Shown here: piece by piece, positions 1 through 64,000 of the stretch | How the letters are laid out: the number at the start of each line of letters is the position of its first letter | Numbering within the stretch: the stretch's first letter is position 1 | Origin: Escherichia coli 042 | GTDB taxonomy: Bacteria; Pseudomonadota; Gammaproteobacteria; Enterobacterales; Enterobacteriaceae | Strand: one strand, 5' to 3' | Length of the DNA: 64,000 bases | NCBI RefSeq assembly: GCF_000027125.1 | Contig: NC_017626.1 | Position numbers and translations under genes: made by a program | The notes under the pieces: generated by a model | The model's database searches: none | Told to the model about the DNA's origin: nothing | Seen by the model: the letters and a program-made list of their open reading frames with translations, nothing else

Positions 1-10917: not shown

Positions 10918-11020
10918 ATGCCGGATGCGGCGTGAACGCCTTATCCTGCCTACAAAGTCGTGCAAATTCAACATATTGCAGTTTATTGGTAGGCCTGATA
11001 AGCGCAGCGCATCAGGCAAT
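10918..11020. repeat. REP/BIME cluster: two inverted REP units
   Basis: Sequences gccggatgcggcgtgaacgccttatcctgcctaca and taggcctgataagcgcagcgcatcaggc match the E. coli REP consensus. Confidence 0.65.
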
Positions 11021-11199
11021 CTTACGCTTGTCATCAGTGACATACCAATAACCTTATCGATGTGTTGGCGGGAAGAATGAGGCCAAACAGGCACTAATGG
11101 CTTGGTCTTGAATGGGTAACGCGGAATACGAGAGAGGGTGTCACCACATCCTATCAACTGTAATCCGGGCGACCTGCGCCACCCGGAAAACGTCAGAGA

Positions 11200-12129
11200 T
11201 TACTCCCCTTCACCCGGGAACAGGAACGGGTTGATGGAACTGCGGGCGTAGCCTTCTTGCTCCATTCGCGCATCCAGTACCAGAGAGGCGAGGTCATCTG
11301 CTACGGCTTCGATTTTTGGATCTTTTTCCTGATAAAGAATCTTCAGGTAAGTGCCGCAGTCATCGCAGCTTTCGGCTTTAATCGCGGCCTGTTCGTCATC
11401 CAGCGACCAGTAATGCAGTTTGCCGCTCTGCTCGCAGTTGCTGCATTTTACGCGCACTACGTGCCATTCGGTTTCACACAGGTTGCAGTGCAGGTAACGC
11501 AGCCCCTGAGTGGTGCCAATTTGCACCATGCTGGACACCGGCATAGAGCCACATACCGGGCAATATTGACGTTGTTCGCCGTATTCAGCGCGGGCTTTGC
11601 CGGGGATCAGATTAGCCATCTGCGCCCAGTAGAGCGACAGCGCAGCCCAGATAAACGGCGCTTTATCGCTGCTGACGGACGAGAAATCAGAGGCAAACAG
11701 TGCGCTGGCCATATCTTCCAGCTCCTGGGTCGATGCCTTCTCCAGATTCTCAATCACTGCCAGCGCCGGGCCGCTCATTTCAGGTTTCAGCTCAGCAATC
11801 AGCGCCATCAACAGTTTTTGCCAGTGCTTATCACGCGGCAGAACGTGAATATCCAGCGGGGGCTTACCTTGTGCGCTGGCTTCTTTAATGCGCGCAGTCA
11901 GATCCATCTCCAGCGGATGGTCGTACAGCACCACTTCCTGGGCGTGGGCGATAAGCGCAGCAAAGCGCAGGTAATCACCCAGCGGATTATTTTCTGCCAG
12001 CTCGCGCAGACGCTCGGCGCGGCGGTTGTATAAATTCTTGAGCCGAGGGAACAATAACGGCGGAATCATATCCGCCGTACGTTTCTCGCTCGAACCCAGC
12101 TCATCTTGCGGGATTATGCGAATACTCAT
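11200..12129 (-). CDS. fdhE: Formate dehydrogenase accessory protein FdhE
   Basis: 309-aa product with paired CxxC motifs; conserved position downstream of fdoI. Confidence 0.95.
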
Positions 12130-12761
12130 TCAGCTTTCTTTTCCGTTGTCTTGCGGACCTCACGGTACCAGCGCGGGTGATGTTTCTTCGCCCAGGCGCT
12201 GGTAACCCATCCTTCCACCATGGCGGTAATCGTGCCTTTTACCCAAAGGGCGGCGTAGATATGCACCATGATAACCACAATTAGCGCCACTGCGGCAAAT
12301 GAATGCAGCATTAACGCGAATCGGATCACCGGGATTGAGAAAGCAGGCGCAAAATAAGGACGCCAGATAATCACGCCGCTCACCAGCAGCAGAACCAGGA
12401 AAATAATCGCCGCCCAGAAAACGCATTTCTGACCGAAGTTATAACGCCCGGTGTCACCTACTTCCTCGTTGACGACGATCTTACGAATATTCTTCGCCCA
12501 AAAGATATCATCCCGATTGATTAGGTTGTGATGCCAGTAACGGAAAAACATGATGATGAACGAGGCAAACATAACCACGCCGACAAACGGGTGCAGAATT
12601 CGCGCCAGCTGCGGTGTGCCCATGATTTGCATCAACCAGTTGAAGGACGGAAACAAAAAGCCAAGCCCGCTCACCGCCGCCAGGATGAAGCAGAAGGCGG
12701 TGATCCAGTGGTTGATACGTTCCGGCGCGGTGTAGCGCACTATGGTGTCACGTCGTTTCAT
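12126..12761 (-). CDS. fdoI: Formate dehydrogenase-O cytochrome b556 subunit
   Basis: 211-aa membrane protein; 4-nt overlap with fdhE. Confidence 0.95.
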
Positions 12762-13660
12762 TTGCGCTCCTCGTCTTTCTCTTCGTGCAGATTATTCTCT
12801 TCCTCATCCGCACGGTTCGGACCGACACCCACGTAGTGGAAGATACTGGCTGCGAAGGTAGCCGCAAAGCCAACGGCTGCGAGCGGTTTCCAGATGCCTT
12901 TCCAGAATTTCACGGTTTCGCTGATTTCCGGGTTCTCCGGCAAGCCATGATACAGATTTGGCTTGTCAGCATGGTGCAGCACGTACATGACGTGTGTACC
13001 ACCAACGCCTGCCGGATCGTACAGACCCGCATTGTCGTAACCGCGGGTTTTCAGCTCAGCAACGCGCTCGCTCGCCAGCGTTTTCATCGACTCTTTCGTA
13101 CCGAAGTGAATCGCGCCCGTTGGGCAGGTCTTCACGCAGGCTGGTTCTTGCCCAACCACCACGCGGTCAACGCACAGCGTACATTTGTAGACGCGGTTGT
13201 CTTCCGGGTTGAGGCGCGGAATGTCGAACGGACAGCCCGCAATGCAATAACCGCAGCCAATGCACTGCTCGGACTGGAAGTCGACGATACCGTTGGCATA
13301 CTGAATAATTGCACCTTCCGCCGGGCACGCTTTCAGGCAGCCTGGATCGGAACAGTGCATACAGCCGTCTTTGCGGATCAGCCATTCCAGTTTGTCGTTC
13401 TGCTCCACTTCCGAGAAGCGCATTACCGTCCACGATTTGGCGCTTAAATCATTGGGGTTGTCGTACACCCCAATGTTATTGCCGACGGTATCGCGAATGT
13501 CGTTCCACTCTGAACACGCCACCTGACAGGCTTTACAGCCGATACAGGTGGTGACGTCGATGAGTTTCGCCACTTCTTCCTGGAAGTCCCGCGCCTGAGG
13601 CGCGGGGGTCAGACCGTTAGTCGCGGAACGACGAATGATATCTTGAGATTGATAAGCCAT
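12758..13660 (-). CDS. fdoH: Formate dehydrogenase-O iron-sulfur subunit
   Basis: 300-aa product with multiple CxxCxxCxxxCP ferredoxin motifs. Confidence 0.95.
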
Positions 13661-13672
13661 ATGTCGTCTCCG

Positions 13673-16600
13673 TTACACCTTTTCCACATTCACAAGGAAG
13701 GACTTAAACTCCGGCGTCTGCGTGTTCGCATCACCAACGAAAGGCGTTAACGTATTGGCAATAAAGCCTTTTTTAGCTACGCCTTCATAGCCCCAGTGAA
13801 TCGGAATACCGATGGTATCGATATCTTTGCCGTTCGCTTTCAGCGTGCGAATACGTTTGGTCACCACCGCTTTGGCTTTGATATAGCCACGGTTGGAGGA
13901 GACTTTCACGGTATCGCCCTGGGCAATGCCAAGTTTATTCGCCAGCGACTCCCCGATTTCCACAAACTGCTCTGGTTGCAAAATCGCGTTCAACAGCGCG
14001 TGTTTGGTCCAGTAGTGGAAGTGCTCGGTCAGACGATAGGTGGTTCCGACATACGGGAACTTATCGGCTTTACCCAACGCTTCGGCGTCGTCTTTAAAGA
14101 TACGCGCAGCCGGGTTCGAGATAACGTTTGGATGCAGCGGGTTAGTTCCCAGCGGCGTTTCAAACGGCTCGTAGTGTTCCGGGAACGGACCTTCCGCCAT
14201 CTTATCAAGGGCAAACAGACGTCCCATGCCTTCCTGCTGCATGATAAACGGCCCTACGCCGCTGCCCGGAGGCGCTGCGCTGTAGTCCGGAATATCCCAG
14301 CCGGTCCACTTAGTGCCGTCCCATTTCAGCAACTGACGCTTCGGATCCCACGGGTTACCCTGCGGATCTGCGGAGGCGCGGTTATACAGGATGCGGCGAT
14401 TAAGCGGCCATGCCCATGCCCAGCCCAGCGTGTTACCGAGGCCAGACGGATCGGCGTTATCACGGCGTGCCATCTGGTTACCTTCTGGCGTCCAGCTACC
14501 GGCGAAAATCCAGCAGCCACAGGAGGTGGTACCGTCATCGCGCAGTTGGGCGAACGAGCTAAGTTGTTGGCCTTTCTTGACGATAACCGCACCGGTTGCC
14601 GGATCGGTAATATCGGCCAGCGCCTTACCGTTGCTCTCCATCGCTACTTCTTCCGACTTCGGCTCATGCGGGATAGCGTAGTTCCAGGTCATGTTCAGCA
14701 CCTGGTCCGGGTTCGCGCCACCCTGTTCGGCATACATCTTGCGCAAGCGCAGGAAGATACCGGAGAGGATCTCGCCATCAGTCAGCGCAATCCCCGGGGC
14801 GTCCGCACCTTTCCAGTGCCACTGCAACCAGCGACCGGAGTTAACGATTGAACCGTTCTCTTCCGCGAAGCAGGTCGATGGCAGACGGAACACTTCGGTC
14901 TGGATCTTCGACGAGTCAACTTCGTTCAGCTCACCGTGGTTCTGCCAGAAGTTAGAGGTTTCAGTGTTCAGCGGGTCGATGGTGACGAGGAACTTCAGTT
15001 TCGACAGACAACCGATCACTTTGTTTTTGTTCGGGAATGAGGCAACAGGGTTAAAGCCCTGGCAGATATAGCCATTGACCTTGCCTTCTTTCATCATCTC
15101 GAAGTATTGCAGGACGTCGTAGCCTTTATCCCACTTCGGCAACCAGTCAAAGCCCCAGCTATTTTCCGCCGTCGCTTTATCACCAAAGAAGGCCTTCATC
15201 ATAGAGACGAAGAATTTCGGGTAGTTGCCCCAGTAGTTTACCTGGCCTTCCAGCAGCGGTTTTGGCGTGTTGGCGGTAAGGTAGGTTTGCAGATCGGTCT
15301 GCTTCTCGCTCGGCAGCGTCATGTAACCCGGCAGGCTCTGCGACAGCAGCCCCAGGTCCGTCAGCCCCTGAATATTGGAGTGACCGCGCAGGGCGTTAAC
15401 GCCGCCGCCTGCCATCCCCATATTGCCGAGCAGCAGCTGGATCATCGCCATCGTACGAATGTTTTGCGCACCAACAGAGTGTTGCGTCCAGCCGAGGGCA
15501 TACAGGAACGAGGCAGTTTTATCGTGAGCACTGGTTTCGGCGATGTATTCGCAGACTTTCAGGAACGCGTCTTTTGGCGTACCACAGATGTTTTCAACCA
15601 CATCTGGCGTGTAGCGGGAAACGTGCTGTTTCAGCAAGTTCCACACGCAGCGCGGATGTTGCAGCGTGGTATCGCGTTTGGCGAAGCCGTTTTCGTCCAG
15701 TTCGTAAGTCCAGGAGGATTTATCGTACTTGCGTTTTTCCGCGTCATAGCCGGTGAACAGGCCATCTTCAAAGCCGTAATCCTCACGCACGATCAGGCTG
15801 GCGTTGGTATAGGCTTCGGTGTATTCGCGGTTGAATTTTTCATTGTTCAGCAGGTACAGCAATACGCCTGACAGGAAAGCAATGTCAGTACCGGAACGAA
15901 TAGGGGCATAGTAGTCAGCCACCGCCGCCGTACGCGTAAAGCGAGGATCGATCACAATCAGCTTCGCGCCATTGTGAATTTTGGCTTCCATCGCCCAGCG
16001 GAATCCGACCGGGTGAGCTTCAGCGGCGTTACCGCCCATCACCACGACGAGGTTGGCGTTCTTGATGTCGACCCAGTGGTTGGTCATCGCACCGCGACCA
16101 AATGTTGGAGCAAGACTTGCTACCGTTGGTCCGTGTCAGACACGCGCCTGGTTGTCGACCGCGAGCATACCCAGCGCGCGGGAGAATTTTTGCGTTAAAT
16201 AGCCGGTTTCGTTACTCGACGCGGAAGCACACAGCATCCCGGTGGAGAGCCAGCGGTTAACGGTCACGCCTTCGGCGTTTTGCGCAATGTAGTTAGCATC
16301 GCGGTCTTCTTTCATCAGTTTGGCGATGCGATCAAACGCCTCTTCCCAACTGATTTGCTGCCATTTATCAGAACCTGGCGCACGGTATTCCGGAAACTTC
16401 AGACGGCTTTCGGAGTGGATGAAATCCACCAGGCCAGCGCCTTTCGGACAAAGTGCACCGCGGTTGACCGGGTGATCCGGATCGCCTTCGATATGGAAGA
16501 TAGATGCTTTGGCGTTTTTTGCTCCGTCACCGAGGCTGTACATCAACAGCCCACAGCCTACGGAACAATAGGTGCAGGTATTACGGGTTTCGCGGGTGCG

Positions 16601-16723
16601 CAGCAGTTTATACTGCCGGGTTTCCGCGAGCGCTACGCTGGGGGCAAAACCCAGTGCCGCTGCCGTGGTGCCTGCCATACCGCCAGCGCAGATCTTAAAG
16701 AACTGCCTTCTGCTGACCTGCAT
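13673..16723 (-). CDS. fdoG: Formate dehydrogenase-O catalytic subunit, selenoprotein with an in-frame TGA (Sec) at 16136-16138
   Basis: Track ORFs 16136..16723 (Tat signal MQVSRRQFFK, ending ...DNQARV) and 13673..16087 are in the same frame and separated only by TGA; the sequence continues HGPTVASLAPTFGRGAMTNHW... as expected for Sec196 of molybdopterin formate dehydrogenases. Confidence 0.9.
16090..16135 (-). promoter_or_regulatory. Candidate SECIS element directing selenocysteine insertion in fdoG
   Basis: Lies immediately 3' of the in-frame UGA on the mRNA and contains the palindromic segment agcaagtcttgct; position matches bacterial SECIS placement. Confidence 0.55.
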
Positions 16724-16916
16724 GGATTGCTCCTTGTTTCGACATTGTCACGTCCCATTTACATTCGCTTGCTGCGTGTGCAGGGAGTGGGAGTTATTTT
16801 TCTTTGCGGAAGGGGCCGCAAAGGTCCAGAATTGGCTCAATTTCCCTCCATCCAGGAAGGGTTTGTAACAGAATACCATAATGTTGGTGTGTGTGTTCTT
16901 ATCTGGTTAAGAGAAA

Positions 16917-17750
16917 GTGAAAAAAACACAGCAAAAAGAAATCGAAAATGTGACAAATGTCACAGGTGTTCGTCAAGTTGAGTTATGGCGGCGTGATGAT
17001 TTACAACACCCACGGTTAGATGAGGTGGCGGAAGAGGTTCCCGTTGCGCTGGTCTACAACGGCATTTCGCATGTAGTGATGATGGCGTCACCCAAAGACC
17101 TTGAGTACTTTGCGCTCGGTTTTTCGCTTTCCGAGGGGATTATCGAAAGTCCACGCGATATCTTCGGTATGGATGTCGTTCCTTCCTGTAATGGTCTGGA
17201 AGTGCAAATTGAGCTTTCCAGCCGCCGCTTTATGGGGTTGAAGGAGCGTCGCCGGGCACTGGCGGGACGTACGGGATGTGGCGTGTGCGGCGTGGAGCAA
17301 CTTAATGACATCGGAAAACCGGTGCAGCCGCTACCGTTCACCCAGACGTTTGATCTCAACAAACTGGATGATGCATTACGTCATCTCAATGATTTCCAGC
17401 CAGTGGGGCAACTGACCGGTTGTACTCACGCCGCCGCCTGGATGTTGCCATCTGGCGAACTGGTCGGCGGGCATGAAGACGTGGGTCGCCATGTGGCGCT
17501 GGACAAACTGTTAGGCCGCCGGTCACAAGAAGGGGAAAGCTGGCAGCAAGGTGCGGTACTGGTTTCCAGTCGTGCCAGTTATGAAATGGTGCAAAAGTCG
17601 GCGATGTGCGGCGTAGAGATTTTGTTTGCGGTGTCTGCCGCGACCACGCTTGCTGTAGAAGTGGCTGAACGCTGTAATTTGACGCTGGTGGGCTTTTGTA
17701 AACCGGGTCGGGCAACGGTTTATACCCATCCGCAGCGTTTGAGCAATTAA
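16917..17750 (+). CDS. fdhD: Formate dehydrogenase sulfurtransferase/accessory protein FdhD
   Basis: 277-aa product; divergent from fdoG. Confidence 0.95.
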
Positions 17751-17758
17751 TTAAAATA

Positions 17759-17795
17759 AGTCCTGCGATATATATTAAATTGCAGGACTTATTCA
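17759..17795 (+). terminator. Hairpin downstream of fdhD
   Basis: agtcctgc ... gcaggact inverted repeat followed by a T-rich stretch. Confidence 0.5.
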
Positions 17796-17799
17796 TTTC

Positions 17800-18461
17800 G
17801 TGAATTTTATTATTTTATTTATAAACAAAACGCGTGTAGTGGCGTTAACGCCTGCGCTGCAACCTATTGATGGCGTGGCGGTGAGTTATATTGATGCTGC
17901 CGTGGCGTTGGGTAATACCATTAACGAAATGGATAAATATTACACCCAGGAAAATTATAAAGACGATGCGTTTGCGAAAGGGAAAACGCTGCACCAGACA
18001 TTCTTAAAAATCTTGAAGCCTTTGAACCTGTAGCAGAATCTTATCATGCGGCGATTCAGGAAATTAACGATAAGCGCCAGCTTGCGGAATTGAAAAATAT
18101 TGAAGAAAGAGAAGGGGAAACATTCCACTACTACTCTCTGGCAGTCATGATTTCAGCGAAACAAATTAATAACCTGATATCGCAAAATAAGTTTGATACA
18201 GAAGCGGCAATGAAGAAAGTGTCTGAACTGGAAACGCTGGTGGCGCAAGCCAAAGAAGCGGATAAAAGCGGCATGAATTTCTCGTTTATTAATTCGGCAG
18301 GCCAGTATCAACTCGAGGCTAAAAAATACGTTCGCCGCATCAGAGATAAAGTCCTGTACTCTGACTGGGATAAAGAGCAACTTCAGGACGCAAACTCAAT
18401 CTGGATGGCCGAAGACTCATTTCCCGAGAGCATTATGCGAGTACAACGAAATGGTCGATGA
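17800..18461 (+). pseudogene. yiiG-like gene remnant, frameshifted and apparently N-terminally truncated
   Basis: Two consecutive ORFs (17800..18033, 18090..18461) in different frames read as one protein if a single indel near 17990-18005 is corrected. No signal peptide is present and the ORF starts right after the fdhD terminator. Resemblance to YiiG is recalled only at low confidence. Confidence 0.45.
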
Positions 18462-18881
18462 AATATTTCAGTCAATTGTAATCGCGGGGCGGGTTTGTGA
18501 TGAGCGCGGATATGTCACGAAGTCGTGACAATATAAAGCAGAGTGAAGGATAAATTTTGTGAATAAAGTATCATTATTTAATGATTTTGTGAATGTTTAA
18601 ATGTCTCAGATAATTTGTTTAAGCGTTATTTATATTTGTGGCTTATGAGTCAGCGTGAATCATATCTAATATTTTTTACGATATTTAGTTAAAAACGGCA
18701 CTATTGTTATATTCCTCACGTTCCAGGAAATCAGCGGATTTACTCATATTATATGGCGGGATACTATCCATCGGCCTGCTGAAGTTGGATTAAAAATTCG
18801 AAAGTGCACACCTTATATTTCTCTATATACGTATTCCTTTTGGAAAGCGTAGGGTCTCTTTTATTTCAGGGAACGTAAATA

Positions 18882-20276
18882 ATGAAAAAATCGACATTAT
18901 CTTTAGCCATCGGTTTATTATTGGCATGTAGTACCGGATTGGCAAAAACACAGCATTTAACGCTGGAACAACGCATGGCATTGCTGGAAGAACGCCTGGA
19001 AGCGGCAGAAATGCGGGCAGCAAAAGCAGAGAGCCAGGTTAAACAGCTGCAGACACAACAAGCCGCTGAGATCCGCGAAATTAAGGCTGCCCAGGGCAAT
19101 ACGCCGGTAAATGGACAGGCAACGGCGGAATCTGCAAAGAAAAATTCCACCTCACCTAATCTTTTGCTCTCAGGTTATGGCGATTTAAAAATCTACGGCG
19201 ACGTAGAATTTAATATGGATGCGGAAAGTAATCATGGCCTGCTGGCAATGACCAACGCTGATGTGAATAGCGATCCCACTAATGAACAGTGGAATCTCAA
19301 TGGTCGTATTCTGTTAGGTTTTGATGGTATGCGAAAACTGGATAATGGTTATTTCGCCGGGTTCTCCGCACAACCGCTGGGGGACATGCACGGTTCAGTA
19401 AATATCGATGATGCGGTATTCTTCTTTGGCAAAGAAAACGACTGGAAGGTCAAAGTAGGCCGTTTTGAAGCCTACGATATGTTCCCGCTGAATCAGGATA
19501 CCTTTGTTGAACATTCCGGTAATACTGCGAACGATCTTTATGACGATGGCAGCGGTTATATCTATATGATGAAAGAGGGCCGCGGGCGCTCTAACGCTGG
19601 CGGTAATTTCCTCGTCAGCAAACAACTTGATAACTGGTATTTTGAATTAAACACGTTACTTGAAGACGGAACATCTTTATATAATGACGGTAATTATCAT
19701 GGACGCGATATGGAGCAGCAGAAAAATGTTGCTTATCTGCGTCCAGTAATTGCCTGGTCGCCGACGGAAGAATTCACCGTTTCCGCAGCGATGGAAGCGA
19801 ACGTAGTAAATAATGCTTATGGTTATACCGATAGCAAGGGTAATTTTGTCGATCAGTCCGATCGTACCGGCTATGGTATGAGCATGACCTGGAATGGCCT
19901 GAAAACGGATCCGGAAAATGGCGTCGTGGTTAATCTTAATACCGCCTATTTAGATGCTAATAATGAGAAAGATTTCACTGCCGGGATTAACGCGCTGTGG
20001 AAACGTTTCGAGCTGGGTTATATCTACGCGCACAATAAGATTGATGAATTCAGCGGTGTAGTTTGTGATAACGACTGCTGGATTGATGATGAAGGGACGT
20101 ACACCATTCACACCATTCATGCGTCTTATCAGTTCGCTAATGTGATGGATATGGAGAACTTTAATATTTACCTCGGGACGTATTACTCCATTCTGGATAG
20201 CGACGGTGATAAAAAACACGGTGATGATACTGATGACCGTTACGGGGCACGCGTTCGCTTTAAATACTTCTTCTGA
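18882..20276 (+). CDS. Putative outer-membrane carbohydrate porin (LamB/ScrY-like) with N-terminal coiled coil
   Basis: 464-aa product: signal peptide MKKSTLSLAIGLLLACSTGLA, a roughly 50-aa Glu/Ala/Gln-rich heptad region, then Gly/Tyr/Asn-rich sequence with alternating hydrophobicity and a C-terminal Phe typical of beta-barrel proteins. Preceded by an AT-rich 420-bp region. Confidence 0.5.
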   Translation: MKKSTLSLAIGLLLACSTGLAKTQHLTLEQRMALLEERLEAAEMRAAKAESQVKQLQTQQAAEIREIKAAQGNTPVNGQATAESAKKNSTSPNLLLSGYGDLKIYGDVEFNMDAESNHGLLAMTNADVNSDPTNEQWNLNGRILLGFDGMRKLDNGYFAGFSAQPLGDMHGSVNIDDAVFFFGKENDWKVKVGRFEAYDMFPLNQDTFVEHSGNTANDLYDDGSGYIYMMKEGRGRSNAGGNFLVSKQLDNWYFELNTLLEDGTSLYNDGNYHGRDMEQQKNVAYLRPVIAWSPTEEFTVSAAMEANVVNNAYGYTDSKGNFVDQSDRTGYGMSMTWNGLKTDPENGVVVNLNTAYLDANNEKDFTAGINALWKRFELGYIYAHNKIDEFSGVVCDNDCWIDDEGTYTIHTIHASYQFANVMDMENFNIYLGTYYSILDSDGDKKHGDDTDDRYGARVRFKYFF

Positions 20277-20316
20277 TGAAGGCGCGGTGCTGGATATTTT
20301 CCGGCACCGCAACTCA

Positions 20317-20631
20317 TTAAGGCAGGTAAAACACTTCTTGCAGCTCGCTACTGACTGGGCTGTTATCCGGGTTAGCTGGCATAACGTCGGTCATATATTT
20401 CCACCAACGTTGGCAAACATCAGTACTGGCTACCGCATTCCACCGTTCTTCAGATTCAATCTCTACCGTGGCAAACAGCAGATTACGCGCTTTGTCGAGG
20501 TAAATGGCGTAGTTATGCGCACCGTGAGATTTCAACACTGCTTCCAGTTCCGGCCAGATTGGATTATGCCGACGCTGATACTCTTCGTGGGCGTCGGGGT
20601 TAACCTGCATGACAAAGGCTTTGCGGATCAT
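20317..20631 (-). CDS. rhaM: L-rhamnose mutarotase
   Basis: 104-aa product recognised as RhaM (YiiL). Confidence 0.9.
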
Positions 20632-20640
20632 GTTTGCTCC

Positions 20641-21465
20641 TTACAGCGCCAGCGCACTGGCGAGTGGTGTAACGCCGAAACGCTGGCCGAGCGCTATCAG
20701 CTCTTCACGGCTGATGGTCTGTTTCATGCCGCCCATCGAATAAACCTTCACTAATACTTGTGCTGATTTTTCTGCGGTGTCGATTAAACCGAATGTTTCA
20801 TCCAGTGTCGGACCGCTGCCGAAGACGCCGTGGAAGGGCCACAACACCAGCGAATGTTTTTGCATTTCCTGTGCGGTCGCCTGGCCGATTTCGTCGGTGC
20901 CGGGCACCATCCACGGCAGAATGCCAACGCCATCCGGGAACACTACCAGACACTCAGTGCTGCCTTCCCACAGTTGGCGAGTGAAGACCGCGGTGTCGTT
21001 TTCCAGTACGTAGGTAAGGGCGATCAGGTTGGTGGCATGGCAGTGCATGATCACCCGATCTTTACCGTTGGTGGCTTTAATGCGTTCGCAATGAGAGAGG
21101 AAGTGCGCCGGAAGTTCAGAGGTTGGAACGGCTTCGTGAGTTAGCCCCCAGAGAATATGGTAGCCCGCGCCGTCGCTGTCGACTTTTACGACGCCTAAGT
21201 TAGCCGCAGGATCAAGCTGGACGTTGCGGAAGAATTTGCCGGAGCCGGTGACAATAAACGGTGTATTTGCCAGTAAAGGCATGGGCTGGCTGAGCGGGAT
21301 ATAGCGCGGTTGTTGGTGGAAGTTGTCGTGATACGGTGCGATATCGGCGTCATCCAGGCGCAGTGTCAGGTTACCACCATTGCGCTCGTCCCAGCCTTTC
21401 AGCCAGGCGTCGGTGGTGGCTTTGATCATTCCCTGGACAAACCAGGACTGGGTAATGTTTTGCAT
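20641..21465 (-). CDS. rhaD: Rhamnulose-1-phosphate aldolase
   Basis: Internal ATG gives the 274-aa product [16 protein letters not shown]...; class II aldolase. Confidence 0.9.
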
Positions 21466-21489
21466 GTTCTGTGTTCCTGTAAATTCGGT

Positions 21490-21545
21490 GTTGTCGGATG
21501 CACGACCCGTAGGCCGGATAAGGCGCTCGCGCCGCATCCGGCAGT
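21490..21545. repeat. REP element between rhaD and rhaA
   Basis: gtaggccggataaggcgctcgcgccgcatccggca palindromic REP unit. Confidence 0.6.
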
Positions 21546-21547
21546 GT

Positions 21548-24560
<3,013 letters not shown>

Positions 24561-25397
24561 ATGACCGTATTACATAGTGTGGATTTTTTTCCGTCTGGTA
24601 ACGCGTCCGTGGCGATAGAACCCCGGCTCCCGCAGGCGGATTTTCCTGAACATCATCATGATTTTCATGAAATTGTGATTGTCGAACATGGCACGGGTAT
24701 TCATGTGTTTAATGGACAGCCCTATACCATCACCGGTGGGACGGTCTGTTTCGTACGCGATCATGATCGGCATCTGTATGAACATACCGATAATCTGTGT
24801 CTGACCAATGTGCTGTATCGCTCGCCGGATCGATTTCAGTTTCTCGCCGGGCTGAATCAGTTGCTGCCACAAGAGCAGGACGGACAGTATCCTTCCCACT
24901 GGCGCGTTAACCACAGCGTGTTGCAGCAGGTGCGACAGCTGGTTGCACAGATGGAACAGCAGGAAGGGGAAAATGATTTACCCTCGACCGCCAGTCGCGA
25001 GATCTTGTTTATGCAATTACTGCTCTTGCTGCGTAAAAGCAGTTTGCAGGAGAACCTGGAAAACAGCGCATCACGTCTCAACTTGCTTCTGGCCTGGCTG
25101 GAGGACCATTTTGCCGATGAGGTAAATTGGGATGCCGTGGCGGATCAATTTTCTCTTTCGCTGCGTACGCTACATCGGCAGCTTAAGCAGAAAACGGGAC
25201 TGACGCCTCAGCGTTACCTGAACCGCCTGCGACTGATGAAAGCCCGACATCTGCTACGCCACAGCGAGGCCAGCGTTACTGACATCGCCTATCGCTGCGG
25301 ATTCAGCGACAGTAACCACTTTTCGACGCTTTTTCGCCGAGAGTTTAACTGGTCACCGCGTGATATTCGTCAGGGACGGGATGGTTTTCTGCAATAA
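24561..25397 (+). CDS. rhaS: AraC-family activator of rhaBAD
   Basis: 278-aa product with C-terminal AraC HTH. Confidence 0.95.
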
Positions 25398-25470
25398 CGC
25401 GAATCTTCTCAACGTATTTGTACGCCATATTGCGAATAATCAACTTCGTTCTCTGGCCGAGGTAGCCACG

Positions 25471-26319
25471 GTGGCGCATCAGTTAAAACTTCTCAAAGAT
25501 GATTTTTTTGCCAGCGACCAGCAGGCAGTCGCTGTGGCTGACCGTTATCCGCAAGATGTCTTTGCTGAACATACACATGATTTTTGTGAGCTGGTAATTG
25601 TCTGGCGCGGTAATGGTCTGCATGTACTTAACGATCGCCCTTATCGCATTACCCGTGGCGATCTCTTTTACATTCATGCTGACGATAAACACTCCTACGC
25701 TTCCGTTAACGATCTGGTTTTGCAGAATATTATTTATTGCCCGGAGCGGCTGAAGCTGAATCTTGACTGGCAGGGGGCGATTCCGGGATTTAGTGCCAGC
25801 GCAGGGCAACCACACTGGCGCTTAGGTAGCGTGGGGATGGCGCAGGCGCGGCAGGTTATCGGTCAACTTGAGCATGAAAGTAGTCAGCATGTGCCGTTTG
25901 CTAACGAAATGGCAGAGTTGCTGTTCGGGCAGTTGGTGATGTTGCTGAATCGCCATCGTTACACCAGCGATTCGTTGCCGCCAACATCCAGCGAAACGTT
26001 GCTGGATAAGCTGATTACCCGGCTGGCGGCCAGCCTGAAAAGTCCCTTTGCGCTGGATAACTTTTGTGATGAGGCATCGTGCAGTGAGCGCGTTTTGCGT
26101 CAGCAATTTCGCCAGCAGACTGGCATGACCATCAATCAATATCTGCGGCAGGTCAGAGTGTGTCATGCGCAATATCTTCTCCAGCATAGCCGCCTGTTAA
26201 TCAGTGATATTTCAACCGAATGTGGCTTTGAAGATAGTAACTATTTTTCGGTGGTGTTTACCCGGGAAACCGGGATGACGCCCAGCCAGTGGCGTCATCT
26301 CAATTCGCAGAAAGATTAA
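25471..26319 (+). CDS. rhaR: AraC-family activator of rhaSR
   Basis: GTG at 25471 gives a 282-aa product [13 protein letters not shown]...; the track ORF extends upstream to 25360, so the start is uncertain. Confidence 0.8.
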
Positions 26320-27350
26320 TTCGCCATGCCCATGCCGACGATGTTGGCGGCAACAATAATCACCACACAACCGAGGCTCAACACCGTTACCGGACGGCGA
26401 CCTGCATTGTTCCACTCTTTCAGCACCAGCCCGACGATACCGCCGCACAATACATAGAAGCTCATATGCAGCATCCAGCTGATGTAGTCATACTGCGCCG
26501 GAATACGCGCGTGGCCCCAAGCATAGAAAAAGAATTGCAGATACCACATCAACCCGCCCAGTGCTGAGAGTAACACATTGTGAATGATCAGCGGTTTTGC
26601 CAGCGAGAAGTCGGCTTTTAGCGACAAATCCTTCACTTTTGCCAGACGAATGAAGCAGAAACCGAGGTTGATGATCGCGCCGCCGCCCATGATGACAACA
26701 TAGCTTGGCAGAGCGACATACAGTGGATCGACGCCCAGTGCGGCAGCGGCTTCATGCATCGGTTTTGCGGCGTTCATCGCAAAGGACATCCCGGCAGAGA
26801 AAATGCCGCACATCACCGCCAGCACCAGCCCTTTTTTCAGGTTGAACTCTTCGGCTTTAATGCCCATCTTGCGCTCTTTCAACTGCCCGGCGCGAGTTAC
26901 AATCCCTACGCCAATCAGCGCCACCAGAACGCCGAGCAACGTCATGCGTCCGCCTTCGGTATTAATCAGAACATCGAAATTGCCGTTGATAATTGGCGTC
27001 ATCAGCGTACCGACAATCAACGTAATGCCAATGGCGATGCCAATTCCCATCGACATGCCGAGATAACGCATGGTCAGGCCGTAGTTGATATTACCGATCC
27101 CCCACATTGCGCCGAACAGAAAAACAGGCAGCAGCGTAGAGAGACTAAACGAGCTGTAATACGCCCAGAAATTCGGCAGTAACAGGGCGCTGATGGCCCA
27201 CGGCAGAATAATCCACGAAACAATCCCACCAACTGACCACATGGTTTCCCATGACCATTTTTTTACTTTTTTGAACGGAGCGTAAAAACAGGCTGCACTG
27301 GCCGCGCCGATCAAATGCCAAAATATCCCCATCGTAATCGCGTTACTCAT
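26316..27350 (-). CDS. rhaT: L-rhamnose-proton symporter
   Basis: 344-aa polytopic membrane protein. Confidence 0.95.
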
Positions 27351-27540
27351 CTTCTTATCCTCATCATTTTTCGTCGCGTCACATCTCCGACGAGATGAGT
27401 GTAAAAATCGTGCTGTCGATTAACCTTTCGCCTGTTGCCGCCGTTGTCGATTTACTGGCAATCACGGCATTAAGTGGGTGATTTGCTTCACATCTCGGGC
27501 ATTTTCCTGCAAAACCATACCCTTACGAAAAGTACGGCAT

Positions 27541-27580
27541 TGATAATCATTTTCAATATCATTTAATTAACTATAATGAA
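27541..27580 (+). promoter_or_regulatory. sodA promoter region with a Fur-box-like sequence and -10 TATAAT
   Basis: tgataatcattttcaatatcatt resembles the Fur consensus (GATAATGATAATCATTATC); TATAAT at 27573-27578, about 55 nt upstream of the sodA ATG. Confidence 0.5.
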
Positions 27581-27634
27581 CCAACTGCTTACGCGGCATT
27601 AACAATCGGCCGCCCGACAATACTGGAGATGAAT

Positions 27635-28255
27635 ATGAGCTATACCCTGCCATCCCTGCCGTATGCTTACGATGCCCTGGAACCGCACTTCGATAAGCAG
27701 ACCATGGAAATCCACCACACCAAACACCATCAGACCTACGTCAACAACGCCAACGCGGCGCTGGAAAGCCTGCCAGAATTTGCCAACCTGCCGGTTGAAG
27801 AGCTGATCACCAAACTGGACCAGCTGCCAGCAGACAAGAAAACCGTACTGCGCAACAACGCTGGCGGTCACGCCAACCACAGCCTGTTCTGGAAAGGTCT
27901 GAAAAAAGGCACCACCTTACAGGGTGACCTGAAAGCGGCTATCGAACGTGACTTCGGCTCCGTTGATAACTTCAAAGCAGAATTTGAGAAAGCGGCAGCT
28001 TCCCGCTTTGGTTCCGGCTGGGCATGGCTGGTGCTGAAAGGCGATAAACTGGCGGTGGTTTCTACTGCTAACCAGGATTCCCCGCTGATGGGTGAAGCTA
28101 TTTCTGGCGCTTCCGGCTTCCCGATTCTGGGCCTGGATGTGTGGGAACATGCTTACTACCTGAAATTCCAGAACCGCCGTCCGGACTACATCAAAGAGTT
28201 CTGGAACGTGGTGAACTGGGACGAAGCAGCGGCACGTTTCGCGGCGAAAAAATAA
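27635..28255 (+). CDS. sodA: Manganese superoxide dismutase
   Basis: 206-aa product [32 protein letters not shown]...; Fe/Mn SOD family. Confidence 0.97.
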
Positions 28256-28312
28256 TCATTTGCCGCCTGCTGCAATGAGGCGTTAACGCCGCATATCAGC
28301 GTAAAAAATGAA

Positions 28313-28338
28313 CCATCGCCAACGGCGGTGGTTTTTTT
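28313..28338 (+). terminator. Rho-independent terminator of sodA
   Basis: GC-rich hairpin cgccaacggcg followed by ttttttt. Confidence 0.6.
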
Positions 28339-28514
28339 GTGATCAATTTCAAAATAAAAACAATGATCCGATAAAAATAAAATAGCGTTTCAATCGATGT
28401 GGTTTTGATCACTTTTATTGATTAAATGAATGTCTATCTTCGTTTCCATCAACACTGATGCTCCATTGAGGAATTACGCATCAGCCCTTAAAAATATGCC
28501 GACAGGTGATGGAA

Positions 28515-29498
28515 ATGCAGATAAAACGCTCGATTGAGAAAATCCCGGGGGGGATGATGCTCGTCCCGCTATTCCTTGGCGCACTGTGCCACACCTTCTC
28601 GCCGGAGGCGGGGAAATATTTTGGATCATTCACCAACGGGATGATTACCGGTACGGTGCCCATTCTGGCGGTGTGGTTTTTTTGCATGGGGGCGTCAATA
28701 AAATTAAGCGCGACGGGAACGGTACTGCGTAAATCCGGTACGCTGGTGGTAACTAAAATTGCCGTCGCGTGGGTGGTTGCGGCAATTGCCTCGCGCATTA
28801 TTCCGGAACATGGTGTTGAAGTGGGATTCTTTGCTGGACTTTCAACGCTGGCGCTGGTGGCGGCGATGGATATGACCAACGGCGGACTTTACGCTTCCAT
28901 CATGCAGCAGTACGGCACAAAAGAAGAAGCTGGGGCATTTGTGTTGATGTCATTGGAGTCCGGGCCGCTCATGACGATGATTATTCTGGGCACTGCCGGG
29001 ATTGCCTCGTTTGAACCGCATGTTTTCGTCGGCGCAGTATTACCGTTCCTGGTGGGCTTTGCCCTTGGGAACCTTGACCCTGAATTACGAGAATTTTTCA
29101 GCAAAGCGGTGCAGACGCTGATTCCATTCTTTGCCTTCGCGCTGGGCAATACCATTGATTTGACTGTAATTGCCCAGACAGGTTTGCTGGGGATCCTGTT
29201 GGGTGTGGCAGTAATTATCGTGACCGGTATTCCGTTGATTATCGCCGATAAATTGATTGGCGGTGGCGATGGCACTGCCGGAATTGCCGCTTCCAGTTCC
29301 GCAGGGGCCGCGGTAGCGACACCTGTGCTGATTGCTGAAATGGTGCCTGCGTTTAAACCGATGGCTCCGGCAGCAACTTCGCTGGTAGCGACGGCGGTCA
29401 TTGTGACTTCGATTCTGGTGCCAATTCTTACCTCTATCTGGTCACGTAAAGTCAAAGCCAGAGCGGCGAAAATCGAAATTTTAGGTACGGTGAAATAA
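28515..29498 (+). CDS. kdgT: 2-keto-3-deoxygluconate permease
   Basis: 327-aa membrane protein [24 protein letters not shown]... Confidence 0.9.
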
Positions 29499-29646
29499 AC
29501 CTGCTTCCTTAATCCCCACAGCCGGATGAACTAACGTTCGTCCGGTTTGCTATTGAGTTCTTGCCTGGATACTTACCGCGAAAACAGCACGCCTGACATA
29601 AAATAAATATGGTCTAATGGGGAAATTTCTCGTGGAGAGGGAACAG

Positions 29647-30321
29647 ATGCGATATCCGGTTGATGTATACACAGGCAAGATTCAGGCTTATCCCGAAGGC
29701 AAACCCAGCGCAATTGCTAAAATCCAGGTTGATGGTGAGTTGATGCTGACGGAGCTGGGGCTGGAAGGTGACGAGCAGGCGGAGAAGAAGGTTCACGGCG
29801 GGCCAGACAGAGCGCTGTGTCATTATCCTCGTGAGCATTATCTCTACTGGGCGCGGGAATTTCCGGAACAGGCGGAGTTGTTTGTTGCGCCTGCGTTTGG
29901 CGAAAATCTCTCAACCGACGGTCTGACGGAAAGTAATGTTTATATGGGCGATATTTTCCGCTGGGGAGAGGCATTAATTCAGGTCAGCCAGCCACGCTCA
30001 CCTTGCTATAAACTCAATTACCATTTTGATATCAGCGATATAGCGCAGTTGATGCAAAACACAGGTAAAGTGGGGTGGTTGTATAGCGTGATAGCGCCAG
30101 GGTTGGTATCTGCTGATGCGCCGCTGGAGTTGGTTTCCCGTGTCAGTGATGTGACCGTGCAGGAGGCTGCCGCCATCGCATGGCATATGCCGTTTGATGA
30201 CGAGCAGTATCACCGTTTACTCTCCGCCGCCGGGTTATCGAAAAGCTGGACGCGGACGATGCAAAAGCGCCGACTGAGCGGCAAGATCGAAGATTTTTCC
30301 CGCCGGTTGTGGGGAAAATAA
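29647..30321 (+). CDS. yiiM: MOSC-domain protein
   Basis: Internal ATG gives the 224-aa product MRYPVDVYTGKIQAYPEG... Confidence 0.85.
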   Translation: MRYPVDVYTGKIQAYPEGKPSAIAKIQVDGELMLTELGLEGDEQAEKKVHGGPDRALCHYPREHYLYWAREFPEQAELFVAPAFGENLSTDGLTESNVYMGDIFRWGEALIQVSQPRSPCYKLNYHFDISDIAQLMQNTGKVGWLYSVIAPGLVSADAPLELVSRVSDVTVQEAAAIAWHMPFDDEQYHRLLSAAGLSKSWTRTMQKRRLSGKIEDFSRRLWGK

Positions 30322-30331
30322 CCCCCGGAGT

Positions 30332-30399
30332 GTAGGCCTGATAAGACGCTATCAGCGTCGCATCAGGCATCCTGCTCAAATGCCGGATGCGGCGTAAAC
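30332..30399. repeat. REP/BIME cluster, second REP unit interrupted by the IS insertion
   Basis: gtaggcctgataagacgctatcagcgtcgcatcaggc and gccggatgcggcgtaaac; joining the flank at 31832 onward (gccttatcctgcctacaatgcggag) restores a complete REP unit. Confidence 0.65.
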
Positions 30400-30450
30400 T
30401 GAACTGCACCCCAAATGTTGGACATAATCTGACATCTGAAGGTGCAGTTT

Positions 30451-30945
30451 ATGAAACATTCATTTGAAGTAAAACTTGCCGCTGTAAATCATTACCTGGC
30501 TGGTCATGCAGGCATCATTTCTACGGCAAAACTCTTTCAACTTTCTCACACCAGCCTCTCACACTGGATTAATCTTTTTCTTCTTCACGGTCCTCGGGCA
30601 CTGGATTGCAGACACAAGCGTAGCTATTCTCCTGAAGATAAACTTTGCGTGGTTCTTTATGCTCTCGGGCATTCTGAGTCTCTACCCCGGGTAGCTGCCC
30701 GGTTTAACATTCCCAGCCACAACACGGTTAAAAACTGGATAAAAGGCTACCGCAAATCTGGTAATGAGGCCTTTATCAGGCGCAGGAAGGAGAAAAGCAT
30801 GACCCGTTCTGATGATACCCATGAAAACGAGGCAAACATGACGCCGGAAGAGATGAAGAATGAGCTGCGTTATCTTCGCGCAGAAAATGCATATCTGAAA
30901 GCCATGCAGGAGCATCTCCTGGAAAAAAAGCGCCAGGAGCTGGAG

Positions 30946-30972
<27 letters not shown>
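30451..30972 (+). CDS. IS3-family transposase OrfA (HTH DNA-binding / leucine zipper)
   Basis: 173-aa product MKHSFEVKLAAVNHY...; AAGGTG RBS upstream; C-terminal coiled coil. Confidence 0.85.
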
Positions 30973-31831
<859 letters not shown>

Positions 31832-31861
31832 AAACGCCTTATCCTGCCTACAATGCGGAGT

Positions 31862-33235
31862 TTAACTCCGCTTATACAGCGGCAACCAAATCACCAGCCG
31901 TAAACCGCCAAGCGGGCTGTCTTCTGCCTTCACCCAGCCACGATGCTGCTGGATGGCGGTTTCAACAATCGCCAGCCCCAAACCTGTACCGCCAGATTCA
32001 CGATCGCGTGCTTCATCGGTACGATAGAACGGGCGGAAAATCTGCTCGCGATCTTCCGGGCTAACGCCAGGACCATCGTCATCCACCGTAATGGTGATGC
32101 CGTCTTTATCTACCGCGAAGCCTACTTCAATCTTCGTATTGGAATAACGCAGGGCATTACGAACAATGTTTTCCAGCGCACTTTCCAGAGCGTTCGGGTT
32201 GCCATACAGCGGCCACGGCCCAGGCGGGAAGTTAACCGTCAACGACTTGCCCATCTGCTCGGCTTCGAACGCCGCGTTATCCAGCACTTCACTCCACAAC
32301 TGGTTGGCTTTGATGGTCTCACTCACCAGCGCGTTTTTCTGCTGATTACGTGACATCACCAACAGATCGTTGATCATGCTGTCCAGACGTTGCGCTTCGG
32401 TTTCAATACGCTCCAGTTCCTTGCTTTCACCACTACGACGGCGCAGTAACGCCGTACCCAGTTGCAGACGCGTCAGCGGGGTGCGCAGCTCGTGAGAGAT
32501 ATCAGAAAGCAGACGCTGCTGAGAGGTCATCATGCGCTCCAGCGCGGTGACCATCTGGTTAAAACTGGCACCAGCGGCAAGGAATTCCTGTGGCCCCGCT
32601 TCAAGTTCCGGGTGCTGGCGTAAGTTTCCCTGGGCAACTTCATCGGCAGCGTTTTTCAGCTTACGCGCCGGTTTTGCCAGACTCCAGGCCAACCACAACA
32701 GCAGCGGCGTACTGACCAACATGGTGACAATCAGCAGTAATAGCGGGCGGTCAAACAGTAAGTTAATGAAATCGGATTGAGAACTGCTGGCTGGACGAAT
32801 CAGATAAAGTTGGTAATTATCTTCGCCATCACGCACTGAGAACGGACCGACCAGTTCCACGCGGCCATACTTTTTCTTCTGCGGATGATCGGCGTTATCG
32901 GCCTGACCAATAAAGTTACGAATGATCTGCATTTCGCTGCGTTCAGCGCCGATAACGCGGCCTTCGGTGGTCACCAATAACAAACGCTGTCCTGGCGGTG
33001 CCCACTTATCAATCGCCCGGAACAGACGCCGCCACCACATTAAATCGTTGGGCGGATCGTTCGCCAGCTCCGCTTCGACATGCTGCTCAATCATCAGACC
33101 CTGACGCTGTTCGCTATCCAGAAGCTCGGTCATCTGGCGTGAATCGAGCTTGGGTAACATCAAAACTAACATCAACACCAGCGCCAGCGTCAGCCAGAAG
33201 ATGGCGAAGATGCGCGCGGTTAAGCTGCCTATCAT
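31862..33235 (-). CDS. cpxA: Envelope-stress sensor histidine kinase
   Basis: 457-aa product with two TM segments, HAMP, and a histidine kinase core. Confidence 0.95.
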   Translation of the reverse strand: MIGSLTARIFAIFWLTLALVLMLVLMLPKLDSRQMTELLDSEQRQGLMIEQHVEAELANDPPNDLMWWRRLFRAIDKWAPPGQRLLLVTTEGRVIGAERSEMQIIRNFIGQADNADHPQKKKYGRVELVGPFSVRDGEDNYQLYLIRPASSSQSDFINLLFDRPLLLLIVTMLVSTPLLLWLAWSLAKPARKLKNAADEVAQGNLRQHPELEAGPQEFLAAGASFNQMVTALERMMTSQQRLLSDISHELRTPLTRLQLGTALLRRRSGESKELERIETEAQRLDSMINDLLVMSRNQQKNALVSETIKANQLWSEVLDNAAFEAEQMGKSLTVNFPPGPWPLYGNPNALESALENIVRNALRYSNTKIEVGFAVDKDGITITVDDDGPGVSPEDREQIFRPFYRTDEARDRESGGTGLGLAIVETAIQQHRGWVKAEDSPLGGLRLVIWLPLYKRS

Positions 33236-33930
33236 GAAGCAGAAACCATCAGATAGCCGCGACCACGCAAGGTTTTAAACCACGGGTGACCATCTTTACG
33301 ATCCGGCAGTTTACGACGCAGGTTGGAAATGTGCATATCGATAGCGCGGTCGAAAGGCGTCAGCCGTTTGCCCAGCACTTCCTGGCTTAAATGCTCACGG
33401 GAAACCACCTGACCCAGATGCTGTGCCAGCAAATAGAGCAGGGTAAACTCAGTGCCGGTTAGCTCCAGCGTTTGCCCGTCGAAGCTGGCTTCCTGACGGC
33501 CTGGATTCAGCACTAAGGCATCAACTTCCAGTGTCGGTGAACCGTTGTCGTTGTTTTGCTGTTGCTCGCTCCAGTGCGAACGGCGCAGGATCGCGCGAAT
33601 ACGTGCCACCAGCTCACGATCATTAAACGGTTTCGGGAGATAGTCATCTGCGCCCAGCTCAAGGCCGAGAACGCGATCAAGTTCACTGCCGCGCGCCGTC
33701 AACATAATGACAGGCGTCTGGTGTGTCTGGCGAAGTGCTTTTAATGTGTCGATACCATTTTTCTTCGGCATCATTACATCAAGCAAAAGTAAATCAATGC
33801 TGTCGTCCAGAAGATCAAGCGCCTGTTCCCCATCGTGGGCAACAATCACGTTGAAGCCTTCCATCTCGAGCAGCTCCTTTAATAGGGAAGTCAGCTCTCG
33901 GTCATCATCAACTAACAGGATTTTATTCAT
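33232..33930 (-). CDS. cpxR: Envelope-stress response regulator (OmpR family)
   Basis: 232-aa product MNKILLVDDDRELTSLL...; ATGA overlap with cpxA. Confidence 0.95.
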   Translation of the reverse strand: MNKILLVDDDRELTSLLKELLEMEGFNVIVAHDGEQALDLLDDSIDLLLLDVMMPKKNGIDTLKALRQTHQTPVIMLTARGSELDRVLGLELGADDYLPKPFNDRELVARIRAILRRSHWSEQQQNNDNGSPTLEVDALVLNPGRQEASFDGQTLELTGTEFTLLYLLAQHLGQVVSREHLSQEVLGKRLTPFDRAIDMHISNLRRKLPDRKDGHPWFKTLRGRGYLMVSAS

Positions 33931-33984
33931 TGTTTAAATACCTCCGAGGCAGAAATTACGTCATCAGACGTCGCTAATCCATGA

Positions 33985-34000
33985 CTTTACGTTGTTTTAC
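33985..34000 (-). promoter_or_regulatory. CpxR-P binding site in the cpxR/cpxP divergent promoter region
   Basis: Reverse complement reads GTAAAACAACGTAAAG, a perfect GTAAA-N5-GTAAA CpxR consensus. Confidence 0.65.
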
Positions 34001-34079
34001 ACCCCCTGACGCATGTTTGCAGCCTGAATCGTAAACTCTCTATCGTTGAATCGCGACAGAAAGATTTTGGGAGCAAATG

Positions 34080-34580
34080 ATGCGCATAGTTACCGCTGCC
34101 GTCATGGCCTCAACGCTGGCAGTCAGTTCATTAAGCCACGCTGCTGAAGTCGGTTCAGGCGATAACTGGCATCCGGGTGAAGAACTTACGCAGCGCAGTA
34201 CGCAGAGCCATATGTTCGACGGCATAAGTTTAACCGAACATCAGCGTCAGCAGATGCGAGATCTTATGCAACAGGCCCGGCACGAACAGCCTCCTGTTAA
34301 TGTTAGCGAACTGGAGACAATGCATCGCCTTGTCACCGCAGAAAATTTTGATGAAAACGCTGTGCGCGCACAGGCAGAAAAAATGGCGAATGAGCAAATT
34401 GCTCGTCAGGTTGAGATGGCAAAAGTCCGCAACCAAATGTATCGCCTGTTAACGCCGGAGCAGCAAGCGGTTTTAAACGAGAAACATCAACAACGAATGG
34501 AGCAGTTGCGCGACGTGACGCAATGGCAAAAAAGTTCATCGTTGAAGCTATTGAGTAGTAGCAACTCACGTTCCCAGTAG
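34080..34580 (+). CDS. cpxP: Periplasmic Cpx pathway inhibitor/adaptor CpxP
   Basis: Second ATG gives the 166-aa product [17 protein letters not shown]...; contains LTxxQ motifs. Confidence 0.95.
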
Positions 34581-34588
34581 TAAACCCT

Positions 34589-34647
34589 GTTTTCCTTGCC
34601 ATAGACACCATCCCTGTCTTCCCCCACATGATGTGGGGGTTTTTTTT
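34589..34647 (+). ncRNA. cpxQ: Candidate 3'UTR-derived sRNA CpxQ
   Basis: Position corresponds to the cpxP 3' UTR ending at the intrinsic terminator, where CpxQ is known to be generated by RNase E processing in E. coli/Salmonella. The 5' boundary is approximate. Confidence 0.5.
34621..34647 (+). terminator. Rho-independent terminator of cpxP
   Basis: cccccacatgatgtggggg perfect hairpin followed by a run of T residues. Confidence 0.85.
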
Positions 34648-34728
34648 ATCCTCAATTTGCCTGCTGCTTAATGCATTGCAGATGATTTGCTTCCGTTATA
34701 CTAGCGTCAGTTGATAGCGGGAGTATTT

Positions 34729-35631
34729 ATGAATCAATCTTATGGACGGCTGGTCAGTCGGGCGGCGATTGCTGCAACGGCGATGGCTTCACTGCTATTG
34801 CTGATTAAAATTTTTGCATGGTGGTATACCGGGTCGGTGAGTATTCTCGCCGCGCTGGTGGATTCGCTGGTGGATATCGGCGCGTCGTTGACGAATTTAC
34901 TGGTGGTGCGATATTCCCTGCAACCTGCCGACGATAATCACTCGTTTGGTCACGGTAAAGCTGAGTCCCTCGCGGCGCTGGCGCAAAGTATGTTTATCTC
35001 CGGTTCGGCACTATTCCTCTTTTTGACGGGTATTCAACATCTGATATCTCCAACACCGATGACAGATCCAGGCGTCGGGGTTATCGTGACAATTGTGGCG
35101 CTAATTTGTACGATTATCCTTGTCTCGTTTCAGCGGTGGGTGGTGCGCCGGACGCAAAGCCAGGCGGTGCGGGCTGATATGCTACATTACCAGTCTGATG
35201 TTATGATGAACGGCGCAATTCTGCTGGCGCTGGGGTTGTCCTGGTACGGCTGGCATCGCGCCGATGCTCTGTTTGCATTGGGAATCGGCATCTATATTTT
35301 ATATAGCGCGTTACGCATGGGATATGAGGCGGTACAGTCATTACTGGATCGCGCATTACCTGATGAGGAACGGCAAGAAATTATTGATATCGTGACTTCC
35401 TGGCCGGGTGTTAGCGGCGCTCACGATCTTCGCACGCGGCAGTCAGGGCCGACCCGCTTTATTCAGATTCATTTGGAAATGGAAGACTCTCTGCCTTTGG
35501 TTCAGGCACATATGGTGGCGGATCAGGTAGAGCAGGCTATTTTACGGCGTTTTCCGGGATCGGATGTGATTATCCATCAGGACCCCTGTTCCGTCGTACC
35601 CAGGGAGGGTAAACGGTCTATGCTTTCATAA
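34729..35631 (+). CDS. fieF: Cation-diffusion-facilitator Fe/Zn efflux transporter
   Basis: Internal ATG gives the 300-aa product [20 protein letters not shown]... Confidence 0.9.
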
Positions 35632-35811
35632 TCAGTATAAAAGAGAGCCAGACCCGCATTTTGTGTATAAAATACCGCCATTTGGCCTGACCTGAATCAA
35701 TTCAGCAGGAAGTGATTGCTATACTATTTGCACATTCGTTGGATCACTTCGATGTGCAAGAAGACTTCCGGCAACAGATTTCATTTTGCATTCCAAAGTT
35801 CAGAGGTAGTC

Positions 35812-36774
35812 ATGATTAAGAAAATCGGTGTGTTGACAAGCGGCGGTGATGCGCCAGGCATGAACGCCGCAATTCGCGGGGTTGTTCGTTCTGCGCTGAC
35901 AGAAGGTCTGGAAGTAATGGGCATTTATGACGGCTATCTGGGTCTGTATGAAGACCGTATGGTACAGCTAGACCGTTACAGCGTTTCTGACATGATCAAC
36001 CGTGGTGGTACGTTCCTCGGTTCTGCGCGTTTCCCGGAATTCCGCGACGAGAACATCCGCGCCGTGGCTATCGAAAACCTGAAAAAACGTGGTATCGACG
36101 CGCTGGTGGTTATCGGCGGTGACGGTTCCTACATGGGTGCAATGCGTCTGACCGAAATGGGCTTCCCGTGCATCGGTCTGCCGGGCACTATCGACAACGA
36201 CATCAAAGGCACTGACTACACTATCGGTTTCTTCACTGCGCTGAGCACCGTTGTAGAAGCGATCGACCGTCTGCGTGACACCTCTTCTTCTCACCAGCGT
36301 ATTTCCGTGGTGGAAGTGATGGGCCGTTATTGTGGCGATCTGACCCTGGCTGCGGCCATTGCCGGTGGCTGTGAATTCGTTGTAGTTCCGGAAGTTGAAT
36401 TCAGCCGTGAAGACCTGGTAAACGAAATCAAAGCGGGTATCGCGAAAGGTAAAAAACACGCGATCGTGGCGATTACCGAACATATGTGTGATGTTGACGA
36501 ACTGGCGCATTTCATCGAGAAAGAAACCGGTCGTGAAACCCGCGCAACTGTGCTGGGCCACATCCAGCGCGGTGGTTCTCCGGTGCCTTACGACCGTATT
36601 CTGGCTTCCCGTATGGGCGCTTACGCTATCGATCTGCTGCTGGCAGGTTACGGCGGTCGTTGCGTAGGTATCCAGAACGAACAGCTGGTTCACCACGACA
36701 TCATCGACGCTATCGAAAACATGAAGCGTCCGTTCAAAGGCGACTGGCTGGACTGCGCGAAAAAACTGTATTAA
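35812..36774 (+). CDS. pfkA: 6-phosphofructokinase I
   Basis: 320-aa product [23 protein letters not shown]...; the track ORF start at 35716 is an upstream extension. Confidence 0.97.
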
Positions 36775-36825
36775 TGATTTCGGAAAAAGGCAGATTCCTT
36801 TAGCCTGAAACCGATGACAGAAGCA

Positions 36826-36932
36826 AAAAGGCCTGATGCGCTTCGCTTATCAGGCCTACATGAATTCTGTAATCTATTGAATTTGCAAACTTTTATAGGT
36901 CGGATAAGGCGTTTGTGCCGCATCCGGCATGG
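36826..36932. repeat. REP/BIME cluster between pfkA and sbp
   Basis: ggcctgatgcgcttcgcttatcaggcctaca and taggtcggataaggcgtttgtgccgcatccggca REP units. Confidence 0.6.
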
Positions 36933-37093
36933 ACAAAGCGCACTTTGTCAGCAATATGAGGCGGATTTCTTCCGCCTTTTTAATCCCCCAACATATACCC
37001 GCAAGTTATAGCCAATCTTTTTTTATTCTTTAATGTTTGGTTAACCTTCTGGCACGCTTTGCTCATCACAACACAACATAAGAGAGTCGGGCG

Positions 37094-38083
37094 ATGAACA
37101 AGTGGGGCGTAGGGTTAACATTTTTGCTGGCGGCAACCAACGTTATGGCAAAGGATATTCAGCTTCTTAACGTTTCATATGATCCAACGCGCGAATTGTA
37201 CGAACAGTACAACACGGCATTCAGCGCCCACTGGAAACAGCAAACTGGCGATAACGTGGTGATCCGTCAGTCCCACGGTGGTTCAGGCAAACAAGCGACG
37301 TCGGTAATCAACGGTATTGAAGCTGATGTTGTCACGCTGGCTCTGGCCTATGACGTGGACGCGATTGCGGAACGCGGGCGGATTGATAAAGAGTGGATCA
37401 AACGTCTGCCGGATAACTCCGCACCGTACACTTCCACCATTGTTTTCCTGGTGCGTAAGGGCAATCCGAAGCAGATCCATGACTGGAACGATCTGATTAA
37501 ACCGGGTGTTTCGGTGATCACGCCTAATCCGAAAAGCTCTGGTGGCGCGCGCTGGAACTACCTGGCAGCCTGGGGCTACGCGCTGCATCACAACAACAAC
37601 GATCAGGCAAAAGCACAGGATTTTGTTCGGGCACTGTATAAAAACGTCGAAGTTCTGGATTCTGGCGCGCGCGGCTCCACTAATACCTTTGTCGAGCGCG
37701 GGATTGGCGATGTACTGATCGCCTGGGAAAACGAAGCTCTGCTGGCAGCGAATGAACTGGGGAAAGATAAATTCGAAATCGTTACGCCGAGTGAGTCTAT
37801 CCTCGCAGAGCCAACCGTGTCGGTGGTCGATAAAGTGGTCGAGAAAAAAGGCACCAAAGAGGTGGCGGAAGCCTACCTGAAATATCTCTACTCGCCAGAA
37901 GGTCAGGAAATTGCCGCGAAAAACTACTACCGTCCGCGCGATGCTGAGGTGGCGAAAAAGTACGAAAATGCGTTTCCAAAGCTGAAGTTATTCACCATTG
38001 ATGAAGAGTTCGGCGGCTGGACGAAAGCGCAAAAAGAGCATTTTGCTAACGGCGGTACGTTCGATCAGATCAGCAAACGCTGA
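37094..38083 (+). CDS. sbp: Periplasmic sulfate-binding protein
   Basis: 329-aa product with signal peptide; recognised as Sbp. Confidence 0.95.
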
Positions 38084-38103
38084 TTTCTCCAGGATAATTA
38101 TCA

Positions 38104-38135
38104 AACCCGGTGGTTTCTCGCGACCGGGTTTTTTA
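38104..38135 (+). terminator. Rho-independent terminator of sbp
   Basis: cccggt ... accggg stem followed by tttttt. Confidence 0.75.
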
Positions 38136-38189
38136 TTTGTCACGATTTTGCGTTACCCTTGCATCTCTTTGAGGTACAGGGAAAAAAAG

Positions 38190-38945
38190 ATGAAAAAAGC
38201 GGGTCTTCTTTTTTTGGTGATGATAGTTATCGCCGTTGTGGCTGCCGGTATGGGTTACTGGAAATTAACCGGTGAAGAATCGGATACATTACGTAAGATT
38301 GTCCTTGAGGAATGTTTGCCCAATCAGCAGCAAAATCAAAATCCTTCGCCATGTGCGGAAGTCAAACCCAATGCCGGATACGTGATTTTAAAAGATCTTA
38401 ATGGCCCACTGCAATATCTGTTGATGCCAACGTATCGTATTAACGGAACTGAAAGTCCTTTGTTGACCGATCCTTCAACGCCGAACTTCTTTTGGTTGGC
38501 CTGGCAGGCGCGTGATTTTATGAGCAAAAAATACGGTCAGTCGGTTCCCGATCGCGCGGTTTCTTTGGCGATCAACTCCCGCACCGGGCGTACGCAAAAC
38601 CATTTTCATATTCATATCTCTTGTATTCGTCCTGATGTGCGCGAACAACTGGATAAAAATCTGGCGAACATCAGCAGCCGCTGGTTGCCACTGCCAGGTG
38701 GTTTGCGCGGGCATGAATACCTGGCGCGTCGGGTAACGGAAAGCGAACTGGTACAACGCAGCCCATTTATGATGCTTGCAGGAGAAGTGCCTGAAGCGCG
38801 GGAACATATGGGAAGCTACGGGCTGGCGATGGTGCGGCAGAGTGATAATTCGTTTGTGTTGCTGGCGACACAACGAAATCTACTGACGCTGAACCGTGCT
38901 TCAGCCGAGGAAATCCAGGATCATCAGTGTGAGATTTTGCGTTAA
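38190..38945 (+). CDS. cdh: CDP-diacylglycerol pyrophosphatase
   Basis: ATG at 38190 gives the 251-aa product [20 protein letters not shown]...; the track ORF extends upstream through the sbp terminator. Confidence 0.9.
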
Positions 38946-38967
38946 GGCGAGGAGTTAAGGAAAGTAA

Positions 38968-38990
38968 GTGCCGGATATGAAATCCGGCAC
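38968..38990 (-). terminator. Hairpin terminator between convergent cdh and tpiA
   Basis: gtgccggat / atccggcac perfect stem; the U-run is on the tpiA side. Confidence 0.65.
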
Positions 38991-38999
38991 CTGTCAGAC

Positions 39000-39767
39000 T
39001 TAAGCCTGTTTAGCCGCTTCTGCAGCTTTAACGATCACTGCGAAAGCGTCAGCTTTCAGAGAAGCACCGCCAACCAGCGCGCCGTCGATGTCTGGCTGAG
39101 CAAACAGTTCTGCAGCGTTAGACGCGTTTACAGAGCCGCCGTACTGGATGATCACTTGTTCAGCGATGTTAGCGTCAACTTTAGCGATGTGGTCACGGAT
39201 GAATTTGTGAACAGCCTGTGCCTGCGCCGGAGTTGCAGATTTGCCAGTACCGATTGCCCATACTGGTTCGTAAGCGATTACCGCACCTTCGAATGCTGCA
39301 GCACCCTGAGTTTTCAGTACCGCGTCGATCTGACGTGCGCAAACTTCTTCAGTTTTGCCCGCTTCGTTTTCAGCTTCGGTTTCACCGATGCACAGAACCG
39401 GAGTCAGACCCTGCTCTTTCAGCACCGCGAATTTTTTCGCGATCAGTTCGTCAGACTCTTTGTGGTAAGTACGACGTTCAGAGTGGCCGATGATGATGTA
39501 CTGTGCGCCGATGTCTTTCAGCATAGCAGCAGAGGTTTCACCGGTGAATGCGCCGGACAGGTTCAGGTCCACGTTTTGCGCACCCAGCATGATGTGGCTG
39601 CCTTCAGCTTCGCGCTTCGCCATATCGATGTACATTTCCGGTGGTGCGATTGCAACCGCACAGCCAGCAACACCTGCCAGCTCTTTACGCAGGTTAGAAA
39701 CCAGCTCGTGAACCATGTGGCGGCTGCCGTTCAGTTTCCAGTTACCCATCACTAAAGGATGTCGCAT
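39000..39767 (-). CDS. tpiA: Triosephosphate isomerase
   Basis: 255-aa product [15 protein letters not shown]...[14 protein letters not shown]... Confidence 0.97.
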
Positions 39768-39874
39768 TTTAATTCTCCACGCTTATAAGCGAATAAAGGA
39801 AGATGGCCGCCCCGCAGGGCAGCAGGTCTGTGAAACAGTATAGAGATTCATCGGCACAAAGGCTTTGCTTTTTG

Positions 39875-40474
39875 TCATTTATTCAAACCTTCAAGCGATT
39901 CAGATAGCGCCAGCTTAATCGGTTCAACAGCGAAGGTCAGCCCCTTTTCGCCGTTGTCCGCGACTACATAACGCAGTGCACCTTCTGTCTCGGTGTAATA
40001 ACGTTTGTTTTTCCCCGCCGTTAGTAGCGACTGCAGTTTTTTCTGGCTTTGTGTTTTGGTCATTAATGGGGTGAGTGTGCGGATCACCGCTGCCATGTAT
40101 TCCTGAGCTTTCGCTTTCGCGGCTTTTTGCTCTGGCCCCTGGATGGGTAGCCAGGTCATTTGAATGCTTTTGATTTTTAAGGTACCGCGCTCCAGCGCTG
40201 TAGAAGCATACAAGTTCTCATTAATTTTACTGGCAGCACGAGTGAGATTGGCTTTGTCGGGACTGCTGTCGATGGCACGAAATTCGTTCAGTGGCAGGCT
40301 GGGATTCTGGCTGTTAAAGTCTTCTCGAAACTGGCTGATGGAGAGATCGAAAGTAGGGGCTCCAGCCAGCAGATAAGGCGCGGTCGTTGCCGTATCTGGT
40401 GTTTGTGCATGCGCCGTTGTTGTAACGGTTAATGCAGAACATAAGAGAAAAAACAGCGTACACCCTGGCTTCAT
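39875..40474 (-). CDS. yiiQ: Secreted DUF1454-family protein
   Basis: 199-aa product with signal peptide. Confidence 0.85.
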   Translation of the reverse strand: MKPGCTLFFLLCSALTVTTTAHAQTPDTATTAPYLLAGAPTFDLSISQFREDFNSQNPSLPLNEFRAIDSSPDKANLTRAASKINENLYASTALERGTLKIKSIQMTWLPIQGPEQKAAKAKAQEYMAAVIRTLTPLMTKTQSQKKLQSLLTAGKNKRYYTETEGALRYVVADNGEKGLTFAVEPIKLALSESLEGLNK

Positions 40475-40574
40475 TGACAGTACCTTTTGTTATGACTGGC
40501 TCCGATTAAAACGATATCTGTCGCCCTTGTCAAAAGGGTAGAATCCTGGAAAAGACAACCATCAAGGAACTTAC

Positions 40575-41015
40575 ATGACCATACAGCAATGGTTATTCTC
40601 ATTTAAAGGGCGTATTGGACGCCGTGATTTCTGGATTTGGATAGGCCTGTGGTTCGCATGCATGCTGGTGCTTTTCTCACTGGCGGGTAAAAATTTACTC
40701 GATATTCAGACCGCGGCGTTTTGCCTTGTGTGCTTGCTCTGGCCAACAGCGGCAGTAACCGTTAAGCGCTTGCATGATCGCGGGCGTTCCGGCGCATGGG
40801 CATTTCTGATGATTGTGGCGTGGATGCTGCTGGCGGGTAACTGGGCGATTTTACCGGGTGTCTGGCAATGGGCGGTGGGGCGTTTTGTCCCGACGTTGAT
40901 TCTGGTGATGATGCTTATCGATCTTGGTGCGTTTGTTGGCACACAAGGCGAAAATAAATATGGTAAAGATACCGAGGATGTGAAGTATAAAGCCGACAAT
41001 AAATCAAGTAATTAA
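40575..41015 (+). CDS. yiiR: DUF805-family inner membrane protein
   Basis: 146-aa product with hydrophobic segments. Confidence 0.85.
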   Translation: MTIQQWLFSFKGRIGRRDFWIWIGLWFACMLVLFSLAGKNLLDIQTAAFCLVCLLWPTAAVTVKRLHDRGRSGAWAFLMIVAWMLLAGNWAILPGVWQWAVGRFVPTLILVMMLIDLGAFVGTQGENKYGKDTEDVKYKADNKSSN

Positions 41016-41226
41016 CCTTTAATATATCTCTTACTGCTATTTTTTTCCGGGATTGTTATTTCCACGATGCAAATGACAATACCCGGAAAATCCTTCTGAA
41101 CTCTTCACCTTAAGCAATATCAAAAAAAATGGTAATCCATAAGATCATTACTTGTTTGTTCTTCCCTTAACGGCGCATTATTCTTAAGTCGTAATCGACA
41201 GAGAGGCGAATATACAGAGGTGCCCT

Positions 41227-41526
41227 ATGAAAGATGTCGTAGATAAATGCAGTACTAAAGGATGTGCGATTGATATCGGTACGGTGATTGATAACGACAA
41301 CTGTACCAGTAAGTTTTCGCGCTTTTTTGCCACCCGCGAAGAAGCAGAGTCCTTTATGACCAAACTGAAAGAGCTTGCCGCCGCTGCATCCTCTGCAGAT
41401 GAAGGGGCCAGCGTGGCCTATAAGATTAAGGATCTGGAGGGGCAAGTTGAGCTTGATGCGGCCTTCACCTTCTCATGCCAGGCCGAGATGATTATTTTTG
41501 AGTTATCACTGCGTTCGTTAGCTTGA
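41227..41526 (+). CDS. yiiS: DUF406-family protein
   Basis: 99-aa product upstream of uspD. Confidence 0.8.
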
Positions 41527-41552
41527 TGGAGTTGCTTTAGAAGGAGTTAAAC

Positions 41553-41981
41553 ATGGCTTATAAACACATTGGCGTGGCAATTTCCGGGAATGAAGAAGAT
41601 GCCTTACTGGTGAATAAAGCCCTGGAGCTCGCCAGACATAATGACGCTCACCTGACGTTAATTCATATTGATGATGGCTTAAGCGAGTTGTATCCGGGTA
41701 TCTACTTCCCTGCAACAGAAGATATTCTTCAATTGTTGAAGAATAAGTCGGATAACAAGCTGTATAAACTGACGAAAAATATTCAATGGCCGAAGACAAA
41801 ACTGCGTATTGAACGCGGAGAAATGCCGGAAACACTGCTGGAAATTATGCAAAAAGAGCAGTGCGACCTCCTTGTCTGTGGTCATCACCACTCATTTATC
41901 AACCGTTTGATGCCGGCATATCGCGGGATGATCAATAAGTTGAGTGCGGATTTGCTCATCGTGCCGTTTATCGATAAGTAA
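41553..41981 (+). CDS. uspD: Universal stress protein D
   Basis: 142-aa UspA-family product. Confidence 0.9.
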
Positions 41982-41985
41982 CCGC

Positions 41986-42732
41986 TTACCAGTAATGCTC
42001 CGCTGTCATATGGCCCGGTCGGCGACGTAAATGTTTCGTCATCTGCCGGGTCTCTTTTAGCAACTGTTGTGTATCGCGCACCATCTGTGGATTGCCGCAC
42101 AGCATCACATGGCTGGTTTCTTTATTCATCGGCAGGCCAATCGCGCTTTCCAGTTCACCACTTTCAATTAATGCCGGTATCCGTCCGGTGAGCGACCCCG
42201 CTGCCGTTTCCCGACTGACCACCGTCTGAATGCGCAGTTTGCCTTCGTAGCGTTTTTCCAGTTCTTGCATCAGTGGCAAATAGCTTAAGTCGGCGGCATA
42301 ACGTGCGGCGTGAACCAGGACCAGATTTTTGAAGCGATCTAAATCTTTGCCCAGTTGCAGAATCGATAAATAAGGGCCAATCGCTGTACCGGTTGCCAGC
42401 ATCCATAGCGTTTCGCAATCTGGTACTTCATCCAGAACAAAGAAGCCAGCTGCTTCGCTAACCACCTGCACTTCATCGCCTGGTTTCAGTGCCGCCAATC
42501 GTGGGCTTAATTTGCCATCGGGGACGGTGACCAGGTAAAACTCCAGATCGGGATTATCGGGCGAGTTAACATAGGAGTAGGCGCGCTGGACGCGTTCACC
42601 GTCGATTTCAAGGCCAAGCTTGGTAAATTGCCCGGCGGTAAACGGAAGCACGGGGGCGTGAACGGTGAGACTAAACAGGGCGTCGGTCCAGTTCTGCACT
42701 TTAGTGACTTTGCCTGTTACCCAATCAGCCAT
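41986..42732 (-). CDS. fpr: Ferredoxin/flavodoxin-NADP+ reductase
   Basis: 248-aa product MADWVTGKVTKVQNWTDALF... Confidence 0.95.
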   Translation of the reverse strand: MADWVTGKVTKVQNWTDALFSLTVHAPVLPFTAGQFTKLGLEIDGERVQRAYSYVNSPDNPDLEFYLVTVPDGKLSPRLAALKPGDEVQVVSEAAGFFVLDEVPDCETLWMLATGTAIGPYLSILQLGKDLDRFKNLVLVHAARYAADLSYLPLMQELEKRYEGKLRIQTVVSRETAAGSLTGRIPALIESGELESAIGLPMNKETSHVMLCGNPQMVRDTQQLLKETRQMTKHLRRRPGHMTAEHYW

Positions 42733-42828
42733 GTTTTTCTCCTGTTTTGATTGACTTGCCTTATCTTCGTTCTCCGAACAAAAAAATTCCAGTCCCGAAG
42801 GACTGGAAGGCTCAATCGATCAAATCAC

Positions 42829-43839
42829 TCAGAGAATGTGCACCTGCATTTCCGGGTCTTTGCGATCCAGATAGTGGATGGACTGAATGCGGCGAATAGT
42901 GCGTGACTTGCCGCGGATCAGCAGCGTTTCGGTAGTCGCGATATTGCCTTTGCGGCTAATACCTTCCAGCAGATCGCCTTTGGTAATACCGGTGGCAGAG
43001 AAGATGACGTTATCGCTGCGTGCCATATCGCCCAGACGCAATACTTTACCGGCTTCGATGCCCATCGCTTTGCAGCGTGCCAGCTCCTGCTCGCCAATGC
43101 GACGATTCTCTTCGTTGTCGCCTTTGACGTCATGACGCGCCAGCAGACGACCGTTCATGTCACCATCTAATGCGCGGATCACCGCTGCAGAAACCACGCC
43201 TTCCGGCGCGCCACCAATACCGTACAGCACGTCAACTTCGCTGTCTGGCATACAGGTGAGAATTGAGGCCGCAACGTCGCCGTCCGGAATAGCAAATACG
43301 CGTACGCCGAGTTGTTGCATTTCAGCGATAACGGCATCGTGGCGTGGTTTAGCCAGAATCGTTACCGTCAGTTCGCTTAACGGTTTGCCGAGCGCCGCCG
43401 CTACATTGCGCAGGTTATCCGCCAGCGGCAGGTTCAGATCAATGGTGCCTTTGGCTCCCGGTCCGACGATCAGCTTCTCCATATACATATCTGGCGCGTT
43501 GAGGAAACAGCCTTTATCGCCTACTGCCAGCACCGCCAGCGCGTTAGCCTGGCCCATCGCCGTCATGCGCGTGCCTTCAATCGGATCAACAGCAATATCT
43601 ACCGCGTCGCCGCGACCAGTACCGACTTTTTCACCAATGTAGAGCATCGGAGCTTCGTCGATTTCACCTTCACCAATAACGATGGTGCCGTCAATGTTGA
43701 CCTGGTTGAGCATAATACGCATGGCGTTTACCGCTGCGCCGTCCGCGGTGTTTTTATCGCCGCGTCCTAACCATTTGTAGCCAGCCAGCGCCGCAGATTC
43801 GGTGACGCGGGAAAATTCGATGGCAAGTTCTCGTCTCAT
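42829..43839 (-). CDS. glpX: Class II fructose-1,6-bisphosphatase
   Basis: Internal ATG gives the 336-aa product MRRELAIEFSRVTESAALA... Confidence 0.95.
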   Translation of the reverse strand: MRRELAIEFSRVTESAALAGYKWLGRGDKNTADGAAVNAMRIMLNQVNIDGTIVIGEGEIDEAPMLYIGEKVGTGRGDAVDIAVDPIEGTRMTAMGQANALAVLAVGDKGCFLNAPDMYMEKLIVGPGAKGTIDLNLPLADNLRNVAAALGKPLSELTVTILAKPRHDAVIAEMQQLGVRVFAIPDGDVAASILTCMPDSEVDVLYGIGGAPEGVVSAAVIRALDGDMNGRLLARHDVKGDNEENRRIGEQELARCKAMGIEAGKVLRLGDMARSDNVIFSATGITKGDLLEGISRKGNIATTETLLIRGKSRTIRRIQSIHYLDRKDPEMQVHIL

Positions 43840-43973
43840 AGCAAACTCTAAGCAGTAAGGAATGGCGCGAAGTGTAGCACAGGGGAAGGGCGGGATTATT
43901 GATGTGTGCGGGGTTGCCCCCGCACGATTCAGGACTACCGGATGCGGCATAAACGCTTCATCCGGTATTTACA

Positions 43974-47020
<3,047 letters not shown>

Positions 47021-47063
47021 TTACGCTTCATCTTCCGCGTAATTTCTTTACTGTGTAGGCCAA

Positions 47064-47092
47064 CAGGTAACGCAGAAAAAAGGCACTTTGCG
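47064..47092. terminator. Bidirectional hairpin terminator between zapB and rraA
   Basis: aaaaaaggcac tttgcg gtgcctttt: stem flanked by an A-run and a T-run. Confidence 0.65.
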
Positions 47093-47104
47093 GTGCCTTT
47101 TCTA

Positions 47105-47590
47105 TCATTCAATATCCAGCGGATCTTCTGAAAGAATAATCCCGGTATTGTCGGCATAAAGATGGTCGCCGGAGAAGAAGGTGACACCGCCAAAATTGAC
47201 GCGGACATCGCTTTCGCCAATGCCTTCGCCAGCGGCACCAACCGGAATTGCGGCCATTGCCTGGATGCCGATATCCAGCTCTTCCAGGTCATCTACCTGA
47301 CGCACCGCGCCGTAAATGACCAGACCTTCCCATTCATTTTGTACTGCCAGACGCGCCAGTTCAGCATCGACCAGTGCGCGACGAACAGAACCACCACCAT
47401 CGACGACAAGAACACGACCACGGCCATTCTGTTCGAGCAGATCGTACAGCAACCCGTTGTCCTCGAAACATTTTACCGTGATTATTTGTCCGCCAAACGA
47501 CGCCCGTCCGCCAAAGTTGGAGAACAGCGGTTCCACGACGTTAACATCTTCTTGATAGATGTCACAAAGCTCGGAAGTATCGTATTTCAT
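47105..47590 (-). CDS. rraA: RNase E inhibitor RraA
   Basis: 161-aa product [19 protein letters not shown]... Confidence 0.95.
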
Positions 47591-47682
47591 AGGCTTAACA
47601 TTCAGTTGCTGCGAGAATTTTCAGTATATCGCGCTATGTGGGCTGTTGGCAAAATCATCAATTGTTAATTGATATTTGTCAG

Positions 47683-48609
47683 TTATGCTGCCCACTGGCT
47701 TAGGAATATCCCTAAAACAAACAGCAGGTTAGTCAGTAACGCTCCCTTGACAGTGCGTTCCAGCATCGGTCGCATCGCCACCGGGTCCATTTCCCGCATC
47801 ACATAACGGGCTTGCTTCACCAGTAATGGTGCCGCCAGCAGGAACAGCCAGCCCCACAGGCTATGCAGCGAAAAGAGATTAAACAGCGCCAGGCACACCA
47901 GAGAGCCCATCAGCAGGCAGGCATGATAACGACGCGCGTTCACTTCACCTAAGCGCACCACCAGCGTGTTTTTGCCATTTTCGCGGTCGCTATTGATATC
48001 ACGCAGGTTATTAATGTTCAGTACTGCTGTTGCCAGCAGGCCGCATGCGGTCGCCGGAAGGATCAGCGCCGGAATCAATGTATGAGCCTGTAAATACCAG
48101 CTGCCCATGACGCTTAACCAGCCAAAGAAAACCAGTACGGAAATATCACCCAGACCGATATAACCATAAGGACGATTGCCCACGGTGTAGGTGATAGCGG
48201 CAATGATCGACAACCCGCCAAGAATCAGGAAGCCGACAAAATCGGCCAGCGTATGGCACGCCACTGCAACCAGTGCCAGCCCGGAGAGACAGATGAGCAC
48301 GACGGTAATAATGAGCGCCCGTTTCATCTCTTGCTGGGTAATGACCCCTTTTTGCATGCCGCGTAGCGGTCCGATACGGTCAGGTTTATCGCTGCCTTTT
48401 ACCGCATCGCCGTAATCATTGGCGAGGTTAGAAAGGATCTGTAATAGCCCGGCGGTAATCAGTGCCAGCAGGGCGACCAGCGGATCGAAGTGACCTTGCC
48501 ACCATGCCAGCGCCGTCCCGACGATAATTGCAGCAAAGGCGAGGGGGAGGGTTTTAGGTCGTAAACTTTCCAGCCACGCCTGAGTTCGGCTAATTTGTTG
48601 TTCAGTCAT
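47683..48609 (-). CDS. menA: 1,4-dihydroxy-2-naphthoate octaprenyltransferase
   Basis: 308-aa UbiA-family membrane protein MTEQQISRTQAWLESLRPK... Confidence 0.95.
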   Translation of the reverse strand: MTEQQISRTQAWLESLRPKTLPLAFAAIIVGTALAWWQGHFDPLVALLALITAGLLQILSNLANDYGDAVKGSDKPDRIGPLRGMQKGVITQQEMKRALIITVVLICLSGLALVAVACHTLADFVGFLILGGLSIIAAITYTVGNRPYGYIGLGDISVLVFFGWLSVMGSWYLQAHTLIPALILPATACGLLATAVLNINNLRDINSDRENGKNTLVVRLGEVNARRYHACLLMGSLVCLALFNLFSLHSLWGWLFLLAAPLLVKQARYVMREMDPVAMRPMLERTVKGALLTNLLFVLGIFLSQWAA

Positions 48610-48675
48610 AATACGCGCCAATAAAAATGGGGCCTTTCAGCCCCATCAAACAATGATGAAAATGATTGAACGCGA

Positions 48676-50007
48676 TTATAGGATAAAACGGCTCAGATCT
48701 TCATCTGCCACCAACGCATCCAGATGTTTGCTCACATAATCTGCGTCAATAGTGATGGTTTGACCGCTTAAATCGCTGGCGTCGTAGGAAATCTCTTCCA
48801 TTAAACGCTCCAGAACGGTATGTAAACGACGAGCACCGATGTTTTCGGTAGATTCGTTCACCTGCCATGCCGCTTCCGCGATGCGCTTAATACCGGAGTC
48901 GGTAAACTCGATATTTACGCCTTCAGTCGCCATCAGTGCTTTGTACTGCACGGTGATAGAGGCATTCGGCTCGGTCAGAATACGCTCGAAGTCGCTGGTG
49001 GTCAGTGCCTGCAGCTCAACGCGGATTGGCAGACGACCTTGCAGTTCCGGGATCAGGTCAGACGGTTTCGCAATCTGGAACGCGCCAGAAGCGATAAACA
49101 GAATGTGGTCAGTTTTGACCATCCCGTGTTTGGTGGAAACGGTGCAACCTTCTACCAGCGGCAGCAGGTCACGCTGAACACCTTCACGAGAAACATCCGG
49201 ACCGGAAGACTCGCCGCGCTTACAGATTTTGTCGATTTCGTCGATAAACACGATCCCGTGCTGCTCAACAGCGTCGATAGCGTCTTGCTTCAGCTCTTCC
49301 GGATTCACCAGTTTCGCCGCTTCTTCTTCAATCAGCAGCTTCATGGCGTCTTTGATTTTCAGCTTACGTGCTTTTTGCTTCTGGCCGCCCAGGTTCTGGA
49401 ACATGGACTGCAGCTGGCTGGTCATCTCTTCCATTCCCGGAGGAGCCATAATTTCAACGCCCATCGGTGCTGCGGCAAGATCGATCTCGATTTCTTTGTC
49501 ATCAAGCTGGCCTTCACGCAGTTTCTTGCGGAATGCCTGACGAGCAGCGGACGGTTCCTGCTGCTGTTCGGTCTGTCCCCAGTTGTTTTTAGCAGGTGGG
49601 ATCAGCACGTCGAGAATACGTTCTTCTGCCAGTTCTTCAGCGCGATAACGGTTTTTCTCGATAGCCTGTACGCGTACCATTTTCACGGCGGCATCGGTCA
49701 GATCGCGAATAATAGAATCCACTTCCTTACCGACATAGCCCACTTCGGTGAATTTGGTCGCTTCAACTTTGATGAACGGCGCATTCGCCAGCTTAGCCAG
49801 ACGACGGGCGATTTCAGTTTTACCGACACCGGTCGGGCCGATCATCAGGATATTTTTCGGGGTCACTTCATGGCGCAGCTCTTCGTTGAGCTGCATGCGA
49901 CGCCAGCGGTTACGCAGAGCAATCGCCACAGAACGCTTGGCGTTGTCCTGGCCGATGATGTGCTTATCCAGTTCGCTGACGATTTCGCGTGGGGTCATTT
50001 CAGACAT
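48676..50007 (-). CDS. hslU: ATP-dependent protease ATPase subunit HslU
   Basis: 443-aa AAA+ product with Walker A GPTGVGKT. Confidence 0.97.
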
Positions 50008-50016
50008 GGGAGATCC

Positions 50017-50547
50017 TTACGCTTTGTAGCTTAATTCTTCGATGGTGTGGAAATGGTTGGTATAGATGCAAATGTCGCCTGCAATATCCAACGCCTTTTC
50101 AGCAATTTCACGGGCGCTAAGTTCAGTGTTTTCTAACAGCGCGCGCGCCGCAGCCTGGGCGTAAGGGCCGCCGGAGCCGATAGCAATAAGATCGTTTTCT
50201 GGCTGCACCACGTCACCGTTACCGGTGATGATAAGCGATGCAGTTTCATCCGCGACTGCCAGCAGTGCTTCAAGTTTGCGCAGCATGCGATCGGTACGCC
50301 AGTCTTTTGCCAGCTCAACGGCGGCTTTGACCAGATGGCCCTGATGCATTTCCAGTTTGCGTTCAAACAGTTCGAACAGCGTAAAAGCATCCGCAGTACC
50401 GCCCGCAAAGCCCGCGATGACTTTGTCGTTGTACAGACGGCGGACCTTTTTCACGTTGCCTTTCATTACGGTATTGCCCAACGTGGCCTGACCATCACCA
50501 GCGATGACCACATGGCCGTTACGGCGTACGCTTACTATAGTTGTCAC
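50017..50547 (-). CDS. hslV: ATP-dependent protease peptidase subunit HslV
   Basis: 176-aa product [20 protein letters not shown]... Confidence 0.97.
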
Positions 50548-50615
50548 GAGCTGACCCCTTGGTTACGAATACAGAGTACAAACCCCGTACAAAAGTACGG
50601 GGCATAATGCAATTA

Positions 50616-50644
50616 TAGATGGGGGGGATTTTGAGGGTTTCAAC
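50616..50644 (-). promoter_or_regulatory. Sigma-32 heat-shock promoter of hslVU
   Basis: Reverse strand reads gTTGAAAccctcaaaatccCCCCCATCTA, matching the sigma-32 -35 CTTGAAA and -10 CCCCATNT consensus with about 13-nt spacing; a perfect stem-loop ccccgtac-aaaa-gtacgggg follows in the leader (50583-50602). Confidence 0.7.
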
Positions 50645-51599
50645 CCCCGGCGGCGAGCCGAATGCAGTTTGTATGACCCGCCATCTTCAAGCGATTGAGG
50701 GTGCTGTCTGCGTTCTCTTTGCCTTTCACCGGGCCAATGACCACACGATTCCAGCCATTGTTGGTGGTGATCTTCGAGTCAAAGCCTTCAAACGCCAGCT
50801 GAGCACGTACCGTCTCTGCCTGTTCCGCGCCTCTGAACGAACCGCACTGCACCATCCAGCGGCGTTCGTCTTTTTTCTCCGCCGTCGGTTTTGGCGCGTC
50901 AGCGGCACGAGCAACTGGCGCAGCTTGCTGCGGCTTCGACTGCGCAGTCGTGTGCGCAGGAGTTTGCAGCAGATCCTGGTACGGCTGCTGAGAAGAAGCC
51001 GGTTTAGACTGGCGCGGTTGCGCCTGTACCGGTGCGGCTTGCGACGTACGCGTCTGCTGCTGCCAGCTTTGTTCAGTCGTACGCGACTGCTGAGCCAGGC
51101 GTTGCTGCTCCGCTAATTGCTGCGCCTGACGCTGGCGCTGTAGCGTTTGCTGACGCTGTTCCGGCGTCTGTTCATTCCACGGAACTTCAACCAACTGCGT
51201 TGGCTGCTGGCGCATATCAGCCTGCATTTGCTCAAGGAGCTGGCGTTGTTCTGGTGTTAGTTGCTCCGGCGTTTTCACTTCACCACCGGCAGAAGGTTCT
51301 GTAGGCGCACGCACACCTGGCTGGCGACTTTCCAGCTCTTTGATGTAGCGCCAGCGTTCTTCTGGTTTTGGTGGTAGTCCGTTTCCGGTCACTTTCTGGC
51401 TTTGCAGCGTCTCGGACTCTTCTTTCTTGTGATGCGTAATGAAGTACAGACCACCGATAAAGGTCACAAGAACGGCGGCAGCAATAGCGACCATAGCGGG
51501 AGAAACCGCAGGCAGATTTCGTTGCTTTTTCCGTGAGGTGCTCTTTTTTCGCCGCGAAGGTGCCGGTTGGCTGCGGCGTACATAATCTCGTTGTGCCAC
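50640..51599 (-). CDS. ftsN: Cell division protein FtsN
   Basis: 319-aa product with Gln-rich periplasmic linker and C-terminal SPOR domain. Confidence 0.95.
   Translation of the reverse strand: MAQRDYVRRSQPAPSRRKKSTSRKKQRNLPAVSPAMVAIAAAVLVTFIGGLYFITHHKKEESETLQSQKVTGNGLPPKPEERWRYIKELESRQPGVRAPTEPSAGGEVKTPEQLTPEQRQLLEQMQADMRQQPTQLVEVPWNEQTPEQRQQTLQRQRQAQQLAEQQRLAQQSRTTEQSWQQQTRTSQAAPVQAQPRQSKPASSQQPYQDLLQTPAHTTAQSKPQQAAPVARAADAPKPTAEKKDERRWMVQCGSFRGAEQAETVRAQLAFEGFDSKITTNNGWNRVVIGPVKGKENADSTLNRLKMAGHTNCIRLAAGG

Positions 51600-64000: not shown

Follow-up and report, generated by a model that had tools for sequence, protein, structure and literature searches.

An open-reading-frame lister, applied to the 64,000-nucleotide stretch of Escherichia coli 042 DNA analyzed here (the window), reports on the reverse strand one ORF at 16136..16723, 195 aa long and ending at a TGA, and another at 13673..16087, 804 aa long. 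The question raised by this locus is whether these are the remnants of a gene broken by a nonsense mutation or the two halves of one intact gene, in which the TGA between them is decoded as an amino acid. An earlier note on this DNA, made from the letters alone, had taken the latter position, naming the gene fdoG and its TGA a selenocysteine codon.

One reading frame across an internal TGA

Translation in one frame runs without interruption from 16723 to 13673 (reverse strand) through 1017 codons including the terminal TAA, with the TGA at codon 196 as the sole internal stop. The two ORFs thus lie in a single frame and are split only by the TGA at 16136-16138, as the earlier note had stated, and its view of the gene as intact and not a pseudogene also holds, no other stop or frameshift being present in the gene. 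The start of the second ORF at 16087, the first ATG, is due only to the listing convention of the ORF lister. The coding features of the locus are:

13673..16723, reverse strand: fdoG, CDS of the formate dehydrogenase-O alpha subunit, 1016 codons followed by TAA, codon 196 specifying the predicted selenocysteine (Sec)
16136..16138, reverse strand: UGA, the predicted selenocysteine codon, fdoG codon 196, in one alignment column with 1KQF_A X196 and the X of 1H0H and of 6SDR
16625..16723, reverse strand: presumed N-terminal twin-arginine (Tat) signal region, MQVSRRQFFKICAGG...VALA, with the S-R-R-x-F-F-K motif (SRRQFFK) in the fdoG translation
12758..13660, reverse strand: fdoH, beta iron-sulfur subunit (TIGR01582, 478.7 bits against a cut-off of 334.7; synteny with K-12)
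12126..12761, reverse strand: fdoI, gamma cytochrome b556 subunit (NF007924, FdoI type, 453.3 bits against a cut-off of 341; FdnI model, 243.6 bits)
11200..12129, reverse strand: fdhE, formate dehydrogenase accessory protein (NF002925, 604.5 bits)
16917..17750, forward strand: fdhD, formate dehydrogenase maturation sulfurtransferase (TIGR00129, 340 bits), divergent from fdoG, as in K-12

The two halves of the fdoG product cover positions 1-194 and 196-1009 of TIGR01553 (the NCBIfam model of the formate dehydrogenase alpha subunit) back to back, with scores of 271.4 and 1278 bits against a cut-off of 814.2; this equivalog model is matched over its full length, and the one profile position missing between the halves falls exactly at the TGA. 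The gene was assigned to fdoG, and not to its paralogue fdnG, on the basis of gene order and of its 98.6% nucleotide identity to K-12 fdoG (b3894), from which it differs at 43 of 3051 nt and in a single amino acid (K689S). Its nucleotide identity to K-12 fdnG is 74.8%. The locus order, fdhD facing away from fdoG-fdoH-fdoI-fdhE, is the fdo arrangement of K-12 and not that of fdn, a different locus in which fdnGHI adjoins yddG and yddM, and the gamma subunit is likewise scored higher by the FdoI than by the FdnI model (453 vs 244 bits), so that the name given in the earlier note stands. Expression of the two operons also differs, fdn being nitrate-induced and anaerobic, and fdo being expressed at a low level, also aerobically (PMC6239281).

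The K-12 gene (b3894, NP_418330.1) has the same length of 3051 nt, the same neighbors, and the same TGA at codon 196, and its RefSeq CDS is a single 3051-nt feature running across the TGA. The 43 substitutions that separate the two genes are synonymous, apart from five clustered at gene nt 2064-2070 that together give K689S; none lies within gene nt 463-719, and over the 63 nt surrounding the UGA the two genes do not differ. Among complete E. coli genomes, 5425 of 5426 carry the gene. Its N-terminus is presumably a Tat signal, as we take from established knowledge of FdnG and FdoG, and a Pfam search with the 33-aa N-terminal peptide alone matched no Tat-signal model.

The peptide context of the TGA (...LAVDNQARV*HGPTVASLAPTFGRGAMTNHW...) had been interpreted in the earlier note as the selenocysteine active-site context of formate dehydrogenases, and structural comparison bears this out. 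The closest solved relative of FdoG is the FdnG structure 1KQF (1903 bits, with the TGA residue entered as X), and in a residue-by-residue alignment the TGA column coincides with the non-standard residue X196 of this chain, as well as with the corresponding X in 1H0H and 6SDR, both deposited under the name of selenocysteine-containing formate dehydrogenases. The predicted Sec-containing peptide of FdoG would accordingly read ...NQARV-U-HGPTVASLAPTFGR. All three formate dehydrogenases of E. coli, FdhF, FdnGHI, and FdoGHI, coordinate bis-MGD via selenocysteine (PMC6239281). The Sec codon and SECIS of fdoG are an already known feature of E. coli, and FdoG is one of its three classical selenoproteins.

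The hairpin 3' of the UGA

At the UGA and immediately downstream of it, the reverse strand contains three nested RNA features:

16083..16141, reverse strand: match to the whole of the Rfam model RF01989, SECIS_3 (positions 1-59 of 59), with E = 1.8e-19 and 84.3 bits, the gathering score being 63
16093..16135, reverse strand: SECIS hairpin composed of lower stem, internal loop, and upper stem-loop, with minimum-energy and centroid folds in agreement (-12.7 kcal/mol) and the consensus structure of the Rfam model applicable
16107..16124, reverse strand: upper stem-loop, the presumed SelB-binding minihelix GGUAGCAAGUCUUGCUCC, starting 11 nt after the UGA (nt 15 counted from the U of UGA)

The SECIS_3 match is the top RNA match in the window and lies well outside what chance would produce (E = 1.4e-18 over the whole 64 kb and both strands). 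The hairpin, running from 16135 to 16093, starts directly after the UGA, and its presence in both folds at -12.7 kcal/mol provides the stable structure 3' of the UGA that the earlier note had proposed as a SECIS candidate; together with the SECIS_3 score and the covariation across phyla described below, it substantiates that proposal. The interval 16090-16138 given in the earlier note does cover the codon and the hairpin, the conserved block being slightly larger (16071-16141). The palindrome on which the proposal had been based, agcaagtcttgct, is present at 16121-16109 (reverse strand), but its placement needs correction, since it does not follow the UGA immediately: it begins 14 nt further on, inside the minihelix at 16124-16107, and makes up only the apical part of the structure.

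The minihelix contains, counted from the U of UGA, a bulged U17 at 16122 and the loop bases G23 at 16116 and U24 at 16115. The determinants of SelB binding in the fdhF SECIS are U17, G23, U24, and the 11-nt spacing (review, PMC8659212), and the positions of these three bases and the spacing in fdoG agree with those in that review. The likeness to fdhF, one of the two comparisons suggested in the earlier note, extends to the CACGG following the UGA, the GG/CC clamp, the bulged U17, and the loop G23-U24-C25-U26, all at the same distances and with the same 11-nt spacing. The apical stems differ, being AGCA(A)/(U)UGCU in fdhF versus UGCA/UGCA in fdoG, as do the lower stems, and the fdhF loop can be read as having 3 or 5 nt versus 4 in fdoG. 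The fdoG element is not a member of SECIS_2, the fdhF-type family, which was rejected at 28.1 bits against a cut-off of 70.

The other comparison, with fdnG, gave identity. The 63 nt starting 3 nt upstream of the UGA are the same in K-12 fdoG and K-12 fdnG, and the SECIS of E. coli fdnG is identical to that of the window fdoG over 71 nt (-3 to +67), whereas outside this block the identity is 74.8%. Experiments on the fdnG hairpin have been published, and by virtue of the block identity they apply base for base to fdoG.

Thermodynamic stability was of little use in recognizing the element. Relative to shuffled sequences, the fold z-score is -0.65 for a 62-nt context and about -2.1 for both the 43-nt hairpin and the 18-nt minihelix, and the experimentally validated fdhF SECIS scores z = +0.38 in the same shuffle test; stability z-scores therefore do not discriminate and were dropped as a SECIS criterion. 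In the lower stem, the SECIS_3 pairs 8-48 and 12-44 correspond to A-C and A-G in the enteric sequence, and a bulged-G register pairs better. Elsewhere in the gene, the Rfam FdoG-1 5'UTR thermometer was not called (32 bits against 50), the match falling for the most part on the Shine-Dalgarno sequence and the opening codons.

Covariation across phyla and a conserved block in Enterobacterales

For the comparative analysis, one genome per species was searched for a DNA pattern that encodes Q-A-R-V-UGA-H-G-P, which yielded 120 loci from Gamma-, Beta-, and Alphaproteobacteria, Acidobacteria, Actinomycetota, and Desulfovibrionia. The TGA is kept in 120 of the 120 fetched loci, a count to be read with the fact that the search pattern itself required it. 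The loci were aligned over 59 nt from -3, gaplessly, giving 80 distinct rows.

Across these 80 rows, pairing is intact in 95.5% of the cells of the upper SECIS helix, with changes on both sides in four of its seven pairs: pair 21-33 occurs as GC (58), AU (10), and CG (5), pair 24-30 as AU (43), CG (29), and GC (4), pair 22-32 as GC (66) and UG (10), and pair 18-35 as GC (75) and UA (3). The observed covariation was reached by 0 of 500 shuffles, and sliding the partners by 1-3 columns lowered the pairing from about 90% to 28-49% or 27-58% in two runs. RNAalifold recovered five apical pairs and a mixed lower stem from the same rows and omitted the GG/CC clamp; the lower helix is paired to about 85% across taxa in each of two registers.

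Columns 21, 24, 30, and 33 are all third-codon positions, and among the 24 rows with exactly the peptide of the window, pairs 21-33 and 24-30 are paired in all 24, with three pair types each. These pairs covary at synonymous sites under an identical peptide, and hence their covariation is not a product of protein selection. Column 27, corresponding to U24, is T in 80 of 80 rows despite being a wobble position, the codon always being AGT, GGT, or GCT; column 20 shows no variation either, and column 26 is conserved to 90% or more. In some lineages the peptide itself changes, VASLAP becoming VSSLGP, and the helix is kept in the form of U-G and C-G pairs. The comparative data thus offer a clean illustration of RNA structure overriding codon choice.

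Within the Enterobacterales, conservation takes a more rigid form:

16071..16141, reverse strand: 71-nt nucleotide-frozen block, codons -1 to +21 relative to Sec, defined by identity between fdoG and fdnG and among enteric loci

This block, from -3 to +67, is the longest identical run between the window fdoG and K-12 fdnG. In 24 enteric-type loci, selected by protein identity of the flanks and not by the core, synonymous codons are identical in 23-24 of 24 loci at 18 of the 19 degenerate codons in the block, the ACA at +11 being identical in 21 of 23; the frozen codons include the rare GGA, AGT, CTT, GTA, and ACA. The edges are sharp, codon -2 being identical in only 13 of 24 loci and codon +22 in 8 of 24. 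In the 20 of these Enterobacterales loci whose 59-nt core equals that of the window, both paralogues being represented, the identity extends to the whole 71-nt block, the run always reaching +67, and the codon identity of their flanks is 0.49-0.68. Within the species, 5432 of 5433 E. coli records carry the block at 99% identity or more, in a median of two places per genome.

In both fdoG and fdnG, the frozen block continues for about 20 nt after the hairpin has ended (from 16093 to 16071), and at its other edge it takes in the third base of the Val codon preceding the UGA. It is conceivable, though in our estimation rather doubtful, that the functional element in enteric bacteria is larger than the textbook SECIS with its hairpin of 40 nt, with a real additional constraint at the RNA level past the hairpin. 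Such a larger element could possibly be a basal helix enclosing the UGA through GUGUC/GGUGC pairing. In two versions of this extended helix, the columns are pairable in 46-100% of rows with no compensatory change, and almost all of them are invariant coding positions. The 3' flank could also possibly matter for contact with SelB or the ribosome, or for refolding between successive ribosomes. Alternatively, the 3' extension may need no more explanation than codon preference (GGT, GCG, ACC, AAC, CAC) within a highly conserved peptide.

Decoding of the UGA and competing explanations

Direct observations comprise the reading frame, its homology, the placement of the UGA, the hairpin with its covariation, and the extreme conservation at synonymous sites. 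We assign a probability of about 97% to the reading that fdoG is an intact gene whose UGA at codon 196 is decoded as selenocysteine by way of a SelB-dependent SECIS, and none of the data speak against it.

That the gene is instead a pseudogene, with the two ORFs as the remnants left by a nonsense mutation, would fit the output of the ORF lister, which reports two ORFs mechanically; we consider this next to impossible, in view of the same TGA being present in K-12 fdoG, fdnG, and fdhF, the near-universal occurrence of the gene in complete E. coli genomes (5425 of 5426), the single amino-acid difference from K-12 over 1016 codons, and the location of the TGA at the Sec position of solved structures, followed by a SECIS above the Rfam threshold. 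A sequencing error as the source of the TGA was also considered and rejected. Low-level misreading of UGA does occur in E. coli, and the codon could in principle be read by near-cognate tRNATrp or tRNACys in the absence of SECIS and SelB, the hairpin being incidental. An incidental hairpin would, however, hardly covary at synonymous sites or keep its loop U, a wobble base, unchanged in 80 of 80 rows, and the fdoG positions agree with the SelB determinants; misreading of the fdhF UGA is, moreover, low without selenium (PMC4513850). Such read-through is therefore scarcely credible as the explanation.

A different objection concerns the frozen block, whose identity between fdoG and fdnG might reflect recent gene conversion between the paralogues and not selection on an RNA element. 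A perfect run of 71 nt between genes that are 74.8% identical has the appearance that conversion tracts can have. The identical run, however, recurs with unchanged limits (-3 to +67) in loci of both paralogues from Photorhabdus, Providencia, Yersinia, Klebsiella, Citrobacter, Enterobacter, and E. albertii, the flanking synonymous codons of these enteric loci are only 0.49-0.68 identical, and outside the enteric bacteria the sequence of the block changes by compensatory substitutions. Conversion may have contributed to the block identity, and is not its main cause; as a replacement for selection on the RNA it appears very improbable.

Returning to selenocysteine insertion, the mRNA 3' of the fdoG UGA would fold into the bacterial SECIS hairpin (16135-16093), the apical minihelix of which (16124-16107) would present the bulged U17 and the loop bases G23 and U24. 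By analogy with fdhF and fdnG, SelB carrying GTP and Sec-tRNASec would bind this minihelix (PMC8124441, PMC8659212, PMC4513850), and once the lower stem has been opened by the ribosome, with the UGA in the A site, the tethered SelB complex would deliver Sec. Should the delivery fail, RF2 would be expected, again as in fdhF and fdnG, to terminate translation, releasing a 195-residue FdoG fragment; for fdhF, recoding has been measured at 30-40% in vivo (PMC4513850). SelB binding, Sec insertion, and competition with RF2 are thus likely at fdoG from what is established for its two relatives. In the protein, Sec196 would ligate the molybdenum of the bis-MGD cofactor, and FdoG, after export by the Tat pathway, would serve as the catalytic subunit of formate dehydrogenase-O, a membrane-bound enzyme that faces the periplasm. 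A search of all 64 kb of the window found no tRNA gene, and neither the sel genes nor tRNASec are part of it. In K-12, selA, selB, selC, and selD are located elsewhere on the chromosome.

The fdoG case brings no new insight into recoding. For annotation, the locus should be entered as one fdoG CDS with a selenocysteine exception at 16138-16136, and neither as two ORFs nor as a pseudogene. As regards naming, the RefSeq label 'fdnG' is frequent even for genes at the fdo locus.

Conservation around the fdoG SECIS hairpin

In the 24 enteric-type loci, which were selected by the protein identity of the flanks and comprise both fdoG and its paralogue fdnG, the synonymous sites remain frozen for about 20 nt past the SECIS hairpin on its 3′ side (window 16071–16092, minus strand), and this conserved flank stops abruptly at codon +22 relative to the selenocysteine codon. 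The freezing may be caused either by an extended structure or by codon bias. Among 5433 E. coli records, NZ_CP061758.1 is the only one in which the 71-nt SECIS block, spanning codons −1 to +21, carries a mismatch even in its best copy (98.6% identity; 4634717–4634787 of that record), and the block is found there at one place instead of two; one of the formate dehydrogenase paralogues may thus be missing or altered in this strain.

Start region, divergence and naming of fdoG

The region around the fdoG start (window 16694–16892, minus strand) gives a match to Rfam RF02778, the FdoG-1 5′ UTR thermometer, that lies below threshold (32 bits versus a gathering score of 50), being well aligned over the Shine–Dalgarno sequence, start codon, and first fdoG codons and poorly further upstream. 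Of the 43 nucleotide differences from the K-12 fdoG, five are clustered at nt 2064–2070 of the gene (window 14654–14660, minus strand), producing the only amino-acid change, K689S, whereas those outside the cluster are solely synonymous. In most RefSeq E. coli records, as in NZ_CP139196.1 (5178–8228 of the fetched locus), the NCBI pipeline labels the alpha subunit of the fdo locus as “fdnG: formate dehydrogenase-N subunit alpha”, while the adjacent fdoH and fdoI carry their correct names. This label is a naming artefact that could mislead annotation performed without synteny.

The yiiG–rhaM region and other Rfam matches

Located between yiiG and rhaM is the following gene:
18882–20276, plus strand, RafY-type carbohydrate porin of 464 aa (Pfam Porin_8, 514 bits)

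In K-12, this site is occupied by the frvABXR operon. The DUF3829 gene yiiG, a single 351-aa gene in K-12, appears to be broken in the window (17800–18461, plus strand): one ORF of 77 aa covers profile positions 64–124, and another of 123 aa, separate from the first, covers positions 151–271. Among the complete genomes of E. coli (5426), 1166 contain a match to at least 80% of the stretch 17751–21000 in one place, the best-matching records being annotated with carbohydrate porin, YiiG, rhaD, and rhaM.

Four further Rfam matches exceed their thresholds:
10954–10996, plus strand, ES036 (CssrF) sRNA (45.8 bits; threshold 37.6)
36852–36893, minus strand, ES036 (CssrF) sRNA (37.9 bits; threshold 37.6)
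50545–50602, minus strand, ClpQY (hslVU) promoter element
55214–55266, plus strand, L31 (rpmE) ribosomal-protein leader

The ClpQY and L31 matches are consistent with colinearity of the window with K-12 at about 4.07 to 4.13 Mb. Both ES036 matches, the first of which lies directly downstream of fdhE, barely exceed the threshold and may represent repeats or terminator-like elements.

Follow-up and report, generated by a model that had tools for sequence, protein, structure and literature searches.

A described relative of the porin gene considered here is rafY, whose product serves as glycoporin in raffinose operons carried on plasmids (rafRABD-rafY; Ulmke et al. 1997, cited in PMC4809568), and a chromosomal homologue in Escherichia coli O157:H7, which lacks rafRABD, has been called rafY2 (PMC4809568). 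At the chromosomal locus itself, the frv cluster has been reported to be rare in ST131 (PMC9205054), the “frv operon” is named in a single paper of the literature searched, and the RefSeq annotation of more than 1,000 carrier genomes lists fdhD, a YiiG pseudogene, a “carbohydrate porin” and rhaM. As detailed below, the interval between fdhD and rhaM in the 64-kb stretch of DNA analyzed here (the window) is very probably a derived allele generated by deletions within an old enterobacterial locus, in which the porin gene is ancestral and has been retained.

The ORFs of the window were identified by means of an ORF listing coupled with tblastn searches using BL21 proteins, which yielded the order fdoG fragments (minus strand), fdhD, two short ORFs, a gene-free stretch, a 464-codon ORF, rhaM, rhaD, rhaA and rhaB. 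The interval 17751-20316, bordered by intact fdhD and rhaM genes, contains a remnant of yiiG, an AT-rich spacer and an intact porin gene (Table 1). The G+C contents of the spacer, the short ORFs and the porin ORF are 34%, 44% and 45%, respectively, compared with approximately 55% in the flanks and a window average of 51%. The FrvR, FrvX, FrvB and FrvA proteins of BL21 returned no tblastn match in the whole window, while no integrase, insertion sequence or tRNA was found between 14 and 24 kb of the window, and an Rfam scan of positions 16500-21000 returned nothing within the interval. The sole match of that scan was a sub-threshold FdoG thermometer upstream of fdoG. A promoter and terminator consensus scan of positions 17700-20700 recovered five promoter-like sites as against 6.2 in shuffled sequences, and because such sites were no commoner than in the shuffles, no promoter is claimed for either the porin gene or the yiiG remnant. 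The inverted repeat directly 3′ of fdhD, which has a counterpart in BL21 and which, lying upstream of the first deletion, was retained, is presumed to act as the fdhD terminator, and the hairpin that separates the porin gene from the convergent rhaM is similarly presumed to serve both genes as a two-way terminator.

Table 1. Features of the fdhD-rhaM interval and its borders (positions of the window; L002, BL21 locus)
Feature	Position	Strand	Description
fdhD	16917-17750	+	Intact; 277-aa ORF, 98.6% identity to BL21 FdhD; left border of interval
Inverted repeat	17755-17793	+	12-bp arms AATAAGTCCTGC / GCAGGACTTATT; directly 3′ of fdhD; read from sequence
Deletion 1 junction	17839-17846	+	8-bp direct repeat GTGGCGTT; ~470 bp missing (L002 2979-3448)
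yiiG pseudogene remnant	17839-18461	+	YiiG residues 139-345 of 351; without start codon or promoter
-1 frameshift	18006-18010	+	5-A run; 6 A in intact yiiG and strain 2012C-4502 (alignment, tblastn frames)
+1 insertion near 18419	18417-18423	+	CTCATTTCCC against CTCTTTCCC (alignment, tblastn frames)
Deletion 2 junction	18458-18461	+	Microhomology ATGA; 4,802 bp missing (L002 4072-8873)
Spacer	18462-18881		420 bp, 34% G+C; retained part of divergent frvA-porin intergenic region (alignment)
Deletion 3	between 18556 and 18557		38 bp, inside spacer (alignment)
RafY-family outer-membrane glycoporin gene	18882-20276	+	Intact, 464 aa
Hairpin	20284-20310		10-bp stem; between convergent porin and rhaM; read from sequence
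rhaM	20317-20631	-	Intact; 104-aa ORF, 96% identity to BL21 RhaM; right border of interval

Three layouts of this locus were evident among 5,426 complete E. coli genomes. The window-type layout (fdhD-yiiG remnant-porin-rhaM, without frv), in which a megablast query of window positions 17000-20700 was matched in one collinear place, was present in 1,165 genomes (~21%), the best identity over the query being 98.9%. The K-12 type (fdhD-yiiG-frvRXBA-rhaM, with a porin-less frvA-rhaM junction) accounted for a further 2,828 (~52%). A full layout, fdhD-yiiG-frvR-frvX-frvB-frvA-porin-rhaM, was observed in BL21 and in the O157-like cattle strain 116, and its number, approximately 1,400 of the 5,426, was obtained by subtraction rather than by direct count, the remainder being mostly of this type. 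At a coverage of at least 80%, the frv operon was found in 4,185 genomes and the porin gene in 2,557.

Compared with the full layout, as represented by BL21, strain 116 and Escherichia sp. MOD1-EC7003, the window carries the same flanks, the same porin-proximal intergenic sequence and a porin of 98-99% protein identity, but is short by 470, 4,802 and 38 bp, the full layout having kept an intact yiiG and the frv operon. The K-12 layout shares the flanking genes of the window and an orthologous yiiG and has kept frv, whereas 150 bp of unrelated sequence stand where the window has the porin gene. Strains 2012C-4502 (NZ_CP027440), Ecol_316 (NZ_CP018957) and an ST131 isolate (NZ_CP103592) agree with the window in gene order and in all three deletion junctions, although the window differs by 1-2% from every complete genome searched, the best matches being 97.8-99% identical over 4-25 kb.

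These comparisons uphold much of what had been proposed in the sequence-only reading, namely, the absence of frv between fdhD and rhaM, the 420-bp AT-rich spacer and 464-aa porin ORF within the interval, and the lineage-specific nature of the arrangement (1,165 genomes carry it, as against some 4,200 that have frv); the K-12 order against which that reading had set the locus, fdhD-yiiG-frvRXBA-rhaM, was verified in DH5alpha. The proposal that the porin gene had replaced the frv operon is, however, contradicted by the frv-positive strains BL21, 116 and MOD1-EC7003, in which the porin gene lies between frvA and rhaM. A simple deletion had taken on the appearance of a gene replacement because the comparison was made with K-12, which is without the ancestral porin; far from being a suitable reference layout, K-12 shares its porin-less state with the other genomes of its type and, judging from the outgroup loci described below, its layout is itself derived through loss of the ancestral porin.

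The breakpoints were located by blastn and multiple alignment against the BL21 locus, in which positions 17601-17846, 17839-18461 and 18461-20400 of the window correspond to L002 positions 2733-2978, 3449-4071 and 8874-10851, respectively. Deletion 1 lies between two copies of the direct repeat and removed 56 bp upstream of yiiG, and with them its promoter, as well as codons 1 to 138, which include the start codon and encode the lipoprotein signal peptide (…LGLTGC), and the resulting junction is identical in 2012C-4502 and ST131. Deletion 2, the junction of which is identical in 2012C-4502, ST131, RM14516 and Ecol_316, removed the last 6 yiiG codons together with frvR, frvX, frvB, frvA and the frvA ribosome-binding site. 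The 38 bp of deletion 3 are kept in all three of the aligned frv-positive genomes and are missing from all three of the aligned frv-negative genomes. Aside from these three deletions, the interval can be aligned to the full layout over its entire length, and the AT-rich spacer is, on this alignment, evidently what the deletions spared of the ancestral region between the divergent frvA and porin genes; its approximately 280 bp closest to the porin start hardly vary among E. coli and Escherichia sp.

YiiG of BL21 and K-12 is a protein of 351 aa with an N-terminal lipoprotein signal, MKRNLLSSAIIVAIMSLGLTGC. The remnant in the window is clearly homologous to this YiiG/DUF3829 lipoprotein, with 93% protein identity distributed over two frames (tblastn), while a complete ORF possessing a start codon and lipoprotein signal (…LTGC) is absent from the window. 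The ORF fragments at 17800-18033 and 18090-18461 match YiiG residues 139-200 and 194-337, respectively, in different frames. Traced along the remnant, the first frame carries residues 139-195 from 17839 to approximately 18008 and the second residues 194-337, following which the +1 insertion brings the final 11 codons back into the first frame, such that residues 335-345 end at 18461; the first 138 codons and the last 6 (codons 346-351) are missing. On its 5′ side the remnant has no upstream region of its own, being preceded by the fdhD stop codon, the inverted repeat and then 45 bp. The earlier description of a frameshifted, N-terminally truncated “yiiG-like” gene with two frames joined near 17990-18005 was correct as to the truncation and the reality of the frame join, but the gene is the orthologous yiiG, deleted in place, the join is situated a few bases further to the right, at the 5-A run, and the second frameshift near 18419 had escaped notice.

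The lesions of the remnant are not distributed evenly among the carriers. The +1 insertion is common to the window and 2012C-4502 and is not evident in the ST131 alignment; 2012C-4502 is without the -1 A-run frameshift of the window; and ST131 harbors an extra 124-bp deletion between two AAGGGAAAAC repeats which the window does not have. Such stepwise lesions give the stretch the look of a decaying pseudogene, and it is as a YiiG pseudogene that RefSeq annotates the corresponding stretch in other genomes. The dN/dS of the remnant is 0.19-0.41, as against 0.19-0.22 between intact copies (excluding the near-identical BL21/K-12 pair), values which derive from too few sites to reveal relaxed constraint, and it is by its structural lesions that the remnant is judged to be a pseudogene. 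The literature search returned no functional study of yiiG.

The porin matches the Pfam family PF16966, Porin_8 (“Porin-like glycoporin RafY”), with an E value of 3.7e-154, its residues 104-464 covering positions 1-372 of the 372-position model, and its N-terminal coiled-coil extension displays a weak match to the maltoporin/ScrY-type extension (E value of 0.06). As read from the translation, the protein commences with a hydrophobic signal, MKKSTLSLAIGLLLACSTGLA, ending in …STGLA and terminates in …RFKYFF. Membership in the RafY family is unambiguous, being indicated by the full-length profile match, by close homology to a raf porin, and by an export signal combined with the C-terminal signature; an NCBIfam scan assigned the porin to no family, and a sequence search of solved structures returned chance matches only (E values above 0.7). 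A copy with approximately 86% DNA identity occurs on about 200 E. coli plasmid records, among which pNMBU-W05E18_03 encodes a LacI regulator, an alpha-galactosidase, an MFS permease and a GH32 protein, followed by a 464-aa porin, this being a raf operon whose porin shares 79% identity over 450 aa with that of the window. RafY of the plasmid raffinose operons thus has the same length and belongs to the same family as the window porin, but is encoded within a plasmid raf operon, whereas the window porin is chromosomal, unlinked to raf genes and positioned tail-to-tail with rhaM.

Seven chromosomal porin alleles were compared, all of which comprise 464 codons free of lesions, with dN/dS values of 0.04-0.12. 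The ST131 allele is much more divergent from that of the window (dS = 0.20, dN = 0.011). Because the porin is under purifying selection, it is most likely still a functional outer-membrane sugar channel which operates independently of frv. A more specific role, as a dedicated channel of the rhamnose locus that might admit, for instance, oligosaccharides containing rhamnose, rather than as a raffinose porin, is suggested by its tail-to-tail position with rhaM in more than 20 species, its survival of repeated frv losses and the strong purifying selection; no link between RafY homologues and rhamnose or rhaM was found in the literature, and we regard this role as a speculative and rather unlikely one.

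The polarity of the change was assessed by searching the porin protein against one genome per species, which returned 80 loci that were then annotated by tblastn with ten BL21 proteins. The divergent Escherichia sp. MOD1-EC7003 possesses the full layout, including yiiG, and frv genes were located upstream of the porin gene in 13 further loci, 12 of which have all four genes while 1 is cut inside frvX. These 13 loci derive from Citrobacter braakii, C. amalonaticus S646, three Kluyvera-type genomes, Enterobacter spp., two Trabulsiella strains and other Enterobacteriaceae, and their products share 87-94% (FrvB) and 54-76% (FrvR) identity with those of E. coli. A convergent rhaM no more than 700 bp downstream of the porin gene was observed in more than 20 species, among them members of Klebsiella, Raoultella, Pseudocitrobacter and Superficieibacter. 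Since the porin gene adjoins frv and rhaM at the same site across genera, it is concluded to be an old resident of the locus. yiiG occupies its site in every Escherichia locus that covers the fdhD-frvR interval and in no other genus examined. Loss of frv with retention of the porin gene was also apparent in Kluyvera georgiana, where the fdhD-porin gap measures 971 bp, and in Citrobacter sp. R56, and on these comparisons the frv losses in several species are seen as independent and recurrent. Because the frv-porin-rhaM order occurs in outgroups and the full layout occurs within Escherichia, the state of the window is taken to be derived; the species scan contained only two Escherichia loci besides complete E. 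coli, so that polarity within the genus rests on MOD1-EC7003 and the other genera, the second locus being that of an approximately 90%-identical genome, labeled E. coli E69, in which the sequence immediately upstream of the porin gene is rearranged.

The opposite polarity, in which the compact layout would be ancestral and frv and a full-length yiiG would have been inserted in other E. coli, finds some encouragement in those species in which fdhD is close to the porin gene without frv, such as K. georgiana with its 971-bp gap. A fragment that begins at codon 139 and has no start codon cannot, however, be the ancestor of a full gene, and both copies of the direct repeats found at the junctions are present in the long form. 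Furthermore, frvRXBA is found at this same site, and in the same direction, in Citrobacter, Kluyvera, Enterobacter and Trabulsiella, with identities of the order anticipated for vertical descent, and insertion into an ancestral compact locus is, therefore, considered highly improbable; the sequence-only reading had likewise treated the compact state as derived, a view with which the outgroup loci and the full layout with its intact yiiG agree.

Equally improbable, in our estimation, is the replacement of yiiG-frvRXBA by a segment that was obtained through horizontal transfer and brought with it both a yiiG-like gene and a porin gene. While the G+C content of the interval (34-45%) is below the window average and K-12 has neither the porin gene nor the arrangement of the window, the porin gene and frv reside together at this site in BL21, strain 116, Escherichia sp. 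and many other genera, the remnant is collinear with K-12 YiiG, and the whole interval aligns to the frv-positive full layout save for the three deletions. Neither the interval nor its immediate surroundings contain an integrase, insertion sequence or tRNA, and a replacement island was rejected on the grounds that the sequence is native to frv-positive genomes, is devoid of mobility genes and tRNA, and contains a porin gene that is syntenic. An artefact, whether a collapsed assembly or a homopolymer error, would account for one frameshift being situated in a homopolymer run, and the sequence-only reading had raised sequencing error as a concern. The structure is, however, present in 1,165 complete genomes, Ecol_316 aligns to window positions 14000-22000 without a gap over 8 kb (98.64% identity), and the exact 64-bp allele at 17977-18040 with 5 A occurs in 24 independent complete E. 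coli genomes, and is therefore an inherited allele rather than an error; correction of the A run would in any case not rescue yiiG, which is already dead from two deletions. Such an artefact is accordingly given practically no credence.

As to the origin and spread of the derived deletion allele, the spacers of four deleted haplotypes are 97.1-98.8% identical to each other and 91.9-96.7% identical to those of frv-positive genomes, while the flanks are mosaic among carriers, with identities of 95.7%-98.2% across fdhD and 94.6%-97.6% across rhaM-rhaD. Identical junctions and the similarity of the local spacer haplotype point to a single origin of the deletions. The mosaicism of the flanks suggests that recombination has shuffled the neighborhood, and the allele may have spread between lineages by recombination as well as by descent.

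We propose the following order of events, starting from an ancestral arrangement fdhD-frvRXBA-porin-rhaM in which, in Escherichia, yiiG would have separated fdhD from frvR. Three deletions in a single E. coli lineage, arising by illegitimate recombination at short direct repeats, presumably through replication slippage or microhomology-mediated deletion, would have removed 470 bp at GTGGCGTT (deletion 1), 4,802 bp at ATGA (deletion 2) and 38 bp (deletion 3). Jointly, they would have cost the lineage the 5′ third of yiiG along with the signals for its expression, all of the frv phosphotransferase operon and part of the sequence between frvA and the porin gene, while neither the RafY-family porin gene nor its terminator or conserved upstream region would have been affected. 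The remnant would subsequently have decayed further, through the +1 insertion shared with 2012C-4502 and the -1 slip in the A run found in the sublineage of the window, with the 124-bp deletion arising separately on the ST131 branch.

The feature described here is an ordinary lineage deletion polymorphism which was already known, being annotated by RefSeq and noted in ST131 pangenome work, and the base-level dissection of its junctions adds detail to it without establishing a novel type of feature. Wide conservation marks the RafY-like porin next to the rhamnose genes, which is functionally uncharacterized and, perhaps because K-12 is without it, is not known to have been studied. For the fdhD-rhaM locus K-12 is a poor reference, and the loss observed in the window, which matters little, joins the many other presence/absence polymorphisms that affect cryptic operons for sugar uptake in E. 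coli.

The porin-less layout of K-12 is more than the full layout (fdhD-yiiG-frvRXBA-porin-rhaM, as in BL21) minus its porin gene, as is apparent when the junction of K-12 DH5alpha (L003 15726-16025) is set against the corresponding interval of the window (18462-20316). The frvA-proximal intergenic part of DH5alpha is only 86% identical to that of BL21, and a further 150 bp of the K-12 junction (L003 15875-16024) is without a counterpart in BL21. A porin-less junction of K-12 type represents the majority state, being present in 2,828 of the 5,426 complete E. coli genomes compared. A 77-bp 3′ stub of the porin gene is retained in some genomes (H95).

Among these 5,426 genomes, those closest to the window share approximately 97.8 to 99.4% identity with it over stretches of 4 to 25 kb, and strong mosaicism is evident across the fdo-rha region. 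The window's strain belongs to a lineage which has no representative among these complete genomes. RM14516, a relative with the same frv-less deletion junction, differs from the window elsewhere: its copy of the IS1397-family element is situated between pfkA and sbp, a site which is empty in the window (36911-36915), and its zapB-rraA interval (L086 32717-34243) spans approximately 1.5 kb and harbors two hypothetical genes, compared to approximately 90 bp in the window (47017-47106).

Additional features of the window, with coordinates
Feature	Position	Strand	Location	Remark
IS1397-family element	30400-31831		between yiiM and cpxA	1,432 bp
~40-bp unit	21503-21543		rhaD-rhaA intergenic	copy number and spacing vary between strains
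FdoG-1 5′ UTR thermometer	16694-16892	-	upstream of fdoG	sub-threshold Rfam match

The short rhaD-rhaA unit, which has two matching places in comparison locus L014 and interrupts the alignment to L001-L005, is probably a REP-type repeat. The thermometer match scored 32 bits (E value of 2.9e-5), below the Rfam gathering score of 50.

In CP089930.1, which came from the one-genome-per-species scan, is labelled E. coli E69 and shares only ~90 to 93% identity with E. coli, the porin-rhaM pair adjoins selB-yiaY-aldB rather than fdhD, thus placing a rearrangement breakpoint directly upstream of the porin gene. Contig CACSKA010000012.1, whose record names Chryseobacterium sp. 18061 as the source, bears an fdhD-frvRXBA-porin-rhaM locus of typical enterobacterial type; the organism name is probably an error, or contaminating DNA entered the assembly.

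The porin allele of ST131 (L004 4747-6141) remains under purifying selection despite its unusual distance from the window allele (18882-20276) and all other E. coli alleles. Because its dS relative to other E. coli alleles is 0.20 to 0.23, versus 0.01 to 0.09 among those others, the data suggest that the ST131 allele was either imported or is very old.

Follow-up and report, generated by a model that had tools for sequence, protein, structure and literature searches.

An orphan chromosomal porin gene of the RafY family beside the rhamnose genes of Escherichia coli 042

Introduction

A 64,000-nucleotide stretch of the Escherichia coli 042 genome (NCBI RefSeq assembly GCF_000027125.1, contig NC_017626.1), here called the window, carries next to the rha genes an open reading frame for a porin-like protein, referred to below as the 18882 porin. 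A preliminary description of this DNA proposed a sugar-specific porin of the ScrY type whose substrate could not be read from its neighbors. The locus raises the question of which porin family the protein belongs to and what such a pore might admit. Both the gene and its family are known and annotated already, and the results given here agree with this: the porin bears the RefSeq label "carbohydrate porin" in thousands of genomes, a chromosomal rafY homologue without rafRABD has been noted in O157:H7 under the name rafY2, and rafY without a complete raf operon has been noted in many E. coli. The coordinates of all features are collected in Table 1.

Table 1. Features of the 18882 porin gene and its surroundings, in window positions.
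Feature	Coordinates	Strand	Evidence
yiiG (DUF3829) remnant, 5' part gone, frameshifts	17839..18461	+	alignment to K-12-like locus, three-frame translation
Upstream region, AT-rich (~34% GC), ~420 bp, with RBS, one sigma-70-like and two CRP-like matches inside	18462..18881	.	
rafY2 / PGAP "carbohydrate porin" CDS, 464 aa + stop	18882..20276	+	ORF, ATG start
Signal peptide, residues 1-21, predicted SPase I cut after Ala21	18882..18944	+	sequence, alignment
N-terminal periplasmic helix / coiled-coil extension, probably ScrY-type Sugarporin_N, residues 27-70	18960..19091	+	heptads, AlphaFold2, PF11471
Low-complexity linker, residues 71-97, allele-variable	19092..19172	+	AlphaFold2 pLDDT <50, alignment
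Predicted 16-stranded beta-barrel, residues 98-464, beta-signal V-R-F-K-Y-F-F at end	19173..20273	+	
Long strand 5-6 loop, residues 195-240, porin-L3 position	19464..19601	+	AlphaFold2, alignment
Cys395-x3-Cys399 pair, predicted loop 388-404	20064..20078	+	alignment, AlphaFold2
GC-rich hairpin between convergent porin and rhaM, probable bidirectional terminator	20284..20310	.	RNA fold

Results

Family assignment

The reading frame is intact and its product is the same sequence that was quoted in the preliminary description. Pfam profile PF16966 (Porin_8, "Porin-like glycoporin RafY") matched residues 104-464 with E=3.1e-154 and 513.9 bits at a cut-off of 25 bits, and the match covered profile positions 1-372 of 372. 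The porin features of the protein are therefore far above chance. The PF02264 LamB barrel profile gave no match at E≤1, neither a Porin_1 nor an OprB Pfam domain was matched, and no specific NCBIfam model was found. Searches of the PDB by phmmer and by a 46-sequence family profile returned no LamB/ScrY match at E≤10 and no meaningful match to a solved relative.

A tblastn search of plasmids recovered porin genes that are roughly 78% identical to the 18882 porin. The one plasmid that was inspected, the IncF plasmid NZ_CP091039, encodes a porin with 78.4% amino acid identity over 100% of the length. This gene comes after a LacI-type regulator, a GH36 alpha-galactosidase, an MFS permease and a GH32 hydrolase, which is the rafR-A-B-D-Y arrangement, and on the basis of this operon structure it is assumed to be the RafY of pRSD2. 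The 18882 porin belongs to the RafY family. It has the full-length profile match, the homology to an operon-linked rafY and a predicted outer-membrane barrel of about 16 strands, and it shows neither the barrel profile of the LamB/ScrY family nor, in the predicted structure, its count of 18 strands. It stands outside the LamB/ScrY barrel family, though with a probable ScrY-type N-terminal extension. Between the two E. coli alleles that were compared, dN/dS was 0.057 at a dS of 0.20, and by this sequence measure the porin is under purifying selection.

Signal peptide, periplasmic helix and linker

The protein begins with the signal peptide MKKSTLSLAIGLLLACSTGLA, with cleavage before K. In an alignment of 27 homologues (A2) Ala21 is invariant while Cys16 varies, and the segment is therefore regarded as a signal for SPase I rather than as a lipobox, with the cut placed after Ala21. 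A lipoprotein, which the lipobox-like L-L-A-C16 could have indicated, was ruled out on the same grounds.

The heptad-like stretch of about 50 residues that had been noted before was recovered as a single register over approximately seven heptads (residues ~25-70), with H/M/L/A/V/Q/I at the a positions and L/L/A/A/L/E/A at the d positions. AlphaFold2 modeled residues 28-70 as one helix with a pLDDT of ~85. Nine residues in this helix, namely E29, R31, E36, R38, L39, E43, R45, A49 and E50, are invariant across the homologues. The Sugarporin_N profile (PF11471) matched residues 27-54 with E=0.024 and 15.4 bits, which is under the 25.7-bit cut-off. When homologues were scanned singly, however, 26 of 27 matched the profile at E≤0.1, with 3.9e-7 as the lowest value, and precomputed PF11471 matches exist for several of them. 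On account of these matches the extension is considered probably homologous to that of ScrY despite its own sub-threshold score. The linker that follows is the least conserved section of the homologue alignment, and identity among E. coli alleles falls to 81-89% at about gene nucleotides 121-360.

Predicted barrel, loop and cysteines

The remainder of the protein was described earlier as rich in Gly, Tyr, Asn and Asp, and the barrel indeed contains 10.7% D, 9.9% N, 9.6% G and 6.3% Y. Its end, VRFKYFF, includes the FKYFF that had been pointed out, and a C-terminal Phe pattern of this kind is the usual outer-membrane beta-signal. An AlphaFold2 monomer model, built from an alignment of 46 sequences, some of them family members as remote as 25% identity, reached a pLDDT of 80.3 and a pTM of 0.71. 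It has sixteen long strands within residues 100-463, with several loops of low confidence, and the beta-barrel anticipated in the preliminary description is thus what structure prediction gives.

The structures closest to the model are the classical 16-stranded trimeric porins and their sugar-selective relatives (OmpF/OmpC, OprP, VhChiP and OprB). VhChiP and OprB are 16-stranded yet sugar-selective, and because of such porins the fold class is no proof of a non-specific pore. The 18882 porin shares with this group the predicted 16 strands and the long loop after strand 5, and differs from it in having an extra N-terminal coiled coil and no Pfam match to the Porin_1 or OprB domains.

Conservation within the family is highest in the loop that joins strands 5 and 6 (FEAYDMFPLNQDTFVEHSGNTANDLY.DG.GYIYMMKEGRGRS). 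Invariant columns are densely packed at residues 193-237, no long strand was modeled over the 46 residues 195-240, and pLDDT is low at 212-217 inside the putative L3. Judged from the topology of general porins, this loop may constrict the channel. Two cysteines, C395 and C399, show conservation of 90% or more among the 27 homologues and lie between the predicted strands 376-387 and 405-418, where they could form a disulfide.

The locus in E. coli

The gene order in the window is fdoG, fdhD, the yiiG remnant, the porin, rhaM-rhaD-rhaA-rhaB on the minus strand, rhaS and rhaR. The preliminary description had rhaM separating the porin from the rha genes. This does not hold, as rhaM (20317-20631) is itself a rha gene on the same minus strand as rhaD, rhaA and rhaB, and the porin converges with the whole block. 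At the other end, fdoG (13673-16723, minus strand) contains a single in-frame TGA at 16136-16138 (codon 196, context NQARV*HGPTV), which is the expected selenocysteine codon and is the reason that the ORF finder splits the gene into 195 and 804 amino acids. Compared with K-12-like strains, the yiiG remnant lacks ~480 bp at the 5' end, start included, and the equivalent yiiG in a related genome (locus L001) is called a pseudogene by PGAP.

Comparison of window positions 18462-20316 with loci L003, L014 and L015 revealed three states of this site. State A reads yiiG-frvRXBA-porin-rhaM. State B, which is K-12-like, reads yiiG-frvRXBA-rhaM and has about 120 bp in place of the ~1.7 kb with the porin. 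State C, that of the window and of 1165 genomes, retains only the porin; yiiG is decayed and frvRXBA is cleanly deleted, and the ends of the ~4.8 kb deletion lie just past the yiiG stop and 19 bp before frvA begins. In total, the porin was found in 2542 of the 5426 complete E. coli genomes, which is about half, and is absent from K-12. The interval between fdhD/yiiG and rhaM is a variable hot spot for carbohydrate genes. Among porin-carrying strains, rhaT of E. coli ERL04-3476 (L014 14986-16020) and rhaS of E. coli AF14 (L015 13003-13839) are each annotated as a pseudogene with an internal stop.

When the window was searched by tblastn, no remnants of rafR, rafA, rafB or rafD, or of the upstream genes found in Citrobacter, were detected near the porin. 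A LacI-type match at 51721-52686 was considered as a raf remnant and set aside as an unrelated paralogue of 26% identity. Since the window holds neither raf catabolic genes nor remnants of them, the substrate that matters in E. coli 042 may be something other than raffinose itself.

Flanking DNA and regulatory signals

The region upstream of the porin corresponds to the divergent frvA/porin intergenic region of other E. coli, and homology to state A strains begins 19 bp upstream of frvA. An AGGGAA ribosome binding site lies at 18868-18873, 8 nt 5' of the ATG, in a block that is kept in four homologous loci and is common to those of Citrobacter, Klebsiella and a raf plasmid. A weak sigma-70-like match was found at 18790-18819, and promoter-like matches in the upstream region are no commoner than in shuffled sequences. 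Given these chance-level matches and the AT-rich upstream DNA, the porin could be silent under laboratory conditions. CRP-like matches of 8/10 positions occur at 18558 and 18705, two against 0.22 expected, and Citrobacter shares the conserved block that contains the match at 18705. In the alignment of the four loci the RBS block and one 64-bp block shared by E. coli and Citrobacter are conserved upstream, which is too little to define a regulator site. Downstream, the hairpin between the convergent genes has a folding energy of -28.1 kcal/mol (z=-6.1), and none of 200 shuffles was as stable. A simple terminator scan missed it on account of the lack of a T-run.

Synteny in other genera

The carbohydrate link of the orphan porin comes to light through comparative synteny. 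In Citrobacter and Kluyvera the porin adjoins rhaM convergently, as in the window. In Klebsiella sp. B345 the same site reads rafR-rafA-rafB-porin-rhaM, and the encoded Raf proteins share 64-75% identity with those of the plasmid. In Enterobacter the porin has frvRXBA on its divergent side and rafR-rafA-rafB downstream. The earlier statement that the neighbors do not reveal the substrate is thus correct for the window, which has no raf remnants, but not for the orthologous site beside rafR-rafA-rafB in Klebsiella and Enterobacter, nor for the plasmid raf operon that ends in the 78%-identical gene. A RafY-family porin is also the last gene of an operon for an ABC sugar transporter, a GH13 enzyme, a GH130 phosphorylase and a DUF1861 protein in Buttiauxella (L008/L009 1228-9395), where the family has been recruited for another oligosaccharide, possibly a mannoside. 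The contexts in Klebsiella, Enterobacter and Buttiauxella indicate that the RafY family has repeatedly been attached to oligosaccharide-utilization loci.

Exchange with plasmids

Identity between the porin gene and plasmid rafY is uneven. Over a tract of ~600 nt, gene nucleotides ~660-1260 (window 19541-20141; L002 8660-9260 on the plasmid), DNA identity is 91-96%, while outside the tract it is 54-80% over the first 600 nt and 77% over the last 120 nt. Such a mosaic suggests that the plasmid and chromosomal rafY genes have recombined or undergone gene conversion. Furthermore, conjugative IncK/IncI-gamma plasmids of ~97 kb hold a porin-rhaM-rhaD segment of 98.7% identity, positions 6840-9589 of plasmid CP057400.1 (L010) corresponding to window positions 18721-21470. 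On the IncK plasmids the segment is fused directly behind a pair of genes for an MFS permease and a GH32 hydrolase, resulting in a newly assembled permease-hydrolase-porin cluster. The MFS/GH32 pair is 100% identical to that of another chromosomal locus, where LacI, MFS and GH32 genes lie beside a porin of the OmpG family and which occurs in a few dozen E. coli genomes.

Discussion

Taken as a whole, the results are likely best explained by an intact chromosomal glycoporin of the RafY family that is exported, has a predicted 16-stranded barrel with a periplasmic helix, serves as a wide passive channel for oligosaccharides and is an orphan at this site. The precursor would be exported via Sec and cut by SPase I after Ala21, inserted into the outer membrane in a BAM-dependent manner through the C-terminal beta-signal and folded into the barrel, probably as a trimer. 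The conserved loop between strands 5 and 6 would occupy the position of constriction loop L3. The 43-residue helix, on its flexible linker, would hang into the periplasm, where it would probably form a three-stranded coiled coil that steadies the oligomer and stabilizes the trimer, as proposed for ScrY and DcaP. Di-, tri- and oligosaccharides at low concentration, such as the raffinose family, sucrose and maltodextrins, would then pass by diffusion through a wide channel without a tight sugar-binding site. Stachyose and maltodextrins as large as maltoheptaose reportedly pass through RafY as well, and it is said to complement lamB and scrY mutants. We infer the wide passive channel by analogy with the plasmid RafY, which has been characterized. 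This founding member is reported as a wide general diffusion pore, and the label "sugar-specific" given in the preliminary description is accordingly doubtful.

Plasmid RafY (pRSD2 type; PF16966; TCDB 1.B.15) has the same length of 464 amino acids and the same architecture of signal peptide, coiled coil, linker and barrel with the end ...RFKY.F. It differs in its setting, as the 18882 porin is chromosomal, at a fixed site by rhaM, and unlinked to rafRABD. DcaP of Acinetobacter baumannii (PDB 6EUS) is an analogue in structure. It is a trimer with 16 strands in the barrel, and its N-terminal coiled coil of ~50 residues is attached through a disordered linker. DcaP is only 11% identical to the 18882 porin, however, and is anion-selective for dicarboxylates.

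Three other explanations of the gene were weighed. A ScrY/LamB-type porin, whose channel would contain a saturable "greasy slide" in addition to the periplasmic coiled coil, would be in keeping with what the protein has in common with the sucrose porin ScrY (LamB family PF02264, TCDB 1.B.3, 18-stranded; PDB 1A0S), namely the probably homologous Sugarporin_N extension, which within the LamB/ScrY family is confined to the ScrY subgroup, and a presumed role in oligosaccharide uptake. RafY overlaps LamB and ScrY in substrates according to papers citing Ulmke 1997, and on the TCDB tree the RafY family is nearest to the sugar porin family. Of the ScrY-type claim, an outer-membrane pore of a carbohydrate-uptake family with a Sugarporin_N-type stalk can be retained. 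The LamB/ScrY barrel cannot, there being no PF02264 match and 16 rather than 18 predicted strands, and we consider a pore of that type unlikely. Coupling to the divergent frvABXR PTS operon, with the porin as the point of entry for the frv substrate and a leftover in E. coli 042 after the frv deletion, is a secondary possibility. In its favor, frvA and the porin are divergent across a common intergenic region of 480-545 bp in state A E. coli and in Enterobacter, and the window still has that region, beginning 19 bp before the start of frvA. Yet the 1165 E. coli genomes in state C hold the porin without frv and roughly half hold frv without the porin, and since each is kept alone in so many genomes neither needs the other. 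Citrobacter, Kluyvera and Klebsiella, moreover, have the porin at the site without frv genes, and three independent contexts join the porin to raf genes. An entry pore for frv is therefore improbable.

The third explanation holds that a raf cluster was once present on the chromosome and left this gene behind as a relic, silent and without present function in E. coli 042. The orphan state, with no rafRAB(D) near, would fit a relic, as would the AT-rich upstream DNA with no convincing promoter, the clean loss of the porin from about half of E. coli and the decay of the adjoining yiiG. The reading frame is nevertheless intact and constrained between E. coli alleles (dN/dS 0.057 over dS 0.20), the RBS block is conserved across genera, 2542 genomes keep the porin, and it was recruited intact onto the IncK plasmids. 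A relic is thus very unlikely.

The contrast between the tract of 91-96% identity and the 54-80% elsewhere in the gene, together with the IncK fusion of porin-rhaM-rhaD, leads to a further proposal on the history of the gene. Plasmid rafY may have its chromosomal source, and an ongoing partner in recombination, at the fdhD-rhaM site, in which case the orphan porin would be a module that plasmids repeatedly capture for new oligosaccharide-utilization operons. We put this forward tentatively and regard it as rather unlikely.

A chromosomal member of the RafY family, GlyP of Klebsiella pneumoniae, is normally little expressed and serves as an alternative nutrient channel (bioRxiv 10.64898/2026.03.29.715108). 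Its gene closes a LacI-regulated operon that encodes a permease, a hydrolase and the porin, whereas the E. coli porin has no linked regulator or catabolic genes. Derepressed GlyP alone was sufficient for a fitness gain in OmpK35/36-deficient K. pneumoniae (same source). RafY-family pores are wider than porins of the OmpF/OmpC type. An accessory wide-channel porin in about half of E. coli could affect the scavenging of oligosaccharides in the gut, such as raffinose and stachyose from a plant diet, and could also affect the antibiotic permeability of porin-deficient strains.

Follow-up and report, generated by a model that had tools for sequence, protein, structure and literature searches.

The junction between rhaS and rhaR in Escherichia coli 042 raises the question of where translation of rhaR begins and whether it is tied to translation of rhaS. 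The window analyzed here, a stretch of 64,000 nucleotides, contains the rhamnose locus of E. coli, including rhaB (22804–24273, minus strand), rhaS, rhaR, rhaT (26316–27350, minus strand), and sodA. The gene context is rhaBAD-rhaSR-rhaT, with rhaR flanked by rhaB, rhaS, rhaT, and sodA. On the plus strand, rhaS spans 24561–25397 and encodes 278 residues, ending with a TAA stop codon at 25395–25397, in agreement with the list of open reading frames and with the RefSeq annotation of K-12 and of strain VCSW5. The coding sequence assigned to rhaR, 25471–26319 on the plus strand, begins with GTG 73 nt downstream of rhaS and encodes 282 residues; RefSeq and PGAP annotation, NCBIfam models, PDB entries, and an orthologous start codon in 76 of 79 species all point to this assignment. 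The junction region is 99.8–100% identical to many complete E. coli genomes, and the RhaR of the window is 98–100% identical to E. coli RhaR. It is very probable that rhaR is translated from GTG 25471, with its own GAGGT Shine–Dalgarno (SD) sequence, on a bicistronic rhaSR mRNA, and that the open frame upstream does not belong to the gene.

The uncertainty about the start arises from the reading frame itself. As the first-pass annotation had pointed out, the rhaR frame runs on without a stop ahead of GTG 25471 and overlaps the 3′ end of rhaS. Its coordinates and codons were confirmed on the sequence, as were the in-frame starts GTG 25360, ATG 25381, and GTG 25471. The frame is indeed open from 25360, though GTG 25471 lies 37 codons farther on rather than the 38 that had been counted. 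The listed open reading frame, 25360–26319, would yield 319 residues from GTG 25360, 312 from ATG 25381, and 282 from GTG 25471; its overlap with rhaS is 38 nt. Upstream of 25360 the frame continues to 25240, where it is bounded by an in-frame TGA at 25237, and this additional stretch contains no ATG, GTG, or TTG. An ambiguous start thus does exist in the E. coli sequence, which offers two further in-frame starts and an AGGGA at the ATG, but comparative evidence favors GTG 25471.

The length of the open extension is not beyond chance. When the 111 bases from 25360 to 25470 were shuffled with dinucleotide composition preserved, 23% of the shuffled sequences also lacked an in-frame stop, and the proportion rose to 37.5% for the 72 spacer bases alone. 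Stop triplets do occur in the spacer, a TAA at 25437 and a TAG at 25463, each in one of the two other frames.

A broader view comes from rhaS–rhaR junctions collected from 80 species-level Enterobacteriaceae genomes, 79 of which were usable. At the position orthologous to the codon at 25471, 66 of these 79 species have GTG and 10 have ATG, while the remaining three have GTG one codon later; with the window included, the orthologous codon is GTG in 67 loci and ATG in 10. In the window the SD sequence GAGGT occupies 25459–25463 on the plus strand, 7 nt before the start, and its duplex with the anti-SD sequence has an energy of −7.2 kcal/mol. A GAGG or GGAG precedes the start in 75 of the 79 other species. 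With the window counted, 65 of 80 sequences have GAGG at the same place and 11 have GGAG, and the distance from the start is 6–8 nt in 76 of the 80.

The first-pass annotation had proposed conservation of the upstream extension across species as a check, and the outcome is clearly negative. Of the 79 loci, 41 have an in-frame stop some four codons before the start, in most cases the TGA of TGAGGT, and 72 have one no more than 16 codons upstream, frequently the TAA of a conserved AATAAT block. The frame is open for at least 37 codons in only four loci (one Escherichia, two Klebsiella, and one Raoultella). Spacer lengths of 71–83 nt differ by numbers that are not multiples of three. Conservation by codon position within the putative extension is flat (0.69/0.62/0.61), with no codon periodicity. 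The orthologs therefore lack the protein-level conservation expected of an N-terminally extended isoform.

Comparison of closely related sequences suggests how the frame came to be open in E. coli. The layout common among Enterobacteriaceae has the rhaR frame shut just upstream of the start, by the TGA in TGAGGT or by the TAA in AATAAT. The loci with 9–10 open codons, from Enterobacter and Kosakonia, stop at the AATAAT block, and this was verified by hand in one Enterobacter locus (L079). In E. coli the corresponding TAA (25437–25439 of the window, plus strand) falls outside the rhaR frame, but many other species have it in frame. Likewise, the TAG that adjoins the SD sequence (25463–25465, plus strand) is out of frame in E. 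coli, at a position where most species have the in-frame TGA of TGAGGT. The interval between the SD sequence and the start (25464–25470, plus strand) contains one more base in E. coli and a second Escherichia species (L003, 98% RhaR identity) than in the other species, and column 83 of the spacer alignment is filled only in these two sequences. GAGG ends 8 nt before the start in these two sequences, 7 nt before it in 56, and 6 nt before it in seven. In a further Escherichia lineage (L004, 93% RhaR identity), the spacing is the ancestral 7 nt and a TGA stands in frame. None of the 5,426 RefSeq complete E. coli genomes carries a closed-frame variant of this type.

A single extra base between the SD sequence and GTG would thus account for the apparent rhaR extension in E. 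coli, since it would have shifted both stop triplets out of the rhaR frame in that lineage. Separately, the C-terminal RhaS codons GAT-GGT (Asp-Gly) by coincidence spell an ATG in the rhaR frame. This ATG, at 25381–25383 on the plus strand, is the start of the historical or gene-caller form of 312 residues. The GAT-GGT codons that spell it are specific to Escherichia RhaS, and the ATG is confined to three Escherichia sequences: the window, L003, and L004, in the last of which it does not fall in the rhaR frame. To judge from these alignments, the upstream open frame appears to be a recent by-product of a one-base indel and not a real protein extension.

Curated resources agree on the downstream start. 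RefSeq K-12 (NP_418342.2) and PGAP give a gene of 849 nt and 282 residues, with a 73-nt gap after rhaS in every genome inspected. In searches with the NCBIfam RhaR equivalogs NF010025 and NF010027, which have 282 positions, positions 2–281/282 align with residues 39–318/319 of the 319-residue frame; because the alignment starts at residue 39, position 1 of the models corresponds to the GTG 25471 codon. The whole-protein scores are 572.5 bits (curated cut-off, 525) and 565 (cut-off, 384), both above threshold. Pfam detects AraC_binding (cupin), HTH_18, and HTH_AraC, that is, a ligand-binding domain and two AraC helix-turn-helix motifs. Residues 1–37 of the 319-residue frame have no match in the NCBIfam and Pfam searches. 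The crystallized N-terminal domains of RhaR (PDB 5u93 and 5u9e) start at MAHQL. In the paralog RhaS, residue 8 aligns with residue 11 of the 282-residue RhaR, and the extension has no RhaS counterpart. The stretch that is open in the rhaR frame and contains GTG 25360 and ATG 25381 (25240–25470, plus strand) is accordingly read as untranslated in that frame: it is non-conserved, belongs to no family model, and is missing from the paralog. In family match, domains, and gene context, the gene of the window is the same as RhaR, the L-rhamnose-responsive activator of rhaSR from the AraC/XylS family, and nothing sets it apart. The GTG 25471 start is already settled in curated resources.

Longer forms nevertheless circulate. 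Non-Escherichia orthologs from several pipelines are about 282 residues long, while the ENA E. coli cluster representative has 312 residues, and starts of the ATG 25381 type occur in public sets (entries P0001 and P0004). The second of these entries, an E. coli protein of 397 residues annotated from such a start, is a RhaR variant with a C-terminal frameshift that reads antisense to rhaT. Part of the older RhaR literature appears to number residues with an offset of 30. The situation resembles that of over-extended start calls in general, in that the upstream ATG gives a 312-residue call while curated RefSeq uses the downstream GTG; it differs in that the rhaR extension also overlaps the preceding gene and can be put down to one additional base in the interval from the SD sequence to the start. 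A literature search that included the TetRP and Cappable-seq supplements gave no accessible RhaR N-terminus and no initiation site or transcription start in the spacer, and the supplements contained neither rhaR nor a nearby coordinate. We know of no functional test of the rhaR GTG. The gene has been grouped with lacI, cra, and mlc among sugar regulators with fixed non-ATG starts, of which only lacI was tested (PMC11445065). As in those regulators, the GTG start of rhaR is kept, both in E. coli and in most of the other species compared.

Two other starts must be weighed against GTG 25471. The more serious proposal is dual initiation, in which ribosomes that finish rhaS would reinitiate at ATG 25381 and produce a lineage-specific, rhaS-coupled proteoform of 312 residues besides the product of GTG 25471. 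The position of this ATG, 14 nt before the rhaS stop codon and 17 nt inside rhaS, is compatible with reinitiation, and it has an SD-like AGGGA (AGGGACGGG) whose anti-SD duplex energy of −7.8 kcal/mol is comparable to the −7.2 kcal/mol of GTG 25471. Duplex energies and local accessibility are similar at the two starts, so that a thermodynamic choice between them is not decisive. The SD-like stretch, however, is poorly spaced, as it extends right up to the start codon, and lies partly paired within a predicted hairpin. A terminator-like hairpin with a T-rich tail was also noted in the 3′ end of rhaS (25366–25380), directly before ATG 25381; such sites do not occur above the level of shuffled sequences.

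Further points can be cited on behalf of the 312-residue form. All eight E. coli-type junctions that were inspected leave the frame open, and all but a handful of 5,417 matching records are at least 95% identical across the junction; 312-residue calls are found in public sets, as noted above; and the 1990 purification paper of Tobin and Schleif may have described two RhaR polypeptides from two in-frame starts. Against these stand the lack of the extension in 75 of the 79 other species and in the Escherichia lineage L004, the lack of a family match or a RhaS counterpart, and the crystallization of the N-terminal domain without it. Substitutions within the overlap also follow rhaS synonymy rather than the extension frame, the two SNPs that distinguish the window from K-12 (25370 and 25385) being synonymous in rhaS and Val-to-Ala changes in the extension frame. 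The spacer is almost invariant within E. coli, and its two SNPs, both silent in the extension frame, are too few to weigh as a selection test. On balance we regard dual initiation as improbable. A start at GTG 25360, giving a protein of 319 residues, is far less credible and can for practical purposes be set aside: this codon is the first ATG, GTG, or TTG after the in-frame stop at 25237, but its anti-SD duplex reaches just −2.4 kcal/mol, it is not conserved across species, and no annotation or family model uses it. We infer that initiation in E. coli occurs exclusively, or nearly so, at GTG 25471, from which the 282-residue activator would be made as the second, separately initiated cistron of the rhaSR mRNA.

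The choice of start was thought to bear on whether rhaS and rhaR are translationally coupled. Coupling through an overlap of the two genes is unlikely. The conserved start lies 73 nt after the rhaS stop codon in E. coli and 71–156 nt after it in all 79 species, and coupling of the kind that depends on overlapping stop and start codons is therefore inapplicable. The junction would resemble the ATGA and TAATG junctions of overlap-type coupling only if ATG 25381, upstream of the rhaS stop, were used; the rhaR overlap is specific to E. coli, and the conserved start lacks the overlapping or abutting geometry that defines such junctions. Coupling by unmasking of the SD sequence was also considered, with a ribosome modeled on the rhaS stop codon. 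The SD sequence had a mean probability of being unpaired of 0.30 versus 0.34, and for E. coli the values were 0.46 versus 0.43, so there was no consistent effect.

The spacer between the two genes (25398–25470, plus strand) is non-coding, and its conservation is a feature in its own right. An alignment of 64 species shows blocks that are invariant or nearly so, in the order TAACG(C/A)GA, TCA(C/A)CG(T/A)TTT, RATAAT, and GTT, followed by the SD sequence; in the window the first three are TAACGCGA (25395–25402), TCAACGTATTT (25409–25419), and AATAAT (25435–25440). Pairwise identity is at least 0.9 in 16 of 61 spacer columns, a level reached in rhaR by 8 of 90 third codon positions (p = 0.006), and the length of the spacer is kept at 71–75 nt in most genera. 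The E. coli copy is a derived variant. In Citrobacter, Salmonella, and Klebsiella indica (L005–L018, L075, and L076), REP-like palindromic insertions (GCCGGATG...CATCCGGC) are found about 20–90 nt upstream of rhaR, between the RATAAT block and the SD sequence, and lengthen the spacer to 89–156 nt.

It is possible, though we hold the view only tentatively, that the spacer is a conserved cis-regulatory element (an mRNA structure, an anti-SD segment, or a site for a protein or small RNA) that sets translation of rhaR relative to rhaS. Such a function would be compatible with initiation at GTG 25471, and any coupling between the genes would then act through the spacer and not through the overlap. 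The near-invariant blocks, the excess of conserved columns over third codon positions, and the constant length all favor it. Three helices drawn by hand pair in 73–78% of cells, versus 28–59% for slid controls, with few two-sided changes, of which UCACC:GGUGA to UCAAC:GUUGA in Klebsiella is an example; the pair counts are inflated, however, as the helices were derived from the same sequences, and only one of the three is present in the E. coli spacer. Most folding z-scores are unexceptional (mean −0.9, E. coli +0.27), and a ribosome placed on the rhaS stop codon leaves the SD sequence unfreed. RNAalifold predicts no consensus structure for the spacer (0 pairs), and a search of Rfam gave no match to a known RNA.

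Other identities for the spacer were tried and rejected. The RATAAT block resembles the −10 element of an internal sigma-70 promoter, but the best −35 candidates match at only 1–3 of 6 positions, and a promoter scan of the E. coli sequence is empty there. A CRP-like dyad, CGCGA-N6-TCACC, was picked out by eye; its key position 18 varies while positions that are not part of the CRP site are invariant, and the 19-nt motif has a second exact match at 12313, inside a coding region. Nor is the spacer significantly similar to the three rha promoters, of which it might have been a relic: the best local alignments to PrhaBAD, PrhaSR, and PrhaT have z = 1.4, 0.4, and 0.9, respectively. The RhaR half-site motif (TTCTTGAAAAAnnGAC) is absent from the spacer.

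The higher level of RhaS than of RhaR has been ascribed to their differing SD sequences, in a review citing the Egan laboratory (PMC5566544). That account fits the duplex energies calculated here, −10.3 kcal/mol for the AGGAGG that precedes the rhaS ATG versus −7.2 kcal/mol for the GAGGU that precedes the rhaR GUG. A wider proposal, and a somewhat more doubtful one than a regulatory function of the spacer as such, is that the conserved non-coding spacer, with its TAACGMGA, TCAMCGWTTT, and RATAAT blocks and an A/U hairpin by the SD sequence, may tune the ratio of RhaR to RhaS across the Enterobacteriaceae, that the one-base insertion in E. coli made the spacer readable as an N-terminal extension, and that a minor rhaS-coupled proteoform of 312 residues may arise as a result.

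The biology of the system is little altered by these results, as the curated 282-residue RhaR and its GTG start both stand. It follows that rhaS and rhaR are to be treated as separately initiated cistrons. For annotation, the lesson is that gene callers favoring the upstream ATG will yield a 312-residue RhaR in E. coli. In rhamnose-inducible vectors with rhaSR, the 73-nt spacer is best left unaltered, as changes to it could affect the ratio of RhaS to RhaR.

Several other features of the region were recorded. A 44-residue antisense open reading frame (25345–25479, minus strand) spans the whole spacer; it is not conserved, because its ATG lies opposite the codon for His3 of RhaR, which is specific to E. 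coli. Upstream of rhaS, a conserved palindrome, TGAGAAnnTTTCTCA, is found in the 5′ untranslated region of most non-Escherichia species (L020–L082), about 15–40 nt before the ATG and between a TACTAT −10 element and the rhaS SD sequence; E. coli, Citrobacter, and Salmonella lack it. The rhaS gene of Enterobacter sp. ENT03 (L069) appears to be disrupted, its longest open reading frame having 239 codons and missing an N-terminal motif of 10 residues. In E. coli NCTC9064 (L086, 788–1538), an IS1A element precedes rhaR by 53 nt; the locus lacks rhaS, rhaBAD, and all else as far as fdhD, which leaves rhaR without its promoter. Elsewhere in the window, matches above the Rfam gathering threshold occur at 16083–16141 and 50545–50602 (both minus strand), 55214–55266 and 10954–10996 (both plus strand), and 36852–36893 (minus strand), and comprise SECIS_3, the ClpQY promoter element, the L31 leader, and two ES036/CssrF small RNAs.

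Follow-up and report, generated by a model that had tools for sequence, protein, structure and literature searches.

The IS1397 element of Escherichia coli 042 very probably produces its fused OrfAB transposase through a -1 frameshift at an in-phase A_AAA_AAG heptamer (30924-30930), and not at the A6 run that follows it within the orfA/orfB overlap. All positions refer to the window, the 64,000-nt stretch of contig NC_017626.1 that was analysed as a whole. Slippage at the heptamer is the most likely event when signal anatomy, phase relative to orfA, conservation, a switch of coding constraint, and published and RefSeq annotation are taken together. IS1397 and its -1 frameshift motif are already catalogued, and the signal in the window is an ordinary, known feature. 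The coordinates of the relevant features are collected in Table 1.

Table 1. Features of the IS1397 copy, its insertion site and its frameshift region.
Feature	Position	Strand	Basis or remark
Target-site duplication AAAC, left copy, in REP loop (GCCGGATGCGGCGTAAAC, ending at the element boundary)	30396-30399		
Complete IS1397 copy (IS3 family, IS150 group), 1432 bp	30400-31831	+	Identity to annotated loci
Left terminal inverted repeat, TGAACTGCACCCCAAATGTTGGACA	30400-30424	+	25-nt pair with 31807-31831; TG start
orfA, 173 aa plus stop	30451-30972	+	HTH regulator/DNA-binding; Leu-rich, Lys-rich C-terminal tail
orfB frame, -1 relative to orfA	30864-31799	+	Translated within OrfAB
Ancestral heptamer position, reads G AAA GCC, motif lost	30897-30903	+	Colinear codon alignment, ~50 relatives plus IS150
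SD-like AGGAG, candidate stimulator	30908-30912	+	11 nt before heptamer
Slippery heptamer A_AAA_AAG, orfA phase	30924-30930	+	Published IS1397 motif; relatives; annotated joins
38-nt hairpin, candidate downstream stimulator	30934-30971	+	3-nt spacer
A6 run, OrfA codons AAA AAA (KKRK basic tail), OrfAB GAA AAA A..	30946-30951	+	Apical loop of hairpin
Right terminal inverted repeat, ending in GTTCAGTTCA	31807-31831	+	Pairs with 30400-30424; CA end
Target-site duplication AAAC, right copy (AAACGCCTTATCC, starting at the element boundary)	31832-31835		

The element and its insertion site

The element is IS1397, a member of the IS3 family. Over its full length it shares 99.8% nucleotide identity with loci annotated as IS1397 family transposase, and RefSeq labels the CDS in the window 'IS3-like element IS1397 family transposase, programmed frameshift', drawn as a two-piece join. 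At least a partial IS1397 match is present in 3496 of the 5426 complete E. coli genomes, with full-length copies in 1707. The terminal repeats are 25 nt long and 84% complementary, the left repeat opening with TGAACTGC at 30400 and the right one closing with CAGTTCA at 31831. Both ends are flanked by the 4-bp sequence AAAC, corresponding to the short target-site duplication (3-4 bp) expected of the IS3 family, and removal of 30400-31835 from the yiiM-cpxA spacer leaves a sequence that matches the intact spacer of other E. coli at 100%. Specifically, the insertion occupies the loop of a REP sequence, GCCGGATGCGGCGT-AAAC-GCCTTATCC, within the BIME between yiiM and cpxA. REP palindromic units are a known target of IS1397, as cited in PMC1525189. 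Another REP-like palindrome lies directly upstream of the insertion site, at 30336-30368.

The window copy shares with catalogued IS1397 the length of 1432 bp, the inverted repeats, insertion into a REP loop and the 4-bp duplication, while the two frameshift regions coincide in the A_AAA_AAG heptamer, the SD-like sequence and the 38-nt hairpin. The yiiM-cpxA spacer is one among many IS1397 insertion sites, and otherwise no substantive difference from the catalogued element is found. A few point substitutions separate the window copy from other IS1397 copies, all of them outside the frameshift window. A scan of the element for promoters and terminators returned nothing relevant. One copy in CFT073 (L088, NC_004431.1 115372-116715, beside mutT) is annotated as a 'frameshifted' pseudogene and not as 'programmed frameshift'; its frameshift window is intact, so the defect must lie elsewhere in that copy.

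Reading frames and the OrfAB fusion

The orfA gene extends from an ATG at 30451 to a stop at 30970-30972, and residues 9-146 of its product match the Pfam families HTH_28, HTH_Tnp_1 and HTH_29. In the -1 frame, the last upstream stop is TGA at 30861-30863, after which the frame stays open from 30864 to its own stop at 31797-31799, generating an overlap with orfA of 109 nt, or 35 codons. Joining the two frames as join(30451..30930, 30930..31799) yields an OrfAB protein of 449 aa, in which residues 210-443 match rve (PF00665, 75.7 bits), rve_2, rve_3 and HTH_21. This protein scores 387.6 bits against NF033516 (IS3 family transposase; cut-off 160), with a match that is continuous over residues 62-442. 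The window thus holds the features of the IS3 family: an HTH in OrfA, a DDE (rve) catalytic domain in OrfB, and overlapping open reading frames.

An earlier note on this DNA, made from the letters alone, had described an IS3-family element in which OrfB lies in the -1 frame relative to OrfA, is open from within the 3' end of OrfA and is fused to it by -1 frameshifting. The frame assignment is confirmed by the open stretch at 30864-31799, and the RefSeq designation as an IS1397 programmed frameshift agrees with the proposed fusion. The run gagAAAAAAcg is found exactly where the note had put it, and no stop interrupts the -1 frame between that run and 31077.

Phase and strength of the two A runs

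In the orfA frame the end of the overlap reads CTC CTG GAA AAA AAG CGC CAG GAG CTG GAG AAA AAA CGA AAG TCA TCC GGA GCC TGA. Besides the A6 run, which the earlier note had taken for the likely slippery sequence, it contains a second and longer run absent from that note, A7 followed by G at 30923-30930. According to PMC4066793, bacterial -1 sites consist of an X_XXY_YYZ heptamer or a Z_ZZN tetramer in the phase of the upstream frame. The A_AAA_AAG at 30924-30930 is the only in-phase X_XXY_YYZ heptamer within the 109-nt overlap. The A6 run is positioned in the orfA phase as GAG AAA AAA CGA, that is G_AAA_AAA_C; the stretch 30945-30951 forms no X_XXY_YYZ heptamer, and only the last four bases of the run provide a Z_ZZN tetramer, A_AAA. 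A similar point concerns the IS1 motif A_AAA_AAC ('A6C'), which is in phase, whereas gagAAAAAAcg in the window has the phase G_AAA_AAA_C and resembles it in letters only. Likeness in letters is therefore insufficient to identify a slippery run, and phase relative to the upstream reading frame decides.

Measured yields in E. coli differ between the two motif classes. A_AAA_AAG frameshifts at 0.29% unaided, at 4.3% next to the IS911 stimulators and at 39% next to the IS3 pseudoknot; for the A_AAA tetramer the values are 0.13% unaided and 0.26% with the pseudoknot. The IS1397 heptamer itself appears in a published catalogue, where Sharma et al. 2014 (PMC4066793, Table S4) list cluster A_AAA_AAG_5 as IS1397 orfA of the IS3 family, IS150 group, with -1 PRF graded as 'safely inferred', not demonstrated. 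Shuffled orders of the 35 overlap codons contain an in-phase AAA-AAA pair in 31% of cases and, in 6.7%, an in-phase A_AAA_AAG; an A6 run is thus unremarkable in a Lys-rich tail, because chance codon order produces the AAA-AAA pair so often. Across the whole window and both strands, AAAAAAG occurs 29 times, compared with 15 expected (sd 4) from dinucleotide-preserving shuffles.

Junction sequences in protein collections

The fusion formed through the heptamer (...LEKK-APGAGEK-TKVIR...) is an exact entry in NCBI as an IS1397 family transposase, and the fusion formed through the A6 run (...LEKK-RQELEKK-TKVIR...) has no entry among ~15 billion protein sequences. The two candidates are equally long and differ in a 7-residue linker, APGAGEK versus RQELEKK, and their NF033516 scores (387.6 versus 386.5 bits) do not allow the IS3 family HMM to tell the sites apart.

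KK-[AP]PGAGEK is present in 128 of 128 full-length relatives inspected. Among the NCBI IS1397 transposases inspected (P0016-P0135), the junction reads KK-PPGAG in 111 and KK-APGAG in 17. A join drawn at 30931, which re-reads C30931, reproduces the 'PP' form, whereas a tandem slip re-reading G30930 predicts A; the P in most RefSeq entries is a product of where the annotated join was placed, with the DNA unchanged. A G/C polymorphism at 30930, which would create an A6C heptamer, was considered as the source of the P/A difference and rejected, the DNA of the 'PP' loci being identical to that of the window. The annotated joins fall at 30930 or 30931, so either version puts the shift at the first run.

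Two short E. coli proteins of 57 aa (P0007 and P0012) read ...LEKK-APGAGEK-RKSSGA. To obtain this reading, the first run must be lengthened to A8 and the second shortened to A5, compensating changes of homopolymer length which could be real variants or sequencing errors.

Candidate stimulators around the heptamer

The heptamer is bracketed by an SD-like AGGAG on its upstream side, which may pair with 16S rRNA, and by the 38-nt hairpin on its downstream side, and both are candidate stimulators. The hairpin is built from an outer stem, CAGG/CCUG, and an inner stem, CUGGAGA/UC-AUCCGG, with -12.4 kcal/mol and z -3.43 when folded alone, and it was predicted independently of Table S8. Its size, spacer and first stem are those given in Table S8 (PMC4066793) for cluster A_AAA_AAG_5, where an SD-like element occurs in 100% of the 59 sequences and the conserved hairpin is 38 nt long, its spacer 3 nt and its first stem 4 bp. 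The fold is short, its spacer sits at the low end of the range (structures are expected ~4-10 nt downstream), and in 60-nt contexts it is no better than shuffles (z -0.8). The consensus fold of four related elements has a 6-pair stem of -1.6 kcal/mol with no covariation, in which only CAGG/CCUG recurs. In the common variant G30964A (CFT073), a U.G pair of the hairpin becomes U-A.

GGAG at 30936-30939 lies 7 nt before the first A of the A6 run, a permissive distance given the published range of 6-17 nt upstream, so the SD argument is not exclusive to the heptamer. Downstream, where the earlier note had suggested searching for a stem-loop, no structure better than random is predicted (z +1.2 for 44 nt and -0.6 for 66 nt); the predicted 38-nt hairpin follows the heptamer and holds the A6 run in its loop.

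An alternative hairpin at 30913-30942 (CAUCUCCUGG / CCAGGAGCUG; -11 kcal/mol, z -2.8) would enclose the heptamer within its loop. Because the downstream hairpin uses the 3' arm of this fold as well, only one of the two can form at a time, and the CFT073 substitution C30918T keeps the affected pair of this fold as G.U.

Signals with the same parts are described for IS911 and for E. coli dnaX. The dnaX gene carries a three-part signal of SD-like sequence, A_AAA_AAG and structure, at which the shift shortens the product, whereas the IS1397 shift lengthens it; dnaX and IS911 are different genes with different structures. The IS911 signal combines an SD-like sequence, A_AAA_AAG and a downstream structure as proposed for IS1397, with a 57-nt hairpin and a 6-nt spacer (Table S8, PMC4066793).

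Coding constraint in the closest relatives

An exhaustive search with OrfA identified three closer relatives, L094, L095 and L096, with OrfAB identities of 63%, 62% and 51%. Intermediate relatives did not emerge from a protein word search, whose matches were all IS1397 proteins of ~99% identity, and plasmid tblastn and genome-contig scans returned nothing between 99% and ~58% identity. L094 and IS1397 have identical left inverted repeats, and L095 and L096 have closely similar ones. In all three (3/3), G GAA AAA AAG CGC C is unchanged, at the homologous place and in phase, and the second run appears as GAG AAA AAA CAA, GAG AAA AAG CAA and GTG AAA AAA CAG.

The differences of these elements from IS1397 are distributed unevenly between the frames. 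Before the heptamer, 13 codons show 8 synonymous and 8 nonsynonymous differences in frame 0, compared with 2 and 17 in frame -1. Between the runs (5 codons), the corresponding numbers are 0 and 6 in frame 0, and 5 and 1 in frame -1. For the -1 frame, the comparison of upstream with between-run codons gives Fisher p = 0.002, on counts that are small and from three comparisons that share the IS1397 branch. At the protein level, the relatives keep APGAGEK at 7/7, 6/7 and 7/7 residues, while RQELEKK drifts, with 5/7 each. A switch of constraint to the -1 frame at the heptamer suggests that translation and selection act on this frame before the A6 run is reached. The pattern fits a slip at 30924-30930 and not at 30946-30951, and is supportive rather than conclusive. 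Among E. coli copies (CFT073, LH50-c and six further loci) both runs are invariant and do not discriminate between the sites.

Relocation of the cassette within the IS150 group

IS150 (L091) carries CTA AAA AAG within Y-L-K-K; a stem of 10 perfect base pairs, GCCUUAGCUC...GAGCUAAGGC, begins after a spacer of 6 nt and straddles the stop codon of orfA. IS150 and IS1397 are alike in heptamer sequence, group, the division into a 0-frame OrfA and a -1 OrfAB fusion, and the presence of a downstream hairpin. They differ in the hairpin itself, the IS150 stem reaching -17 kcal/mol and z -5.2 and the IS1397 hairpin being different and weaker, and in the upstream SD-like sequence, which is scored for IS1397 and not for IS150 (Table S8, PMC4066793). 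Cassette position was compared across L006-L081 and L091-L096. The IS150 arrangement recurs at the same codon in ~50 distinct relatives from Bacillales, Pseudomonas, Halomonas, Rhizobium and others; in these and in IS150 the downstream stem reads GCCUUAGYUCA...UGARCUAAGGC, and 35 of the 51 relatives checked have an arm with perfect complementarity over 7 nt or more.

IS1397 aligns gap-free to its IS150-group relatives, and E-N-A-Y is separated from the start of OrfB homology by 22.7 codons, as in most of them. At the ancestral position IS1397 reads CTG AAA GCC (Y-L-K-A, 30895-30903). The heptamer of IS1397 follows 9 codons (27 nt) later, where the others read GAA AAA GAA. The relocated site is common to L094-L096, which assigns the relocation to the IS1397 lineage and not to the window copy. 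A movement of the cassette by 27 nt downstream in this lineage, relative to other IS150-group elements, is well supported by these alignments. The accessible literature yielded no statement on a relocation of the cassette within the IS150 group.

In the same alignment the A6 run corresponds to the basic tail K-T-K-R-K of other OrfA proteins. The comparison with IS150 that the earlier note had proposed therefore matches its run to this tail and not to the heptamer, which lies elsewhere, an outcome that the note itself had named as refuting its choice of site. Collectively, the G_AAA_AAA phase, the published motif, the RefSeq joins and the relatives indicate that the note chose the right class of mechanism and very probably the wrong run, misplacing the site by ~20 nt.

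Two further elements, L065 (Pseudomonas endophytica, 489-571) and L069 (Pseudomonas saliphila, 2429-2526), have lost the ancestral heptamer, reading CTA AAG GAG, and their overlaps contain no in-phase X_XXY_YYZ. L065 has only G_AAA_AAA_C runs, one of them at the position of the IS1397 heptamer. Perhaps both elements are inactive, or they rely on weak tetramer sites.

Alternative routes to OrfAB

The heptamer could serve as the main site with the A6 run as a minor second site, giving two OrfAB isoforms with APGAGEK and RQELEKK linkers; this is unlikely, though it fares best among the alternatives. Equal length of the two fusions would permit it, the second run reads AAA AAA or AAA AAG throughout the four related elements, and tRNA-Lys(UUU) is unusually shifty in E. 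coli, where even C_AAG reached 0.93% with a pseudoknot. Dual coding, as KK in OrfA and EK[TA] in OrfAB, already accounts for conservation of the second run. Moreover, ribosomes arriving at the A6 run would just have melted the hairpin, no stimulatory structure lies 3' of the run, and the yield to be expected from it falls short of that of the heptamer by one to two orders of magnitude. A combined scenario, in which the IS1397 lineage swapped the Y-L-K-K cassette for a new one 27 nt downstream and also acquired secondary slippage on the A6 run with two OrfAB isoforms, is more doubtful still, and its secondary-site part is speculative.

A main slip on the A6 run itself, producing ...LEKKRQELEKK-TKVIR..., is improbable to a high degree. 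The run does lie inside the overlap where the -1 frame is open, it ends in an in-phase A_AAA tetramer of a class apparently used by some IS3-family members, GGAG precedes it at a suitable distance, and KK at its position is kept in the relatives. Against this, re-pairing in the P site would be from AAA to GAA in a run that offers no X_XXY_YYZ, the tetramer attains no more than 0.26% even with a strong pseudoknot, and here the run occupies the loop of the upstream heptamer's hairpin with no structure of its own downstream. In addition, the predicted fusion protein is missing from public collections, an in-phase AAA AAA pair is common in codon shuffles, and the -1 frame at 30931-30945 varies synonymously in the relatives, which would be unexpected if it were untranslated before the A6 run.

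Slippage of RNA polymerase on A7 (30923-30929) or A6, with an extra A in some transcripts leading to OrfAB, is about as improbable or slightly more so. In some insertion sequences transcriptional realignment does take place on homopolymeric A runs, and slippage at the RNA level would give the same KK-APGAG protein. Known cases, however, involve runs of ~9 or more bases, compared with which A7 and A6 are short, and the exact phase of the run, the G conserved behind it and the combination of SD-like sequence and hairpin are features of ribosomal, not transcriptional, slippage.

Least probable of all is the absence of recoding, with OrfB translated alone as a 240-aa transposase from the GTG-start reading frame that is present at 31077-31799, since IS3 transposase homology in the -1 frame begins by tblastn at 30951, far upstream of that GTG, the NF033516 match runs continuously across the fusion, HTH_21 (fusion residues 210-263) would lose its start, and the IS3 family is defined by OrfAB fusions.

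Proposed mechanism and implications

For the preferred site, the heptamer at 30924-30930, tRNA-Lys would occupy AAA in the P site and AAG in the A site, and both would slip back by one base onto AAA AAA. Translation would then resume at GCG (30930-30932) in the orfB frame, giving the predicted 449-aa product, ...LLEKK-APGAGEKTKVIR..., which brings the HTH domains of OrfA together with the DDE (rve) catalytic domain. Without slippage, ribosomes would complete the 173-aa OrfA. Upstream, AGGAG would pair with 16S rRNA, and downstream the 38-nt hairpin would act as stimulator. In OrfA the A6 run codes for the conserved basic tail, and in OrfAB for 'EKTK'. The two sites predict different OrfAB junction peptides, ...LLEKKAPGAGEKTKVIR for a slip at the heptamer and ...LLEKKRQELEKKTKVIR for a slip at the A6 run.

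For annotation, the slip site belongs at 30924-30930, with the junction falling between ...LEKK and APGAGEK.... The relocation offers a small example of a recoding signal moving inside an overlap while the length of the protein stays unchanged. How much OrfA, the regulator, is made relative to OrfAB, the transposase, is determined by the frameshift, as elsewhere in the IS3 family.

Follow-up and report, generated by a model that had tools for sequence, protein, structure and literature searches.

The sole perfect CpxR recognition sequence in the 64-kb stretch of Escherichia coli DNA analysed here (the window) lies between the divergently transcribed cpxRA and cpxP genes and is the published K-12 CpxR operator, an already known and ordinary site. 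We regard it as almost certain that this element, box 1 (Table 1), is the canonical high-affinity operator through which phosphorylated CpxR acts on the divergent cpxRA and cpxP genes, with its K-12 sequence unchanged. The minus strand at 33985-34000 reads GTAAAACAACGTAAAG and the plus strand CTTTACGTTGTTTTAC, which are reverse complements, exactly as an earlier note made from the letters alone had read it. The note's description of a textbook GTAAA-N5-GTAAA is equally accurate, with perfect direct-repeat pentamers at 5-nt spacing at 33986-34000 of the minus strand. It also placed the site correctly between the divergent cpxRA and cpxP starts: positions 33931-34079 are exactly the 149-bp intergenic gap, bounded by the cpxR ATG at 33930 on the minus strand and by the annotated cpxP ATG at 34080 on the plus strand, with an in-frame ATG also at 34077.

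What does identity with K-12 amount to at this locus? Window coordinate x equals NC_000913.3 coordinate x + 4071740, and a comparison spanning the whole gap found the intergenic region identical to that of MG1655 at 169 of 169 bp (100%). Of 5426 complete E. coli genomes, 5423 carry the 601 bp around the gap with at least 99% identity. Two sites at this locus are tabulated in PMC9600279 Table S1 and attributed there to De Wulf et al. 2002: cpxR/cpxP1, given as GTAAAACAACGTAAA, and cpxR/cpxP2, given as GCAAACATGCGTCAG. In the window the first of these is box 1, at the same position, and the second falls at 34006-34020 on the minus strand (box 2). Because the tabulated cpxR/cpxP1 is the very site that had been noted, the mapped K-12 position and the box 1 position are one and the same, as far as that table records it. 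The Cpx autoregulatory and cpxP control region is thus the reference one, and because it is unchanged, knowledge gained in K-12, including cpxP reporters and PcpxP biosensor parts, transfers directly.

Table 1. Features of the cpxRA/cpxP region, in window coordinates
Feature	Position	Strand	Evidence or remark
IS1397 (IS3 family), 1432 bp	30400-31831	+	in REP loop between yiiM and cpxA; context, not operator
cpxA, sensor kinase, 457 aa	31862-33235	-	HisKA + HATPase_c + CpxA_peri (Pfam); H366N vs K-12
cpxR, OmpR/PhoB-family response regulator, 232 aa	33232-33930	-	Response_reg + Trans_reg_C (Pfam); identical to K-12
CpxR box 1 (GTAAA-ACAAC-GTAAA), high-affinity consensus site	33986-34000	-	sequence, uniqueness, matrix score, MG1655 identity, site listing
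Middle register (GTCAG-GGGGT-GTAAA)	33996-34010	-	9.2 bits, second-best in the gap; links boxes 1 and 2
CpxR box 2 (GCAAA-CATGC-GTCAG), weak, in phase with box 1	34006-34020	-	listed as cpxR/cpxP2; 8.7 bits; conservation
Interval equivalent to ChIP-exo peak_10	34017-34063		-28 to +19 of cpxP; offset 4071740
GTAAACT, with candidate -10 hexamer TAAACT (34032-34037, -13 to -8)	34031-34037	+	conservation
cpxP transcription start (G), 35-nt leader	34045 (MG1655 4105785)	+	promoter part sequences, published statements
cpxP, periplasmic LTXXQ-family modulator, 166 aa	34080-34580	+	LTXXQ (Pfam); identical to K-12
cpxQ-equivalent region, small RNA from cpxP 3' UTR	34590-34647	+	MG1655 annotation, alignment

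An exact scan of both strands of the 64-kb window for GTAAANNNNNGTAAA returned a single match, at 33986-34000 on the minus strand. Dinucleotide-preserving shuffles (100 in number) gave a mean of 0.07 matches, with at least one match per 64 kb in 7 of the 100, and by our own arithmetic the chance of a match inside the 149-bp gap is approximately 0.07 x 149/64000, or about 2e-4. A graded view comes from a weight matrix for which 39 published CpxR sites were used, these being the 41 sites of PMC9600279 Table S1 with both cpx sites excluded. Scanned with this matrix, box 1 reaches 19.4 bits out of a maximum of 19.5, ranks first among approximately 128,000 window positions with a lead of 4.7 bits over the runner-up (14.7 bits), and outscores all 39 sites from which the matrix was built. 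The runner-up matches, at 9167-9181 (+), 55328-55342 (+), 60568-60582 (-) and 24474-24488 (-), score 13.7-14.7 bits, which is the range of several published CpxR sites.

Box 1 is one part of a larger arrangement. With a uniform background, the three top matrix matches in the gap are overlapping registers of one minus-strand array: box 1 at 19.0 bits, followed by the middle register and box 2 with the scores given in Table 1. Read from 34020 down to 33986, the array consists of four pentamers, GCAAA, GTCAG, GTAAA and GTAAA, exactly 10 bp apart. The earlier note had presented box 1 as the CpxR site of this promoter region; the box is a real site, and it is accompanied by other CpxR elements, namely box 2 and a third site reported in the literature. 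To set these elements against the cpxP promoter a start site is needed. The biosensor part PcpxP, CTTTACGTTG...CTCTATC, corresponds to window 33985-34044 (PMC9753035 supplement), and PcpxP(+5) is the same part plus GTTGA, the five bases directly downstream of the start site (PMC9753035). Since PcpxP ends at 34044 and PcpxP(+5) adds GTTGA, we place +1 at 34045, a position that agrees with the report that the cpxP start site falls within 44 bp of native 5' sequence (PMC4817254). Relative to this start, box 1 spans -59 to -45, centred at -52, and box 2 spans -39 to -25, where it occupies the cpxP -35 position. Box 1 lies 55 nt from the cpxR ATG and is oriented forward for cpxR.

A scan of the gap for consensus sigma-70 promoters found none, and a -35 hexamer is absent, which we read as activator dependence and not as the absence of a promoter. 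PMC9753035, citing Yamamoto and Ishihama 2006, describes PcpxP as a sigma-70 promoter and assigns it three CpxR-P sites, of which one runs five nucleotides past the start site. TAAACT is a candidate cpxP -10 hexamer, as its conservation suggests, and it overlaps an inverted GTAAA half-site at -14 to -10. The enclosing GTAAACT may be part of the reported third CpxR-P site reaching +5; our weight matrix gave no support for a third site near +5, where scores are 0.4 bits or less. The plus-strand GTAAA at 34031-34035 was also considered as an independent CpxR site and rejected, as it scores -1.3 bits and is more likely to belong to the -10 hexamer. A 9-nt inverted repeat, GACTTTACG at 33983-33991 and CGTAAACTC at 34030-34038, is complementary at 8 of 9 positions; one arm falls on the outer half of box 1 and the other on the GTAAA overlapping the putative -10 of cpxP. 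On the cpxR side of box 1, in the cpxR leader or promoter region, there is a direct repeat of the same 5-N5-5 form, ACGTC-ATCAG-ACGTC, at 33958-33972.

How might such an array control two divergent genes? CpxR~P, a winged-helix protein of the OmpR/PhoB family, binds as a head-to-tail dimer with one monomer per GTAAA pentamer, the pentamers lying one helical turn apart and box 1 forming the outer pair of the four-pentamer array. The array would then cover about -59 to -25 of cpxP, with box 2 replacing the missing -35 hexamer, and CpxR~P would recruit sigma-70 RNA polymerase to cpxP in the manner of PhoB, a polymerase contact that we propose by analogy. With box 2 in place of the missing -35, CpxR~P would be required for recruitment of the sigma-70 polymerase, and such a requirement would leave cpxP silent without CpxR and make it the most strongly induced target. 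The literature agrees with the strong cpxP induction that had been predicted from the box: cpxP is the strongest Cpx-induced promoter (PMC4817254), and a cpxP::lacZ fusion shows no measurable activity when CpxR is missing (PMC2731931). How strongly a gene is regulated is poorly predicted by a CpxR box on its own, according to PMC2731931 citing Price and Raivio. In the other direction box 1, upstream of the cpxR ATG and forward for cpxRA, would mediate positive autoregulation; the predicted cpxR start lies some 16-18 nt before the ATG, where the centre of box 1 would fall near -45. Inhibition of CpxA by CpxP closes a negative feedback loop.

The array was followed across species by a DNA-pattern scan, with one genome per species, for the CpxR N-terminal peptide VDDDRELTSLLKELLEMEGF, which located 120 Enterobacterales loci; the 112 with enough upstream sequence were kept for analysis. 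In 110 of these 112 other Enterobacterales loci, a perfect GTAAA-N5-GTAAA oriented as here precedes the cpxR ATG by 52-55 nt. Nine spacers were found among the loci (ACTAC, AGAAC, ACAAC, AGTAC, ACTAA, GCTAA, GCTGA, ATAAC and TCTAG), a pattern that points to purifying selection on the pentamers and not on the spacer. This provides independent comparative support for a site that had been biochemically defined in just two species. For position-wise conservation, 104 distinct sequences were anchored on box 1, and the invariance of the box 1 pentamers within this set is accordingly a product of the anchoring. In the same 104 sequences the pentamer positions of box 2 are 83-100% conserved, so that the weak box is conserved together with the strong one; the TA.ACT positions show conservation of 0.87, 0.87, 0.29, 0.88, 0.63 and 0.92, and positions 34024-34030 are merely 44-51% conserved. 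In the direct repeat at 33958-33972, only the copy nearer cpxR has been kept in other species (acGta.TTT when the consensus is read in the cpxR sense). As the repeat is only partly conserved, ACGTC-N5-ACGTC was set aside as a candidate site for a second regulator.

A perfect box is missing only from Candidatus Doolittlea endobia and from a Sodalis sp. metagenome-assembled genome, and as both are insect endosymbionts, the loss suggests relaxed selection on Cpx autoregulation. Upstream of cpxR the Sodalis box has decayed to GTAAGGCTACGTAAG and the Doolittlea box is unrecognisable. The four-pentamer array may decay solely in such genome-reduced insect endosymbionts.

Is box 1 the element that matters most at cpxP in vivo? 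An alternative is that the promoter-proximal sites, that is box 2 and the site overlapping -10 to +5, dominate there and that box 1 is an accessory affinity anchor. The sole in vivo peak at the locus, CpxR ChIP-exo peak_10 (MG1655 in 5% ethanol, 4105757-4105803), lends itself to such an interpretation: its equivalent interval spans -28 to +19 and takes in the core promoter and start of cpxP. It is displaced from box 1 by 17 bp in the direction of cpxP, and so lies beside box 1 and overlaps just the inner pentamer edge of box 2; the peak does not in itself place CpxR on box 1. The position of box 2 at -35 and the inverted GTAAA at -14 to -10 fit a dominant proximal role as well. Against it, ChIP-exo boundaries often take in cross-linked polymerase; peak_10 may reflect either box 2 plus the reported third site or cross-linked polymerase. 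The third site reaching +5 is itself a point in favour of proximal dominance, as far as it is described in PMC9753035. Matrix score and conservation argue the opposite, since box 1 scores 19.0 bits compared with 8.7 for box 2 and at most 0.4 near the start site, and box 1 is the most strictly conserved element. We consider dominance of the proximal sites unlikely, and it is in any case compatible with a central role for box 1, because a strong distal site that nucleates the cooperative filling of weak proximal sites is the usual OmpR/PhoB logic.

A second alternative is that box 1 serves cpxP alone and is not a shared bidirectional operator, with cpxRA autoregulation proceeding through another element or indirectly. 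Several observations lean this way: the Kim 2012 and SMRT-Cappable-seq supplements list nothing for the locus, and hence no start site for cpxR, the ChIP-exo peak falls towards cpxP, and the conserved blocks on the cpxR side, TgGA.T and acGta.TTT, could form a constitutive promoter. Evidence on the other side comes from Yersinia pseudotuberculosis, in which the homologous box, approximately 55 nt upstream of cpxR, has been DNase-footprinted as gtcagggcatgtaaagctga, a footprint that includes the homologous GTCAG and GTAAA (PMC3158067). CpxR~P binding there is documented by gel shift as well as by the footprint, and scrambling the Yersinia box reduced it (PMC3158067). With the box scrambled in a cpxA* background, the promoter was reported, as data not shown, to express cpxR poorly and to relieve the toxicity of CpxR~P (PMC3158067). 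This scrambling result is the best available support for autoregulation, and on that basis the autoregulation expected from the position of the box is supported. The forward orientation of box 1 with respect to cpxR, the 52-55 nt distance kept between the box and the cpxR ATG across Enterobacterales, and the classing of both cpxR and cpxA as direct CpxR targets by combined ChIP-exo and RNA-seq likewise favour a shared operator, and we judge a box devoted to cpxP alone to be very improbable. That box 1 is a chance A/T-rich decamer without function deserves practically no credence and has already been refuted: perfect matches arise somewhere in a few of the shuffled windows and the window holds 72 matches with two mismatches, but the site sits in the one relevant 149-bp gap, is identical to the published and listed K-12 site, keeps its pentamers unchanged around differing spacers in 110 of 112 species, and has a footprinted counterpart in Yersinia (PMC3158067).

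The reading frames of CpxR, CpxA and CpxP are all intact, and the cognate regulator is encoded alongside its site. Gene identities rest on the RefSeq annotation of matching E. coli genomes, on Pfam domains and on amino-acid identity to K-12. The CpxA H366N replacement (codon 366, window 32138-32140) is seen relative to both K-12 and strain SK1144 and immediately follows the N-box in the ATPase domain; an identical 61-nt stretch is present in 171 complete E. coli genomes, which marks the replacement as a lineage variant. In the cpxQ region the only departure from K-12 is a C-to-A difference at 34631, within the hairpin loop of the cpxP/cpxQ terminator. An Rfam scan of 30000-36000 returned no matches, for cpxQ or otherwise.

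The insertion sequence that the earlier note had seen near the locus is IS1397, with its end 30 bp downstream of the cpxA stop codon. Its orfA (30442-30972) and orfB (31077-31799), both on the plus strand and carrying the Pfam domains HTH_28 and rve, are convergent with cpxA, pointing towards its 3' end, and 27 of 40 bases match between the terminal inverted repeats. The insertion junction reads GCGGCGTAAAC, then the IS, then AAACGCC, which places the element within the loop of a REP palindromic unit and splits the REP element. Insertion into REP loops is a known habit of IS1397. An IS1397 next to cpxA is rare: among 5426 complete E. coli genomes there are only 4 such cases, in which the junction is longer by about 46 bases. 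Disruption of the cpx genes by IS1397 is ruled out, as the element sits between genes and leaves cpxA at full length. The claim that the box shows the Cpx locus to be regulatorily intact despite the insertion holds for the promoter and the coding sequences, which are intact; "shows" is too strong a word, as undisturbed regulation is here predicted from sequence, and the claim of regulatory intactness as a whole is reasonable but overstated.

Two further ideas can be offered together as a speculative pair, unlikely when taken jointly. In place of the single textbook box, the conserved unit could be the whole four-pentamer array, held throughout Enterobacterales at a fixed distance to cpxR and to the cpxP -10, and, separately, IS1397 could affect where the cpxRA mRNA ends or how stable it is, or give rise to antisense transcription. 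If true, both would be modest extensions of known biology.

The control region can be compared with three known systems. With the K-12 cpxRA/cpxP boxes it shares everything at the operator, as neither the two listed boxes nor the start site nor the ends of the promoter parts differ; K-12 differs in the context, since here there are IS1397, the CpxA H366N replacement and one changed base in the cpxQ terminator loop. The Y. pseudotuberculosis box is likewise a GTAAA-N5-GTAAA, oriented as here and with a GTCAG in front, and it too stands some 55 nt upstream of cpxR, whereas the spacer at the loci of Y. pestis and Y. similis is GCTGA and here is ACAAC. More distantly, the arrangement is reminiscent of the pho boxes of PhoB and the tandem sites of OmpR, which are also direct repeats, recurring every 10-11 bp and occupied head-to-tail. 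By this analogy the likeness would extend to the use of a promoter-proximal site in place of a missing -35 hexamer and to the pairing of a strong distal with a weak proximal site. Unlike in those systems, the recognition sequence is that of CpxR, and the cpx repeats point away from cpxP and towards cpxR.

Follow-up and report, generated by a model that had tools for sequence, protein, structure and literature searches.

Among small RNAs (sRNAs) derived from the 3' untranslated region (UTR) of an mRNA, CpxQ is a textbook case, and its position between cpxP and fieF is already known. It is released from the cpxP transcript by RNase E cleavage in a Hfq-dependent manner (PMC9438474; PMC4817254). 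Mutation of a conserved RNase E site close to the mRNA's 3' end abolished CpxQ and barely affected the cpxP mRNA, and in vitro RNase E and Hfq were enough for CpxQ generation (PMC9438474). The 5' end of CpxQ naturally carries a monophosphate (PMC6755755) and constitutes the seed for nhaB and cfa (PMC6755755; PMC10250213), two targets on which CpxQ is active in E. coli (PMC10250213; PMC6755755). Repression of nhaB was reported in E. coli, together with a half-life of the sRNA above 16 min (PMC10250213). The list of CpxQ targets includes nhaB, skp, agp, ydjN and fimA, and the exceptional conservation of the sRNA has been pointed out (PMC9438474). In E. coli, CpxQ lowers Skp and keeps outer membrane proteins (OMPs) from being mistargeted into the inner membrane (PMC4817254). 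An Hfq-bound CpxQ of ~58 nt acting as a repressor of nhaB, skp, cfa and further targets has been published for K-12 and Salmonella (PMC4817254, PMC6755755, PMC10250213). FadL levels also drop upon over-expression of CpxQ (bioRxiv 10.1101/2024.10.18.618624). Another sRNA described at the same place is hrs1 of Erwinia amylovora, which depends on Hfq, ends in a Rho-independent terminator and was listed with a length of 74 nt; its gene sits between cpxP and fieF, on the strand of both (PMC4070566). Hrs1 was classed as Erwinia-specific by Zeng & Sundin in 2014 (PMC4070566).

The cpxP 3' untranslated region in E. coli 042

We analyzed the corresponding locus of E. coli 042 in a 64-kb stretch of its DNA, hereafter the window. 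The gene order, cpxA-cpxR / cpxP-(CpxQ)-fieF-pfkA, is canonical according to the list of open reading frames (ORFs) and to the comparison with K-12. The features of the locus are the following.

31862-33235, minus strand: cpxA (ORF list and K-12 comparison)
33232-33930, minus strand: cpxR (ORF list and K-12 comparison)
33986-34000, minus strand: perfect tandem repeat GTAAA-N5-GTAAA resembling the CpxR box, between cpxR and cpxP and upstream of the latter
34080-34580, plus strand: cpxP coding sequence, parent mRNA of the sRNA, with its start matching the K-12 annotation
34581-34647, plus strand: cpxP 3' UTR of 67 nt, beginning just past the stop codon and ending at the last T of the run
34585-34592, plus strand: presumed processing site CCCUG/UUU, with the cut between G34589 and U34590 (5' end from the K-12 annotation)
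34590-34647, plus strand: mature CpxQ sRNA, 58 nt, 57/58 identical to cpxQ (b4716) of NC_000913.3
34590-34620, plus strand: CpxQ nt 1-31, UUUUCCUUGCCAUAGACACCAUCCCUGUCUU, invariant and mostly single-stranded, holding the target-pairing regions
34603-34619, plus strand: small internal hairpin AGACA-N7-UGUCU, 5 bp, predicted from minimum free energy and consensus folds, uncertain
34621-34639, plus strand: Rho-independent terminator hairpin of 8 bp with a 3-nt loop (fold and terminator scan)
34640-34647, plus strand: U8 tail, T-run of the terminator, TTTTTTTT (direct reading and terminator scan)
34729, plus strand: ATG of fieF, downstream of CpxQ, with pfkA (plus strand) beyond

The cpxP coding sequence ends with a TAG codon at 34578-34580, immediately followed by TAA, as seen by direct reading and from the ORF list. 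The start of the mechanical ORF is at the preceding ATG (34077), that of the K-12 annotation at 34080. The terminator reads CCCCCACA-TGA-TGTGGGGG at 34621-34639, a perfect stem of eight pairs of which six are G-C. The predicted fold of the UTR (68 nt) has an energy of -17.4 kcal/mol (z = -2.45), equalled by 2 of 200 shuffled sequences. In Hfq-dependent sRNAs, Hfq binds the U-rich tail of the terminator, and the U8 tail found here is presumed to be such a Hfq-binding 3' end. Two terminators were found in the region for 1.0 expected, a count that is not significant alone; the case for an above-chance feature is carried instead by the 57/58 identity with K-12 cpxQ and by conservation and covariation across genera.

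The curated K-12 non-coding RNA cpxQ (b4716) lies at 4106330-4106387 of NC_000913.3, nine bases past cpxP. The original prediction had proposed an alignment with annotated cpxQ as a check. This alignment is gapless over 34590-34647 and gives 57 identities out of 58, the sole mismatch being at 34631 in the terminator loop (A in the window versus C in K-12). The single-stranded pairing regions are identical to those of K-12 CpxQ, with no divergence from the known seed regions. The 58-mer of the window is the majority allele in E. coli, being identical in 4192 of 5424 matching records; 1223 records, including K-12, are one position off and nine differ more. The CpxQ region as a whole was found in 5423-5425 of 5426 complete E. 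coli genomes. The same 58-mer is found without any change (58/58) in the Salmonella locus and in the Klebsiella-type locus that were examined. The original prediction had announced a cpxP stop codon followed by a UTR of about 60 nt, a perfect hairpin and a U-run, and had judged the sequence consistent with the CpxQ arrangement. Both statements hold, the first with TAG at 34578-34580, 67 nt, 8 bp and T8, and the second with the 57/58 match to b4716, the canonical gene order and the agreement of the literature. The span it had given, 34589-34647, is right at its end and begins 1 nt too early, G34589 lying just 5' of the processing site. The segment 34590-34647 is thus almost certainly the known cpxQ gene, encoding the RNase E-released and Hfq-bound sRNA derived from the cpxP 3' UTR. 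Because only one loop base differs, results published for K-12 should transfer to the RNA of the window. For strain 042, we infer from the literature the control of transcription, the cleavage by RNase E, the binding of Hfq and the targets.

The tandem repeat GTAAA-N5-GTAAA is the CpxR box, and the cpxP promoter is the most strongly induced by the Cpx system. PMC4817254 can also be cited in support of both points. The repeat at 33986-34000 is the sole match without mismatch within the 64-kb window; with up to one mismatch, five matches were found for 3.0 expected, which is not above chance. It is presumed from its sequence to be the Cpx control element of the cpxP transcript. The following scenario can be proposed. 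Envelope stress would activate CpxA/CpxR, and CpxR-P would drive the cpxP promoter, with transcription ending at the hairpin and U8 terminator (34621-34647). RNase E, with the help of Hfq, would cut between G34589 and U34590, 9 nt past the stop codon. A stable RNA with a 5' monophosphate would then be freed, and its invariant nucleotides 1-31 could pair with the nhaB, skp, agp, ydjN, fimA and cfa mRNAs. Such pairing would result in a translation block or in decay by RNase E, and FadL levels would also be lowered. The CpxP protein and the CpxQ RNA, the tail of the same mRNA, may in this way jointly ease stress at the inner membrane.

Pairing of CpxQ with the 5' region of cpxP itself was evaluated because Grabowicz et al. 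described an effect that requires cpxP nt 1-63. The most stable duplex has an energy of -16.3 kcal/mol, and 147 of 500 shuffled sRNAs did as well. Among the 65 ORF starts in the window, the cpxP 5' region ranks 28th for pairing with CpxQ, which gives no support to this candidate.

Conservation and annotation of the locus

To assess conservation, one genome per species was scanned with a 19-base core pattern, which returned at least 120 stretches. The pattern fixes 19 conserved positions, and lineages with a diverged core, such as the Hrs1 type of Erwinia amylovora, are under-sampled. Among the 120 matches listed, a cpxP homolog (46-98% amino acid identity with CpxP of the window) is directly upstream in 98, and a run of at least six T is present at the expected place of the terminator in 103. 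The sequences of these 103 loci form 47 variants, all of which (47/47) have a hairpin directly followed by the U-run. The fieF gene is directly downstream in 80 of 97 loci, again among the matches listed. The remaining matches, about 17 of those listed, come from unrelated phyla and have neither cpxP nor a terminator; their number is about that expected by chance. Some full-length CpxQ sequences were found on "plasmids", one of them labelled Pseudomonas. Horizontal transfer was considered for these and rejected, as they are actually chromosomal fragments filed as plasmids. Among the matches listed, the genuine loci come from over 20 genera of Enterobacterales, namely Escherichia, Salmonella, Citrobacter, Klebsiella, Enterobacter, Cedecea, Buttiauxella, Kosakonia, Pluralibacter, Mangrovibacter, Pantoea, Erwinia, Mixta, Winslowiella, Yersinia, Dickeya, Brenneria, Lonsdalea and others.

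Mean identity to the window, calculated over 95 loci among the matches listed, is distributed along the locus as follows.

Two upstream segments of the cpxP coding sequence: 67-68%
Nine bases before the RNA: 80%
CpxQ nt 1-31: 99.7%, identical in 86 of 95 loci
CpxQ hairpin and tail: 86.6%
60 nt past the T-run (spacer): 57%

Twelve positions within nt 1-31 are left free by the search pattern, and in 98 loci they are invariant save for position 31 (94 T and 4 A) and for a 1-nt deletion within nt 1-31 found in five Pantoea-type loci. The terminator behaves differently. Over 48 variants among the matches listed, it is represented by 34 distinct hairpins with 21 distinct stems, and all 21 stems are perfectly paired, with 6-9 bp, energies from -11.4 to -17.7 kcal/mol and up to five types of pair at inner positions. 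The U tail has a length of 7-9 in almost all of the 103 loci, and one locus has six after CC. Alignment of 35 variants with MAFFT followed by RNAalifold called 3 of the 8 terminator pairs, since differences in loop length shift the register of the stem, and the stems were instead folded for each sequence and anchored on the U-run. Regarding the small internal hairpin AGACA-N7-UGUCU, its five pairs are all invariant (5/5), so that covariation neither supports nor refutes it. Nucleotides 1-31 are thus constrained in sequence and the terminator in structure alone, a pattern characteristic of sRNAs that act by base pairing and end in an intrinsic terminator.

The presumed processing site is also well preserved. 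The CCC at positions -5 to -3, which the search pattern does not fix, is C in 94-98 of 98 loci, and the junction CCCUG/UUUU is kept across loci, both among the matches listed. The RNase E consensus RN/WUU, as quoted in PMC6755755, fits this junction at +1 to +3; position -2 is U, not a purine.

At the gathering score, Rfam 15 reports no family at this site. Rfam 15 has no CpxQ model, and its silence is for this reason not evidence against an RNA. A permissive search gave as best hit RF02628 (Hrs1), which aligns to 34575-34647 of the minus strand with 44.5 bits (E = 1.5e-7). This match is below the gathering score of 56.4 and is antisense to cpxP, so that the site does not qualify as a member of RF02628. 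Weak matches with the terminators of unrelated sRNAs such as NsiR1, RyhB and OmrA-B were attributed to a generic resemblance of terminators. The consensus of RF02628 opens with A7 followed by a G+C-rich hairpin, i.e. a terminator in reverse complement. Hrs1 is evidently the Erwinia ortholog of CpxQ. Its model, the sole one in Rfam 15 related to CpxQ, seems to be restricted to Erwinia and to have been deposited as the reverse complement of the RNA. The apparently reversed Hrs1 model and the missing CpxQ family would together explain why automatic annotation misses cpxQ. In RefSeq records of E. coli annotated with PGAP, only cpxP and fieF, or nothing, are found under the CpxQ match. A CpxQ family for Rfam built from the present alignment would close this annotation gap across thousands of E. 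coli genomes.

A phage attachment site overlapping cpxQ

In E. coli, the places matched by the 58-nt query outnumbered the records by about 670, and this excess led to a phage attachment site.

34604-34650, no strand: attB core of Wphi-type P2-like phages (Peduovirus), 47 bp, corresponding to CpxQ nt 15-58 plus 3 bp, unoccupied

The sequence 22550-22596 of phage Wphi (AY135739) is identical to the window at 34604-34650 over all 47 bp; it is located between ogr and int, and int starts 116 bp away. This attP core is common to 62 phage records, including fiAA91-ss, R18C, Salmonella FSLSP004 and the Yersinia phages P37 and vB_YpM. A circular P2-like replicon of 32 kb has 45 bp identical to 34606-34650 of the window, 110 bp from its integrase gene. 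The occupied form of the site was also encountered. One Salmonella record shows cpxP, an intact CpxQ and then an integrase. In E. coli EM22-18-53 (locus L005), the core is present as a direct repeat around a remnant of a P2-like prophage, with one copy at 38540-38581 between cpxP and int and the other at 19001-19042 between ogrK and fieF. The host flank at the ogrK/fieF copy is identical to the window from 34651 on. Of the 5426 complete E. coli genomes, 790 (about 15%) have the attR junction in contiguous form, i.e. an occupied site. The window contains a single copy of the core with fieF directly next to it, and its site is therefore empty. When an integrase was looked for downstream of the 103 loci with one query, two clear cases were obtained, these loci being short and integrases diverse.

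The phage site between cpxP and fieF has itself long been known. The table of the E. coli W genome lists "cpxP-fieF: Wphi1 (P2)" and "cyaR RNA: Wphi2 (P2)" (PMC3032704), Nilsson et al. placed the Wphi/L-413C site at MG1655 coordinate 4104392 (PMC3448106), and a 2026 preprint located PhiESI between fieF and cpxP in S. Infantis. These three sources give the site as intergenic or as a coordinate and do not name CpxQ, and our literature search found no paper linking the cpxP-fieF attachment site with CpxQ. Among the papers searched, the one that mentions both CpxQ and an integrase does so for lambda att cloning, and those checked on CpxQ and prophages have no bearing on this site. Nilsson et al. 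also stated that no sequenced Yersinia had a matching attB for L-413C (PMC3448106). This fits with our data on CpxQ, as Yersinia keeps nt 1-31 and has a different terminator stem.

It is essentially certain that the attB core overlaps the 3' two-thirds of cpxQ (nt 15-58), which comprise the second pairing block and the terminator/Hfq module. Integration of Wphi would regenerate an intact cpxQ at attL and leave CpxQ nt 15-58 at attR. Each Wphi-type phage carries CpxQ nt 15-58 without a promoter, and about 15% of E. coli have a second copy (attR) upstream of fieF. Integration might subtly alter the expression of CpxQ or fieF. Expression of the copy in the phage or at attR, e.g. through late or ogr read-through, to give a truncated CpxQ-like Hfq-binding RNA or a competitor by which the phage could influence the Cpx envelope-stress response, is unlikely. 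A role of the attP core hairpin as terminator of ogr, which would make it a phage mimic of CpxQ, was also considered. This proposal is weakened by the fact that ogr of Wphi has its own hairpin and T-run after its stop codon, about 90 nt before the attP core.

The Wphi/L-413C site is the cpxQ gene itself, and CpxQ joins cyaR and ssrA as RNA-gene targets of the P2 family. The overlap is of relevance when cpxQ is engineered or deleted, or when the Wphi integrase is used as a tool. For curation, the by-products of this analysis have a modest interest; they are the attB overlap, the apparent strand error and missing family in Rfam and the incomplete PGAP annotation.

Alternative explanations and closest known systems

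The UTR could be a mere intrinsic terminator of cpxP with no RNA function of its own. A hairpin and a T-run past a stop codon are indeed the default end of a bacterial gene, and the local count of terminators (2 versus 1.0 expected) is not above chance. However, a stem and a U-run would suffice for this purpose, yet exactly these elements vary, with 21 different stems, whereas the 31 nt before the stem reach 99.7% identity versus 67% for the cpxP coding sequence. Published deletion and over-expression experiments show regulation in trans (PMC4817254, PMC6755755, PMC10250213). In these papers, altered expression of known targets was already reported for K-12 after scrambling of the segment 34590-34620 with the hairpin left in place, and a bare terminator is highly improbable. 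An sRNA transcribed independently from its own promoter in the 3' end of cpxP ("type I", like MicL and DapZ) would be in line with the frequency of internal promoters among 3'-UTR sRNAs. A crude sigma-70 scan of both strands from 33900 to 34800 found none, but the same scan also misses the real cpxP promoter. Against such a promoter stand the loss of CpxQ upon mutation of the RNase E site and its natural 5' monophosphate (PMC9438474, PMC6755755, PMC10250213), with which the conserved CCCUG/UUUU junction agrees as a processing site, and an internal promoter is very unlikely to be the origin of this RNA.

Conservation of nt 1-31 might also have been imposed by the role of the region as attB rather than by an RNA function, given the 47 bp found identically in the attP cores of Wphi and of about 60 other peduovirus records and the occupation of the site in about 15% of E. 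coli genomes. Yet the host gains nothing from keeping an attB, and temperate phages typically copy conserved host genes. Moreover, the phage core does not include CpxQ nt 1-14, which are equally invariant, the terminators of Yersinia, Pantoea, Dickeya and Lonsdalea differ from the phage core while nt 1-31 are kept, and the three bases of the core past the U-run (ATC) vary across genera. That phages shaped this conservation is thus extremely improbable. The orientation of the Hrs1 match could finally suggest a functional RNA on the opposite strand, the best Rfam match (RF02628, 44.5 bits, E = 1.5e-7) being on the minus strand. However, its score is below the gathering score of 56.4, and the A7 and G+C-rich hairpin of the model consensus correspond to a reversed terminator. 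The hrs1 gene itself is on the strand of cpxP and fieF ("> > >"), with its terminator and Hfq dependence (PMC4070566). On the minus strand of the locus, the hairpin is not followed by a T-run and the crude scan gave no promoter-like site, which makes a minus-strand RNA scarcely conceivable.

We thus retain CpxQ as the identity of the RNA encoded at 34590-34647. Compared with CpxQ of K-12 and Salmonella Typhimurium, the locus of the window has the same origin in the cpxP 3' UTR, 9 nt past the stop codon and upstream of fieF, the same length of 58 nt and the same terminator architecture. It differs from K-12 by the loop base at 34631 (C in K-12 versus A in the window), the A allele being the commoner (4192 versus about 1223 records). 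With Hrs1, CpxQ shares the dependence on Hfq, a terminator, the position and strand between cpxP and fieF, and the blocks CCUUGCCA and UCCCUGUCU; the reported length is 74 nt for Hrs1 versus 58 for CpxQ, and the two diverge in the middle segment and in the stem of the terminator. SdhX and SroC, like CpxQ, are mRNA 3' ends that RNase E sets free; they use the terminator of the mRNA, have a 5' monophosphate and act in trans with Hfq (PMC9438474, PMC10250213). They have other parent genes, seeds and regulons and no sequence relationship with CpxQ, which differs in being derived from a monocistronic mRNA and in having a protein partner in the same stress pathway. As for the attachment site, the situation is comparable to that of P2 at cyaR and of elements at ssrA, where attP copies the 3' end of an sRNA gene, leaving attL intact and attR partial. 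It differs from these cases in that the literature consulted on the cpxP-fieF site does not name cpxQ and in that the site is empty in the window.

Phage attachment site overlapping cpxQ

The last 44 nt at the 3' end of cpxQ, together with the following 3 bp (34604-34650), match the attP core of the P2-like phage Wphi (AY135739) base for base, and the same core is found without change in about 60 further peduovirus records. This 47-bp segment is the Wphi-type attB. It is empty in the window, while the attR junction on the fieF side, the mark of an occupied site, is present in 790 of the 5426 complete E. coli genomes. Papers describing this site name it 'cpxP-fieF' or designate it by coordinate, and leave CpxQ unmentioned (PMC3032704; PMC3448106).

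In the phage, the stop codon of ogr is directly followed by a terminator that belongs to this gene, a hairpin with a T-run (AGCCCCTCAGTTGAGGGGCTTTATTT, positions 2390-2430 of the Wphi locus L126), and the CpxQ-derived attP core lies about 90 nt downstream of this terminator. Because ogr is already provided with a terminator just after its stop, the hairpin of the core is not the primary ogr terminator.

The cpxP gene and other Rfam matches

Upstream of cpxQ, a perfect copy of the CpxR-box consensus GTAAA-N5-GTAAA is located in the cpxR-cpxP intergenic region (33986-34000, minus strand) and is the sole exact match in the 64-kb window. With one mismatch, the motif is also found at 24474, 35541 (within fieF), 46017 and 60568, a total count not higher than expected by chance. 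As mechanically called, the cpxP open reading frame starts with the ATG at 34077, one codon 5' of the start annotated in K-12 (34080), which gives the N-terminus MMRIV... versus MRIV... for the K-12 start.

Rfam matches elsewhere in the window:
10954-10996, plus strand, ES036 (CssrF) sRNA, gathering score
36852-36893, minus strand, ES036 (CssrF) sRNA, gathering score
16083-16141, minus strand, SECIS_3, gathering level, 84 bits
50545-50602, minus strand, ClpQY (hslVU) promoter element, gathering level, 64 bits
55214-55266, plus strand, L31 ribosomal-protein leader, gathering level, 60 bits

The last three presumably belong to fdoG, hslVU and rpmE, respectively, as on the K-12 map. Both ES036 matches are copies of one extragenic repeat with 85% mean column identity and the pattern (A)TCC..CCTA...TGCAAATTCAA.A.ATT.CAG...GTAGGCCTGATAAGCG, one copy being located just after pfkA. 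The repeat looks like a REP/BIME-type element, and the two matches probably reflect this repeat, not genuine sRNA genes.

Annotation of cpxQ and cpxP in databases

Rfam 15 contains no CpxQ family. Its family RF02628 (Hrs1) matches 34575-34647 on the minus strand alone, in the orientation antisense to CpxQ, and its score there falls short of the gathering score. The RF02628 consensus opens with A7 and a hairpin, and the model therefore appears to represent the strand opposite to the RNA described in the source paper. Hrs1 is an Erwinia amylovora sRNA located between cpxP and fieF, and is evidently the Erwinia orthologue of CpxQ. In the PGAP-annotated RefSeq E. coli records listed, no feature is given for the CpxQ match at 34590-34647 ('none', or cpxP/fieF only), whereas the curated K-12 record carries an annotated cpxQ ncRNA. 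A well-characterised sRNA is thus missing from the annotation of these PGAP records.

Two PLSDB 'plasmids' carrying cpxP are really chromosomal fragments. The first, 'Pseudomonas sp. A2 plasmid unnamed4' (NZ_CP039131.1), is linear, 51 kb long, and presents a Klebsiella-type rhaT-sodA-cpxARP-fieF-pfkA-hslU block; the second, Salmonella 'pRM11060-1' (CP022659.1), carries sodA-cpxARP and then a P2-like prophage. Several further 'plasmid' matches are 4-5 Mb long.

Variation of CpxQ within and beyond E. coli

CpxQ is identical to that of the window in 4192 E. coli records, and about 1223 have one difference from it. Position 34631 is polymorphic within the species (A in the window, C in K-12). Both hairpin alleles fold at -14.4 kcal/mol, and as this base sits in the terminator loop, no structural effect is predicted.

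Across genera, the body of the RNA (nt 1-31) is essentially invariant. In one Pantoea stewartii-type clade (L016, L057, L076, L096 and L117, among the matches listed), a 1-nt deletion gives ACACAUCCC instead of ACACCAUCCC and shortens the loop of a small predicted internal hairpin. Yersinia and related loci (L011, L043, L093, L119 and L123) keep nt 1-31, and the Yersinia terminator differs (GCCCUCC...GGAGGGC). The E. coli-type 47-bp core is found in the Yersinia pestis phages P37, vB_YpM_22 and vB_YpM_50. The difference between the Yersinia terminator and the phage core agrees with the published remark on phage L-413C that sequenced Yersinia are without a matching attB (PMC3448106).

Follow-up and report, generated by a model that had tools for sequence, protein, structure and literature searches.

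A stem-loop in the yiiR-yiiS spacer of Escherichia coli as a probable 3'-end element of yiiR transcripts

Main finding

The inverted repeat at 41043-41090, located in the yiiR-yiiS spacer of Escherichia coli 042, is best explained, with a probability of roughly 60%, as a stem-loop in the yiiR 3' untranslated region that defines and protects the 3' end of transcripts from the + strand. All positions refer to the window, i.e., the whole stretch of 64,000 nucleotides from contig NC_017626.1 that was analyzed. Several features point to this reading: stability beyond that given by base composition, location 28 nt after the yiiR stop codon, a published Term-seq end directly behind the stem, a fold kept among alleles, the lack of a U-tract, and a C-over-G skew downstream. 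Against it stand the weak, single-condition, orphan character of the mapped 3' end, the lack of a nearby Rho region, the finding of only one compensatory pair, and the absence of the hairpin 3' of yiiR in Citrobacter and Kluyvera.

In the proposed mechanism, the repeat would be transcribed within the yiiR 3' untranslated region and, as RNA, would fold into a stable stem-loop, which would fix and protect the 3' end of the + strand transcript 7 nt past the stem and would insulate the yiiS-uspD promoter from yiiR transcription. The same DNA overlaps a region bound by AraC-family regulators (GadX, AppY, and YdeO) that act on yiiS-uspD, independently of the RNA role.

Genomic context

The hairpin is surrounded by the E. 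coli chromosomal gene order tpiA, yiiQ, yiiR, yiiS, uspD, and fpr. The genes are placed as follows (ORF list and RefSeq annotation of K-12):

39000-39767, - strand: tpiA
39875-40474, - strand: yiiQ
40575-41015, + strand: yiiR coding sequence, encoding a DUF805 membrane protein
41227-41526, + strand: yiiS coding sequence, the first gene of the yiiS-uspD operon
41553-41981, + strand: uspD
41986-42732, - strand: fpr

Positions in the window equal those of NC_000913.3 minus 4071740, as confirmed on the NC_000913.3 record itself. The spacer between yiiR and yiiS spans 211 bp and contains zero annotated features in the RefSeq K-12 record. The two genes are co-directional, and none of the genes in the ORF list converges on the hairpin. 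The yiiS-proximal part of the spacer forms a block that is nearly invariant within Escherichia, with the hairpin falling outside of it:

41118-41226, + strand: yiiS upstream block, presumed promoter and leader (from the upstream sequences of 12 loci in other genera)

The elements AAAAATGGTAATCC ... ATTA.TGGTT ... TCTTATC ... GAGGT of this block are common to Escherichia, Kluyvera, and Klebsiella despite the differing neighborhoods of yiiS in these genera. Just 5' of the block, Klebsiella carries a perfect TATAAT, which E. coli lacks at this place. In addition, the T-run and left arm of the repeat (41041-41055) are 73% complementary to CAATATCAAAAAAAA at 41115-41129 and could, as an alternative, pair weakly with the A8 run that starts the conserved yiiS block; this is probably a chance match.

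Predicted fold and its stability

The predicted fold of the repeat comprises a stem of ~21 bp, interrupted by one bulge (A41081) and one 1x1 internal loop and closed by a 3-nt apical loop. Its exact core, identified by the repeat search, measures 9 nt, with TTTTCCGGG (41043-41051) perfectly complementary to CCCGGAAAA (41082-41090). Next to the core, ATTGT (41052-41056) is paired with ACAAT (41076-41080), which leaves A41081 bulged; further inward, the arms continue with the UAUUU/AAAUG pairing, including one G.U, and with two apical pairs. Owing to the bulge, an ungapped inverted-repeat scan picks up the 9-nt core only. The fold is composed of the following parts:

41040-41046, + strand: seven-T run, the first three T unpaired and the last four forming the 5' base of the stem (sequence and fold)
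41043-41061, + strand: left (5') arm of the stem-loop, on which the minimum free energy (MFE) and centroid structures agree, with the 9-nt core from the repeat search
41062-41070, + strand: apical part with the C/C 1x1 internal loop, two weak pairs, and the 3-nt loop (fold and alignments)
41071-41090, + strand: right (3') arm with the bulged A41081 (fold and alignments)

The A-run at 41087-41090 does not constitute a free terminator tail: its four A are paired with four T of the T-run at the base of the stem. Both strands thus read T-run, stem, and A-run in that order, and neither carries a 3' U-tract. An inverted repeat had been noted in this spacer at 41041-41092 by the initial annotation and is indeed present in the sequence. 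The stem of about 13 bp described there proved longer, and the supposed 19-nt loop pairs further, down to the three apical nucleotides; similarly, the T-run and A-run exist but belong in part to the stem base instead of merely flanking it.

The MFE of the RNA is -22.8 kcal/mol for the + strand (z = -5.4) and -21.2 kcal/mol for the - strand (z = -4.4), while DNA folding gives -14.0 and -15.2 kcal/mol (z = -5.0 and -6.2) for the + and - strands, respectively. The observed RNA energy was reached by none of 5000 dinucleotide shuffles on the + strand and by one of 5000 on the - strand. The raw energy itself is not unusual, as ~5% of 65-nt windows in the whole, GC-richer stretch fold at or below -22.8 kcal/mol, and a raw MFE scan of the whole stretch is uninformative for this reason. 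The hairpin is exceptional only against its own composition of 38% GC and as a nearly uninterrupted dyad. A search of positions 40000-42200 against Rfam at a permissive threshold gave no match on the hairpin and two chance-level matches elsewhere (E-values of 1.8 and 4.7).

RNA 3' end and downstream sequence

Term-seq data place an RNA 3' end at position 4112837 of NC_000913.3 on the + strand (Adams et al. 2021, PMC7815308, supplementary files 1 and 3), with the flanks CCGGGATTGTTATTTCCACGATGCAAATGACAATACCCGGAAAATCCTTC[T]GAACTCTTCA. The position corresponds to U41097, 7 nt past the last stem pair, and the published flank is identical to the window; the element thus marks an RNA end. The end is weak (average read count of 1172) and of the class 'orphan'; it appears in the M63 glucose sheet only and not in the two LB conditions, and the study assigns it to the ends that precede ORFs, at a distance of 130 nt from the yiiS start (PMC7815308). 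Within several hundred bases, the tables of the same study contain no other 3' end on either strand. Its supplementary file 2, which reports an LB experiment, i.e., a condition in which the 41097 end is undetected, lists no Rho termination region near the hairpin. Two features follow the stem:

41091-41097, + strand: single-stranded tail UCCUUCU (Adams et al. 2021 and the coordinate map)
41091-41190, + strand: C-rich, G-poor tract with 23 C and 11 G, a possible Rho-loading region

The C-skew of the latter tract (0.35) belongs to the top 0.45% of 100-nt windows. The transcript ended at 41097 is presumably the yiiR mRNA. Its end could arise when Rho terminates transcription further 3' and exonucleases then trim the RNA in the 3'-to-5' direction as far as the hairpin, or else when the hairpin acts as a weak, U-poor intrinsic terminator. 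Termination by Rho followed by trimming would be the most likely route because the stem is not followed by a U-tract and because C-rich, G-poor RNA lies downstream; we favor it over weak intrinsic termination by roughly two to one.

Two further candidates in the hairpin region were discarded. The only local - strand match in a consensus promoter scan, from 41079 to 41052, occurs at chance frequency. A 10-codon ORF at 41067-41099 (MQMTIPGKSF), ending at the mapped 3' end, is devoid of a Shine-Dalgarno sequence, and in E. albertii the frame is interrupted.

Conservation and sequence variation

A sensitive blastn search located the 76-nt hairpin segment in 5425 of 5426 complete E. coli genomes, each time at a single place; six of the 5425 lack an intact 401-bp region. 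Eight distinct alleles were compared, originating from E. coli genomes, a divergent "E. coli" lineage, E. albertii, and metagenomes. The fold of the + strand is retained in all eight, with energies between -22.2 and -23.0 kcal/mol (i.e., within 0.8 kcal/mol), while the energies of the - strand range from -17.7 to -28.1 kcal/mol. Beyond the genus, the hairpin is absent from the genera compared.

The alleles differ considerably in sequence: about 11 differences inside the hairpin separate K-12 from E. albertii, and the apical part (41062-41070) constitutes the most variable portion in the alignments. The bulged base 41081 is A, G (in many E. coli), or deleted (in E. albertii). The substitution A41073G converts a U-A pair to U.G and C41083T converts a G-C pair to G.U, while T41054C together with A41078G replaces U-A by C-G and constitutes the single compensatory pair, observed in three lineages. 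Altogether, among the 21 pairs, one is changed on both sides and four on one side with a standard (wobble-compatible) pair kept. Standard pairs occupy 93.5% of the cells for these 21 pairs, compared with 32-54% when the partners are slid by 1-3 columns; the shuffle control for covariation is marginal (13/500). Introduced alone, T41054C costs 4.2 kcal/mol and A41078G only 0.3 kcal/mol, which fits a path via a G.U intermediate. The TTT-to-CCC change in E. albertii breaks three pairs on the + strand, whereas it would be wobble-compatible on the - strand, where the hairpin is stronger (-27.7 kcal/mol); the assignment of the strand from substitutions is therefore mixed.

Pairing is kept while the sequence changes, and RNA structure gives the best account of the symmetry. 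The hairpin evolves faster than the adjacent yiiS promoter block, and its bulge varies freely, as expected where structure is constrained and sequence is not. Two independent ChIP data sets are centered on the left arm, so there is a role at the DNA level as well, which could add to the conservation.

Regulator binding at the hairpin DNA

YdeO gives a ChIP-chip and EMSA signal on the spacer upstream of yiiS, and its overexpression raises yiiS and uspD about 5-fold, with yiiR unaffected (PMC4222967). The published YdeO box consists of inverted ATTTCA hexamers separated by 9-21 nt, and a box is reported in Figure 4 of that paper. The exact hexamer ATTTCA is absent from the yiiR-yiiS spacer, and the closest hexamers, each with one mismatch, lie at 41058 (+) and 41097 (-), 33 nt apart as against the published 9-21. 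For AppY, a ChIP-seq summit with 10.7-fold enrichment was reported at 4112789 (v3); overproduction of AppY induces yiiS (3.2 in Table 1 and 2.99 in the RNA-seq supplement), and the AppY motif was reported absent from the peak in the yiiS spacer (PMC10057817). Our search for the AppY motif gave no match better than 6/8 positions. The summit itself maps to 41049.

The GadX data are given in v2 coordinates, for which we assumed an offset of 1977 to v3, supported by a consistency check against tpiA and the glpF-zapB spacer. The GadX ChIP-exo peak P41 (v2 coordinates 4110801-4110821) is listed for yiiS-uspD with a signal-to-noise value of 43; the entry records neither a change of expression upon GadX knockout nor binding of RpoS (PMC4918353, supplementary table). 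The peak and the corresponding motif match are placed as follows:

41038-41058, no strand: GadX ChIP-exo peak P41 (PMC4918353, placed via the assumed v2-to-v3 offset)
41049-41068, + strand: best match in the spacer to the GadX/GadW motif AKGKCTGWTWTTWWYMYVAK, 16/20 positions

The peak covers 21 bp over the T-run and left arm only, and its center lies within about 1 bp of the AppY summit. The 16/20 match, although not a full one, belongs to the top 0.023% of positions in the whole window. The published 20-nt GadX/GadW motif is asymmetric; counted by hand, the right arm agrees with it at 13/20 positions and the motif region of E. albertii at 11/20, with pairing kept in the latter.

These data raise the question of whether the dyad is primarily a DNA operator through which GadX, AppY, and YdeO regulate yiiS-uspD, with the RNA hairpin as a by-product. 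The coincidence of the GadX and AppY centers in two independent studies, the YdeO signal on the spacer, the response of the operon to YdeO and of yiiS to AppY, and the rank of the motif match across the left arm and loop all speak for it. Nevertheless, the exo footprint is limited to one side of the dyad, the motif is asymmetric and poorly matched by the right arm, the AppY motif is reported missing from its own peak, a clean YdeO box is lacking in the spacer, and no expression change is recorded for the GadX knockout. Moreover, E. albertii differs in the motif region and keeps the pairing, and paired T-to-C and A-to-G changes on the two arms are predicted by base pairing, not by the fixed specificity of a protein. 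An operator as the primary function is therefore unlikely. Binding of the regulators at the hairpin DNA is likely real, whereas the dyad is not explained by these proteins, given the one-arm footprint, the asymmetric motif, the poor match of the right arm, and the change of the E. albertii motif with pairing kept. The protein-binding palindrome suggested by the initial annotation holds insofar as protein is bound there; the palindrome itself is probably not what is recognized.

The two functions might also be combined, with the left arm as DNA constituting an upstream GadX/AppY/YdeO site that activates yiiS-uspD and the whole dyad as RNA stopping or trimming transcripts from yiiR or from a promoter at ~40977. 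We regard such a dual role as rather improbable. If it were true, the bound regulator and transcription from upstream could have mutual effects, be it by a roadblock, by occlusion of the promoter, or by an RNA of ~121 nt released at 41097.

A possible leader of yiiS-uspD

The possible promoter at ~40977 is also the basis of a further alternative, in which the hairpin would serve as an attenuator or form the 3' end of a short RNA, within a long yiiS-uspD leader that starts inside yiiR. The GadX table puts peak P41 at +71 from a transcription start site, which leads to v2 position 4110740, i.e., 40977 in the window (PMC4918353), and a SELEX peak of the sigma-38 holoenzyme lies at the same v2 coordinate. 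A sigma-70-like site (TTGGCA, 17 nt, TATGGT) is present at 40936-40964 on the + strand, inside the 3' end of yiiR. An RNA from 40977 to 41097 would measure 121 nt and end in the hairpin, and Adams et al. place the mapped 3' end upstream of the yiiS ORF. This start site follows, however, from arithmetic on the GadX table, and conservation upstream of yiiS sets in only at about 41118, pointing to a proximal main promoter. The Rfam search yielded no match and no alternative anti-terminator fold was found. Taken together, a leader of this kind is improbable, and the stem-loop at the end of yiiR transcripts is preferred.

Comparison with terminators and other known elements

Like intrinsic terminators, the yiiR hairpin occurs shortly after a stop codon and is followed, at the distance usual for intrinsic termination, by an RNA end 7 nt past a stable stem. 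Unlike them, it lacks a U-tract (about five or more U in 8 nt) and a G-C-rich base: the T-run is located 5' of the stem and pairs with the A-run, so that the stem base consists of four A-U pairs. The tail of the + strand, UCCUUCUG, contains 4 U in 8 nt and scores 1.63, while the tail of the - strand, AAAUAGCA, scores 0.21, compared with 5.4 for a T8 tail, and a consensus terminator scan called no terminator at the hairpin. Usual terminator stems are also shorter than that of yiiR, ~21 bp being much longer than typical. For a bidirectional terminator, one would look for a 5' A-tract together with a 3' U-tract, RNA ends on both strands, and convergent transcription, none of which was found. The initial annotation, which had raised this function, is borne out insofar as the hairpin marks an RNA end on the + strand, but there is no listed - strand 3' end, no convergent gene, and the runs stand in the wrong order. 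A canonical intrinsic terminator, bidirectional or not, is therefore very unlikely.

A closer parallel is offered by the stem-loops that Dar and Sorek (2018) described at Rho-dependent 3' ends. These have neither a U-rich tail nor an upstream A-tract, show enrichment of C over G downstream, and shield the transcript against PNPase and RNase II once diffuse termination has taken place farther 3'; their stem length distributions resemble those of intrinsic terminators (PMC6061677). The yiiR hairpin is likewise located directly upstream of a precise 3' end, without a U-rich tail or an upstream A-tract, and has the U-poor flank of the stem and the C-over-G excess (23 C vs 11 G) that characterize a protective stem-loop of this class. 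It differs from the class in that its stem of ~21 bp, made up mostly of A-U pairs, probably exceeds the average length, and Rho dependence and trimming are putative here.

Similarly to REP/BIME elements, the hairpin is a palindrome that lies between genes, follows the 3' end of one of them, and could block exonucleases; unlike them, it is single-copy in each E. coli genome and does not contain the REP consensus. It resembles GadX/GadW boxes and the sites of AraC-family proteins in the in vivo occupancy of the left arm, the partial motif match, and the response of the operon to overexpression of YdeO and AppY. In contrast to GadX/GadW, AppY, and YdeO sites, only one arm with an asymmetric motif is involved, and the site is not kept in E. 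albertii although the pairing is.

The hairpin is thus an ordinary element at a gene boundary, a single case of a known type that had not been annotated before, and both lines of functional evidence were already contained in published supplementary tables. Its only mildly unusual aspect is the presence of a regulator site and a transcribed hairpin on the same DNA. For E. coli K-12, it adds a boundary, absent from the annotation, that separates yiiR from the stress operon yiiS-uspD, and it explains an 'orphan' Term-seq 3' end. The GadX and AppY peaks from the literature are seen to lie on a hairpin that is transcribed instead of in a plain promoter. These results are of use for operon annotation and for the design of yiiS-uspD promoter constructs; they open no new question. 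A mention of yiiS in a paper on riboswitch entropy concerns a different locus.

Distribution outside Escherichia and insertion sequences

As far as sequence comparison reaches, the hairpin is confined to Escherichia. No homologue was found 3' of yiiR in Citrobacter koseri, C. freundii, C. rodentium, and Kluyvera cryocrescens, or upstream of yiiS in Kluyvera, Klebsiella, and Edwardsiella, where only the sequence from ~41118 onward (AAAAATGGTAATCC...) is common. In the latter three genera, yiiS sits at a place other than yiiR-fpr. In the three Citrobacter species and K. cryocrescens, tpiA-yiiQ-yiiR directly faces fpr, without yiiS-uspD at this place, which indicates either an insertion of yiiS-uspD in Escherichia or its loss elsewhere. 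The junction between yiiR and fpr is formed there by a short spacer with unrelated REP-like hairpins or by overlapping genes.

It is highly improbable that the hairpin is a functionless relic persisting by chance, e.g., junction sequence from the insertion of yiiS-uspD between yiiR and fpr: its restriction to Escherichia, the arrangement in Citrobacter and Kluyvera, and the toleration of IS1 right at its base would fit, whereas the nearly constant + strand energy across lineages with about 11 differences, the compensatory pair, the retention in 5425/5426 genomes, and the coincidence with a mapped RNA end and ChIP peaks would not.

The Citrobacter spacers contain REP-like palindromes (GCCGGATAAGGCG...) and GCCCGG...CCGGGC hairpins at the same place relative to yiiR as the E. 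coli hairpin:

L017 1948-2022, L018 1930-1992, and L019 1927-2050: spacers with REP-like and GCCCGG hairpins in Citrobacter loci

In two unrelated strains, MSB1_1D and WEM25, the base of the hairpin carries an IS1 insertion; the two copies are oppositely oriented, and their sites lie within 1 bp of each other. The target duplication in MSB1_1D is AAAATCCT. The two cases suggest that this place is a local hot spot for IS1:

41087-41094 in the window; L002 2225-2240 and 2990-3010; L025 205-225: IS1 insertions

The uspD-fpr junction

At the distal end of the operon, the stop codons of uspD and fpr are only 4 nt apart in E. coli. A strong - strand 3' end with ~50,000-63,000 reads was reported in all three conditions at 4113600, which corresponds to 41860, together with a Rho termination region at 4113576 (Adams et al. 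2021, PMC7815308). Both lie within uspD, in antisense orientation. The fpr transcript appears to end ~126 nt into the convergent uspD gene (~41836-41860, - strand).

Follow-up and report, generated by a model that had tools for sequence, protein, structure and literature searches.

The element described here lies between ftsN and hslV in a 64,000-nucleotide stretch of Escherichia coli 042 DNA, which was analysed as a whole and is referred to as the window. Gene order is ftsN-hslV-hslU, with all three genes encoded on the minus strand according to both the list of open reading frames and the RefSeq annotation. All but one of 5426 complete E. coli genomes (5425) contain the 401 bases around the promoter, which are 100% identical to the corresponding region of E. 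coli CFSAN061763, where the RefSeq annotation likewise gives ftsN/hslV. In E. coli AST85 (95% identical) promoter and leader are unchanged, and every difference falls within ftsN. Read on the minus strand, the sequence runs GCC GCC GGG GGT TGA AAC CCT CAA AAT CCC CCC CAT CTA TAA TTG CAT TAT GCC CCG TAC TTT TGT ACG GGG TTT G. The features discussed below are the following, all on the minus strand:

50640-51599, minus strand: ftsN coding sequence, 319 aa, C-terminus ...RLAAGG*, stop codon TGA at 50642-50640 (open reading frame list, RefSeq annotation)
50638-50643, minus strand: sigma-32 -35 element TTGAAA, exact match, bases 2-4 being the ftsN stop codon TGA (-35 and -10 are marked in the legend to Fig. 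1A of Lien et al. 2009)
50625-50637, minus strand: spacer CCCTCAAAATCCC, 13 nt to CCCCAT, or 12 nt to CCCCCAT as delimited in the first-pass annotation
50616-50624, minus strand: sigma-32 -10 element CCCCATCTA, with the core CCCCATCT at 50624-50617, exact consensus match
50612-50617, minus strand: perfect TATAAT, overlapping the sigma-32 -10 element, 20 nt from TTGAAA and thus too far away for sigma-70
50608, minus strand: predicted transcription start A, placed by its invariance in 43 aligned leaders (A17) and its position 8 nt after CCCCATCT
50583-50602, minus strand: hairpin CCCCGUAC-UUUU-GUACGGGG, arms 50602-50595 and 50590-50583, 8 bp with a 4-nt loop
50545-50602, minus strand: match to Rfam RF02401 'ClpQY_promoter' (cmscan, 63.6 bits, E = 1.6e-13, model positions 1-57 of 57)
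50571-50582, minus strand: U-rich tail UUUGUACUCUGU after the hairpin, weakly terminator-like in E. coli
50555-50560, minus strand: hslV Shine-Dalgarno sequence AAGGGG, nearly invariant in the alignment of 43 leaders and marked in the legend to Fig. 1 of Lien et al. 2009
50017-50547, minus strand: hslV (clpQ) coding sequence, GTG start at 50547 (open reading frame list, RefSeq annotation)
48676-50007, minus strand: hslU coding sequence, downstream of hslV (open reading frame list, RefSeq annotation)

The first-pass annotation had proposed a near-perfect sigma-32 promoter for hslVU at this position, and this is borne out by exact promoter elements that are unique in the window together with published dependence on rpoH (PMC2681174). 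The -10 consensus CCCCATNT is expected 13 to 14 nt (range 12-15) past the -35 element, and CCCCATCT is situated at 13 nt. The pattern TTGAAA-N12-15-CCCCAT occurs exactly once in the 64-kb window, compared with an expectation of 0.05, and all 14 specified bases are matched once. When up to two mismatches are tolerated, about two chance matches are expected. One further sigma-32-like match, TTGAAA-N13-CCCACTT with two mismatches, is located at 28819-28845 on the minus strand; it is at chance level and was rejected as a second sigma-32 promoter. For comparison we assembled the hslV loci from 80 other species. All but one of them (79 of 80) carry a sigma-32-like motif upstream of the gene, and CCCCAT is nearly invariant in the 43 aligned leaders. 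The genetic evidence comes from Lien et al. 2009 (PMC2681174): a clpQ::lacZ fusion needs rpoH, but not rpoS, to be expressed and to respond to heat, and the clpQm1 mutation, a C-to-T exchange in CCCCATCT (yielding CCTCATCT), lowers expression 1.7-fold and abolishes heat induction. Some residual expression is retained in rpoH mutants (PMC2681174). Taken together with the mere 1.7-fold drop in basal expression, this indicates that another form of RNA polymerase or read-through from ftsN also contributes. The same promoter was described by Chuang et al. 1993 (ref. 1 in PMC2681174). RNA polymerase carrying sigma-32 (RpoH) would accordingly contact TTGAAA (50643-50638) and CCCCATCT (50624-50617), and transcription would begin a few nucleotides upstream of the hairpin, with A50608 as the predicted position.

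The arrangement at the end of ftsN had been described as compact, with the -35 element overlapping the stop codon. This is correct, as TGA (50642-50640) is contained in TTGAAA (50643-50638), and the overlap is conserved across the order. Since the -35 hexamer itself supplies the ftsN stop codon, not a single nucleotide separates the gene from its neighbour's promoter. FtsN ends with Gly-Gly, encoded by GGG GGT, and the T-TGA-AA overlap is base-for-base identical in 68 of the 81 sequences that were counted for this feature. It is found in six families, i.e., Enterobacteriaceae, Yersiniaceae, Hafniaceae, Pectobacteriaceae, Erwiniaceae and Morganellaceae, and among the 81 sequences it is not present in Budvicia, two Pantoea, reduced endosymbionts, Vibrionaceae and Aestuariibacter. 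Most Enterobacterales have thus inherited exactly this overlap. Also note that the five G residues preceding TTGAAA (50644-50649, minus strand; FtsN GGG GGT) are almost invariant in the 68 sequences, and that this near-invariance includes the synonymous third position of the first glycine codon. This suggests a constraint at the DNA level upstream of the -35 element, either on top of a required Gly-Gly C-terminus or in its place.

Spacer and -10 element are spanned by a run of seven C residues (50621-50627, minus strand). Two independent studies have recovered changes in it upon adaptation to heat: the heat-evolved strain BM28 carries a 2-bp deletion in the C-run (PMC10044804), and a 1-bp deletion at -74/+19 (window position 50621) arose in two independent lines rescued at 43 °C (PMC7750951). 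The 43 °C lines also carry mutations in hslV and hslU, frameshifts among them (PMC7750951). Laboratory adaptation to heat has thus hit the run repeatedly, and it behaves as a simple switch that sets hslVU expression through spacing. In the record labelled E. coli SCPM-O-B-8794 (L002) it comprises only five C residues.

The only start site of hslV found in print lies 71 nt upstream of the GTG codon (PMC2681174). Counted in the window this is position 50618, a nucleotide within CCCCATCTA. A promoter with this -10 element cannot start there; such a start would leave 15 unpaired nucleotides before the stem. The primer for the '71-nt' construct of Lien et al. in fact begins at 50621, while their counts of 35 nt and 15 nt are exact. 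The supplements of Kim 2012 and Cho 2014 were searched for a genome-wide start site and contain no entry for hslV. From its sequence context, A50608 is the likely +1. The base preceding it is a pyrimidine in most of the 43 aligned sequences, and a start at this position would give a leader of 61 nt with five unpaired nucleotides before the hairpin. An AUG at 50605-50603 (minus strand) opens a frame of 28 codons that overlaps the hslV start out of frame. It was considered as a leader peptide and rejected, as the AUG is not conserved; relatives in the 43-leader alignment have TCTG, TACG or TCAG at this position, and the frame is, on the strength of these comparisons, probably meaningless.

Downstream of the predicted start lies the hairpin, for which a perfect 8-bp stem with a 4-nt loop had been reported at 50583-50602. 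Stem and loop size were recovered by an inverted-repeat search, and the loop had been given as 'aaaa', a correct reading of the plus strand; in the hslVU transcript the loop is UUUU. In its DNA form the inverted repeat is CCCCGTAC-TTTT-GTACGGGG, positioned 35 nt upstream of the hslV GTG (50547). The arms are 100% complementary, six of the eight pairs are G-C, and a G-U pair between 50603 and 50582 lengthens the stem to 9 bp. No other inverted repeat is present within 50500-50700. Perfect GC-rich hairpins of at least 8 bp number 12 in the whole window (11 distinct loci), compared with 3.0 +/- 1.9 in shuffled sequences. Folding of the 22-mer hairpin yields -16.5 kcal/mol. Folding of the leader had been recommended as a check, and it speaks for the structure: the predicted 61-nt leader reaches -21.8 kcal/mol (z = -3.4), and none of 200 shuffled sequences folded as well. 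An outer helix that pairs UGCA (50611-50608) with a downstream UGUA in the single-sequence fold was discarded, as it receives no RNAalifold support across species. As to other hairpins in the window, a perfect 11-bp stem, AAAAAAGCGCCGCACGGCGCTTTTTT, is located at 55499-55524 beyond the 5' end of priA; with an A-run and a T-run on its flanks it has the shape of a bidirectional terminator. Further perfect GC-rich hairpins lie at 13588-13606, 34621-34639 and 43906-43925.

Conservation of the hairpin resides in pairing rather than in sequence. In a MAFFT alignment of 43 leaders, on which covariation was measured, 97.6% of cells are paired and seven of the eight pairs co-vary on both sides. When the partner was slid by one to three columns as a control, pairing fell to 40-57%, and no shuffle attained the observed covariation score. 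RNAalifold predicts the same helix independently. Stems found between species include CCCCGTAC, CCCTGAGC, CCCTGCGC, ACTCCGCGC and CCCCACAC, and those of Serratia, Yersinia and Photorhabdus are much longer. Despite these very different stem sequences the hairpin starts 14 to 16 nt past CCCCAT in 48 of the 69 loci in which one was found. The record labelled E. coli SCPM-O-B-8794 (L002 772-851) carries a compensatory change relative to the window, from GTAC/GTAC to GCAC/GTGC, with AATT as the loop.

The curated Rfam family RF02401, a cis-regulatory leader stem-loop, covers the same 8-bp helix. Its match in the window scores above the gathering cut-off of 42 bits and extends to the GTG codon of hslV, which lies immediately downstream on the same strand. 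The RF02401 model recognises only seven of 20 diverse loci tested. Equally spaced hairpins downstream of the -10 element exist in Tatumella, Dickeya, Edwardsiella, Rosenbergiella, Photorhabdus and Budvicia aquatica (L049). The structural element is therefore broader than the curated family.

What the hairpin does in E. coli has been addressed directly by Lien et al. (PMC2681174). Their inverted repeat, 5'CCCCGTACTTTTGTACGGGG3', matches the window exactly at 50583-50602, and so do their primers, within 50541-50621. Deletion of the repeat (delta-IR) or replacement of one arm by T residues (S-IR) lowers the mRNA level, while a stem of different sequence and equal stability (R-IR) restores it. Compared with the wild type, the delta-IR mRNA has a shorter half-life in rifampicin decay curves. 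Deletion of 40 nt of the leader also lowers mRNA, and a transcriptional fusion loses activity as well. According to the same authors the leader contains no consensus site for RNase E or RNase III. In their pBAD constructs the hairpin was still further away from the 5' end and nevertheless worked, so that simple capping of the 5' end cannot be the whole mechanism. The compensatory covariation described above is consistent with stabilisation by structure and not by sequence. In the model that we favour, the 8-9 bp GC-rich stem-loop (50603-50582) is the first structured element of the transcript and slows decay of the hslVU mRNA, thereby raising its level, with structure being what counts and sequence irrelevant. 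By analogy with the 5' stem-loops of ompA and papA, it would most likely do so by physically hindering RNase E, whose attack or scanning would depend on the 5' end.

In principle, the promoter and its leader could be read in several other ways. That motif and hairpin resemble functional elements by chance draws on nothing more than the general frequency of short motifs. With a promoter pattern that is unique in the window, conservation across some 70 species in which the hairpin has undergone compensatory exchanges, and direct published genetics (PMC2681174), this reading is already refuted for all practical purposes. A more specific proposal concerns the source of basal transcription outside heat shock, which might be a promoter for sigma-70 or sigma-S with the perfect TATAAT, which overlaps the sigma-32 -10 element, as its own -10 element and a start at about 50603-50605, at the base of the hairpin. 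Residual expression in rpoH mutants (PMC2681174) would fit such a promoter, and so would the 2-bp deletion of BM28, which brings TTGAAA and TATAAT to a distance of 18 nt and for which a stronger sigma-70 promoter was predicted by the authors (PMC10044804). In the undeleted sequence, however, TATAAT is 20 nt away from the only -35-like hexamer, and a sigma-70 scan of 50300-50900 returned no promoter on either strand. The hexamer is not conserved beyond Escherichia and Kluyvera-type sequences, with TATACT, TATCAT and ATCTGT as variants elsewhere, an rpoS mutant shows wild-type expression, and mutation of the putative RpoS -10 element is without effect (PMC2681174). We therefore consider a second promoter of this kind unlikely. 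The hairpin could alternatively exert translational control, as an RNA thermometer or, by pairing of its C-rich 5' arm with AAGGGG, as an anti-Shine-Dalgarno switch. Three points speak for this idea: CCCC in the 5' arm is complementary to GGGG in the Shine-Dalgarno sequence, many species have 5' arms rich in C and 3' arms rich in G, and hslVU is a heat-shock operon. Yet the Shine-Dalgarno sequence is outside the hairpin, 23 nt downstream, and is unpaired or weakly paired in the predicted folds, the hairpin is very stable (-16.5 kcal/mol), RNAalifold finds no covarying helix over the ribosome-binding site, and the stems of Photorhabdus and Budvicia lack CCCC. Deletion of 40 nt of the leader hits a transcriptional fusion too, mRNA levels track the effect, and a thermosensitive segment is absent according to Lien et al. 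(PMC2681174). Control of translation is largely refuted and highly improbable.

The most probable of the alternatives is that the hairpin additionally serves the upstream gene, as an intrinsic terminator or as a stabiliser of the 3' end of ftsN transcripts, and so acts in both mRNAs. Its location 37 nt past the ftsN stop codon is typical of terminators, and the overlap of stop codon and -35 element leaves no room for any other. A SMRT-Cappable-seq study (PMC6131387, legend to a supplementary figure) reports a cytR-ftsN unit that ends after ftsN alongside a read-through ftsN-hslV-hslU unit. In several relatives the stem is followed by a canonical tract, with 6-7 T in 8 nt in Tatumella, Pantoea, Rosenbergiella and Hafnia and 5 of 8 in Dickeya, and the separate ftsN of Vibrionaceae is followed by a canonical terminator of its own, which implies that termination after ftsN is ancestral. 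On the other hand, the tail in E. coli is interrupted (UUUGUACU). It fails a simple terminator rule that demands at least five T in the 8 nt directly after the stem, and the hairpin is not listed in the terminator scan. When the G-U pair is counted as part of the stem, the E. coli tail has four T in 8 nt, whereas 20 of 69 other species have a tail that conforms to the rule. In their curated Term-seq data for three conditions, Adams et al. 2021 (PMC7815308) list no minus-strand 3' end at this site, and an efficient terminator at +6 to +35 would abort hslVU transcripts too. In lineages with the two functions apart, it is the promoter and not ftsN that the leader hairpin accompanies, and in one Pantoea sequence (L070) a T-run still follows this hairpin even though ftsN is followed by another one. 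On balance, a contribution of the hairpin to ending or protecting ftsN transcripts is possible, and we hold it to be the less probable case.

The separated lineages are informative in their own right. In Vibrionaceae, Budvicia and two Pantoea the ftsN stop codon and the promoter are 50-105 nt apart, and two hairpins are present. One of them, the hslV leader hairpin, is found 15-19 nt past the -10 element; Budvicia and the two Pantoea have a strong form of it, Vibrionaceae a weaker one. The other follows ftsN and consists of a strong stem in Budvicia and the two Pantoea and of a canonical terminator in three Photobacterium. As the leader hairpin stays with the promoter in these lineages, it belongs to the hslVU transcript, and its travelling together with the promoter fits the published role as a stabiliser. 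The Photobacterium terminators are situated between ftsN and the hslV promoter (L071 1336-1419, L074 1367-1417, L077 1343-1417). They are built as GGATGC-loop-GCATCC with a T-run after and an A-run before the stem, and look bidirectional.

Combining both roles, one may speculate that in most Enterobacterales a single stem-loop does double duty, as a partial terminator or 3' protector for ftsN and as a 5' stabiliser for hslVU, with the sigma-32 promoter nested between the stop codon of ftsN and the terminator of that gene. This combination is a conjecture to which we give slightly less credence than to a role in ftsN transcripts as such. If it were true, each hslVU transcript would read through its neighbour's terminator from about +6, and the strength of the U-tract would set both the leakage of ftsN transcription into hslVU and the attenuation of hslVU itself. 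The tract of E. coli is weak, those of Tatumella and Pantoea are canonical.

The one 3' end that the Term-seq list (PMC7815308, Supplementary file 1) does contain nearby is on the plus strand and therefore antisense to the hslV leader; its MG1655 position 4122347 corresponds to window position 50617. It is 15 nt past the hairpin as read on the plus strand, inside the hslV -10 element, and has no U-tract. Polymerase at the hslV promoter could have produced it, by roadblock or by collision, as could trimming by an exonuclease.

We conclude, with a probability of roughly 0.9, that the element constitutes promoter and leader, stabilising hairpin included, of hslVU (clpQY), the operon for a heat-shock protease of E. 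coli. Promoter and leader hairpin are already known, with a paper of their own (PMC2681174) and an Rfam family (RF02401), and apart from its tight conservation the feature is ordinary. The first-pass annotation, made from the sequence alone, was accurate, and the element represents textbook-level E. coli biology and no discovery. Modest additions can be offered as refinements of the annotation: the order-wide overlap of stop codon and -35 element, covariation of the hairpin beyond the range of the Rfam model, and the separated lineages, which tie the hairpin to the hslVU transcript. Together they frame one question, namely whether the hairpin also terminates ftsN transcription.

In comparison with known systems, the closest counterpart is the hslVU promoter of Lien et al. 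and Chuang et al. It is the same locus with the same sequence, and the primers and the site of the -10 mutation map exactly onto 50600-50650; the sole mismatch is the printed start site relative to the position of the -10 element in the sequence. With intrinsic terminators the hairpin shares a GC-rich stem of 8-9 bp, a 4-nt loop and the distance of 37 nt from a stop codon, and in several Erwiniaceae and Pectobacteriaceae also a T-run after the stem. It differs from them in E. coli by the interrupted U-tract (UUUGUACU) and by the lack of a minus-strand 3' end in the Term-seq list. A comparison with the stabilisers of ompA and papA was also drawn by Lien et al. (PMC2681174). As in the 5' stem-loops of ompA and papA, a GC-rich hairpin near the 5' end prolongs the life of the mRNA by virtue of its structure. 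Unlike these, the hslVU hairpin probably begins at +6 and not at the very 5' end, and the five unpaired nucleotides that a start at A50608 would leave 5' of the stem exceed what classical 5'-terminal stabilisers tolerate in the work on ompA.
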